Part shown: positions 1 through 64,000 of the stretch, one piece after another
Numbering within the stretch: the first letter of the stretch is position 1
Layout of the letters: every line of letters starts with the position of its first letter
Origin: Neodothiora populina
Taxonomy: Eukaryota
NCBI RefSeq assembly: GCF_041146345.1
Contig: NW_027191405.1
Location: 124,001-188,000, forward strand
Direction: 5' to 3'
Length of the DNA: 64,000 bases
Notes under the pieces: model-generated
Database searches by the model: none
Seen by the model: only the letters and a program-made list of their open reading frames with translations
Told to the model about the DNA's origin: nothing
Program-made: the position numbers and the translations under genes

Positions 1-210
1 TTCCGTTCTCGTCGCCCAGTAGGGTGTAGTGAGTTGATGTCACAGCTGGGGAAACATTTTCTTCGTCTCAGACTGTCAGCTGGCAGGATGAAGTGGCTAA
101 CAACAGCAGTGGACCAGTGTAGCCACATCGTCCACGGTGATCAAGTCACGTGAGTTCAATTAATAGAACCCATCGCCATCAGATGAGAGAAAATATCAAA
201 ACTTAGAGCT

Positions 211-717
211 TCACGTCGTAGCACTTTTGCGCCGAGTCCTCTCCTCTCTCTTGGCCTCTTTCTTCATTCTCCATCGCTTCAAGAGTGAAGACTTTTGCGA
301 TTGCCCTGCGGTTGGAGAGTGTTCTTCCAATGTCCTCGTTCCGAACCATCCAATCAGCGTCTGTGAGGTGTTGTCAGGCTGAACGTATTTCTTCTCTTCA
401 GCCCAGGCGCGAAGAGCATCCAGATAAGCAGCTTCGCTTGGGAACCCCTTGTAAGAGCGCGTCTCAGCCGTTCCACTGTCTATCGATGCACGACGACCGA
501 GTAGTGTGGTCGATGTCAATTGGGAGCTGATTGAGGACGACGAAGACCTTCCGTAATTATGCATCAAATCTTCTTCGCTCACTAGTAGAGTGTGCTCGGA
601 AGAAGTATCGCCCCTGATGGTGTTGCTGGATATTGAACCCTCTCGCTCTCGCTCTGCAATAGGCGAATTGTATTGGCCTTCATTTGGCTGCGCGCGATTG
701 TCCATTGTCTCGCGCAT
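211..717 (-). CDS. Small fungal hypothetical protein (Ser-rich N-half, more structured C-terminal segment SEAAYLDALRAWAEEKKY, basic tail)
   Basis: 168-aa ORF with protein-like C-terminal half. Start is uncertain (Met at 717 or 702, or an upstream exon; a GTAAGA donor-like site lies near 757). Confidence 0.55.
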   Translation of the reverse strand: MRETMDNRAQPNEGQYNSPIAEREREGSISSNTIRGDTSSEHTLLVSEEDLMHNYGRSSSSSISSQLTSTTLLGRRASIDSGTAETRSYKGFPSEAAYLDALRAWAEEKKYVQPDNTSQTLIGWFGTRTLEEHSPTAGQSQKSSLLKRWRMKKEAKREERTRRKSATT

Positions 718-2749
718 CGGTGGATCTTGTTCAATAGAGGTGCTGGGTATATCTTACCGACCTACAAATAGATGACTGATATATGAAAAGGAAAGAGAAG
801 AAGAAAGGCCTACTTATGATGATGATGATTGTACTACGTTTCAACCCCAGAAAGTCTAATGAATCACAAAATGTTACAGAACTACAAGAAAATCTCAGAA
901 TCGATATTATCGCTGCGGTGTACAAAGTTCCTCCCTCACGTCCACAGACGACCAATAAGCATAATGTTTGACAACATGTGGTTGGCTGAAGAAGGTATGG
1001 ATCGACATCGTGCTTCGTCCTGAAAGGTTCAGTGGAAGATGCTATGGCTTGGCGGTGGCGCATTCCAGAACTATGGCTGATCGCACAGCGATACAGTAAA
1101 TATTCGTTTTTTATCGACGGAGGCCTTACATGCAAATGGGTTTCGTGAGATGGACCGCCCACTGCTGTACGAAGGGGGCGAGTCAGATCCTCACATATCT
1201 GAGGCTCGAATTCTACGAGATCGCCTTATCATGCTGTGCGGTCTCACAACCATGGACGTAACGTAGAGCGGACTGGTTCGATTCTGACATGGCATACTGG
1301 CATCCGCAATGACCACTTACGGGCCGATCTTGAACCTCTATAGGCCTCGACTTTACCTGACAATTCTATGAAACTCAGATAGCTACGGATATGTGTACTC
1401 AAAACACGAATGGTCAAGTCCTGCATGTGCGGAGAAAGCTCCATAGGGACAGGGTCGCCCTCGGGATCTTGCTCTCCGAAGTATACATATTCTCGCTTAC
1501 AGTGCGGGTGACCTACTGTAGCAATAGTTATAGTTCCAAGATAAGGAAGTGACCACTATAGGACAAAACCTCCTACGGTTCTCATCAATCAAGAGAGCTC
1601 AAGCTTTAGCTCGAGCTTGTACCGAAACATAGGCAAGCACCACTCACACGAGGCCCCACGCACACTTGATGCAGGTGAAGCAGCACAACACACACAAAAG
1701 CGAGATCTAAATCCTCGAAATGCAAGGCTTCCGTCAGAACTTCCGAATGCTATAATCTAAGTGATACAGGACCGCCTCCAAACAACGCATGCCTTAGTAG
1801 GCTGGAGTCATTGCCCCACATCTTCTCCCCTCCTTACTGCTAAAGCCTGTACTACAGTACATCTAATTAAAGTATGCATGAAGGCCAGAAGAGAAAGACA
1901 GAGGACGACACAAATAAGAAACCAAATGCGCGAGACACGCCCGACAATTCCCCAACCAAACACCTTAAGCACTTGTCCCCCACAAAGGCAAGACTCTAGA
2001 GCCAAAGACCACGAGGAGAGAACCACATGTACTTTCTACCTCACCCACCTACTTCTCCCACCATCTACCGTGCTGTGCCGTGCATGTGCACCTATTTTAC
2101 GCGCGCGCAAGAGAGCGTGTGTGTATGCCTTTTCCGTGCTGTGGTCGAATCAAGCCTCTCCAGACGCACGAGAGCAAGGAAACAGAGTTTAGGAGAAACG
2201 GTAAAGGACGAAAGTCAATCCCGCTCCGCGCGGACTTTAATGCAAGGTGGGGTGGGGTTAGAACGGGAGGGGAAAGGGAGTTGGGGTAAATCCGTGGAAA
2301 CAAAATGCAGGGAGGGGAAGAGTCAGCTGGGAATTTCATTGGCTTGCTTTGCGCAATGATTGTCGTCGCGTCTTCGAAGCTGTTTCTTGTGTATTCTTCG
2401 CTGCAGCTAGGTGCGTGTAGCTGCAGGTGGTCTCTCTGGACCATTATACTGTTTCGGGTTGCATGTGTCTGCGATCCTGTGTCGAACGAGTCATTGAAAT
2501 AGCTCCCCCCTGTACTCGGCTTGTGCGGGGCAAACAGACGCTGGCCGATCTACTATGTGTCTGTTGTGGACAGAACAAGGCAATCACTACACGAAAATAA
2601 GGAAACAAAACAAGTTGCGGAAAAATATATTTGGATTCGTGTACTATTTACAACCCTGTGCGAATCCCTGTCTTTGCAAAAAGTGCATCAGGTGTTATGT
2701 TTCTCATTAAACAAGCGATGCGCACTCCGTCCAGCGTATCTGCACATGC

Positions 2750-4108
2750 TTATTTCTTCTCGCGCTGACCGTAAGCCTTGGTGGCGTAGTCACCCTTGTA
2801 GACGATCAAGTCCTGAGGGTTGTAGTCCTCGCGGCCAGAGAAGTAAGAGTCGAGAATGGCCTTGGTGCCGGCGGCGTATCTGGCCTGGGCATCGAGGGAG
2901 GTACCGGACATGTGAGGAACGGTAGCGTTACCGCCACCCCAGGTGGTGTAGGATGCGTAACGCAGAGGGTGGTCCTTGGGAGCGGGCTGGACGTCCCAGA
3001 CGTCACCACCGTATCCACGGAGCTGGCCAGACTTGAGAGCCTCGGCGACATCCTCCTTGACGACGATGGCGCCACGGGCGGTGTTGATGAGCCATGAACC
3101 TGTTTGATGCGATTAGTTTGTTTGCAGAGAATAAAACGAACGAAAGAAACCCACCCTTCTTCATCTTGGAGATGAGCTCCTTGTTGAAAAGTCCCTTGGT
3201 GGACTCGTGGAGAGGACAGTTGATGGTGACAACGTCGCACTGGGCGAGCATGTCCTCGAGCTTCTCAACACGGCGGCAGCCAATCTCCTGCTCCTTCTCG
3301 GGAGAAAGGGGCTGGTAGTCGTAGTAGAGGAGCTCCTTGCAGTCGAACGCCTTGAGTCTGCGGAGGACACGCTCACCGATACGGCCGACAGCGACGGTAC
3401 CGACGACCTTGTTCTCGAGGTCGTACTCGTTCTTGGCGACAGCGGCGACGTTCCAGTCACCGCGGGCAATCATTTCGTGAGAAGGAACGAAGTTACGGAC
3501 GAGGGTAAGGATGGTCATGATGACGTGCTCAGCGACGGAGACGACGTTGGAGCCAGTGACCTCGGCGACGGTGATACCGCCGTTGGTCTTGTTGGCAGCG
3601 TTGAGGTCGACGTGGTCGGAACCGATACCAGCAGTGACGGCAAGCTTGAGGTTCTTGGCCTTAGCAAGACGCTCAGCGGTGAGGTAACCGGGGTGGAAAC
3701 TTGAATTGAGATTAGTTTTAGATTTTGTTCTAGATGTACATCAAAAACTTACGGAGTGGTGATGATGACCTCGGCGTCAACAAGGTGCTTGTCCATGGTG
3801 GAGTCAGGTCTGTCCTTGTCCGAGGTGGTGACAAGTTCGTGTCCCTGAGACTCAATCCACTGCCTCAGACCGAGCTCGTTCTCGGTGGTTCCGAGAAGCT
3901 TGGGCTCCTGGAGAGCGTGCTCACCACCATCGTAGAGAACGAGAAGAACCTTGCCCTGTTGCGAGGAGGTCGCGGTCAGTGTTCTGATAGCACCGGTTTG
4001 ACGAATGGCATTGAAGGGAGAAGAGGCAAGGCGAGGAGCCACAGGGCTCGCACGCAATGAAGCCGCGGCAGGGCGAATGAAACGAGATGCAGAGCGAGTA
4101 AATACCAT
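2750..4108 (-). CDS. FDH1: NAD-dependent formate dehydrogenase
   Basis: Motifs [62 protein letters not shown] introns at 3700-3752 and 3100-3154; optional in-frame intron 3956-4105; TAA at 2750-2752. Confidence 0.97.
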
Positions 4109-7032
4109 TTTGGAAAAATAGAGAAAGAGTTGATGGGATAGAGAGAAAAGTGAGGACGGAGGCGGATGTTATATGCGAGAGCTGGAAGCTGTTGAAACGT
4201 CACCAGGAGTTAGCCATTCTGGGGTAACGGAAGTAATGTGAGATAAAGTTGGTAAATTGCACGCCAGCACTTAGCCGAGACAGCTCCAGAACTATCCCAA
4301 AAGGCAATGTCGCGGATCGATGACAGTTTTTGGAACAGGGGGGTTTGCTGCGGCTGGTGCTGTCGCTGGTGCTGCATGGAAGGCTCGGTAGAGTTGGGTG
4401 ATTGGGTACGTGGTATGTTTTGACTTACTGTGGCGTGAGTTACAACCGTAATATAATCCGGCACGTTTCGGCTGGATTGATATGATGTTATGTAGGAGGG
4501 TCTGAAACGAATATCTTCTTGAAGAATGAAAAAGGACGACTAGGAGGGGCAGAGCTGCCATTCTTATACCGCAACAGGATATCCATGTTTGCCATCGCTC
4601 GCCTTTTCCTCGTCTTACCTGTCTCTCCGCTTTGTGATCTACCACAGTGTACAGAGATACCCAAATCCACATGAATGTGAGCTGGTGCTTCCGCGATGTT
4701 ACGGTAAAGCTATGTGGTGCGGCACCGCCCTTGTCGCTAGGGAGCCCTTAGTGATGGCGTGTAGTCTCACGCACTGACGTCAAAACCCCACTTCCCACTT
4801 CCGTCAATCATTGCACTTGACTCTGCCAGATCGAGAATCTTCGCGATTCATTTACCCAATTTGCATTCACGCGAATTCGATGATTAGCTAATTCCATTCT
4901 TCGAATCTGTTCTCGTGTGTCAAGCAAGAGTACCATCTTCCAACGGGATCCGTCCAAGTCGCAAGACGAAAGAGGGGTGGGCGTTGACCGTCGTACCCAA
5001 AATCCGGCCATAACTCCATGGGCCTTAGCTCCTCAAGCTTTCCCCACATCCGGCCGCGTAGTCCCGAGAAGCATCGCGAGATGACCGAGAGAAAGGCGAA
5101 ACCCTAACCTGCAAGTGATTTCAAACACTGCAGAGGCGTCTGATAACTCGCGCACTTTCGGGCGATGTTCGGTGAATGCCATCTATCATCGACAGGCACC
5201 GGCGGCCGAGTATCGCTCGCAGACGTGCAGCGAGAACACGTATTATTGTCTCAATCGTTCTACAGAGAGGGGGCGAAAGTGCGAGGCTGTGTAGTGTACG
5301 GTCGCAACTCGGGACCGAGGTGTTTTGCTTAATTTCCATACCTTGGCCTACTGGACGACATGTCCTTCCCGCGCTTCGAGCCTCGATTAGGTCACCGAGT
5401 GCGGCGGACACATGTTCTTCAGCTGAACCAGTGCTTTCCCCCTTCCAGCAAAGTGGAGTCGTGTTTCTGGAACTCTCTCATCGCCTGTGTGCCTGCAAGG
5501 TACAGTAATCGCCTTGTATAGTATCGTACCACATTGCTGCGCGTGTATTCCGCCCTCCCATGAGTTGGCAAAACGTACAATGCCGGGCGGCATGCTACGG
5601 AGCACCGTTTGGTTAATCATTGGTCATACTGCTTGTGCATGATTCAGAAGACGATTCGTCCTCGTTATTGACCTGCACGTCCTTTCCACCGGTATCCGAA
5701 CTTTGCAAAAGAAGAATGCTATACTTTACAGTAATGTCCTCATGACTTTAAGTCCAAGTCCTCCCCGATTCACTTTCCCTTAACTTCCTCCTTCTGCTTC
5801 TTATTGAGTTCTACCTTGATGGTCCGCAGCCCTGTCGTTCTCCTGTTCACAAAAGAAGAGCCCTCGACCTCAACATCGGTGCCTGCTCTTCTCAATCCAG
5901 CATATCCACGAGCGACAGCGGGACTGCAGTAATTACGTGAAGTGCAGATTGGCATCAGCACGCCATCGCCTCGGGATCTAGACTCTCGGAGCGCATCTTA
6001 CTTCCATCTCGCAAAAAAAAAGGCAATAAACAGCAATGAAAGACTCGGCCAACCACGGATCGAGCCGCATTCCGCAGGGACCCACGAGGCGGATCCACGG
6101 GGTGTATGCACTGTTCGCCTCTGAAGCGGCAGCTGTAGCAGTAGTACAGTAGCAGCAGTAGGTCTAGTCGATCCACAAGTCTAAAGTAGACGTCCCTTCT
6201 TTCGTGAAGACACAGTACTACCGTCGTAGTAGACTAGCATCGAAGAAGACCAGTGGAAAAGACCTAAACAGTAGTAAGTGATCATGGAATCGCTTCTCAA
6301 ATCAAACGCAGATCAATCCAGAATTTAAGCCTGTCCATTCATGATCAACGATGCTACTGCTTTCGTCCTTCTTACTGTCACGTCAAATTCCTAAATCGGG
6401 AGAGAAGCTCACATTGACCGCCTCTTGTTCGGAACGACGTTGCATTCAAAGTTACGAAGACGACACTCACCCAACCCGACCTTGAGTGAGCGTCCCCACA
6501 TGGCTTGTACTGTACGGAGTATTGTATTGTTGTCTCCACAGATGCGTTGCTTAGTACAAAGTACAGTACGTTTTCTTCCTAAATAGTGGAACGGACTTGA
6601 CTTTTACTGGACTTGTGCTAGTCAGCTGGCTGCAGAAGCTATACTGCTGATATCAGAGAAGGTATTCTCGTACATCATGTTGTTACTAATCACTACCTTA
6701 GCCTTACCTTGCTGTCCTCCGTCTAATCATGGAATCCCGTTCGGCGTGGGAGAATGCGCCGTTTCCATCGTGCTCCCACACTGCCGATATATCTCATCAG
6801 TGTGTGTTACAGAAACTTTCCCCACGCTCTCAGGACGGTCCACCTCACCGCTTATAACTTTCGAGAGGACGGTCAAGAGGAGTCGCTTCCGTCTCCATTA
6901 AAGTAGTCGTAATCATAAGTATCCAGCTATATGTATGTCAAAGTAAGAAGCGCCAGCAGCCAGTCCGACCCATCCCAGCCCAAGTTCAGTCAGTCGTTGC
7001 ATCGAAGGCATAAACAATACTCTACTACGGAC

Positions 7033-9770
7033 TCAACTGCCAACACCACCTCCTCGCTCTTTAACAGTCGTCTTGTCCAGCTTCTCCACCTTGCGACTGA
7101 GTAGTTGTCTCAATTCAGGAGTGATGACTTTCTCTTTTTCTGTTTGCGTGGTGGGTGCAGTAGGTGTATTGTTAGCCGCATTGCCCGATGAAGAGGCAGA
7201 CGATGATGATGCCGTCGGAGGGGTAGGGAGTTGATGCGGCTTCCTTTGTCGGACATTACTTGGCGTGGGGAAATTGTGTTTCCGATCTATTGCTTCGACA
7301 GTGCGCTGGAATCTGCGGAACAGAGCTTCGGCGCGGACGAGAGTGGACTGCAGATCAATCGTGCCGGATAGCTCGTTGACTATGGCATTGGTCAGTATTG
7401 AGTGTGATTCGAGAAAAGAGTGGAGCTGCAATCGTACCATATTTCAGAACCTCGTCAAAGCCCTTCAAGTGCTCCATGATGACATTCCTATGCTTTTCCA
7501 GTATGGCGACAGCAATAAACAGATGGAAGTTGCTGCTGAGGTAATCCGTCCACAGACCTTCCCATAGGCGGAGCACATCCGGCCACTCAAACTCACGCTT
7601 GTACCAAACGAGCAACATGCGGAAGAAAAAGAAAAAGTTTGTGCTGTCGACTTTTTGCAGATGTAGGTACAGCTTAGGGTCGAGCAGCTGAACGAGCTGG
7701 TCTAGCGTGGTGAGCTGTAGACGCATGCCAGACTGATCGCGAAGGAAGTTACGCTCCATGCGCTCCATGAAGCCAACAAATCCCCAAAAGGCGACAGCGT
7801 CGTCCTGTGTGACGGCATAAATGGGAGCGAGAAGATCACTCATGCCTTGAACATAGCCAAGATCGCGGTTGTATTCGTTGTAAGTCAACAACATGTCCTT
7901 CATCTGCTCAAGATGGACATTCGTGCCTATCTCGGCGAAAGGAGACGTGGGATCGGGATGTGGAATGTCCTCGCCCGCGAAGAGAGGGATATTCCGATCG
8001 GTTCGGTGTACGTCTTTTTCTATAGCAGACACCCCAAGGAATGGGTAAAAGTCAGATCATGGCCTCACGATGAGTCAAGGATGTTTTTTGCAAGAGGGGC
8101 TTACCTATTCGCATGCGCTGCTCCTTCCACCACTCTCTTTCTTCCAGCGTGCCCTGTTCGTCCATCAATCTCTCCCACCAAGCTCCCTTGAGCCGGATGT
8201 ACTCGTCTTGTAAGCTGTTCATCTTGGCCTTGCGTTCGTCCTTTGTGCTGTCCCAGGCGTAGACCTCGAGCAAGAACAACCAAGCTTCCTTCCGGACGCC
8301 GTCTTGGGCATCGAGACCACCATGGAAAATACGCTCTTTTGCTTCATCGGGCGTGACTGTCAGACGGCCGAACTGGGAGTCGAACCATCCGTCCCATTCC
8401 TTTTTCGTCACTGGCTTCCTCTTCTCGGCAAATGAGAGATCGTTGGTCATGTCCAGAATCTCGAATTCGCCGAGCTCGCTCTCCTCAGACTCGAGCATGT
8501 CTTTGGCGGTCCAGATGCGCTGGTTGCGATCACGCTCGCTCTGCTCTGCAATTCCCATGGCCCATCTCGCCAGATAGATCCTCGCGCTGTCGAATTCTTC
8601 TTGCACCGTCTGGACATCGGGGTTCTGTAGCAGGCGTCTAAGCTGCGGAGGAAGGTTCTTGTGTTCTGCGGCAGCCTGGGCGGTTCTTCTGGTAAAGGTG
8701 GTGACTTGACTGAGCTTCTCGAGGAAGTTCCATCTGGCCTCCTTGAGTGCTTTGGTCAAGGGATCCATGCCGCCGTCTCGTTTCTGTTGGTTGTCACCCT
8801 CTACAGCACCGCTCTTGCCCTCCAATGCTCTTGCAACCTTTTCAGGAGTGGGTTTGCCTCCAAAGCTCTTCTTGTCGTCGGGTGTAGGGTCGACGAGGTA
8901 GATGTTGGGTTCGGCCGAGTTCTCGATTTTGACGTAGCGTTTGAGCCATCTCAGAACTTCGTCGCCGCCCCAGAACATGCTTCCCTTGGCGTCGAAGGGA
9001 TCGAAGCTCTCTCTTGCCAGGCGTTTGCGTTGTAGGATGGTAGATTGACACTCGGTGTCGTGGAAGAAGAGGGCGGGGAAGCTGTCTCCGGCGCGGGTGT
9101 TTATGACAAGACTACCGAACCACCATCCAATGCTGGGCGGTCGGACGAGCAGTGAATAGACCTCGCTGATCGGTACAGCAAAGGCGTAGGAACCGGCCGA
9201 GCTGCCGTTGGTGGCGATTGGCGGCGGCTGGACGAGGAAGGATTGTTTGGGAGGCGAGTCACCGTCGGAGAGATCGACTTTGACATAGGTATCGTACTCA
9301 TCTTTGCCCAACGATGTCTCTGGTAGCCAGGCTAGTAGCAACGACGACGATTGTGCATGGGGGTCCTTGGAGGAAGAGGCGGTTCCGGCGGATGCTGCTG
9401 CTGGTGCTGCTGGTGCGGAAGAGGAAGCCGTGGGTGGATGAGAAGGAGACGCCGACTTTTGCTGGATGAGAGCAATGAAGCCCGGGATATTGTCCTTTGC
9501 GGACGGCGTAGGATGTACATATACCTGCCTTCGATCAGCTCTGTTCTTGCTACAAGTGGTAGCTTCATCCAGGACTGAAGCTTAGCTACCACACATGACG
9601 ATGCAACCAACCTTGCTCTTAGTATACAGTAATTTGACGCCCTTGCCGCTCTTGGAGTGACGGATGGTATTGTACTCGCCCTCCTCGTCGTCACTCATAT
9701 CGTAGAATGAGGCCGTCGGGGATGGAGGGGAGGCTTGCTGAGTGGCGGTTTTGTCGCCAGACATGGTCAT
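7033..9770 (-). CDS. GYP7: TBC-domain Rab GTPase-activating protein (Gyp7/TBC1D15 family)
   Basis: VKLLYTKSKVYVHPT N-terminus, FPALFFHD, IEKDVHRTDR (Arg finger), YVQGMSDL (Gln finger). Introns 9525-9611, 8020-8104, 7380-7437. Start at 9770 or 9764. Confidence 0.95.
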
Positions 9771-10129
9771 AATCACATGCAAGAGTGAGATGGTCGTGGA
9801 CTGTGGGCGATTGTCTGCGACTGGGTGGGATGTAATTTGATGAAAAGTTATTCAATGTCTGTAGTATGATATCGACCAGCAGTAGATGGACTGAAGAGTG
9901 TCGAAGATGATGTGTTACAAAATGTGGAAGGTACGAGCATTAAGCAGGTGGTCATCTGCACTTAACAGGAAGGCGCCGCAGCAGCGGGGGAATGTGCCTG
10001 CCTTGGACTGGTCCGTGCACATAGTGTTACTGCCCTCTCTGAGCCTCAAAGAGATGGAGAGGTCTGAGCTTTATCTGTGCATCCGGTGACGTCTGCGGGG
10101 TAAACTCCGACATTTATTGATTTGTTTTC

Positions 10130-12152
10130 CTACGCCCAATCACTCTTGATCATGTCTGCAATCTTCTCTGCAGCAGCATAGAGGACACTGGTAGGATGTC
10201 CGTTGACTTCACCAGGCAAGATACTGGCATCGACAATCCTGAGCCCCTTGACTCCGTACACTCTCGCTCTGCAATCGACCACGCCACCTAATTCTCTAGC
10301 CAGCATTGGTGCGGTGCCGCAGCCATGATAAACCAAGCTCCCTGCCAAAGCCAGATAAGCACGCCATGCCTCAGCCGATGCATCAACAGGCAGAGCAGCG
10401 ATGCCAGGCACAAGTTCCTCGATGATTGTTGACGAGATGGGAGGTGCTGTGGTGTATAGATTTCGAGCAAACTTGCCCACGGCAATGGTTAAATCCAGAT
10501 CGAAATCTAAGGCGTAAAAGTTCGGATCTATTAATGGCTTTGATGAGTCCGCCGGATTCGCCTAGATGACAAGAACAGTCAGTCCGTTATTGGGTGCTGA
10601 TGACACATATAATTTCGAACGTCGAGGTGAAAGAAGCAACAAGACCTTGAAACTCACGTGTACAGAACCCTTGGACAAAGGTATAGTCGGCCAATAACCG
10701 ATGAATCCAGGCGCAAAGAGCAGTTCTGCGATTGGCACATTCTTGTCAAATATCAGGTCAAGCCGCACTCTGAGCAATTTCTCTTCTCCCGCTACGCTCA
10801 ATGCTCCGCCACTCGCATCGGCAATCTTCTGTGCATATGCTGGTATCTTGGCGCGAACACTTGCAGCAACAGCTGTGAGGTTGGACCCAAAGACATCGGA
10901 CGCCGTGACAAAACCATAGGTTGGTGCATCTGTCAAGGCTTCGCTGATGTTCGCCGGGGTCGTTGTGTTGTAGATCAAGGTGCCAAGGTATTGATCTTGC
11001 ATGTGGGAGCCGACTCCAGGAAGAGACACCTTGACCGGCACATCCAGACCTGACAGCACACTACAGATTCATGATCAGTTTGAAGATTCAAACCCGCGAC
11101 TCGCATGGCATCCTCACCTTGGGTTTCCGATACCCGACATTTCAAGAAGCGCCGGCGTCCTATATGTGCCAGTCGAAAGAATGATTTCGCGACGGGCGTA
11201 GATTGTCTTGTTCTCACCGCTTGCAGTGACGACTTCAACTCCTTTTGCAACGACTCCATGCTTGGAGTACGTCGTGTTGCCCGTTAAGTCGATCTTGCGA
11301 GCAGTAGTATAGGTGAAAACATGCAGGTTGGATCGATTCGTCACAGGCTCCAAATAAGCCCTGTTAGCGTCCTCCCTGACACCTCCTAGTGCCAGGTTGA
11401 ACTCCGAAGGATGCAGAAAGATGCCCTGCGGATATCCAGAATTGGGGTCTGCATTCCAGTGTAAACCTTTTTCTTGGATAGTCGCTTTGAGAGTGTTGGC
11501 CCAACCGTCTGCGTCGAGGTTCGGAGAGAAGCCCACATCTACAGGACCCTTGAAGCCATGGACATCTGGTATGTATGTTGCCCCTTGTACTTCTTGAGAT
11601 GCGGGAGGTATCTGGAAATGTTCACTTTTTCGAAAATAAGGAAGCAGCGAGTCCCATGTCCAACCCTCGTTTCCTAGGGTAGCCCAAGCATCAATTTCTG
11701 CGGCCGAGGGACGAAGATACACCATGCCTAGTGCTCTTTGTCAGAGTGCGGTTCTGCACAAGCACATACTGGCGACACATACCGTTAATGGCGCTCGTTC
11801 CCCCAAGACATCTTCCCGAGTGATACAGCTTAGTCTGATTGTTCATATACACCTGCGCAACAGTCGTATAGTTCCAATCCACAGGCGAAGCGCAAGCCAG
11901 ACAGTCTCCATAGATTGCTTCAACAGCAGGATTATCGAGTTGGGAGCCCCCAGCCTCTATGAGCGCGACAGAAAAATGTGCATCTTCGGATAACCTGCGC
12001 GCGAGCACAGTACCGGATGTTCCTCCACCGACGATTACGTAGTCGTAAGACGAGGAAGTGCTCTTCGATGATGATGAAGCACCTGCTGCACCGACGATCG
12101 TAGCGATCAAAAGAGAGCAGATGACTGCGCGCGCAAACAATACCCCAAACAT
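10130..12152 (-). CDS. Secreted GMC oxidoreductase (AA3_2, glucose oxidase/glucose dehydrogenase-like)
   Basis: Signal peptide, YDYVIVGGGTSG FAD motif, GGTSAINGMVY, C-terminal YHGCGT and NGHPT (His/His pair), RVYGVKGLRIVDAS. Introns 11728-11782, 11061-11117, 10562-10657 give an intact frame. Confidence 0.92.
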
Positions 12153-15054
12153 TTTGTTCTGCTCGTCAAGTCTTTGTCTTCAGCAAGAGGAGAGAGAAAA
12201 GAGGGAAGAGAAAGGACGTCTGAAGATCTAAAACACCGATAGATTGACCTCCCCTCGGCATGCAAACAAAAAGAGCTATATATCAGTATATTTTTCCCGT
12301 GCAGGTAGCATGTTCCGCATTAGCGTGGGCATCATATGTAGCGTAACGTACCTTAGCGAGCAGTGTCCCCAGATCTGTACCTGTAGACCATGCTGTACAT
12401 CTCAGGCGTTCCATGCTGGTACCATAGAAGGATTCGCGAAAGCAGATAATCCGAGCCAACAGCGCCCGACGGTGCAGTATAACAGCAAGCTAAACACCAT
12501 TTCCAGCAAACATCTTCGCTGTGCGTAAATATATAGTCCCTCGTGTCATCATTGCACAAGGCAAAAGAAAAACCTCTTGTACCCGGCCATTGTCCACAAA
12601 AAGGACAAGCATGATGTTGCTTATAATACCCCTAAATCACGGAACGCAAAGGTGAGCAACGAAGAAGGATTATCGAAGCGATAGATCCCCACCCCTGTAA
12701 ATCCCCACTTGGGCCTTGACTCTCTTCCTGCCTCGATATGCACGCATGCAGGCAGGGTATCTACTGTAACCTCGCTTGCGAAAGTCTCACGTACCTAGGG
12801 CTGACTAGCTGGCGGGAAAAATGAGAAGATTGTACTACCTACCTTCTGTATGCACCTCACCTCCTCACTATGTGTATGTATGCATAAACAAACACGCTGA
12901 CGACGAGGCGAGGCGAGGGGAAATACAATGCAAGGGGCACGCACATAGGCATACATACATATAGCTTATGCATGCATGTCGGTTAGCGAGTAAGCGAGCG
13001 AGCGAGCCAGCCAGGCAGGCAGGCAGGCAGGCAGACCAGTATGTACAGTAAGTAGGCAGCAAGCGGAAGTCAAGGAGTGCCAGAGGACAAGACGGGCACA
13101 GGACCATCAATTGTTTTTCTTTTCCTTGACGTTCAGCTCTGGCTACTTGGCTTCTTACCTTAGCTAGCTCTTGACTACCTTGGTAAAAACATGGACGGAA
13201 AGGCATACCCCGGCACGAATGGGGTGATTATCGCCTATATCAAACCAACCTAGTCGACGGCCCCAGTCGCTGACATCTAGTCAATACAGTATCCCAGCAG
13301 AGGCAGAAAAGATACAGAAAGGCAGGAAATAAAGTCGAGCAGGGTGCTTCGCGAAGTACTGTAGGACAGAGGCTGGCTGAGGATCACCGTGACCGCAGTA
13401 GTCCATTGTTCTACGTTACTGAGGCACGGTACTCGTACAGTACAGTAGATATGCATGCCAGATTCATGATTAAGCGAAAGAGATTCGAGCGCGTTATACC
13501 ATCACTTGCGTGTGAATAGCGGACAGCAAGGAGATTGGGAACGTGGGATATGAGATGCGAAGAGCATGGATGGTCATGCTGCCTACCTTGCCTGTTGAAG
13601 AAGCAAAGCGGCATACAGTAGTCAAATCAGTGAAATGGCAAAGGTGGAACTGGCCAGGGTCAAGGCTATACTGCTGATATACATCCCTCTGGCATCTAAG
13701 CGAGTTGAGCCTGCGAGGAGTGCTCGCTGGTTATCCTGTTTTTTTTTGTACGCATACCTTGCATATACTGTATAATGCACTAACAATCCAAGACATCAAC
13801 CACGAGACTCGCTCATAACAGCCTCGCGACTTATCCTCCGCTTTGGGAACGAAATCCAGAATCAACCGAGAACATACGTCACAGTATAACAAACCTGATC
13901 ATCACACATGACTGCTCCTCCTCAAGGCTGCTTTACAGTAAAGTAGTATCTCGACAAAGTCCGCACAGCGCCTCAGATGACGCTTTCTCGAGCAAACGCC
14001 ATCGCACCTATCAGACTCAGAAGCCAGAACCGGAAAAGCAAGAGACCCAAACACGACAAACGCAAGAGATTTGACCTCGACACAAGCAGCAGCAGCAGCA
14101 GCGTATAAGCAGCGCATGACCACAAGTAGGTAGGCATAAACGCTGTCTTTTACCCGCCTGCCTAGGCAGATACAGCAGCTTGTGCTGCCTGGCCTCGAGC
14201 AGCACTGTTTTCGAAGCAGGCGTGATTGGAGATATGGCGTTTACGTTCTACGCCGGGGAATCACGTTAGTGTGGCAGGAGCTGAGTCTGGTACGGCGAGA
14301 ATTAGAGGAGGGCAAGATGTCGAGTTGGGAAAGTAATGGGTCGGCTACTGCGGGTTCGAGGTATGCAGGAGAGGCGCTAGACGATAGCCTTTTCTTCTTG
14401 GAGAAGGCAAGGAGGGGAGGGAATATGGACAGAGAAAACAGAGAGAACAGAGAGAACAGAGAGAGATGGGAAGAGAAGAGAAAAGAAGGCTCCACGCAGT
14501 GGCGCTGTCCGCGCAGGACAACGTGTATCTACTAGGACCAAGTATATGATTAGAAGAAGAAAAGAGGGCACTACGCAGTAGCGCCGTCCGCGCAGGACAA
14601 GTCTACAGATACTGCTAGTCCGATCTTGTTTCTGCGATCATTCACATCACCAGTGACAGGACCATAGTCACGATGGGTTGTTCGTTTGGCCTTTTATGGG
14701 ACAATGACTTTCTTTTCTCTCTTTTTGATATTCTGTCAGGACATGTATGAAACAAGAACCTTGTTTTCGTGTTTTACACTTGCGTCGCTGCCTGCCTGGC
14801 CGTCGCCCTCAAGCTAGAGCAGCGAAGAGGCTGGCCGGCTCAGCTGGCTGGAACCCCTACTCCTGTTACAAGCAAACAATCCCTTACGCCGACGCCGCCG
14901 GCGCCGCCGGTGCCACGTGCCGGATATCCATATTGACCTCCCCACCAGCTCCCTCTTGTCATGTTCTAACGTTTTTGCATTAAGCCGCGGAAATATGCTA
15001 TTGGTCACGACGAATCCATGACTGCCTGGAAAAGGAATCTAGTATTTTGACTCG

Positions 15055-17386
15055 CTAGGCGTCGGACATTCTCCACGTGTCGAGCCACCTCAGATGGCTC
15101 CATTGCTGGTTGGGGCCTTCCATACCAAAGGAAATGGCGCGGAAGAGGTAGAAGAGGCCGATGATGACAGCGTAAAGAGTGCCGTAGACAGCGTACTGCA
15201 CCATCTTGGGCAGGCGGCTCGTGGTCCAGTCGACACAGAAGCCGAGGGTCAGAATTGCAAAGTAGAGGGCGGGGTAGTAGTGATGGACGTAGGTGACACG
15301 AGCCATGGCAACAAAAGGCAAATAGTGCAGGAACCAGCCGATGACAGGATAGAGACCAGAGTAGTGGATCTGGTCAATGTCGTCCTGGGAGAGCTCGTTG
15401 TACCCACGCTGCCAGCGGACGCCATACCACACGACCATGAGGCCAAAGACGGCGAGCGAGGCTGTGCTGGCCCAGTAGACGAAGGGGTTGCCGAGCAAAA
15501 AGTACTTGACAATGTGGTCGTCCCAGCCGCACATGCGGAGACCGACGTGCAGAAGAGGCCATTGCCAGGGCGCCGAGGCGAGGTCGTCCTGCTTGTCGGG
15601 GTCGGGGACAAGGGCGTTGTTGGAGGTCATCATGGCCACGTTGAGATGGATAAAGTCGCGCAGGAAAGGGGACCTGTAAGCGCCCGGGTCACCCTTGGGG
15701 ACTTGTATGACTTGTCAGCATGAGGTAAAGCGGGCGGCAAGGGAAAGACTTACGCTTGTCGTTCCAGTGAGACTCGACGTTCCAGTGAGTATAGACATCA
15801 CGAGGCCTGTTCTCCTTGACACAGGTGGTCTCGATCTGCTTGAAGCCCCACTGGGGAAGATTGACGGTGCCGGCGCGCAGGTAGCAGCCAAGGTCGGCGT
15901 GCTTGAGTCTGAAAGAAGTGGTCAAGGTGCGGAGCTTGGAGTAGTCTCTCGAGGCGGCGTCGTTGACAACCTCGACGATCCAGTGGTCCTTGGTGTCGCC
16001 GATGGTGACGTTGCCGTAGCAGGAAACCTCCCAGTCGGCCTTGGTCACGGGAGCCTGGACCGAGTGCGAGTGCAGGTTGCGGCCCGTCTGGGCGTGGATC
16101 AGGCGGATGGTGTCGCCGTTGCCGACAAATCTCAGGGGAGCGTCGAGGTCATACTCGGGCTCGTGGCGGTTGGGGTAGAAGAACCAGTCGTTGTTGGCGT
16201 CCTTGTGGTGGTAGCAGGTGATCTGCTGCTGGCCAGAGCCCTCGGGATAAGTCTGGACGTGCGAGTGCAGCAGACCGCCGCCGTAGCCCATGTTCTTGAG
16301 CGTGGCGCGCGACCCGATGGCCACTTCCAGAGGGCTGTCCTTGCCGACTTCGGTGCCGCGCAGGTTGGCCTGGAACAGAGAGCTCATCTGCGCGTCTCCG
16401 GGGCCGCTGTTCTCGAGGATCAGGAAGTGCAGGTAGAAGGAGAAGAGGTAGACGACCAGCGGGATGACGATGAGGCCGAAGACGCGGGCGCCGACGTGGG
16501 CGACGAGGGTGGGCTTGGACATCTTGAGGTCGCCGAACTTGTTCCACAGGTCCTCGATCGTGTAGAGACCGACGAGGGCGGTGCCGAACATGCCCACCCA
16601 CTTGACGCTGCACACGCAGCCGATGGACAGGCCGGTGAGCGCCAGCCAGAAGGCCCACTCGGGCGTCAAGGAGCGTCTGCGCATGCCGTGGAACTTGGCC
16701 CAGCAGAAGACGGTGGTGAAGGTGAAGAAGAGCAGCATCGAGTCGAGCAGGATGAATCTGCTGATGGTCGTGTACGAGTTCTCGAAGAGGACGCACATGG
16801 TGATGAACCACACGGTCAGCTTCCTGAATCCAAGCTCTTTTGCAGTGTAGTAGGCGAGGGGCACGCAGAGGGCGCCGAAGGTCGAGTTGAACTGGCGCAT
16901 GAAGGTGTAGTTGAGCTCTGGCGGATAAGTCTCGCCGGACTTGAACTCGAAGGTGCCGTTGTATCCTGCCAGCCAGCCGGACAGACCGACGAGCATCTTG
17001 CCGAGCGGCGGGTGCACGTCGAAGTAGAACTCGCGCTGGAGATAGTGAGACCCGAACTTGCCGAAATGCGCCTCGTCCCACGTCACAATGGGCGAGAGAC
17101 CGATCTTCCACAGACGCGTGAAGAAGGCCAGCGCTGTGAAGAGCATGGGCGCATACACGGGCTCCCATGCTTCGAGGACCGACTCGGTCTTTTGGATCTG
17201 GAGGGAGGGAGGCTATCAGTCTGATGGCGTCCTTGCTGATGAAAGATCAAAACAATTCACCTGGACTCTGGTCTTCTTGTCATCCACCTCGATTGTCGAT
17301 GCGCTGCCGTCACCTTGCACTCGAGTGCCAGCTCTTCGCTTGACCTCGTCCGCCTGCAAGTCTGCACCGGTAGCGTGAGACGCCAT
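15055..17386 (-). CDS. PMT2: Dolichyl-phosphate-mannose:protein O-mannosyltransferase, Pmt2 subfamily (GT39)
   Basis: VTWDEAHFGKF DE motif, FFDVHPPLGKML, MIR domains (LHSH), MMTSNNALVPDPDK, YVHHYYPALYF. Introns 17198-17260 and 15702-15753. Confidence 0.96.
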
Positions 17387-18384
17387 CTTATGTGTGAAGA
17401 ACGGCTGTTTGCTGCGATGTGTCTCAGTGAAGAAAGCCAATCAAAATATGGGTTGATGAACCCTTGGTTGGGAGGGAAGAAGTCGCTCTTCTTTTTTATT
17501 GTAGACCGAAGCTACGTTGACAAGCGGCTGCAGGTGGTCAGAGCAGCAGCAGAGAGAGACACCAAGGTAGATCAAACTCAAAGGTAGGCTAGTTGTAGTC
17601 GTAGCTTGATGGAAATATTGATGGAAATAGTGTGGGGAGGGGGCGAGAGAGAGAGAGATACAAGAGAAGAAAGATTGCTCGTAAAAGGACACCCAATCAA
17701 CCAAAAGACCGAAAAAGGAAAGAGACCTGAAAGAACAGTTGTAGCAAGAAAAGGCAAGCAACACGAGGGACAAGGGCGATTACGGTCTGTTGCGTGAGTA
17801 CGGAGACGGATAGTAGTGGAAAAGCCCCTTTCGACAGCTACGGTAAGCAGCACAGCTAAGCACAGCTGGTCTGATGGAATGATGTCTACAGTACAGTACT
17901 GTGCTTTACCTTGTTTGATACCCGTACCTTTACCTTTACTGCAAGCGACTGGGAGCTTGCCTCGACTTGACTCGACCTGGCTATTTCTGGTGATTTCTGT
18001 AACGTGCACTGCGCATCACCGAAGTCAACGTCAACGCTAAGCCCGATCCAAGCACATCCATCCACCCCACCCGACTCTGCCCCCCCTTGGAACCTCCCTT
18101 GGAACCTCCCTTTGTCAAATATATGCCTAACAAATGCTCAAGAGCACCGGAGCACCACCTCCTGAGCTCCACCTGCTGCCTTTTTCTGCATCACTAGTCC
18201 AACGACTCTCTGTCTTCTCATATGGAACTCGTCCTCTTTCTCAACTCTGTGTAACAGGCGCTCGCTAGACACTGATTACCTTATGCAGCCTGCCAAGCTC
18301 TGAACCCTCCTACCCCTTTTTCTTTCTTTGGCACTACCAACTCCTTGATTCATGCATTTCGAATAATGTTCTCTGCTCTTCAGT

Positions 18385-21750
<3,366 letters not shown>

Positions 21751-22035
21751 GGTTGTGTTGCACTGGGTGATGTACAAGATATTGTATGGAGGGGGGTTGT
21801 TTATGGATTGGATGATGATCCTGAGGTCAGGTAGGTATGCTGTATAAGGTATGGCACTGACTCGATCACGGAAGGATTGACCCCGCTCACTACTATTGTG
21901 GATCATTACTATCAATCGGTCGATCCCTCAATCTATATAGTGTCCACGTCTTTGAAGAAGAAAACAAACACATCAAGTAAATACACGACATGGAGACTAG
22001 ATAATAGTATATGCAAGAACTTCCTAATAAGTAGA

Positions 22036-25000
22036 TCACGCGCCGGGCCCGGTCAAGTCTTCGGGCACATAATGTGACTCGCCCAGCGTTTCCTTTAGCA
22101 CAAGCACGAGCTCATCCGCCGCCGACAAAAACAAAAGATACGAGCTCACAGCCACGCAGAAGCCTCTGTACGCCTCATCTTCGAGGACGTCTTTCGTCAA
22201 ACTGTCTAGCTTCGATCCGCGTCCGTACTCGATGCAGCTGTTGATAAGTGGTGTCGGTAGACGCGAGGGAAGCGCGTCCCCGGTCTTCAGCGCATTCTCA
22301 ATGATCGAGAGAACGACCATGATGTCTCCAATCGAACGGTGATCCAGTAGTCCATGTTGGCGCGCAAGCCTGTCCCTCAGGTATGGGGGCAACAGACATG
22401 CCCTGATGTGCAGTGCAGCGATAGACTGGTTGATAAGACCTAGCAACTCGCCGATCCTGCTGCAAGCGCCTTGGTCGAATTGAGAAGACGAAAACTCCCA
22501 CGGGAGATTTGAGATTGGTCCTTTGAGACTGGCCAGTACCTCTGCAAGATAAATCGCCGTTCCTCCAATCGCCGGCAACATACGCTTCTCGTCATCAAGA
22601 TTGTGCCATTCGGAGAGCAGCAACGCGTAGTGGTCGGCTTGGGCATGAACGACTTGACCAAAAGTGTTTCCCACGAACCGTGAGGTGGATGTTGGCCAAG
22701 GAAACAAAGAAACAATAAATCCAGCTGCGAAACCGATGAGTACTAGCAAAGTTCGTCTCCAGAAAACAGTGTAGCCGACGCCAGGGTTTCCATAAGTGGG
22801 AGCGTGACTTGAAACCTTGTTAGCCAGTGAAGAGACAACCCCACTAGATATGACTTACCTGTCGATCCAGCTATAGCCAATAACCAGGACCACAGTCGCA
22901 CCAAATATGATAGCAGTAGGGAGATGTCGTGGCGGAGCAAATAGTCGACACCACATGATGATGACTGCCAAAACAGCCATGACTGCAGCTAATCCGTACG
23001 GGTTACCAGGCCCATTGCCGGAACCGATATACCACCCGAGCATTCCAATGATCCCACCCGCCACAGTACCAATCACTCTCATCACAAAAGCAAAAGTAAA
23101 ATCAGAGAAGTGAGGCAGCAGACCCGTCTGAGCCATGATGACAGCCCAAAGTCCCTTTTCACGATAGAAGAACCCTGCCGTCTCTGATGTCACTGCTACA
23201 ACTGCCACCGCCATAGTGGCGAACAAAACTCTCAAAGCATATACACCATCCTCGTTAGAGAACCAGTGAGCAGTGCCCAACAATATGGATGACAACTTGC
23301 TGCGCGACTTGGCCGGTCTGGATCTTCCTCGCAGTTTTTCAGTCATTTCCTTCAAGGTTGCCTTGTCGACTTCCGGGTAGTCATCTGAGGTTTCAACGCT
23401 CGACACAGGTGTTGAGGCCTTGCCGAAAGCCCAAGAAGAAAAGTGACGCAGGCCGGTGGGGAACCATATCCGCCTCTTGGTCCTTTCCGTCTCGAGTTTG
23501 ATGACTTGCGCTAGTGGTCTCTCTAGTATCTCAGCGAAACGGACTAGTCTATCTTCAAAGTTGAACCCAATGAAGAGTCCACTCAGTTTGGGGAGAGCAG
23601 ACTCTTCCTCCAAGAACCTCCCGTCCTCGCCGAAGAGGTGTTCGTGATTGTCGAGCAGTGCTTTGTTTGCCGTCGAAGGGAACCGCACGAGCTCACTTCT
23701 AAGCTGATCAAGTGCAGCTTGATGTCTCTGACGCATCTCCTGGATTTGCTCTGGCGTCACTAGTCCGAACCAGCGGCGAGTGTTGTTTTGCTTGATGCCG
23801 TCAAGCAAAGCATTCACAGCACCCTGGCACGCATCGAGAAGACCACTGCTAGTGATTGACAAAGCACGATAAGACTCCTGTATCGAGTGCTCAACGCCAG
23901 GCTGTCGCATACTGGAGAGCAGATTCAGCGATTGCATTATCTGGTGCTTTCCATGTTTGTGCGGTGCTTTCGCCTCTTCATTCTGTGTAAGTTGCACCTG
24001 ACCTCTCTTTTCTCTCGATCGACACTGATTGATCTGAAAATCAATGAGACTCAAGGTATGCAAGAGTAGCAATTTCAAGGGCTGATGAAGAGTAGCTATA
24101 TCTTGAGCGTTCCAGTACCCAACCGAGAGATCAAGAGGAAGAAAAGCCATAGCAGGCTCTAAAGTAGTCCATCCACCGAGTAATCCTCCTCGCAAGGCCT
24201 GCAAGGTTTCGAGATTATCTAGTGGATACTTCGAAAGGGAGGCGCCAGTAAGACTAAGAGCTCCAGAGACGCCGCCTAATATCTTGTGCAAGCCGTAAAG
24301 CGTGAGGTGAGATGTTGATTCTGGGAAGATCAGTATGGCACAAGCAAGACAAACAGCTAGTGATGCAGCAGCAGGCTCAATTAAGATTTTAGGAAGCGTT
24401 CCGTTGAAAGTGGGGAGGAGCGGTCCGGTCGTCAACCAGATATCTGAAATGATCCAGCCGAAGATTGCTGTAAAGGCGAGCTTTGGCACTTTTTGTCGCA
24501 GCCGGGCCATCAGATAGATGAACACGCCAAGCATACAGAAGAAGGTCATAGTGACTCGAGTATCTAGCAGGAATCCATTGAACGTCAAGTTTCTGACAGG
24601 AGTTCCGGTAGACTGTGCTGTTTGGGCTAGCAATTGCTCTTGAGCAAGTAGGTCTGACTGTGGTCTCGTAGCAAGAGCGGCTTTCGACGTTATCACACCC
24701 CACGCCCATCCCAATCCCATTCCCAAAACTTCGGTGAAGCCACCAAGTAGAAAGACAAGTACAACACTGGATGGGGGCAGGAACAACACTGCGATGCAGC
24801 CGAAAAATGTTGCCTGCCCAAATCTATCCAGAATCGGGTTGATGAAGAGGAACAGAGAGGCGACCCAGAACGCCACCGAGCATCGGAACAGAGTCTTGAG
24901 GTCGCGCGCGTTGAAATGGTCTAGAAAGGGCGGTAATTTTTTCTTCTGCTTCTTCTTCTGCTTCTGCTTCTGCTCAGACTTGTGGTGCGATCCATCGATC

Positions 25001-25092
25001 TTCTCTGCTGAGCCATTCGAGCCTGGAGATGTGATTGCATCCTGACTGTCTTTCTCCGTCCGTGAGGTGCTCTGCTCGCGACTGCGAGACAT
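22036..25092 (-). CDS. Polytopic membrane protein of the fungal ArAE/FUSC-like family
   Basis: LDHFNARDLKTLFRC N-terminus, two hydrophobic TM clusters, FFYREKGLWAVIMAQ, GSGNGPGNPYG, YGNPGVGYTVFWRR after intron 22808-22858. Confidence 0.85.
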
Positions 25093-25833
25093 TGCGACAC
25101 TTTATCTGCCGTAGGTAGTCAGGGCTTAAATGGTCACTGACAGTCCTTAGGCAAGAGGCGTGGTCATTTACAAGAGGAAGGGCAATCACATTCCAGACGG
25201 CAAGATCGCTGAAGGATTCATGAGCTCTCTGCAAAGCTGCGCTTCTTTTGATCGACCACCATCATCAAATGTCACACAGTGCAGAGCCATGGCATACGGG
25301 TAGCGGTCAGAAGCCAATCGAAGGCGAGAGCGCATGTCGATGATTGGCTCGGTTTCCCCGGATTTGCACTTTCCCGCGGCGTGTCATAATCTGCCCTGAT
25401 TAATTGCACTGCAATTTGTGCCTGTAAGATTATCGAGCACGCTAGAGCCATGCTCTAACCCAACGTTGATGCATAAATATGCATAACTTCGCATAGCACG
25501 GTACCATGGCATCCGTCTTACAAGATACAAGTAACCATGTCTCCAATCGACGTTTCGATAGCATATGTCTTTGTAATCCTACTACAACTCCTACACGAAT
25601 GGAATCAAGTCTCTCCTTCGTGTGCTCCGGTGCGATATCCTCACAAATCCGGAAAGCCGTAGGCTCAAGAAGTGCTGCTGCGTCATTATAATATTATGGT
25701 TTATACAACTGATCATCCCATGTAACGCCGATGCAAATACAGATCGATAGAGTGACAGAGCCCGCCGAAGAGTGCCTTGTGGCTCAATACTGACAAACTT
25801 GACTGTCGCCCTATCGCTTCACACGATCAACCC

Positions 25834-26521
25834 CTAAAAGAAGGCGACTCCCAAAGCCAGGGCGCCGAGACCGGTCACTGTCCAGCCAAAGACATTCTTG
25901 ACGCCTGCGGCAACGTAGACAGGGCCAGGGGTAACTTTCGGGCTGGTCACATTGGAGCCAGGCGTAGTTGAGTTGACATACGTGCCGGATCCAGTCGCAA
26001 CGGCATATCCATAGCCAGTACCAGTCTTGGACACGATAGCATACACGCTGGTAGCAGTTCCGGCTACGCCAGGAGTACCAGGGATACCGGGAGTGCCGGG
26101 AATGCCCGGGGTACCATTGATACCCTGTTTTCCGGCGCAATAACCACCAACAAGCTCATCGGTGACTATAGCAGTGTTAGTACTGTGCTCAAGTAGTTGT
26201 AGCTGCGGTCAGCGTGATTGGTATTGCAGCACGTACTGGTTATCTCATCGGTGGTGCATGCCGAAGCAACACATGCTTCATATGGTGTGGTGAATTTGTC
26301 AGAGCAGACGCATGAATAGTCAGAGACACCTGAGCAGCCGCTGGTCGTTAGGGAAGATACGATGCAGGTTTGCTATGACGATTGATCAGTTCGAGAGCAA
26401 GGCAGTGGGCGGTCGCATAAGGTAGTCTTACAGCGCACGCAGGCAATGCACTGATGTCTTGTGCCAGTGAAGGTGCCGCCATGGCGGCGAGACCAAGGAG
26501 TGTGATGGAAACAGTCTTCAT
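25834..26521 (-). CDS. CFEM-domain, predicted GPI-anchored cell-surface protein
   Basis: Signal peptide MKTVSITLLGLAAMAAPSLA; 8 Cys in CFEM pattern (LPACAQTC...SGC..SDYSCVC...EACVASAC...GYC) across introns 26373-26431 and ~26166-26236; Thr/Gly-rich stalk; hydrophobic C-terminus. Confidence 0.88.
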
Positions 26522-29500
26522 TGCGATATGAATTGACAAGCGAGTGTGTGGTCTCAAATACGTAGATAGTACAGGTGCGGTTGGGAGGAAGGTCAAAGTA
26601 CTTGCCAGACATGGGTAATGCTTCCTCTAAATATGGTTCTGTTTTCGAATTACATCATTGAGACAACGTACCAGGATTCATATGTCTTTTGATTTACCAG
26701 AAGCCCTTGAGGCGTCGGTCGTCGCCATGGTGGTGAATAGCGCATCCAGATCTCCAATGCGATGGCCTAGTATGGAGGCATGAGCTTATCCGGATCGTTC
26801 CATTTCAGGCACAGACCTGATGAGATCGATCCTTCTTTTGCTCTAAAGGTTCCTTAAACGTCTAAATGAGAGTCATGGTCTGAGACGCGGCCAATCAAAT
26901 TATTCGAGTGGCTGGGTGGTAAACGGTTATGTCTTACTCCAAGGTATCTTATCTTGCCACCGTACAATAGTTCGTTCTAGCAAGGATCCAGTCCTTGATG
27001 ATCGAGGTAAGTTCAATATTCTGTAGGGACCCCGCATAATAGACCTCACTACAGTAACATGACACGCTGCGGATAATGTTACCTCCATCATCGTCTCTAT
27101 CGTGCCATGCGCTTGGCGTGAATCTACCCGGAAGGTACTCCAGATCTACGACGTGTGTATAGCTGCGATACCATTATCAGATCAGTCACATAAATAGTCG
27201 ATTTTGCGACACTACCTCAACAATTTGAACCCGGTTATTCACTTTGGCTATGGAGTAGCACATACTGTAGTTAACCTGGAAGAGACGTTAGGTTTAAGCT
27301 TTAGTACCTTGTGTAAATAAAGGCGTTTAGTGCTTTTGTGGAACGGACCGAGCAGTCTCGGATCCGGTTGCCCCGCGCAGGAATGTCTGCTATATGCAGG
27401 TACATACATGTGTTTTGAGATTTTCAGATTGTGGGATGGATGCTAGTTCCAGCTTGCTATCGCATCCCTATTACTGGTCTTTCGTGGTAGCTGGCCGTTT
27501 GCGCTCCTCTGCGGCTGATGAAGTCGCACATCTCGAGCCTTGCGTATATGAGAAAAAAGCCTCAGGTTCATCCCGATGCATGTCCACCATGATCCAGTGA
27601 ACATTAATCCAGCTCCTCCGGAATCTAGACGAACCGCTCAAGCGGCGAAAACCACCATGAAGGCTTCTCGACTCAACGCCGGCTTTATCTTCACTGCGAG
27701 TTCAGCTGAGCTTGCTACCTGGCAGGTCTGGTCTCACTAGTCCAAAGCATGTTTGTGACAACTGTAGGTGGTTCCTTCAACGGCCGCCGATGTGTGGTCG
27801 TAACGGGGCTCTGCTCGAGATGCGCACACCAAATGCGTAGTGAGATCGCATGGTAATTTATTTGACCTGTGAGTTGCAGTGCAGAAGGGACTGTGAGTAC
27901 ATTGAAAGCCTTGGAAAACGCAAGAGGTGTTTGCAGCGTCAGCCCACGCGTGCACTACAACGTCGGGTGGACATTGTTGAGAGTGGCATGCTTCCGGACT
28001 CAGCCCCGACATTGAAAACCTGCCTCACCGTCTCGCAGACCTGCATACATGACAAAAGGTAGCCAGGGGCTCTGGAAACAGTATCGAATTGTCTATGTAG
28101 ACCAAAATACTACAGGCGGTGAGTACGCATGATTCACGACTAATAGCTTTCTCGCAGCCTTCCGCGTCGGTCCCCGGTGGACATAATTAGCAGGTTCAAT
28201 GTACAATATATATATGCAGTGCATCCCGAGCTCTACAACATGGTTCTATGGATAGAGTACGAAGATTGATGCTACCCAGCCATTGAAGCGAACATCAACC
28301 AACTGCATCGCACCGCAGCAGACATCTTCCAATGCCTCCAACCCAAGCCGAGCGCAACTCCGGATACGAATCCAAGTCCACTGATGTTGTTGCTACCCAC
28401 ATCTGGGAATGGAAAGTTGGACCTTGGCAAGGTCCATACGAGCTGGCCGCGTCATGGTGTCTTCTCGAGCATTCAGCTACCGCAATCTTATTATGTTTTT
28501 TTCGGGACAATCCCATAATAATGGGGTGGCAAACGACATTCGTATACAACATGCTCGTTTAGAGATTCATATCTACATGCATTGTAAATTGGTGGGTGTG
28601 GCGGAGTGACCAGCTGGATCATGCTCAGTGTGTTTGTTGACGGACTCGAGTGCTGTACGCATGACACGCGCGCGATGTTGATGTACTATGCCCAAGAGAA
28701 GTGACTCTTCGAAATGGATATGAACGTGTGAGCAAGGCTGTGCAACTTCTCTTCAGTAGTTGATCCAGAGAGAGAATCAGAGTCACACTCCTTTTGTACC
28801 TCAGCTGAAGCAAGGCACTCATGTCTACCTAACTATCGCGTGGGACATCTGCCTCAGGGAGCATTGGAGTGAACATCAATCGGTGTGACTGGATGCTGCA
28901 CTGTAATACTGCCCTTTCGTCGGAAATATCTTTGTGCCTTGACCAAGATCGATTAAGGAGACTCGGATGAAAGGTGCAGCGGACAGCGGATATAACCAGC
29001 CGTCAATCATATTATCCTGCTTCACACCGGTCCATGTTAGTGATGCGATGGCAAGCTGCGATGCAGAAGGGACACTTTGGCGTGCAGCTTGAGCACATAT
29101 CGGTCTTCTCTACATGGTATTCGGCAAGACCACCATATAGAACTCGGCCATAGAATTGGAGCAAACGATACTCTGAGGCTCTTGCCTACCTAGGGCTTCG
29201 TTATCGGAAGCTTCGGACCGCGGATAGTCATCTTGTAATTTCTTTCAGACAATATTCCACAGGAATCAAGGCAGCTGCAAGTGACATGCGAACAATATTG
29301 TCGTCAAGCCCGTGACCAGACCTGTTTCTTTACGAGATATGCTGTTGGACTGTCAAACAGCGCCGCGACTCCAGGCCTCGTCAGAAGATGCACTTAGCAG
29401 AGACGTACCAATGCACAGTGGGATTAGTCACGGCGCTGCGATCGATAGCACAGAGCAAGATGAATCCAAGATTCCCATACATGCACAGGGCAAAGAGATC

Positions 29501-31655
29501 GACAGCATGTTAGCCCTGTGGGCGGCAGTGATGAAAATCCATATCTTAATGTGTGCCTCTGCCGCGACAAATGAGTCGTCGTCACAGCCACACTTGCCAA
29601 TATTGTGAGACGCAGAGGGGAAGTGTTGTCCTTTCAGTAGTCTATGAGTGCATATGTGGGTTCGCATAAGGGTTGTGGATACGAATGTCAAGACATCCGC
29701 GGCCTGTGCCTTGCTCATATGGCTTGGACGGCTCACTCGGGGCGAAGCTCGGGCGGTGCTTGGCGCGCAGTAGTTAACATCACTTGATAAAGGAGTTCCA
29801 GCACACTTCCTGTGCATTTGCACATGCTGGCGAGGACGACGGGGTTCCACATAGAGACGTCCGATGTTCGCTGCGCTTTGTTATTCGCGTACTTGTTGTT
29901 ATGCTCACCGATCATTATTAGCTTCCTCCTTCTCACAAGTCAAGAATGGATAGACCTGAGGGGTGTCTAACGCTGGACGCGCTCTCGATGGTCAGCATTC
30001 GGCCATGATAAGTGCTAAGTTATTTTTCCCCTTGTTTGCAAGGGCTGGTTTCATGGACACGTAGATCCAATCTCTGAGTGCTGTATCTTACTGCCTCCTT
30101 TCCAGGTCTCCATCATCAAATCGTTGTGTAGAGACGCCCACAACAGAAAAGGGAAGCATGTTGTCATCACACAGAACAAGTCGTACTGAGGATGTCCGTG
30201 GATACGAAATGCTTTGGGAATCCCGTGAACCCGACACTCGCCGCCCCCCAAGTCTGCGACATTAGCCTGGCAAGCTAGGCGGGACATTCCCATCTCCCGC
30301 TATACAAGTACATCGAATGCGAAGAAGGACACGAGATATGCAGGTCTAGAAGTCATTGTATGCGGGGTCCGAAGACCTTCTTAGTAAAGTAAACTCTGTC
30401 ATCAACGCCTTCGATATTCAATGGAGAAGGTACAGTAGGACTAGCGGGTCTGCGCAGAGCCGACAATGTTGGGACCTTATGCTGGCTTTGCGAGACTCAT
30501 TGCGGACAGTGCTTATTCTTCATTTTGTCTATAATGCCTGAACCTTCGCGGGTAAGGCTTCTTTGATGCACCGGCTGCAGTAGATCAGGCGGGTCACCAG
30601 TACAATACTGGTATGCAAGAGCCAAGCGTGGGCGCTGGGGTTGACATCGCTGTATCCTTCGACGAGTGCCAGACGTCTTTCCGGTACCTGTCGGAACCTG
30701 GCCCATGCTATGCGTGCGCACATAGAAATTGCGGTGCTTTAGATGCTGCGCTGGTGCACTTCGCATGTCATATTATACTTTATTATACTTGCAGATATAT
30801 CACGGCCACTTCTCCCAAGGTGATCAGGAGGCACAGCTGACAGCAAAAGTACAGTAGTAATTAGGACATTGTTCACGTTGTCCTTCCATTTCAGCAGAGA
30901 ATATCGGACGATCATTTGATCGTGGAAGTACATGTCCTTGCATATCCACTACTGTTCATAGCATCAAGAAGTCTGAATCTGTGGATGCTGAGATCATGAT
31001 CCTAGGATCTTGATCAACAATTGGATGATTATGAACATATGAGTAACAGGAGAAGTTGTTCAGGAGCCTGACGTTGATGATTGCTGTGATATGAGCAGGG
31101 ATACTCGGTGCCCCGGGAGCCGCCTTACGAACCGCCTTGATACTTGTGAAGATCACCATCTTCTTTCCAGCCCTTGCCCAGTCCATTCGTGCAGCCCACA
31201 CCGGGATCATTCGACGCCCTTCACGGGATGTTCAGGATATTCATGCAAGAGTTCCACATGCCGTTTTGAGCCAACATGCGCTCAGACCTGGTGACCCACT
31301 TACAAGTGCTTCATCTATTGCATACACACGGTATACGCTTTGGGAAAGCCCACTCCGCTCATGGATCGCGGTAGGCATGGGCTGGAGTTGGCCTGAGTGT
31401 CGGATGTGGTTATGCAACCTCGCTCCCGAGTGTCTTGTAACCTGCCTCGAACAAGACATGCATGTACAAACCATTACGTCGGGTGACTGTCCTCGAAGCA
31501 CCAACGATCACCATTGACGATGACAGCCCACCAGCTCTCGATCAGGATACCATTGCGGATGCCATGATGGCAGAGCAGGCTCCGATCTTCATGAGAAGAC
31601 TCGCAATAGACGGCAGATAAGTTGAACAGTGCCTTGAGAGAAGAGAGAAAGACGG

Positions 31656-31665
31656 TATATATAAA
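31656..31665 (+). promoter_or_regulatory. TATA-box-like element of the hydrophobin gene
   Basis: TATATATAAA about 140 nt upstream of the ATG, followed by a CT/CA-rich leader. Confidence 0.55.
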
Positions 31666-31799
31666 CCACGACCACACCCACCCAGAGATCGTATCCATTC
31701 CAATCATCAGTTTCCCATTCTCATCCACTTCTCAAACAAAACAAACCTTTCCAACTCTACACCGTTCATTACCAATACCAAATCTTCCTATTCATCAAA

Positions 31800-32260
31800 A
31801 TGAAGGTCCAGGCTATTCTCTTCGCCATTGCATCCGTTGCTGCCGCCAGCGGACCCGCCAGAAACGAGCGCCGCACTGCCTCTCTCGAGAGACGCGGTGA
31901 CCTCTGCGGACCCCTCGATACCCCCATGTGCTGCGAGACTGATGTCCTCGGCGTTGCCGACCTGAACTGCGCCGGCAGTAAGTTTTCCTTGCCTTCCTCC
32001 CGAGTTTCTAGATACCGGATGAAGATATGCTTCTTCAAGGACAATCGCTGACATGATCGCTTCTCTCAAACAGTCAGCAGCGACGTCACCACCACCGATG
32101 CTTTCCACAAGACCTGCAAGGTCTCCGGCAAGACCCCCGAGTGCTGTGTCCTCTCCACCGTAAGTTCTTTACAGATATAATCTTCCTAATGAAGAACTCT
32201 TCGCTGACAACGTTGGAAAAACAGCTTGACACTGCCGGTCTCCTCTGCCAAGAGGCCTAA
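31800..32260 (+). CDS. Class II hydrophobin (cerato-ulmin/HFB-like)
   Basis: Exons 31800-31977, 32074-32159, 32225-32260. Signal peptide, propeptide ending LERR, Cys spacing C-X7-CC-X11-C-X16-C-X8-CC-X11-C, motif DVLGVADLNC. Confidence 0.95.
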
Positions 32261-32777
32261 GTTCATTCGCACTTTTGAGAAGACATCCTGCGTGCGATAA
32301 CCGTTAGAAAGTCCTAGCGTCTTCGGGGAGGGGGGAGACAGAAGCGGAGCGTCGATATTTGATGACTTTTTTTTGTGGAGGGGCAGGCACCTAGTCTATA
32401 TATTTTATAATATATGATGAAGACGAAGCGCTTGTCATCATCAATAGAGACATTCACTGGAATCTGTGCTCAACTATGTCCCTTTCCTTTTATATTCGTT
32501 ATTCACTGTAAAATGGATGAGTGGAACGTGGTTGCGAGAGCCAATGATATCCTATGCATGTCATCGTTGCACAGATGAAGTCCCAAATTATGGACGCATT
32601 GGACCTATGTATCCATAGAAATCAAAAAGCACACCAATTCGTTGCGACGACTGTTAGACTGATGCACAAAAGTTCTTTGCTAGTCCCTCAAATGACAATC
32701 TGATCACAAAGTCCTCGGAGACAAATAAAAAGATAGACTCGAACAGAAAAGTGACCGAATGTCAACAAAAGAATGAA

Positions 32778-32868
32778 TGGTCAGTACGGGGGTCGAACCC
32801 GCGACCTTGGCGTGCCTTAGTAGCTGAAGCTATTAGCACCACGCTCTAACCAACTGAGCTAACCGACC
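32778..32868 (-). tRNA. tRNA-Ile(AAT) with 17-nt intron (32814-32830)
   Basis: GGTCGGTTAGCTCAGTTGGTTAGAGCGTGGTGCT-AAT-A[intron]ACGCCAAGGTCGCGGGTTCGACCCCCGTACTGACCA; A and B boxes, cloverleaf stems, downstream T-run. Confidence 0.97.
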
Positions 32869-33451
32869 GATTGTGATGAAACGCCTTTGTAATTGCAAAT
32901 ATGATTCTTTGTTATCATCTGAATGGTGCACTATCTGGTGGCTGCAAGGATAGATAATCATATGAGCCTTGGTCGAGTTGGTGACTACGAGGTAGTGGGT
33001 TTGCCATTGTAGATTAGCGGAGTAGATGGAAGATTGACATGAACGCTACCATGTCACGCGATCAGTTCTCCAAGTCTCGAAGGCTGGGATTGCTGCGTTC
33101 GGGGTGTGTCATGCCTTCACCGTTCGAGGGATACGGCTCATAGAAGACCTCTTGTTCACTGAAGTAGCTCACATACTCCAGAGAGTGTAGTGACAAAAAG
33201 AAAGATAGGCTCTGGTTTGGAAGTCGCACCTTCCTCATCCGAAAAGACTGGGATGGAAGGAGGAAAAAAGAGTATGAGTGCATAAAGCCGAGGTATAAAA
33301 CTGTTATCGAAATGCTGGGTATCTCTCGTTGTATCCAAACAGATGTGGACAAGAAGTGTGTAGTATGCGAATAAGGAAAATGGCTGTTTGAAGAAAGTCC
33401 ATCCATTTCATCTCTTTTTGTGTTCTCTCTCTCGCTCGCTGCTATTGCGCG

Positions 33452-33988
33452 CTATCGAGCTTCTCCAAAATCCTCTGCGCTCCTCCTCGCTCCTTCCATG
33501 TTCCCGACATCACGACGGAGCTGCTCCCGCCGGCGGTCGATGTCTCTAAAGTCAAAGCCGACCATGTTCTCTCCGTCGTTGTCTGCGAACAACAATTCTT
33601 CGTTGTTGCCGCCTCTTCGGTCTGCGTCGTCGTCATCATCGTCGTCTATGATGTTGAAGCGCGGTAATATGAAACTCATGATCTTGTCGCCGATGCGATC
33701 CTTGAGCGAACGAGTACGTTGAGCGAGCGAATTCGATACAGAGTGTAGAGGCAGATATTGTTCGTAGCGCTCTCTATAGCGATTGATTGCCGGGCGGACT
33801 AGGTATCGTATAGACACAAATATAGCTAATGATATCAAGGCGGGAACGAAGATGAGCTGTTGAACACAGTTATAAGCCTGACGCCCGCAACAGATTGCGT
33901 AATGTACCGTTTTTGGGGATGAGGCGCCGATATACAGCTCAAGGACTCGATGTTTTCTCACCTTTGCCAACTCCAATGATTTTGCCAT
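33452..33988 (-). CDS. Small single-pass membrane protein, fungal hypothetical
   Basis: MAKSLELAK|LIFVPALISLAIFVSIRYLVRP (TM) then RYRERYEQYLPL and an acidic tail; probable intron 33857-33961 (GTGAGA...CAG). Confidence 0.65.
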   Translation of the reverse strand: MAKSLELAKVRKHRVLELYIGASSPKTVHYAICCGRQAYNCVQQLIFVPALISLAIFVSIRYLVRPAINRYRERYEQYLPLHSVSNSLAQRTRSLKDRIGDKIMSFILPRFNIIDDDDDDDADRRGGNNEELLFADNDGENMVGFDFRDIDRRREQLRRDVGNMEGARRSAEDFGEAR

Positions 33989-35404
33989 AATTATTGATGA
34001 TCTGTCGCCTTCGTACCTGACGAATGCTAAGATCGGAGGGACTACCTTATGATCTCTTGGGGTGTTGATAAATCCAATAAAGGGGGTTGGACGCCAACAG
34101 AGCCCAGCCGGCTCTGATGATGACAAGAGCAAATAGCCAAGTACAGTAAATTGAATACGGGCGATAGAGCTGCTTCCTCTGTGCGCAGATCGCGGTAACT
34201 TAGATGACTCGAGATATATTTAGTCGAAGATGGGGTAAGCTTGGAATAAGAATATATGAATATATAAATGTATCACAATGATGAGAGAAATGATTTGTAA
34301 AGTGGTAGACAGACGAACGATGAATGACTGATGGTTGATGTTGTTCCAAGCGGTCGACAGCGTACAGTACTATCAGAGCAATGACATATCCCAACACTGC
34401 CGTATTAAAAGAGGGTCAAGAAGGGATAATCAATGGTAATCTGCACTATACGATCGAGAGATCAAAAGGCTCCGCAGTCGAAGGTTTGTAGTCAGGCAGT
34501 GCTTCGTATATCGATAATAGAGACACGATGGGGCAGATGCCGCCCAGGCGCAACTTATGCTTCAGCAGCACTGACTTCCAGATTCCCTAGCTGACGACGA
34601 ATGGGTGTCGCGTTCTTTCTTGGGTTCTATTAAATGAGAGAGACGGACAGAGAGAGAGTTCTGCGATCTATAAACTAAGGCACTCCACGTTGGGACTCCC
34701 GTTTCCTTCCGCGCCCCACTCGGTAAACCATTTACGGCCTTTTTGCTCCTCTTGCAGTAAATATACCAGTGCCATCTGCACGTATATACCGTACCTGTAC
34801 GCTATCTGTCAATTGCCGAATCCTTCTCCTATACAGATATCACCGTTGCTCCATCTACTCTTGCGATCGATCTCTACAATCCTAGAACTCTATAGCCAAT
34901 CTTGCTATATTCTATAATGCATATCTCACGCTTACTTTCCGGGATGACGAAGAGGCGTACATAATCACCGTGGCGCGGCACCGGTCAGCTCCTCTTGGCT
35001 CGATGGAGTGAGGTGTATGATGTGCAATGTACAACCACCGATGACTCCGCTATACAGCGGACAATACATCTAAAGCCGCTACTGTGTCCTTAGTATTGAT
35101 GTCTGAGTTTGAATCTGAACTGTCCATCACGCTTCCACGGCATGAAACCCTCAGTTAACGCACTCGAGGCTATGCGCCGGTCATGAGCCACGTCAGGCCT
35201 GACAAAGCTGACTGTACGTACAAGTACAGTGCCGACTCCCATGCTCGGCGAGCGAGTCTGACCCTTTATCAGCACAGTTCGTGCGCTCGACGGGTATACG
35301 GCTGTATGAGATCACATTCACCAGTGAGGCTGCTTCTGAAGTAGTACTGTCGTCAAATGATAAGGCATCAATGTTCACGCATGATTGAGACAGCCCAGAC
35401 CAGA

Positions 35405-35435
35405 TACAGTACAGTACAGTACAGTACAGTACAGT
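35405..35435. repeat. (TACAG)6 pentanucleotide microsatellite
   Basis: Direct reading: tacagtacagtacagtacagtacagtacagt. Confidence 0.95.
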
Positions 35436-36329
35436 GGGGAGGCTGAACTTTTTGTCCGTTGGTCTCCACGCACCACACTGCATCACCCCCTTTCACAGCA
35501 CCAGTCAGCCCCCCTTTCGTGTTCCAGTGAATTTTGTATAGTATGCAAAATACCTACTCTCCACCCTGGTCGATCTCGTTGTGTTCAAGTTTGATGTGAA
35601 CACATGATATACAGTACGCGGACTTTCCCCACTGTCCTACATCCTGTTCCACATGTGTATCTACCTATTGCGACTTGAACATCAAAGCGTTTCCACTGTA
35701 TCATTGTACGACGACCAAGACTGTGCCGAATAAGGACTACATCCAAGACTCCAATACCGCGGTCATGAAGCGCTTCGGTCGCGGATGGCGGGTTATCACC
35801 ACCTTGCACGAAATACTGCATCTGACCACAAGCAGTCGTCCGTGCAGACGAATCATGCAAGCAGGCTATGCGCGTCTCCCCTTCATACTATCACCTGCAT
35901 GTTGACGCGTCTGAATGTCCTGCGAGGGTCGCGCAAGCACTGCAATGTTCCAGCAGGACACCATCAATCGACTGCGAGTATCCCTGTACGAGAGGTCGTC
36001 TTTGCGCTTATACTGCCCAGACCTCTCCCAAAAGGTAGAGGACAGGGTCGGGGTACGGTACGTCAATATTGAAAGGTGAAACACTCGACAAAAAATCCCT
36101 AATAAGTCACTCGAGTGCCTGGTTCTCGCAGCCAGTACTAGCTCAATGTGCGAAGCCCGAGCATCTATTTCCACTGGTAGAAATACTTTATACAGTAGAA
36201 AACCTGCCTCCATTAAGCGTACAAATGTTTCAAGCGTCCAGAGATCGCGAGATGAATGGCTCCAACCGGCACCACCGCTATCTTGCGGTATGGACAGGTG
36301 GACCATTAAGATTGTCATTTATCAGTTAA

Positions 36330-38086
36330 TCAAAGACTGCGAGTATGGTATGTGCCTCTCTCTATATCCGCCGTGTACCCACCCGCACCCATATGCTCGA
36401 TTGCAGTAAGACGTTTCTGGGACCCATGCTCGCTGGCAGTCTCCGTAGTGATGTCCACGTCCGTCTGCTTTGTGATGCCACCAAAACCAAAGGGACAGAT
36501 ATCACGACTGCTTTCTCCATTGCCATAATGGTCTCTCCCTGCAGCTTTGTCGGATGGACGGAAGTTGCTTCGATATCCGTTATGCATATCATGCGCAGGC
36601 AAACCAGGTGAGCTGGCACCGGCATGAAAATCGAAACGGTTGTCATCAGAATCGAATTTGTAATCCGCCACAGTGGTCGCTGTAATCGTTGTCTGGTCCT
36701 TCCAGTCCCACGACTCCTTGCGCCTTGATACACCAGATCCAGAATCCTGGTTACCGTCGACATCGTCATTCTTTGCCGCGATGCCATCGCCATCGCCGTG
36801 CTGAGCATCGTTGGGGGGGTTGGATTTGCGGCGCCCGTAGCGATCTCGAAGTTTGTAACCGCTAGGTCTGTCCTTGCTGCGTGACTTTGATCTTCCAAAT
36901 GATGGAATTATGCGAGCGATGAGAGGCCGGAGGAGAGGTAGACAAGCGCAGATGATTGCTATATTTGTCTCTATGAGAGACCAGACAAGCGTGACTGCAC
37001 CATCATCTTATCATTGTTGTGTCACTTAGCAAGAAGATTCAGGGAAGACGATAGATAGAAGGACGACTCACAGGTTGCGTCTGCACCTTTCGCGCCCGTC
37101 TTGAAAGTCGTCATTCGGACTATGGTACACACAGTAACACTCGATAGTGTCAGGAAAGGCCACAAATGTAGAGCAGGAGTTTACTTACAAGATCCCCAGA
37201 GCAAACACAAGCATAAGACTCAATTTTTGTTGCTTCGGTATTTGCAAATGTCTTATCAGCGGCATTGGGAGTACCAAGATGAAGATATCAGAGACGGTGT
37301 TCAATATAGATTGTGTAAACCTTCCCGAGAGGTCAGCATGTTCTATCAATCATCCGCAAAATATAAGCTCACTCACCACCAGGCGAGTGTGTTGACCTGA
37401 CATTTACCGGGCACAGACTTGTCCCAATATCTCTGAACAGGTACACAGGTGAAGACGGTGACTATCTCGCTAGTAAACCAGAACAGCGCGGCGAATGTGA
37501 TTAAGAAAACTAGACTGGTGCGAAGTCGCAGACCAAAGGAAGTAACCTGTTGAGTGGTGTCGCCAAACACTCGGTTGTATAGGAGTAAAATTGATATCTT
37601 GGCCGGCCAAATTGAGCCTTTATAAGCTACTTGCGCGATGTAGAACCACTGAATGTCGTCAGTCATATTCCTGGAACTCCTTCTGAGATATTGACACACA
37701 AATATCGCTTTCGATAGCTCGTGGGGCGTAAGTGTTTGTATCGGTTTGCCATAACCCCAGCGAACCGCTAGACATCTGTCAGAATTGATATCTTGGACGA
37801 AGTTGATACTTACTCATGCAAGCAGAAATTGTCTGCAGAGCTGAGAACAACTAGGCGATCAATATCAGCTGAAATCACTTGACAGACATGACCGAAATTC
37901 TCATACCAGACCGACAACTATGCATCCATCATCCCAACTGAACAGCCTGCGCTTTGTGCGTAGTGCGAGTCTCACCAGACCAACAACCATGGAGGCGCCT
38001 AAAAATCCGCACGCGATACCTAGTATCCATGGACCACGATCTCGCATATCTTGCCCTTCTTCACGGACGAGCAGTGCGGACAGCAT
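36330..38086 (-). CDS. PTH11-like integral membrane protein (fungal rhodopsin domain, 7TM; no CFEM domain)
   Basis: WDDGCIVVG, KISILLLYNRVF, FTCVPVQRYWDKSVPGKC, WSLIETNIAIICACLPLLRPL; several short GT-AG introns; cytoplasmic tail reads into the 36330-36671 ORF. Confidence 0.9.
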
Positions 38087-39517
38087 GGTGGCAGAAAGTA
38101 AGCGCCGAACATGAACCTTTGGTTATCGCAAGTGCTCTTCGAGTCAGTCTACAAGGAAGTAGTCACTCATGAGTGTTGGCATGGATAAGTGATGACGAAA
38201 GAACAACGCTGGCAGCAGGAGGACCATAGTACCATATTTAAATCCACAATTATTGCAAGTACAGTCAAGCAGGACTGCGCACGCCAGACTTGTCCGGTAT
38301 ACAAACGCATCCTGGAGCAAATCAAAATCCTCACAGACGGCCCCAAGAGGAAGAGATCCCAAGCCTGGGACAAACACGCGAGTCCTGAAGGAAATTGAAC
38401 GACACCGCGGCGAAACTCGTCAAGGCCCAGATGATGCCATCCTTCGTATTGCTGCAGGCTGACTACCGACACAACCGTGTATTGCAAGTATTTCTTGGTG
38501 GACAACGGTAGGCAAGGGGCTGGTTATGGTTTTGTGAGAGTATGCAAATGCATCAAGTGTAAGGCAGGTGGTCTCCCGTGTCTGGGACCAGCTAGGGAAG
38601 TGCGAGTATCCATGTCACTGAAAATGAAGATGATAGGATAAATGTGAATCGATGTCGCAGTCAGCGTCGAGCGAGACCGGTCGTACATGACAAGAAGTCA
38701 GTCGGTCGACGATGATTGGACGATAACCCTGGCAGATGTGAGCGAAATGGCCTGCATGCAGCACGTGTGCTCGTTTGACGTGAACTTCTGGGAAGCTGAT
38801 CGTCAGAGCTGGTAGGACAAACAACAATCGCGACCAGAAAAACCATCCCTTCAACCAGGATCTACCAGTTCGCAAGGCTTTTCTGATATCCTGCAGTCAG
38901 CCGGATATATGTCGTGAGTTCTCATGAGGAAGAGAGTGTATTCATGTTGCAGATAATGTTCAATTGAGGAGGTTCACATGGAAGTGAAAAGGAGCCGCAC
39001 AACACAGAATCGCGGGGCAACGGCATTCGGCTGCGCAGCGCTCTTTTGGTCTATTAGATAGTCAACAGCAGTCCTTTTTGGTTGTCCAACGACATGTCAG
39101 GTTGACAGATTAACGATCGCCGAGCTATGCTATGTCACAATCTGTACCGTGTCAACCTAACTTTCAAAGGTGAACGCGAGTGCATTGGCTTATCTTCCGA
39201 AGAGGATGCTAGGACCATCATATTGGTTGATGTACTATCTCTGGTGCCCTGTCAAGTCCACCAAACATCCCTGGAGTGGCAATAGTACCCCAGGACTACT
39301 CCGGGATACTCTGTGCCGAAGATATCCGTGCTGTAGAGGTCGGGAGACGCGAGTCTTGCTATCGACAGAAGAGCGGGAGACTGTCATATAAAGTAGCAGC
39401 TGCACGCTGTGCATCAGGATTTCGATGTCTTGCAAGACATTTCTTCTCTGCTTTCTTCTACACAGTCTTGGTGAACTTCTTTTGCTGACCTGCAGGTGCA
39501 CAGCATAAACAGGAACC

Positions 39518-41356
39518 ATGAGCTCGAAGCCAGATCCCCAACCTCTTGACACAGCAGACGAGAAGGCTACCTACTCTATAACCCGCAGTAGAGACTCAGA
39601 CGACTCTCATAGCTGCCGAGAGATCGATCTAGCTTTCGAAAAACGAGTAGTACGTAAATGTGACTGGAGAGTTGTACCTCCGACCATTGTCATCTTTGCA
39701 TTGTCCTTCATCGACAGGTAAGCTGGAAAGCTTGGTGCTGAGTGAGATTACTCTGCTAAATCTTCCCCACAAAGAGTCAACATCGGTAATGCGAGGATAC
39801 AAGGACTGGAGAGGGATCTTCGTATGCATGGGACGAATTACAATGTCGCCTTGCTTATTGTCTTCATCCCTTTCATCCTTTGCGAAACGCCCAGTAATCT
39901 GATTCTGAAGCATGTCTCACCCAAGATATGGCTCAGTGTATTGCTGTTTGGCTGTGGTGAGTCTAGAAATTCCTGGGAAAGTCGGAGTGCAGTCCGGAGT
40001 GCAGTCTAGTGGGGCTAACGAGATAGGTCTCATGAGCGTATGTCAAGGTGTGGTGCAATCTTACGGCGCCTTGATCGCTTGTCGCTTCATACTTGGTATC
40101 TTCGAGAGCGGCCTGTCACCTGGAACGATCCTTCTCATTACCATGTATTACCGGCGCGAGGAGCTTCCATGGCGGCTGGCTTGGTGGTACATGTCTGGAA
40201 CGCTTGCTGGAGCATTTGGCGGTCTGCTCGCTTATGCCATTGCGAACATGGACGGTATTGCCGGCTACAGTGGGTGGCGATGGTAGGGTCTGCAATCAAA
40301 CCGATGCGCAGTTTGAGCTAACAGTCGATCATAGGATTTTCATCATCGAAGGTCTATTCACTATCCTGGTGTCCATCGTCAGCTACTTCTGGCTGGTCGA
40401 TTTCCCGGCCGAAGCGAAGTTTCTCAATGAGGATGAACGCAAAGTGCTTTTGACCAGATTGAGCATCAACAACGAGAGCGAAGCGAGAATGGACAGAATG
40501 AACTGGCGACGCTGTCTTCGGGATTGGAAGGTGTGGCTAGGGTGAGTAGATGTGCGCCACAAGTGGCAGCTCCTCGATTGCTGACGAAAAACTCTGGCAG
40601 AGCTCTCATGTACGGCGGCATCGTCAACACCAACTATGCAACCAATTACTTCAATCCAACACTGCTCAAGGAGCTTGGCTGGACATCGGCCTCTGCACAG
40701 GTCCATAGCATACCACTGTATGTGGTAGCAAGTGTCTGCTGCTTGGGCGTTTGCTATGCAAGTATGAAGATCAATAATCGATATGTGTTTCTCATGTTCG
40801 GGATAGGTTGTGGATCGATAGGCTACATCATCTTACTGGTGCAAAAGACTGGCATCGACGCACAAGTCAAGTATATGGCACTATTCTTCATCACCAGCTC
40901 GGGTTACATAGTGCAACCGATGGTTGTGTCGTGGGTGATGAATTGTGCGAGTGGGCATTATAAGAGGTAAGCCATGTCGTCGGAAGCGTGCATGCATTGT
41001 ATTATGCTTACAACTGCGCATAACAGAGCCTTCACGTCCGGGACGATGATTGGACTAGGCAATGCCGCAGGGCTTGTCGCATCGAACACATTCATAACGA
41101 CTGAGGCGCCGTACTATCCAACAGGTATATTAGGCCTCCCTATACGGATGTAGACGGCACATATTAACCTTGAGCTGCAGGTTACGGAACATCGTTTGCA
41201 CTGCTATTGATGACTGGGGCCGTGGCGACCATATGGATTGCGTTCCTCAGGTATGAGAATAGGAAGAGGAATGCAGGGTTGCGAGATTACCGTCTGCAGC
41301 TCCCTGACGCCGACAATCTCGGAGATGACCATCCAACATTCCGGTTCGCGTACTGA
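39518..41356 (+). CDS. MFS transporter, anion:cation symporter family (Dal5/Tna1-like)
   Basis: RVVRKCDWRVVP, FIDRVNIGNARIQG, ETPSNLILK, RFILGIFESG, YSGWRWIFIIEG, C-terminal LGDDHPTFRFAY; about 6 introns. Confidence 0.93.
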
Positions 41357-43096
41357 AGACGGACAGTCCGGCAAAGAGTAATACGAAAGCGGCAGCCTGG
41401 GAAATATGCCAGCTTCTGTAGGATCAATAGGACAAGAGGACATGGATCCGGAATACTGTTTGTAGACAGTGCATCTACGATTTGTCGCAAATCTTTCGCG
41501 GTTGCTATCGCAGGATGTTTATGAGATCGCCGTAGGATGCAGTAAATACATAGGCTGAACTAGAATACTCCAATGGGAGAAGCTAGTGTGATCTCCATCT
41601 CTGTATATTGCGACACCAACTTTATTGATTTGAGACCGAACAGACTGCACATGTTTATGATACTGATGATCTCCAGGGCTATAGTATCGTGGTGTAAGAG
41701 CTAAGGACAAGTAGCCTGAGTTACTGTAGTGCAAATCCGGCAAGACTGCACTGCAGCGGAGGTGGAAGCGGATACGGAGTGCATTTCAGGGGATCAGGCT
41801 CGGCGCGCGCGCACAGGCATCCTTGTCGGAAGGCACGACCTCTACAGAAGTAATTTGCACACAAGGGTTGCGACAGCCACAAAAGTCCTGGAGACAGCAT
41901 TCTGCAAGGCCCTTCGTACCAAGTATGGCCATGATCACAGGGCACGAAGGCTTACGATTGATGGAGTTTCAGCTTTGCACATTCATATGATGGCGACCAT
42001 GATCATGGTCGTGTGAGAGGGCAACCAGTCGATAGAGTTCAGTATCCGAAGCTCAGGGTAAAAGGGTAAATAATACAAGTAAGGTTAGGTAGGTGAAATA
42101 AATAACGTACAAGTACCCTATACACATAATCTGAAGATCCCCCAACGAGAAACTCCCCACAATAAGGAGGGCATACTGAGAATCGCAAGACGTCTTGACG
42201 TGTGCCTCACAGAGAGCGGCGCCGATATCAAGTCTTTGGGCTGGAACAAATGCGCACTGTGCAGCGGCTGGGGGCCCTCCTTGTACAGCGTGGAGGATGA
42301 TGTTGAGGCGAAAGGGTCCTAGCACATGGCAATCGATTGCAACGTTCAGCTTTCGCCCTCATAAGGTTGTTCTTTTGTTAGCACAAGCACAGTTCAAGTA
42401 GGGTAAGATAGCTTGTGAGCAAGGGTCAGAGGCAAGGCATAGCAGTGTACAAGTATCTTGATCAACTTAAAGAACAACAACAGCAGCAGCAATAATAATA
42501 CCCAACGCTAGTAGGATTCGTCGACTTCTGTAACAGTGATTACAATATACAGCTTACTCGTTCCCTTTTGCTTCACAACCTTTTTCCACCTCAACAATTT
42601 ATTGGTTCTGTGCACGCACGTTCACCAAGGTAGGGTGACAGAGAAGGTATCTTTAGCCCAGCCGTGCCGCAAAGCCCAGGCGAAAGCAAGCTCGCAAGAA
42701 GTCACGGTCGCCGCCGACGGTATTGCCGCTGCTGTCCCGATCCGGCCTTGAATCCGCATCCTGGAATCTGGAGTCTGGAGTCGGTCGTTTATTATTATTT
42801 GTTCCTTCAGCTCAAGCGCGCGCAGACTACAATCCACGCGACTTGCACAGCCCTTTGTGTGTTTGCATTTTGCCACGCCCAGTGAACGTGCGCATGGAAT
42901 AGGATGATAAGACTAGTCGGAAAGTGACGAAGGTCGGTCAGAGGTCAGAAGTGGTCAAACAAAACAACCGCCAGAAGAGCAGGAGCGATTGGAGGGTCAA
43001 GAAGAATCGAGGAAGGCACGCACCAAACAGGGCAACCGCGCCGCTATCCCCGACGGTGATCCAGGACACGCCGTCTCTCTATAGGTCCCAGTCATC

Positions 43097-46000
43097 ATGG
43101 TATCTGGCAGTGGCGAGGGCAAAGCTAGACAGACGTCGGCCAGCAAGTCTTTCTTCTCGCGGCGACACAAGGACAAAGCCCACAGTCAGGGCATTAACCC
43201 CCCGGGCATTGATGTCCACCTCGTGCCTGACCCACCGACGACGCCGACAGCGGTGGCGACGCCTACGACAGCTCATAGTCTACCGGGATCACATTCATCA
43301 AGACATTCCCATCGCAGCTCTGTCAGCACTGTTGATTCTCGTTACTACCACCAGGGAGACCCTGCGGGAGCAGGTGGATTCGCCCCCCAGGCTGGAGTAA
43401 TCACATCCATTCCCTACGATGCTACCAGTCGCAATACGCAGACGCCTATTCCTGTACATTATCTGCCCAAAGATGAGCGTGAACGCCCGCCGAGTCGGGA
43501 TCCTTTGCCTCATCATCTGAACAAGGGTGGCACAGATTTCCATCAATATCCTGCTGTGGATGCGTCAATGCCTCCACCTAAACCTCCGGCACACTCCTCA
43601 CAATATGCTCTCTCGAATGTGGGCAGGAGCGACTCTTATGAGCGCTCCCTATACGATCCTTCCATTAACACACGCGCCTCCTCGGACCAGGCCAGCATTA
43701 GGTCCGACAACTCCCAAGGACGTCAATCGACTGCCTTTTCCATTCACAGCTTTTCTCAAGGTTTTCCCTCCATGTCCTTGGACTCTGGCACTCTGATGCC
43801 TCAGCTTGCCCCAACCTCGACACGTCAGTCCCAGTCTCACAGCATACTCGGGAGTCTCCATCCGTCGGCCGCGAACTCAACTACCTCATTTTCACCGGAC
43901 GGCTTCGTTCTTAACCGCCCTACAGACGACAAGAAGATCGAGCAAGAGTTCATCGAGTTGATGCACAAAAGAGGTTGGAAGAGTTTACCGGAGCAAGCCA
44001 GGCGGCAGATGGAGGCTTATCCTATATCCAAGAAGTGGACACTGGTGCACCAAGATCGACTGGCCGAGTGGCAGGCGGAGCAAAAGAAGAGGCAACACGC
44101 TCGCGCGACTGTAGGCCAGGACCATTCTGTTGGTCTCCTGGGACGAGCAGATGAGGAAGGAAGTCCAGAGTGGTATGTCAGAAAAATCCTCGACAACTCC
44201 ATCTCGCCCAAGTTATTACAGAGTTTGGCTGTCAGCTTGAGGACTCAGCCAATCGGATGGGTCAAGGCGTTTGTCGAAGCGCAGGGTCAGGTGGCTCTGG
44301 CGAACGTCTTAAACAAGATCAATCGAAGGCAAGGCTCAGGGCCAACTCCTGTTTTGGGTTCGACGAGCGACAAAGATCTGGATCGTGAATATGATATTGT
44401 CAAATGTCTCAAAGCCCTAATGAACAACAAATATGGCGCCGATGATGCTCTCGAACATACTCCAGTCGTCATGGCATTGGCTGCCTCACTTATCTCTCCT
44501 CGACTGAACACAAGAAAACTAGTCAGCGAAGTACTCACCTTCTTGTGTCACTGGGCCGACGGTGAAGGCCACCAAAAGGTACTGCAAGCTTTGGACCAGC
44601 TCAAGGCCGCCCAAGGTGAGAATGGTAGATTCGACGCCTGGATGCGCATCGTCGAAGTCACAACCGATGGCCGAGGAAAAATGGGCAGCTTGGTCGGAGC
44701 CAGTGATGAAGTGCGCAGCGGTGGCATTGGTATGGAGAACCTCCTCATGGAGTACGCGGTGGCATCGCTCTTCCTTGTCAACATGATTGTCGATGCCCCA
44801 GATAGAGACTTACATTTGAGATGTCACATTCGCGCCCAGTTCACCGCTTGCGGTATCAAGCGTATCTTGACCAAGATGGAGAGTTTCCAGTACGATGTCA
44901 TTGATAAACAGATTGCGAGGTATCGCCAGAATGAAATCATCGACTATGAGGACCTGCTCGAGCAGGAGAACAATAGCATTCTCGATCCTGCGCAGGAGGA
45001 GATGAAGGATCTCAACGATCCCAAGCAGATCGTCGAGGCTATCATGTCGAAGGTGGAAGGAAGCGCATCTGGCGACTACTTCGTGTCCGCGCTACAACAT
45101 CTCTTGCTTATCAGAGACAATGAGGGTGAGGACCGCCTGCGCATGTTTCAGCTGGTAGATGCCATGTTGAGCTATGTCGCTATGGATCGTCGCTTGCCTG
45201 ATATGGATCTCAAGCAGAGCCTCAACTTTACCGTTCAGAGTCTTATGGACAAGTTGTATACCGACTCTGAAGCCAGACAAGCCCGCGATGAAGCTATCGA
45301 AGCCCGTCAGATTGCCGAGTCAGCGCTCGCGGAGCGCGACGAGATGCGCGCCCAGATCGCACTCGGAGCCGATGGCATGGTTGCGAAGCTGAAGAAACAA
45401 CTCGCTGAGCAGACCGCCATCATCGACTTGCAGCAGAGACAACTCGAGGCCTACAAGGCCGAAATTGCCGAGATCCAGCGACTGCGCGCCCAGGAGCTCC
45501 AACGCAATGAACTAGAGACTCGAGAACTGTATCTTATGCTTCGAGATGCCCAGGATATCGCAGCCTCGCACGCGAAAGCTGCCGGCAAAGATGGCGTCGC
45601 ACACGCCGCTGCTATGCAAGGTATTATGGATCGTGAGAAGCTCATGGACAAACTCCAGATGCAACTCGAGAGGGCCAAGACCCAAGCGAAACTGGAAGGC
45701 AAAGTCTGGCAGCAAGTCAGCCCATCGGATAAGCTTCGTGAGCTGCGTGAGCAGATGGAAGGCGGCATGGGCGATGAAGAACAGTCAGCATTCGCAGACC
45801 GTCTCACGCAGAATGGCTACCTTGGCAGTGCTAGAGGCCGCAGTGGTATATCCAGAAAGCCCGTTGGTGGACATATCAGAGTCGGCAGTGATGCCAGTAT
45901 GGCTGACGACGATGATGATGCTGTGTATGAGAAGCCTCGCATTGTCGAACTGATACGACCAAAGGTTAGCTCTGCCGTGGCAAGTTCTGCCCAGGCTGGC

Positions 46001-48905
46001 TATCTCAGCGACATCACCGCCAAAGTACCCAAGATTGACGCCAGCGACGATGAAGGTGATGGAGTTACCACAGGCCCCTCGCACCCAAGTCTCGACTCAG
46101 ACACGCCAAGAACGCCGTCAGACCCGACTTCAGGAGGCATTCCAGGCGGCGTGCTAGGTGGTGTTCCTGGTGGTATTCCTGGTGGTGTCCCTGGTGGTTT
46201 CGCAGGTGGTATTCCAGGGGGTGTCCCCGGAAGCGTCCCAGGAGGAGTACCTGGTGGCGTACCAGGTGGTATACCAGGCGGTGTACCGGGAGGCATCCCG
46301 GGCGGGGTCCCTGGCGGGTTCCCAGGAGGCAGTTTCACAGGTCAAGGACCGCCACCTCCTCCACCCATGCCTGGCTCTTTCGATGGAACACCGGCCCCAC
46401 CAGCGCCTCCCATGTCCGGTTTCTCAGGACCGCCACCTCCTCCACCCCCTCCAGGACCTCCAGGATCGAATTTCGGCGGCCCAGCTCCGCCACCTCCTCC
46501 GCCCATGCCTGGCTTTTCCGCTGGTGGTCCTCCGCCACCCCCTCCTCCACCTATGCCAGGTTTCAGTGGCGGCCCTCCACCGCCTCCCCCACCTCCCCCT
46601 GGTATGGGGGGTCCTCCGCCTCCACCGCCTCCACCCGGTGCACCTCCTATGCCTGGTGGTAGAAAGGGTGGCTTCCTGCCATCAGCTCCTATGATGCCCG
46701 GGGCTTCTTCTGTCGGACTTGGCTTCGCTCGCCCTAAGAAGAAGCTGAAGGCTCTTCATTGGGAGAAGGTTGATTCTCCTGAAGTCACCATGTGGGCGCA
46801 GCACGCGCCGACCCCTGGATCCAAGGAAGAGCATTACGCTGAACTTAGCAAGAAAGGTATTCTTGACGAGATTGAGCGGCTGTTCATGGCGAAGGAGATC
46901 AAGGCTATTGGCAAGAAGGACTCGAAGAAGAGCGATAAGAAGCAGATTATTGCCAGCAACTTGATGCAGAAGTTTCAGATCTCCATGGCAGTCTTCTCTC
47001 AGCGCGAGGTTGACGATATTGTGAACATGATTGTTCATTGCGACAAGGAGATACTTGAGAATCCCGTCGTCATGGACTTCTTGCAACATGAAGATATGTG
47101 TGTCATCCCTGACAACACGTCCAAGTTGATGGCACCGTACAGCAAGGACTGGACGGGTCCCGACGCACTGAGGACGCCGCGTGAGCAGGATCCAAACGAG
47201 CTCACAAGAGAAGACCAGCTCTATCTGTTCACTGCATTCGAGCTGCATCACTATTGGAAGGCTAGGATGAGAGCATTGATGCTCACAAGGACTTTTGAGC
47301 AGGAGTACGACGAAATCTCTGATAAGCTCAAGATGGTTGTCTCGACTTCTGAATCTCTGCGTGACTCTGTCAGACTGATGCCGGTCTTTGGACTTATTCT
47401 TGACATCGGTAATTACATGAACGACTCCAATAAGCAGGCCATCGGTTTCAAGCTAAGCTCGCTTGCGCGACTTGGCATGGTCAAGGATGATAAGAACGAA
47501 TCGACACTGATGGATTATGTCGAGCGGGTTGTCAGAAGACAATATCCACAGTGGGCTGACTTCCCCGAGGACATTGCCGGCGTGGCTGTCGCGCAGAAGC
47601 TTAACGTCGAGCAACTTGCCGTAGATGCGAAGAGGTACATTGATAACATCAAGAATGTCCAGCAATCACTCGACGCCGGTAATTTGAGCGATGCTCGCAA
47701 ATTCCATCCGGAGGACCGCGTGAGTCAGGTCGTCCAGAGGTCAATGAAGGAAGCTAGACGGAAGGCAGAGCAGATGCAAGTCTATCTCGATGAGATGAAG
47801 CGGGTCTACGATGATATTCTTACTTTCTTCGGCGATGACAACAAAGACGAGAACGCTCGTAGAGAGTTCTTCACCAAGCTTGCTAACTTTGTCAACGAAT
47901 ACAAGGTATGTGTCGAGTAGTGAAGGAGTCACGAGAAGATCTGCTAACGAATTGTGACTACAGCGATCCCGAGACAAGAACGTCACATCCGAAGAGACTC
48001 AACGTCGCAATGAGATATCTATGCGTCGTAAACAACAAGCAACTGTTGGTCAAACTCTCGCAGCCAGCATCGGCGAGAGCGGACCACCATCACCGGCGTC
48101 AACTGGTGCCATGGACAGTCTGCTGGAGAAGCTGCGAGCAGCAGCACCACAGACACGCGATACTCGCGACAGAAGACGACGCGCACGTCTCAACGACCGA
48201 CACCAACGACGGGTTGCCTCAGGACAACAAGCGCCAGAGGTCGCGGGCGTGGCAGATCCAAGCGCCGAAGATGCTCCACTCAGCCCCGAGTCTGTCGCTC
48301 GACCGGGCTCTTCAGACAAGAGTCTGGCTCCCGGCGAGAACGATGCAGGCGCTATTTCGGAAGGTGAAGACGTCGCCGAACGTGCTGCATCTCTCATGCA
48401 GAGCCTAAGAGCAGACGGGCCCGATGCCGACCCCCCTATCAGAGACGAGAGTCTGCGGGTGCGACGAAGGAGAGACCATGCAGATGACGAGCGAGCTCGG
48501 CGACGACGGCGGAGGGCGGGTCAGACGTCGACCAGTGACGTGCCGCATGTTACCATCCATGAGGAAGGGGAAGGCGGCGAGCATACTCGACCAGGCACCG
48601 CTGTGACGGAAACGGAGTCTGTCACATCTTCCAAAGACGGAGGCTACAGATCACCTCTCGCTTCACCGCCCTTGCCATCACCGCCGATCACGATCGTCAG
48701 TCCTCCGTCTCCTACCACATCACATCACGGCGACGATCACGCTGCTCAAAGTCAAAACAACCGCGACGGCGACGGCGACGTTGACGACGACGCGCACTCC
48801 GAAGTCGACAGTTTTTCGACACCAATGGAAGAGACGCAGCAAATGCCGACTCCTGGGCCAGAAGAGTCGGAGGATGGCGAAGACCAGCAGCAGCCGAAGG
48901 ATTGA
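43097..48905 (+). CDS. sepA: Formin (GBD/FH3-FH1-FH2-DAD), SepA/Bni1 type
   Basis: [16 protein letters not shown], poly-Pro FH1 at ~46350-46650, FH2 [12 protein letters not shown]...GNYMN...[19 protein letters not shown]; intron 47906-47963. Confidence 0.97.
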
Positions 48906-49414
48906 GAGACGCGACAGAGAGAGAAAAAACATATATTTAGGTGGATTTGTTTTCCACACTGTCCGTTGAAACGTTTGGGTTTTGTCAACCATTCTATATA
49001 CCCATTTCTTTCTTATCCGCTTCTTCTTCATTCTCCTTCTTGAGTGGGCTGTTTGTACGTCTTGTTATCTTTGGACTTTGCATCACCGAACCTTCCTCTT
49101 CCCATCTCTTTTCTTATCGCTGCCTCCTTTGCGTGTATGTTTGCACGGATGCGTGTCTGTGTGTCGGACATCGTCATTCTGGTTATTATTGTCATACTTC
49201 CTTCTAGACGGAAACCCCATTTGCAGACAGACGAACGTGTGTCTTGGTATGGCATGGCTTGCTTTATTCTCCTTTCCCTCTAGACTTTTCTTCGCGAGTG
49301 GAAGCCCACGAAGCACTACACACCTCTCTCTATATGTAATTACTATTCTGGCAGCCTTGTTCGTTCTTCTTCCTATAAATCTACCCACCTAGCTACCTAC
49401 TTTACTTACACACT

Positions 49415-49450
<36 letters not shown>
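49415..49450. repeat. (TAC)12 microsatellite downstream of the formin
   Basis: Direct reading. Confidence 0.95.
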
Positions 49451-49452
<2 letters not shown>

Positions 49453-50240
49453 TTTCTTGTTCCTTTAAGCTACTGCTTCACATTAGACTATAACCTCCAT
49501 ATCATCGAATCCACAATGTTCAATTTCAGCTTCAGCTTCAATCTCGATAGCCTCGTATTAATTCAAGTCATTCAGAGTCGTCATTTTTGCTGTTTAATGG
49601 GGTTCATCAAGAAGTGAGATAATGGAAGTTTGTTTATTGGTGTCCATTTTTCTGACTGATAGGCTTCGATCTAAGGAGTGGGTGGTGGAGGCTTGTGTAT
49701 CAATTTGCATGCTTCCTTTGGTATAAGCATTATCAAGAAGTTGAATGGCGGGTTTTCTAGGCATCGGTCTGCCTTTCCTTCTTTGCGATGGGGTTCGATC
49801 GAGAAGTAGGTAGTGTGTTCTCACATTTGTGTTTCTACTCTTATTTCGATAGGGTTTAATTTAAGGAGTGAGATGGTGGGGTTTGGTTATTAGTCTGTAT
49901 TTTCCTTGCTATAGAAGGGCTTGTCCAAGAATTAGGCAGTCGTTTTGTATTGTGTTGCTTTGGATTGACTTGTAGGGTTGACATGGAATGGAAAGGTTTA
50001 GTTGGATGTACGGTATTAATTGTATCTTTTGTGTTCTCGCTTCAATGGATATATGTTGGTTCGTCGTGCTGGGGTAATTTCTTGCTGGCTTGCTTGCTTG
50101 CTTCCCTTCTTACCTTTCGTGGGGCAAGGTTCTTCGCCCATCGTTTCAATGTGATATCTTCCCAGGTCCTAGTCTGTCCCTGCGCTATAGTGCAGTACGG
50201 CTCAGCCACTCAAGATACCAAAAGAAGACTACAGCCAGCT

Positions 50241-53200
50241 CTAAAAGTTCATCTTGAGTTCAATCCTCGGCCGTCCCCCATCAGCGCCCTCATCATTCTC
50301 ACCTCTCCCAGCGCTACCATCCTGCCCTGCTCGCGCAGCCGCACCTTTCTGCAGAATGACGCCGAGATACGTCTTCATCTCCGGGTCCATGCGCGCCACG
50401 ACGGCTTTGAATGCCGCTGCGTCGGCGCTAACGAGCTCGAGCAGACGCGTGGCGGTTTCGGACTCTGTTGCTTCTGAGGCGTCGGCGTGAGCGCGCGCGA
50501 GGAGGGTGGGCAGAGTGATGGTGTAGAGGACTGGTTTGTTTGACGAGGAGGCGGTGAAGGACGTTAGTGTGGATGCGAGGAGGGTGCGGCATTCGTCCAT
50601 TCCTTCGAGGTCGGAGGGGCGGGTTAAGAAGGTCATGATTTTGGGCAGGAATTTGGCGGATGTTATGGAGGCTATGGCGGGGGTGGATGAGGAGTGGAGG
50701 AGCAGCGATCGGATGCAGCCCGCGGCCATCTTGTTCGTCATGCGGTTGTCGACGCAGTCGCATAGTTCGTCGAGGAAGCGTGATAGGATTGATGTTTCAC
50801 TCGTTGCTGTGGTGGTGGCTATTGCTTCTGCGCTGGAGGAGGATGAGTTGGGTCGTGGCTGTTCTGCGAACGCTGCGGAAGCCGAAGTCACGAGCATGGT
50901 CCCAGCTAACAGTGTGTTCTTCTCGGCCAATAGCGCGTGTTCGATCTCGCGCTTTTGTGCATTCTTGATGACAAGTGAAAAGCGCGATAGCGTTGCTTGT
51001 ATCTGTGTCTTGCTATCCTCCTTCAATTTAACGTCGTCCACAATGTCGACTATGAAACGGCGGAAGATTGGCAGAGCCTGTGGGACGAGCAGCGGCTGAC
51101 AGAAAGGAGAAGAGAGGATTATGGTGAAAATGTGGAAAATGCAAGCATGAAGGTCGGACTTGATGATGTTTGGGAAGACGGATGATGCGTTGACCAGAGC
51201 ATCAAGACTGATGACAGCAAGATTAATGCTCTCATCTGTCATGCCGGCTGCGGTCATGTTACTCCTGTTGGCCTCTGGCCCGAGGCCTGGGATCAAGCCT
51301 GCGAGAACAAGAACAATGATACGTGTCAGCTCGAACAATTGGTCAATGTCGTCTGACAGGTGGTCGTTGTCTTCTTCGGTAACACCATGACGCGACGATG
51401 GGTGGCCCATGCAAAGGTTGCGAGCAATTTCCACTATCGCAGTCTGCACATCTGCACTTTCGGTAAGGACCATTCTGTCTAGCAGATCCATGGTCTCGGC
51501 GAAGACCACCTCTTGGTAGATGGCGTTTCCAGACACTGAAGGACGGAGGATCCTTTTCAATGCCAGCAGAATCTCCAGCGTTCGTACACTCGTCGAAGAA
51601 GTATCCCTGTTTGAGGACGGTCTTGTGACCAAGGCTTCGAAAACAAGACCAAAGAGAACAAAGAAAAAGGCCACAGGCTCCTCTCGGTAGTTAATGGCAC
51701 TGTTGCGACGGGTAGATACTGATTTGCTCGGTCCATCGCCTTGTGACTCTCCTTCCGCGTTAGTGGCAGGGTCAAGGTTACCGTCAAGCGCGTCGAAGAC
51801 GAAGTCGCTGTCTTCATCGATGAGACTAGCGATGGCGTCAACGAGGTTAAGCCATGAATCTTGGTAGAACTATGAGAGATGTTAGCAACTTCGAACTTCT
51901 GCAGCTAGCTGGGAGTGAGAAATGTCTTACCTTCAACAATGTTTGCCTGTTCAAAGCGGCATACAATGTCTCCAGATCCCCAGATAGAGGCGCAGTGCCA
52001 GTAACACTGGAGATATCAGGCTCAAACCGCAGCCGCGAGTATTCCTGCAAGGAAGACAGCCAGAGTGGTGTCAATCGAGCAACGTGTGGCCTCAAGACAT
52101 CCACCAGGTACCTTTGCTCAGCACTAGCAACTTGAAGACCAGCCCAGGCGGAGTAGACAGCCATGCGGACCATAACTTGAGCGTTTGAGCTGAGTCCTTT
52201 GAGTTCGCCAACAGTTGCCGTTTCGGCATCAGGATCTAGGAGAAGTCAGCTTTAGTCAACAGGTCACCGACACTACACTGCCGTGTGTATAGTAGATCAT
52301 CTCATCACATCTTCGACGACTCTGACGAATGCAACATACTTGAAAAGTTCTCGAGCGCCGACACCAGCAACTTCAATATCCTACCCATGCGGTCCACGTC
52401 CCGAACGATACCGATGGAGATGAACGTAGCACAAACATTGATCGCCTCAGCAGCTAGCTCAGGGCTAGAATCTGCGGCAAAGGCTGGCGTCAGCGCAGAC
52501 GAGATCTGCGCCTGATACTGTTCCAACAGCATCGCCTCAGTAAAGTCCGGGTCAGGTGTACCGCCGAAGAGCTTCAAAATCTGATCAATTATGCGCAGAC
52601 CCTTGACCCTAAGTCCCACAACACTTGCTGTACTTGCCGAAAACGCAATTTTGATGACTTCTGCGACCCTTTGTTGTAAAACAGACAGTGCCAGAGTTTC
52701 ATCGCTCGCGGCAAAGTCTTTGCTTATTGTGTTCAACAACTCATTGAGCAAGTCCATGGCGAAAAGCCTGACTTGCCACCTCATGAGCTCCATAGTGCTT
52801 GTGGGTGCAGCATTCTCTTCTTCGTCCTTGGCTCCTCCAGCAGAAGCAAATCCAGCCGCTTCCTCGTCTTGCAAGTCAGGACCAGCGGACTTGGGTTTGG
52901 CTGAGTTCTTCTGGGCAGCTTCATCAACGCGAGCTTTGGACTTTGTGAGTACAGAGCTGATCCGCTGGATCCAGCCCTCGGTGTCTACGAGACCGGTCTG
53001 GGAGAGCCAGTTCGTGAAAATTCCTCTGACGATCTCTTGGCCTGGGTCCTGGTCTAGAATCTCCCATAGCTTCTCCTCGAGCCCGGGGTCTGCAGTACGG
53101 ATGATCTCCTCGGTGTCCCTTCGCATCAGATTTGCTAGACCTTCGATAGCGATATCCTGCACTTCGAGAGAGGGATGATCGAGATCTTGCTGTAGTCGCT

Positions 53201-56200
53201 TGACATAGATGGAGAACTCCATCTGCCCTGGTGCGTATACAGACAGGTCACCGAGACATCTCGTCGATTCGACAAGAGCAAGAGAGTCATCTTCAAGTTG
53301 AAGTTGGCCTATGAGTGTGAGCATCATGTTCCTCGGCTTGGCCATTTCCTGAAGGTCAGGGCCCAGGACATTGATCAAGGAGTCTACACATCTCGCATTC
53401 ACAGCAGTGGTAGCAAGAGTCATCTCAAGATCAGACGACGCTTGTGAAGGCCCTTCTGCGTTGTGACTATCGAGGACATACAGCTGGCCCAGCAGACCGA
53501 TGGTGCTGGAGACGTAACCGGAGTACGTCAAGCCAGCCGAGTCCACGACCTTGCATAAGCTCTCCAGGGCCCAGAAATGCACGACAGGGTGCGGGTCTGC
53601 GGCCAAGGACATCAAAATGCCTAGGATGTTCTTGAGATGAAAGCCAGCAGCCATACCACCAAGCTGAGCGTGGATACACGCTAGCGCTGATGCGCAACCA
53701 GATCTAGCATGCGGTTCACGATTTGAGACGATGAGATTGATGAGCTCTTGTACTTCGCGCGTCGTGAGATCGTTACCACATGTACTGCATAGTCTTCCGA
53801 GCGCTTCAGCGGCTATGGTGCGTATGCTTGGGTCGGGATCGATGACGAAAGCGTGAAGCATCTGCTGTAACGTCTTCTCTGCTGTAGCGCTCTGGATCTG
53901 CTTCGAAGGAGTCGTAGCCTCGCCGTTGGAGACTTTGAGTGCGATCAGAACCGCCAGAGCAACATTCGCCGTAAGAGCCGCCCTCTGGGCTGGGTCCTTT
54001 TGTGCGGCCATGGATGATAGAAAAGAAGAGATTTGTTCGAGGATACTCTCTTGTATCTTTGGCGACTGATGAGAGAACACTAGGGCGAATATACCTATAG
54101 CAGTATTGATGACTTCTGTGATTGGTGGTTGTGGCTGCACATCGTTACCATCATCGGCTACGTTGACGTAAGAAGTAGTCGAGTCGTGTTCCCAAGCACC
54201 ACAGATAGGGGAGAGAAGAGTGGTATCAATGTATGCCTCGGCATTGTCGTGCGTCGTCCAGTGAGTCTCGGCTTTCCGACTCTCAAATCGTGTGTATTCA
54301 TAGTCCAGCCCCTTCATGAGTCCGTTGACGCCAAAGCCGAACTGATCACCAACGCTCCATATGCTTTCAAATGCTCCTGCAGAACTGGCGATCGACACGG
54401 CGAATGATGATGCGCCGTAGCGTTCGGGATCCGCAAAAGAAGACACAGCCAGGGGCAAAATGTTCGACTGCATTGCGATCTCAGCAGCACCCAAGGAGCT
54501 CGATGTGACGAGCGAGGTGTAGCATTGAAAGACACGTCTGCGAACCATATGATCGAAATCGATGAGTTGCAAAGATGGCGATAGACGCTGCGTCCTGTCT
54601 TCCGCAGTCTTTTTCTCTGGTAGGGCAGCTAAAAAAGCGGCCGTGTTTTGCAGCATCCCTGCGAGTCTCTTGGAAACATCCGAGGTCAGGAGCTTTGTGT
54701 TGTATTGCAAGAATGCCATGAGAGCAGCGAGGGCGCACTCCCGCACGTGTGCAAGAAAGTTCAGCTCGAGTATGGTGCGTTTGTTCATATTTGGAAGTGG
54801 AAGCGGCAAGGCGTTCTTCCAGAGAAGCAGCAGCTGCGAGAGGTGGATCTTGACAAAATTAGGGCCAAGCGACATCAAACCGCCAATCATGATCCATGCG
54901 ACTTGGACCTGGGTGCTCGAAACACGTAGATCGGAAGCACTACTGGACTTGAGTTGCGATGTGGCCGTGGTCAAGACTCGTGAGTAGACATCGACGGATC
55001 CATAGAGAGGCTGCTTGTCGCAAGCACTCAGCACGGCAGCCAGACCATTGGCATAGCCGAGGCAACGTCTCGGGCCTTGCTTCTGCGTCCCCAGAAAACC
55101 CAACTCTCTCGTGACGCTGTTGGTACAAATGGTGACTGTGGGCAAGAGCTGCTGAGGACAGGCGAGAACGAAGGCTCTCATGCATCTCGATGCATGAACC
55201 TGGACGGTGTAGCTCGGGTGCTGTATGACTTGTAGGAGACCTTCACGGCAGATATCGGCTATTGTGTTCACAACGGCATCTAGCTCCCTGATAAGAGATG
55301 TGAGCATACTCAGGGCGGCGGTCAATGCCTGTTTAGTGGGCTCTGGACGTTCTTTGAGAACCTGGGGATAGTCTTTGATGATGTCGTTGACTATGAACCT
55401 TGCTGCATTCAATTGTGAAGTTTCACCCAGCATACTTTGCACGACTTCCTGCATCAGTATGCGGACAAATTTCCTCGTGATGAGATTGCGATATCTGTTG
55501 TGAACAAGACTTGGGTGTGACAGTAGGTCATTGCAAAAGTGTCTAGCAATGTCCGAGTAGTAGTGCTCAACAACACTCTCTCCGAGTCGAGTGAAGATGT
55601 ACTTGTAGCACACAGCGATACCCGCTCGGGCGCGGTTACTTGTGATTGGACGGCAATAATGTACTGATAACTGCCTCAGTATTTCGGGAAGGCTGTAAGA
55701 CAAGGCAGTGATAGGTTTTGAGGATGGCGTCGAAGGTCGCTCTGGTTCTTCATCGGGCTCCTCGTTCGGGTTCATCTTCTTCGTCTTCTTGGACTTCTTG
55801 CTCTTCGCAAGCAATTCGCGATTGGGGAGCTCAGAGTGACTCTTGACAAGCACGGCAGCCAGACAAGAAGCGGCGGCGTGTCGAACTGGTATGGAAGCGC
55901 TCTCGAGCGTCTTCCAAATGACCGTTTGCAGTTTCTCGTAATCGTTAGAGTTGTCGAAATATGAGGTACAGACGACCATCTGCTCCAGGCACCAGCATGC
56001 GCCAGACTGAACCAGAAGTGCTTTGTCGGCAGGTGCAGCATTGCGAGCGGACTTCCATATGTCCCTTGCAACTTGTTCATCGCACGAGTCGCCGATGCCT
56101 CTGATGACGCGACCCAGCGCTCTGTATATAGCATTCCTCAATCCAGCGTGAGCAGAAGCAGATTTCAGTAGCTTCAGAATGGCGGTACAGGTCATGCCAG

Positions 56201-56661
56201 ACAAGCTGATGGCACTATCTCCCGCAGCCTCATAGATGGCGCCCAGACAGTGTACAGCTGCATGTTTTGCTTTGAGGTCTTTCTCTCTTCCTGCGCTAAT
56301 AATGGCTACCAGGTCGTTGATGGACTCGTACAACAGCTTTCGACTGCCTTTTTCGAAGACACCAGCGAAACAGCGACCCAGATTGTTTCGTATCACTCGA
56401 GTCGGGGCTGGAGACGAGAGGTTGACGATCTGGAGCAGCTCCTTCTTGATCCAGATCTGCTCGGCGGAGGCGCCATCAGCGTCCAAAGATGCAACATGGC
56501 GAGTTAGGTCTGACGTGAAAGTCAATAGATACAGGTCCTGTTGTTCCGAGGGTAATGAATGTAATTTCTTGACGTCTAATTGGAAGGTCGAATCGTGTGC
56601 GGCCGATGAAGGCGTATGTGGCGGTGCTCCTGCTCCTGTGGTTCCTGCCGATACTGTCGTG

Positions 56662-56729
<68 letters not shown>

Positions 56730-56816
56730 CGCTGATGCTGGAGCTCCTGCTGTTTGGGGATGCGAGGCAGCAGACGCAGGGGGCTGCTGGCCTTCGCCAT
56801 TTACTTCCGTGACCAT
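50241..56816 (-). CDS. LAA1: Large HEAT-repeat AP-1 accessory protein (Laa1/Sip1/HEATR5)
   Basis: About 2100 aa alpha-solenoid; LPSEQQDLYLL, LLEQYQAQISSALTPAF, FYQDSWLNLVDAIASL, C-terminal IELKMNF; introns 52236-52339 and 51870-51930. Confidence 0.92.
56662..56727. repeat. (GTTGCT)11 coding hexanucleotide repeat giving an Ala-Thr dipeptide run in the Laa1 N-terminus
   Basis: Direct reading; in frame with the 52305-56816 ORF. Confidence 0.95.
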
Positions 56817-57198
56817 GGTGAAAGTCGTGGGTCAATTCGGGGAAACAGACGGTCTATAATTCAACCATCCATGACTCCAGCGTGTCTTCATATGTCGCTT
56901 ATTTCTTTGTATTTCTCATTTAGATGGCGATAATTCATAGAGGTCGAGGATAGTAAGGTGTACAATACAATGCTCCCACCTCTCCGCATTTGGAAAACCC
57001 CCGAACGCTCGCCGCAATCTCCAGAGTCTTGGCGCATGCTTACTTTGTGCATCTGTCTCTGCTGACTTCCAAGTTCCCCAGATGCATAATCCTGCATAAT
57101 GCTATGCATGCCAAAAGAAGAAACACAGAAAGTCGTGATCCACAGTCCAGATGCAGAGACAACGATAATGGTTCCGTCTACATCTCTCACACATCCAG

Positions 57199-58104
57199 AT
57201 GCAGTCTCTACAACCCCTGCGCCAGGCTCCCCGTTGCCTCAGCCGCCGACTGCAACAATGCCACCTCCTTCACACCACCGCCGCCTTCCAGTCGGGACAC
57301 AGCAGATGGTCCAAGATCAAGCACGACAAAGCAAAAGTAGACGCAACGAAGAACAAGAATCGCTCCGTGTTCGCCCAAGAGATCGCCCTTGCTTCGAAGC
57401 TATTCGGGCCGGATCCAGAAGCCAATCCCCGTCTCGCCGATGTCATCACGAAAGCGAAGAGAGCGGGTTTCGCGAAGCAGAGCATCGAGAATGCCATCCT
57501 GAGGGGACAGGGTCGGTCAGCCTCGGGAGCAGCGCTGGAAGCAATCACCGTCGAGGCTATTCTGCCGCATAATGTCGCTTGTATCATCGAGGCAGAGACG
57601 GAAGGCCGCCTGCGGACATTGGCAGACTTGAAACACGCCGTCAAGGAAGCCGGTGGCAATGCGACGCCGACGTCTTATCTGTTCGCGAAGAAGGGCCGCA
57701 TCATACTCGAGGGAAAAGTCTTGGCCGATGGCAAAGAGGAGCGGAGCGCAGTGGATGTTGATCAGGTGTTTGATGCTGCGCTTGAAGCTGGCGCTCTGGA
57801 CGTCGAGGATGATGGAGATGGCAGAGTCGTGGTCTTGACAGAGCCGCAGGACACCAAGTCAACGGGCGCGACGCTGAGTGAAAGCTTGGGACTGGACATT
57901 GCAGAGAGCGGGATTGTGTGGGATGCTGTCGAAGATACAATGGTCGGACTGCAGAGTGAGGATGTGGTCGGACAGCTCGTTGAGTTCATCGATAATGTCG
58001 AGGAAAAGGAGAGCGGAGTGCAGGGCATCTACATGAATGTCAAGCCAGGAGACCAGGTGAGTGAAGGCGCCTGGGCCGAGTTGATGAGCAGACTGGCCAT
58101 ATAG
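57199..58104 (+). CDS. TACO1: YebC/TACO1-family protein with mitochondrial presequence
   Basis: SGHSRWSKIKHDK signature, PDPEANPRL, IENAILRGQG, YLFAKKGRI; Arg/Leu-rich N-terminus with no acidic residues. Confidence 0.93.
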   Translation: MQSLQPLRQAPRCLSRRLQQCHLLHTTAAFQSGHSRWSKIKHDKAKVDATKNKNRSVFAQEIALASKLFGPDPEANPRLADVITKAKRAGFAKQSIENAILRGQGRSASGAALEAITVEAILPHNVACIIEAETEGRLRTLADLKHAVKEAGGNATPTSYLFAKKGRIILEGKVLADGKEERSAVDVDQVFDAALEAGALDVEDDGDGRVVVLTEPQDTKSTGATLSESLGLDIAESGIVWDAVEDTMVGLQSEDVVGQLVEFIDNVEEKESGVQGIYMNVKPGDQVSEGAWAELMSRLAI

Positions 58105-58293
58105 TTCTTTTTGAGCTGTGGAGTAGACATAGATAAACATTTTTGTACAGTGTTGTAAACATAGCCGAGAGCATAATATTCAGCTCTAGATGAAGTGCTT
58201 CACGACTTTCCCAAACCCACTCTGACTCCGGACTCCGTTGTTTCGATGAGTATAATTTTTGACTCTCGGGTGGTTCGGTTTGGAACTCGACTC

Positions 58294-58749
58294 TCACCAG
58301 AGCCCGAACCAACCCTTTCCACCCTCCTCCTTCTTCGGCACCACAGGCACAGGCGCCGGCTTCACGTTCTCCAGTGTCCTGAGATAGACACTCTTCTTCG
58401 GACCATCTTCGCCCACGAGCGCTGTTTCGCCCTCTGCATCCGCATCAGGGCCACCGAACTGCTCCCTCCTCGCCTTGGCCGCCAACCGCCGCGCCTTGAG
58501 TCGCTCGAGCTCCTCTTTGATATCCTCGCGCTCAAAAGGGATCTGGTTTGTTTCGTTCTTCTTGGGCCAGAAGTCGGGCACGGAGAAGCGCTGGTCGAGA
58601 TTCGTGCCGAAGTAGTACATCCAGCCGATCGGGAAGAAGATGTACATGCCGAACTGTCGGATATGCATGTCAGACGTAGGGAATATTTTTGAGTTGAGCT
58701 GGAATCAGAGAAAACATGCCTTGAACACTTCGAGGTTAGGTCCGCCCAT
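58294..58749 (-). CDS. PET100: Cytochrome c oxidase assembly factor Pet100
   Basis: MGGPNLEVFK|FGMYIFFPIGWMYYFGTNLDQRFSVPDFWP, joined by GC-AG intron 58654-58719. Confidence 0.9.
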
Positions 58750-59411
58750 GATTGCGGTGGATATATAGATAAATGAAGGATGCTAGTGGCGAAAAGACTG
58801 CGGTTTGAGTCAAATCCCTTGTCAGATGTGGCGTAGAGGAACGTCAAGAAAGATCCGTAGAGCTCTTGTCGGACGATGGATATGGCAGAATGATCTGCAA
58901 CTTTCCTCTCCTCTGTGGTCGATTCACACGCAAAGGATAGAGTCGTGATGTTCTTCTTTCGTCTTTCAAACTGCCGTCGCCCGATTGGACCCTCGCGTAG
59001 ATCTGATTTGCCTGGGACTCGTCGGTAGATCTAGATCCGCGATAAGATAACCTTAACTCACATCGATATGTCGACCTCCATCTCCCTTTGTCTGGCCCCT
59101 TTGATACTCGACAGGACATCTATCGTATCTATATATATTCAAGGCTAACCTACTGACAAAGAGCCACCTATGCGCCTCACTTGTCTAATCTGAATGCTAC
59201 GTAAGTATATCCGCAATCGTGGACAAAGTGCCTCGCTTCAGTAGTTGGCCTACGCCACGCAGCATACTGCCTCGACCACGTGTGTCTAGAAATGCTAGTG
59301 CTGTTCTTGCGACTCAGGTAGTGTGTGGTGTCTGTCGTCTTTCATATATAGATACTGCCGCTGACTCAATGTGGTCAGATCGGCTTCAGAGGACTTCACC
59401 AATCAAGAGCG

Positions 59412-60831
59412 GTGAATGTAGGTAGAAAGCAGCAAGACTTCCTTTCTCACTACTTCTTCTCAAACGACAAAAAAGTCCAGGTGGTCATGAATCCCGCGAT
59501 GCATAATGTGGTTGCTGCTTCAAATAGCAGCCAAGAAGCTGCAGACCTTCCTTCCATGTTTGAGAAGCAATTAAGTCTCCATTCTCAATTCCCATCACTA
59601 GATACTCAACCTAGTCGACGGAGTAAGGGCAAGAAGGAGAACGTTGCATCCATTGAGAAACCTCATCGTCATCCTAGTTCGTTCTTTCAAGCAGACCTTT
59701 CAGTCTCTCAAACCCATGTCACAGCCTCTGCTCACAGGGTTGGCGCTGCGGCTCTGCTCCCAGCTCGAACTGTGGTTTCCCCTGGTGAAGAGAAAGAAAG
59801 AAAGAAGAAGCCGAGGAAACCGAAAGCTGTCCCTAATCCTCAATCTTCTTCTCTTGCGACCTCTGACCCGGCTCCAGTTGTGCTACATGACGCAAGTACT
59901 GAACGTACGGTGCGCTCGAAGACGAAGAAGGCGATTGATGCCGATAGGCAAGTGAACCTGGTCTCTCAAACATTTTTGGCTTCACCACTAACATGTCCGC
60001 AGACATTCCTCTGCAGATGGGCCAAAGACTTCGGACAGCCACAACTTACGGGATGAAATTCGAACCCGAGATACGCCGAATACCTCGTATACGGCTGGAC
60101 CGCCGCCACCCAAGGTTGACCATAGCAGAAAACGCGGCTCTTCTCCTCGCCGATTAGTCTTACCACGCCCCTTCCCAACCGCTCACTATATTCAAACCAT
60201 AACACAATGGGACGATTTCCCCGATCTAGCCACTTCACTTCTCACGACCTCCCCTCGACCGCTCCTCGTCATCTTAGATCTCAACGGAGTCATCGTGCAT
60301 CGTGGCCGAAGAAGAGCCTTCGTTCCGCGACCCGGGCTCGGCCCCTTTCTAGACTACCTCTTTGCGAATCACCACGTCATGATCTGGTCCTCAGGCCTAC
60401 CTTCCAATGTCATAGCCATCTGTTCTCAGGTCTTCACTTCTGAGCAGCAAGGCTCTCTTGTCGGAATCTGGGGCCGTGACAAGCTACATTTGCCCGAAGC
60501 ACTGTTCAAACAAAACATACAGGTCTACAAGCAGCTGAGCTGGATCTGGGAATCTAAAAACCTACAGAAGAAGGCCGCCAAGGGCACTTTGCTCTGCAAT
60601 GCACCAGTCGGTAGCTATAAACAGAGCAACACGGTGCTCGTCGATGATACAGTGGAGAAGGGCTTAGCGGAGCCATTTAATCTGCTGAAGGTTGACGAGT
60701 TCATTGGACAACACGAGGCAGACGGTTCGGGTGCTCTCATGCATGTCATGCAGTACCTTGAGCGATTGAAGTGGGCTCGTGACGTTAGTGTGTACATGCA
60801 TCATTATCCTTTCGATGTCGGCGGAGCATGA
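59412..60831 (+). CDS. NIF/FCP1-like HAD-domain protein (5' end uncertain, probably with further upstream exons)
   Basis: PLLVILDLNGVIVHR, RPGLGPFLDYL, VMIWSS, YKQLSWIW, NTVLVDD; intron 59948-60002 joins the 59412 and 60295 frames. Confidence 0.8.
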
Positions 60832-61300
60832 TGGGGGAGTCGGTGATGTAGGCGACCCAGCGAATACAGTGAAGTGAGTTGCAGCATGGAGTCCGTATTC
60901 TTCGGCTACCTTGCTGTACCGCCGTTTCGAGAAGCATCATGAAACCAATAATATCATGTCGATAGGAATCGCGTACTCCGAGCATTCATAACAAGCTACA
61001 GAAGAACACTTTCCAGTCGCCAGGACTACATTTATTCCATTCAAGTTGTGATGCTAACATGATCATAACTCATCCTTGTCGTCTAATTCTTTATAGATCT
61101 ATTAGTAAAGTAATATATGTTTCATGATATCGGTCAAAAATGTACAGCACAAACGGCCACCCCACAAGCCTGGAGCACGAAGCTCCACATGAAACGCGGG
61201 CGCGCTGACTCAGCATTGTTGACGCCTCCGAATCAACTGCAACCTGTCTTGGCATTGTTTCGACAGTGGCCACGACAACTACACAGGGTGGGCATATCAA

Positions 61301-63655
61301 ATGACTACACAGGCACCCAATCCCAGGGACTTCCAATCCTGGGAAGATGCCTTCCAGTACCCCGTGCCCGTGGTGCGGCGGCTGGAGCAGCAGCTCCGGG
61401 GCAGCATCAATGAGAACCGAGACAAGTTGCGGACACTTGTCGGCACCAGCTATAGGGATCTGGTCGGCACCGCTGAGCGGATAATTGAAATGGACGGCCA
61501 GATGCACGAGGCAGAGGAGCTTCTCGGCGAGATTGGACGGAAATGTAACGCGAGAACTATTGAAAGAATTGCGACCAGTCACTCGCGCATTGTCAAGTCG
61601 CAGCGGGATCAAGTCAGTCCTCGCAATGCTCTGGCCTCGAGTATCGCTTTATTGCAGAGCTGTCTGGCTGTCGGAAGTCGCACGATTAAGCAGAAAGGCT
61701 CGTCTTTGCTCGTTGCGAGGCTGGTGGTGCTCGCGCGACTATTGCACAGCAGCGTATCTAAGACGGCGGACGCGTCTCCGCTACTGGATACGCTTCGCAC
61801 AAGGCTTGCTTCTCTTCGTCGAAGGGCTCTGAACTATGTCGATGGCATACTAGCCAAGGGAGATACCGATAGAGATGCTCTCACCGAAGCACTAGCCGCT
61901 TTCTCTTTGGCGACTACTTCTACCCCAACGGACGTGTTGCGACATTTTCTTAATGTTAGAGCAGAAGCTCTGACCGAATTGCTGGAGGAACCGGCCGAAG
62001 CAGGTGTCCATTCTGCTATGGCTTTGTTACTATCTACCTTGAAAGAAGCGCAGGCTATGTTCCCTCACCGATTGTCTGAGCTTCTGTCACAATTACAGGA
62101 TGAGCCACTGCTGCGGGGTGAAGCCGTGCGGGCTACATCAGAGCTGAATCTTGACATCTACGAGAGATGGATCGCGGATGATGTTCGAAACTTCACACCA
62201 TTCCTGAGACATGACCAGCTCCAAGGCACTCAGGCAACGAAATTAATTCAGTCATGGGCAACTAGTGCAAAGCAGAAATTGCTTGAAGGACTACAGCGGC
62301 TTCTTAGCAGTACCCAGGATGCTCAAAAAGTGGTGGCACTACGAAAGGACGTGATCTCAAGGTCACTCTCGGCTAACAAGAAATTGCCTGGTCTTGACCA
62401 AGCTGCCTTCTTCGAGGATCTCCGCGCTTGCTTCTCCTCCGGCTTGCGACATATCGCTACTGAGGCAGCTAATGACTTGGTTCAAGTGGCTGATCAGTTC
62501 TTGGGCGATACCGCGTCGGTGAACAATGCTACAGAGCTGCTAGACATTTGGGATCATTCGTTGCTCGACCTTGATCTTACCAAGGGTGCTGTGGAATTGA
62601 GGGATATGATCACTAATGTCAGTGAGGGAAGGGACAATCGACTACAAGATCTGCACCGCCAACTGAAGTCATGGGCCTCACGCCTGGCCGATGTATCTGT
62701 AACAATTAAGACGATGAGAGAAGACAGATGGGACGACGACCTGGAGCTGGACCTGGACGACGACCTCGAACTGAGTGCACCACCGGATCTACTGACGAGA
62801 GAAGACCCCAAGTCTTTAGATGATTTGCTCAACGAGCAACGGAACCAGGCACTTACCAAGGTCTACGAGAAGATCCAATCTACCATGTCTGACAATTCGG
62901 GTTCGGAGAATCCACCCGCATTCGTTCTGCGACTCCTCCGGGAGGTGGTGCAACACTCCTCGTCGACTGAAACATCCTCTGTTGCGATAGTGAAGCCACC
63001 GCCCTCATTGCTTGAATTATTGCACAATCAACTTGCTCAGCAAGTCATTTCGCAAAATCCGAGCCGGTCATCCCGATTAATAACGTTCACTCGCGCTCCC
63101 GCGATCACTCTCTGGGAGGGGTCGCCTGCACTTCCAATGCAGCCTTCGCCTGCCTCTTGCCGCTTTTTGTACGATACTTGCAAAACAATGGACAAAATTG
63201 GCGTGGATCTCTGGACACCACGTGCGGTCGCAGTGCTGAAGGCTCGTCTGCGCGATTTGGTCGCTGAGACGTTGGACGAGACCTTGTTGGATCAAGCGAA
63301 GGCCAACGGAGCAGAATCTACAGGACAGATCACCAACGGTGCAAGCAACCACGATGTGGCAGCGAACGGGACTTCTGCAGACGCAGAAGTCGAAGAGAAA
63401 GAGGCAGTCGCGTCTACAAAGTCGAACCACGAGTTCCGAAGGATGCCGAAGTTGACACAAGCAATGTACGACGTGCTCTACCTCGAGAAGATATTGAGTC
63501 TACATGAGAAACACGAGGTGACGGCTTTTGACCGTGTGCTGAACCAGCTCCGAGAAAGCCTGCATCTGGAGGAGAGTGCGTGGGAGCGGTTACGGAAGAG
63601 CACTAGCGATCATCACAGGCGGACCTACCTTCTCTTCGGTCTACTTGCGGTGTAG
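61301..63655 (+). CDS. COG1: Conserved oligomeric Golgi complex subunit 1 (Vps51/Vps67 domain)
   Basis: Intronless 784-aa ORF; SWEDAFQYPVP...LRTLVGTSYRDLVGTAERI N-terminal domain, LWEGSPALPMQPSP, RTYLLFGLL C-terminus. Confidence 0.85.
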   Translation: MTTQAPNPRDFQSWEDAFQYPVPVVRRLEQQLRGSINENRDKLRTLVGTSYRDLVGTAERIIEMDGQMHEAEELLGEIGRKCNARTIERIATSHSRIVKSQRDQVSPRNALASSIALLQSCLAVGSRTIKQKGSSLLVARLVVLARLLHSSVSKTADASPLLDTLRTRLASLRRRALNYVDGILAKGDTDRDALTEALAAFSLATTSTPTDVLRHFLNVRAEALTELLEEPAEAGVHSAMALLLSTLKEAQAMFPHRLSELLSQLQDEPLLRGEAVRATSELNLDIYERWIADDVRNFTPFLRHDQLQGTQATKLIQSWATSAKQKLLEGLQRLLSSTQDAQKVVALRKDVISRSLSANKKLPGLDQAAFFEDLRACFSSGLRHIATEAANDLVQVADQFLGDTASVNNATELLDIWDHSLLDLDLTKGAVELRDMITNVSEGRDNRLQDLHRQLKSWASRLADVSVTIKTMREDRWDDDLELDLDDDLELSAPPDLLTREDPKSLDDLLNEQRNQALTKVYEKIQSTMSDNSGSENPPAFVLRLLREVVQHSSSTETSSVAIVKPPPSLLELLHNQLAQQVISQNPSRSSRLITFTRAPAITLWEGSPALPMQPSPASCRFLYDTCKTMDKIGVDLWTPRAVAVLKARLRDLVAETLDETLLDQAKANGAESTGQITNGASNHDVAANGTSADAEVEEKEAVASTKSNHEFRRMPKLTQAMYDVLYLEKILSLHEKHEVTAFDRVLNQLRESLHLEESAWERLRKSTSDHHRRTYLLFGLLAV

Positions 63656-64000
63656 TCTGAGTATCAACATGTATAATAACATACCAAGTCACAATTTTGC
63701 TCCAGTTCTTGACCCGAAGAAGAAGAAGACCACATATCCACAAATGACCCAGCTGCACTACTCGTGGGGCCATGGTCAGATGCATTTATGTTGGAGTCCA
63801 AGTATCCTTGTCATTGTCATCTGGTCGGAACCCGTGAGGTGGTAAGGGTTGCGATGCTCCTTGGCAGTGTACCTTTGGCCATTCGTGAAGCGAAGCGCGT
63901 GCTTGACCTCTACGTGTCCTCTCCTTTCTGTGCATCCAGTAATATAGGTAGCGTACCGTACCTTAATTACAGATTCAATCCTTCATAGGAAATCAGAATC

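Follow-up and report, generated by a model that had tools for sequence, protein, structure and literature searches.

A segment behind the start codon of the Neodothiora populina formate dehydrogenase gene that may serve both as a mitochondrial presequence and as a phase-0 intron

The formate dehydrogenase (FDH) gene of Neodothiora populina raises a question of reading: are the 150 nt that follow its start codon coding sequence, an intron, or both? The gene lies on the minus strand of the window, by which we mean the whole 64,000-nt stretch of contig NW_027191405.1 analyzed here, and runs from 4108 to 2750 as three exons and two constitutive introns, as laid out from the sequence and its translation (Table 1). 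The product that keeps the segment has 416 amino acids and is 100% identical to an NCBI protein from N. populina, and the public annotation of the gene holds this form only. Precomputed domains on the identical protein (P0001) are Pfam PF00389 and PF02826, those of the FDH family, and the mature region is 84-90% identical to named formate dehydrogenases, including A. nidulans aciA. Judged by these likenesses, the gene product is an NAD-dependent formate dehydrogenase of the D-isomer-specific 2-hydroxyacid dehydrogenase family.

A first-pass annotation, made from the letters alone, had proposed that the segment is both presequence and intron, and the features that it named are reproduced here. 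GTATTT stands directly after the minus-strand ATG (4105-4100), ACTGACC followed by CAACAG and GGCAAG is found where the segment ends at 3956, and the span 4105-3956 is exactly 150 nt long, in frame and without a stop, with a 50-residue translation that matches the quoted peptide (the span first given, 3956-4108, counts the ATG too). Because the segment is annotated coding sequence, a stop-free length divisible by three is unsurprising taken alone. Introns of filamentous ascomycetes, whose length ranges from tens to a few hundred nt, have a GT donor and, about 15-40 nt before a YAG acceptor, a CTRAY-type branch site, a consensus with which 61 downstream FDH donors agree. The segment has the parts of a spliceosomal intron (GTATTT, ACTGAC, CAG, 150 nt), with a donor that deviates at +5. 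ACTGACC occupies 3980-3974, and the branch A is the 21st base counting from the 3' end of the segment. Around the start ATG stand an A at −3 and a G at +4, and removal of the segment would leave the latter unchanged.

Table 1. Positions of the FDH gene features in the window
Feature	Position	Strand	Remark
Shared start codon ATG	4106..4108	minus	Common to both predicted isoforms
Weak 5' splice site GTATTT, codons 2-3 (Val-Phe)	4100..4105	minus	T, not G, at +5
Putative dual-purpose segment, 150 nt	3956..4105	minus	Codes residues 2-51 or would act as phase-0 intron
Branch-site motif ACTGAC, branch A 3976	3975..3980	minus	Codons Thr-Leu-Thr within RTLTAT
3' splice site CAG, Gln51 codon	3956..3958	minus	Followed by GGC AAG (Gly-Lys), mature enzyme start
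Exon 1 remainder, mature N-terminus through ITTP	3753..3955	minus	From translation
Constitutive intron, 53 nt, GTAAGT...CAAG	3700..3752	minus	Skipped by RNA contigs from relatives
Exon 2	3155..3699	minus	Gene model
Constitutive intron, 55 nt, GTGGGT...ACAG	3100..3154	minus	Gene model
Exon 3, including stop codon 2752-2750	2750..3099	minus	Gene model

Mitochondrial presequences are N-terminal, carry a net positive charge without acidic residues, are rich in Ser, Thr, and Ala, and can form an amphipathic helix; those processed in two steps have Arg at −10, a hydrophobic residue at −8, and Ser, Thr, or Gly at −5. The presequence-like character claimed for the peptide at the outset is borne out on each of these points. 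The 51-residue N-terminal peptide (Met plus 50) contains 13 Ser/Thr and 10 Ala, and our composition count agrees with the earlier description of it as rich in Ser and Ala with 7 Arg and no Asp or Glu. The maximum hydrophobic moment, 0.93 over residues 3-13, indicates an amphipathic N-terminus, and Arg, Leu, and Thr fall at −10, −8, and −5 relative to Gly52, which is the two-step processing pattern. The peptide is also under purifying selection: dN/dS lies between 0 and 0.55 over 28 ungapped pairs of related presequence DNAs, from which we conclude that the segment is selected as a peptide. L003 and L074, for instance, differ at 16 synonymous sites and at 0 non-synonymous ones. The RTLTAT block is present in most homologues in the N-terminal alignment. 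At 3974-3986 on the minus strand of the window, the RTLTAT codons hold the branch-site motif and the Arg-10/Leu-8/Thr-5 pattern on the same bases, and the strong conservation of the block may reflect two overlapping constraints.

The retained form is widespread. In a homologue search with exon 1 as the query, 108 of the best 120 homologues examined start with MV and reach the conserved Lys only after more than 30 residues, and the remaining 12 are truncated or 5'-extended records. Judged by name, the sources of the 108 include Dothideomycetes, Eurotiomycetes, and lichen-forming fungi. Gln stands just before the Gly/Ser/Ala-Lys of the mature start in 91 of the 108; among the other 17 are 15 Aureobasidium-type sequences with ...RQN or ...RQD. 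The cDNA-derived UniProt entry Q9Y790 from Zymoseptoria is likewise a long form. Moreover, four contigs (L008, L009, L010, L012) retain the segment and continue in uninterrupted downstream frames of 365-369 codons to the stop, whereas related genomic loci (L016-L018, L061) have introns within the same downstream stretch. Since the downstream introns are gone while the segment stays, the retained form would be a finished mRNA in these relatives rather than just precursor RNA, with the matching of species being approximate. Two records named for trees, P0076 (Quercus suber) and P0089 (Carpinus fangiana), hold a fungal-type FDH with the MVF...RTLTA block and are probably fungal sequences inside plant assemblies.

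Whether the same stretch also keeps the signals of an intron was addressed with a metagenome scan and an alignment of the N-terminal regions, which gave 80 loci. In 62 of these, as in the window, the ATG is followed by GT and the Lys codon comes only after a long stretch; these 62 loci plus the window form 43 clusters at 95% identity. The 18 loci outside the cluster counts are 11 short cDNA forms (4 MGKVL, 7 MVKVL) and 7 others, namely two 5'-truncated contigs, two without a recognizable motif, and three with other N-termini. Cluster tallies and the hypergeometric figure given below were worked out by hand. The first-pass annotation had pointed to Pezizomycotina FDH loci as the place to look for a conserved 3n, stop-free segment after the ATG, and this is what 39 of the 43 clusters have; donor, branch site, and acceptor are also found again at these orthologous loci. 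GTA follows the ATG in 40/43 clusters, with donor hexamers distributed as GTATTT 23, GTACTT 6, GTATTC 5, GTATTG 3, GTATTA 2, GTAAGC 1, and other 3. RCTRAC is present 17-21 nt before the acceptor in 38/43, written in Thr-Leu-Thr codons with Leu as CTA in 18 and CTG in 20, and AG is found at the junction in 41/43, mostly as CAG, with AAG in the loci of the MVL...REK/VKVL type described at the end (the slash marks the junction).

Codon usage in the rest of the enzyme provides a background for these counts. Across nine mature FDH coding sequences, GTA accounts for 7/302 Val codons (2.3%), TTT for 10/67 Phe, CTA for 4/296 Leu, and CTA and CTG together for 74/296 Leu, while CAG stands at 80/99. The mature coding sequence of the window gene is stricter, with GTA in 0/32 Val, TTT in 0/5 Phe, CTA in 0/35 Leu, and CTA plus CTG in 2/35. 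The window segment thus places the rare codons of its own gene where the splice signals lie, GTA TTT in the donor and CTG in the branch site. For GTA, CTA or CTG, and CAG, the three signal codons, to occur together by chance has a probability of ∼0.5% (hand arithmetic on pooled usage from the nine coding sequences). Synonymous sites kept in states avoided elsewhere in the gene fit the prediction for splice signals and do not fit coding alone. The same comparison of codon bias rules out a GT and an AG that fall at the segment ends by chance.

One feature of the donor sets it apart from the other introns of these genes. A G at +5 is found at the ATG-adjacent donor in 1/43 clusters (L062/63), while the donors of the two downstream introns of the same loci have it in 61/61 cases (27 + 34). 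A donor that is conserved yet weak fits a design in which both mRNAs exist, and both are expected for this reason, although the poor match to the other introns of the gene could also mean that the donor is rarely used. In the window all three signals are in the state most often seen among the clusters, and the presequence is intact; on these grounds we consider it likely that both spliced and retained mRNAs are made from the window gene. The main rival, as we rank the explanations, holds that the segment is plain coding sequence here, never spliced, so that FDH is only mitochondrial and the splice-like signals are ancestral relics. The 416-aa form as sole public annotation would suit it, and so would the T at +5, set against the G of every constitutive donor counted. 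It could further draw on the two Aureobasidium-type loci, L001 and L002, which are nearest to the window by presequence and have no branch motif; L002 is also without the acceptor AG. These losses indicate that the signals can decay within this order of fungi, and splicing may have been given up in the Aureobasidium-type relatives. RTLTAT may, in addition, be conserved partly for presequence processing, and GTA TTT after the ATG might serve translation initiation.

The manner in which the signals are lost elsewhere speaks against such relics in the window. The branch motif is missing in five clusters (L001, L002, L022/23, L025, L075) and GTA in three (L001, L025, L075), all of them among the five that lack the branch motif. 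The hypergeometric probability of this co-loss is 10/12341 (∼8e-4), a figure to be read with L001/L002 and L025/L075 as probably related pairs and thus few independent events. Where splicing has seemingly been abandoned, then, the signals decayed jointly; in the window they have not, and GTATTT (23/43), RCTRAC (38/43), and CAG are all intact in their commonest state, with the rare GTA, TTT, and CTG kept against the bias of the gene. We therefore regard a never-spliced segment as unlikely.

Evidence for the short form comes from relatives. A second search, with the mature region only as the query, returned 48 additional proteins, of which 32 start with MG-K; 7 of these are genome gene models, with Baudoinia, Pseudocercospora fijiensis, and A. 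nidulans aciA among those that start MGKVL, and 25 are from 1.2-2 kb jgi/lgn contigs. Because an ATG at the mature start is absent from every genomic sequence examined, the Met of the short form must be the upstream ATG joined by splicing. The metagenomic, cDNA-like contig L029 shows the junction directly: it is 99.5-100% identical to the genomic L062/L063, joins the ATG straight to GGA AAA, is also without two downstream introns, and differs from L062/L063 by an excision that is exactly ATG/GT...AG/GG. In L062/L063 the segment (1550-1625) is only 69 nt long, the donor is strong (GTAAGC), and the peptide is no longer presequence-like; this lineage (L062/L063/L029) probably has cytosolic FDH only. 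A second pair, P0149 and P0078, comes from one transcript catalogue. The two have a common in-frame leader and ∼145 identical first mature residues, and their N-terminal difference is exactly the 50-residue presequence; their C-terminal halves differ, and they may be chimeric assemblies or come from close paralogues. Both mRNA forms, which the first-pass annotation had put forward for detection, are accordingly found in relatives (L029 vs L062/L063; P0149/P0078). Logan contigs from four runs of relatives, compared with window positions 3500-4300 at 80% likeness, skip the 53-nt intron, and several enter the 3' end of the segment by 5-38 nt (up to 3961-3994) and then diverge. No contig in these four runs bridges 4105-3956, but a divergent 5' UTR and a far exon of only 3 nt would keep such a joint from aligning in any case, and its absence speaks neither for nor against splicing in the window gene. 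In a search of sequencing runs for the locus of this organism the best run contains 0.10 of the sampled words.

The short forms could be taken to mean that the segment is an ordinary constitutive intron, with the long frame and the 416-aa annotation as gene-prediction artefacts. The GT...branch...AG signals and the 32 MGKVL database forms, gene models included, are what one would expect of it. However, the dN/dS values of the 28 pairs, which show selection on the peptide, and the 39/43 clusters with a 3n, stop-free segment point the other way, as do the retained forms in contigs that have shed the downstream introns and the long, cDNA-derived Q9Y790. Where the peptide truly decayed, in L062/63, it did so along with a strong donor and a shortened segment. 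We hold a constitutive intron to be very improbable.

A different source for the short form would be an internal transcription start, or downstream or non-AUG initiation, a known route to dual localization in Aspergillus. Bol3 of Aspergillus fumigatus resembles the proposed FDH case in that a single gene supplies mitochondria and cytosol with forms distinguished by the presequence alone, and it differs in mechanism, which according to the available text is initiation at a downstream AUG (PMC11285713). The window FDH has no such AUG, the count of ATG between codon 1 and Lys53 being zero, and the short forms of relatives start Met-Gly behind the same 5' leader as the long ones, which only splicing explains. 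It is highly unlikely that initiation accounts for them. An internal start codon as such is ruled out, since none is present in the window segment.

Splice-controlled dual targeting, the reading first proposed for this locus, is therefore supported as a comparative conclusion, and one gene probably supplies FDH to both mitochondria and cytosol. Retention of the segment would give the 416-aa precursor with its 51-residue presequence, which would be imported into mitochondria and processed in two steps to a mature enzyme that begins at Gly52. Removal of the segment as a phase-0 intron would join the ATG to GGC AAG and give a 366-aa cytosolic enzyme with an MGKVL start, and the ratio of spliced to retained mRNA would set the split between the compartments. 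For N. populina itself, splicing, import, the cleavage site, and any condition-dependent regulation are what we infer from sequence. Taking all of the above together, we are mildly inclined to see in the segment an ancient, Pezizomycotina-wide dual-coding element whose donor is kept weak to tune the mitochondrial to cytosolic ratio of FDH and which lineages have repeatedly resolved. In such an element, Val2-Phe3 would be the donor, the Thr-Leu-Thr of the processing motif the branch site, and the last Gln the acceptor, and both compartments would end up with an identical Gly-start enzyme, in the cytosol through loss of the Met and in the matrix through two-step processing. Lineages that lost the signals together would have been left with mitochondrial FDH only, those with a decayed peptide and a stronger donor with cytosolic FDH only, and those that added a small extra intron with alternative 5' splice sites.

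Whether such an arrangement had been described for related fungi, a question that the first-pass annotation could not settle, can be answered: it has, briefly. A 2011 review by Alekseeva, Savin, and Tishkov states that in some pathogenic fungi the FDH genes code for a signal peptide. For Ajellomyces (Histoplasma) capsulatus, with reference to Hwang et al. 2003, it reports alternative splicing into FDH mRNAs that contain or lack the signal peptide, and it suggests organelle targeting of fungal FDH as in plants (PMC3347622). AjcFDH1 and AjcFDH3 of A. capsulatus belong to the same enzyme family as the window FDH, for which a like presence or absence of a presequence through splicing is proposed. 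Both the principle and the fact that it occurs in fungal FDH are thus already in print, at least in outline, in that review (PMC3347622). Its accessible passages on the two forms do not describe splice-site anatomy or say that the removable segment is in frame directly after the ATG, and they contain neither a conservation analysis nor localization data; Ajellomyces is an onygenalean pathogen, whereas N. populina is a dothideomycete. The plant mitochondrial enzymes, as treated in the accessible part of the same source, are also NAD-dependent and have a cleavable N-terminal presequence rich in Arg and in Ser/Thr, but theirs is described as ordinary coding sequence, not reported there as splice-removable, and has no sequence relationship to the fungal presequence of the MVF...RTLTAT type (PMC3347622).

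Two yeast genes offer further parallels. In S. cerevisiae PTC7, as is proposed for the window FDH, translation or removal of an in-frame intron yields proteins that go to different compartments (PMC7491326; Juneau et al. 2009). From what is accessible of the former paper, the retained PTC7 intron codes for a transmembrane helix and the spliced form is mitochondrial, whereas the retained FDH segment is the predicted mitochondrial signal and begins at codon 2; perfect consensus sites are found in several of the PTC7 introns, in contrast to the conserved weak donor of FDH; and in some lineages PTC7 has been resolved into always-spliced or never-spliced genes (PMC7491326). In Yarrowia lipolytica MDH2, alternative splicing likewise decides the compartment of a metabolic dehydrogenase, but through two 3' splice sites and between cytosol and peroxisome, with neither a retained presequence nor mitochondria in the account available (PMC3372373, Kabran et al. 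2012). Beyond the 2011 review we found no explicit description of the FDH arrangement in the open-access literature, a search that leaves subscription journals largely outside and counts as weak evidence. The open-access literature searched also yielded no localization experiment on any fungal FDH and no account of the exact anatomy, the constraint on synonymous sites, the weak-donor rule, or the breadth across classes. The depth of conservation of the arrangement seems not to have been described before.

To the best of our knowledge, functional alternative splicing is rare in fungi. If the dual reading is true, a single weak intron would determine where a central enzyme of one-carbon metabolism resides, and the FDH segment would be a clean example conserved to great depth. 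It would also provide a testable handle, as changes of a single synonymous codon, GTA or CTG, should shift localization with both proteins unaltered. The discordant annotations of fungal FDH orthologues, about 365 aa in some and about 415 aa in others, would be explained with neither being wrong, and metabolic models of formate handling and localization predictions in these fungi should then include both forms. As a worked example of simultaneous protein-coding and splicing constraint on the same nucleotides, the locus would be a tidy and experimentally tractable case of dual coding that introduces no new principle.

Several lineages depart from the window arrangement. Four clusters (L049, L053/64, L069/70, L079/80) have an extra insert of 54-59 nt, GT...CTRAC...AG, directly after the CAG of the presequence (at about 1500-1700 of each locus). 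They keep the ATG-adjacent GTATTT or GTATTC, and the insert breaks the frame in 3/4, an arrangement that would leave a choice between two 5' splice sites and one acceptor. The Aureobasidium-type sequences (L001, L002, P0003-P0016) have RSLSAT in place of RTLTAT and an extra N or D after the Gln. At L054 (about 1452-1605 in locus coordinates), TAG replaces CAG as the last codon of the presequence when compared with the near-identical L042/L043/L045; the retained form would stop at this TAG, the acceptor AG is intact, and the change may be allelic or may stem from a sequencing error. Finally, a second type of presequence, MVL...REK/VKVL with an AAG acceptor, is found in L031, L033, L035, L044, L046-L048, L050, L052, and L058, and its predicted spliced product starts MVKVL. 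Seven cDNA-like contigs (L041, L051, L055, L056, L060, L067, L071) have this start; none of them pairs with a genomic locus, and they may derive from genes without the segment.
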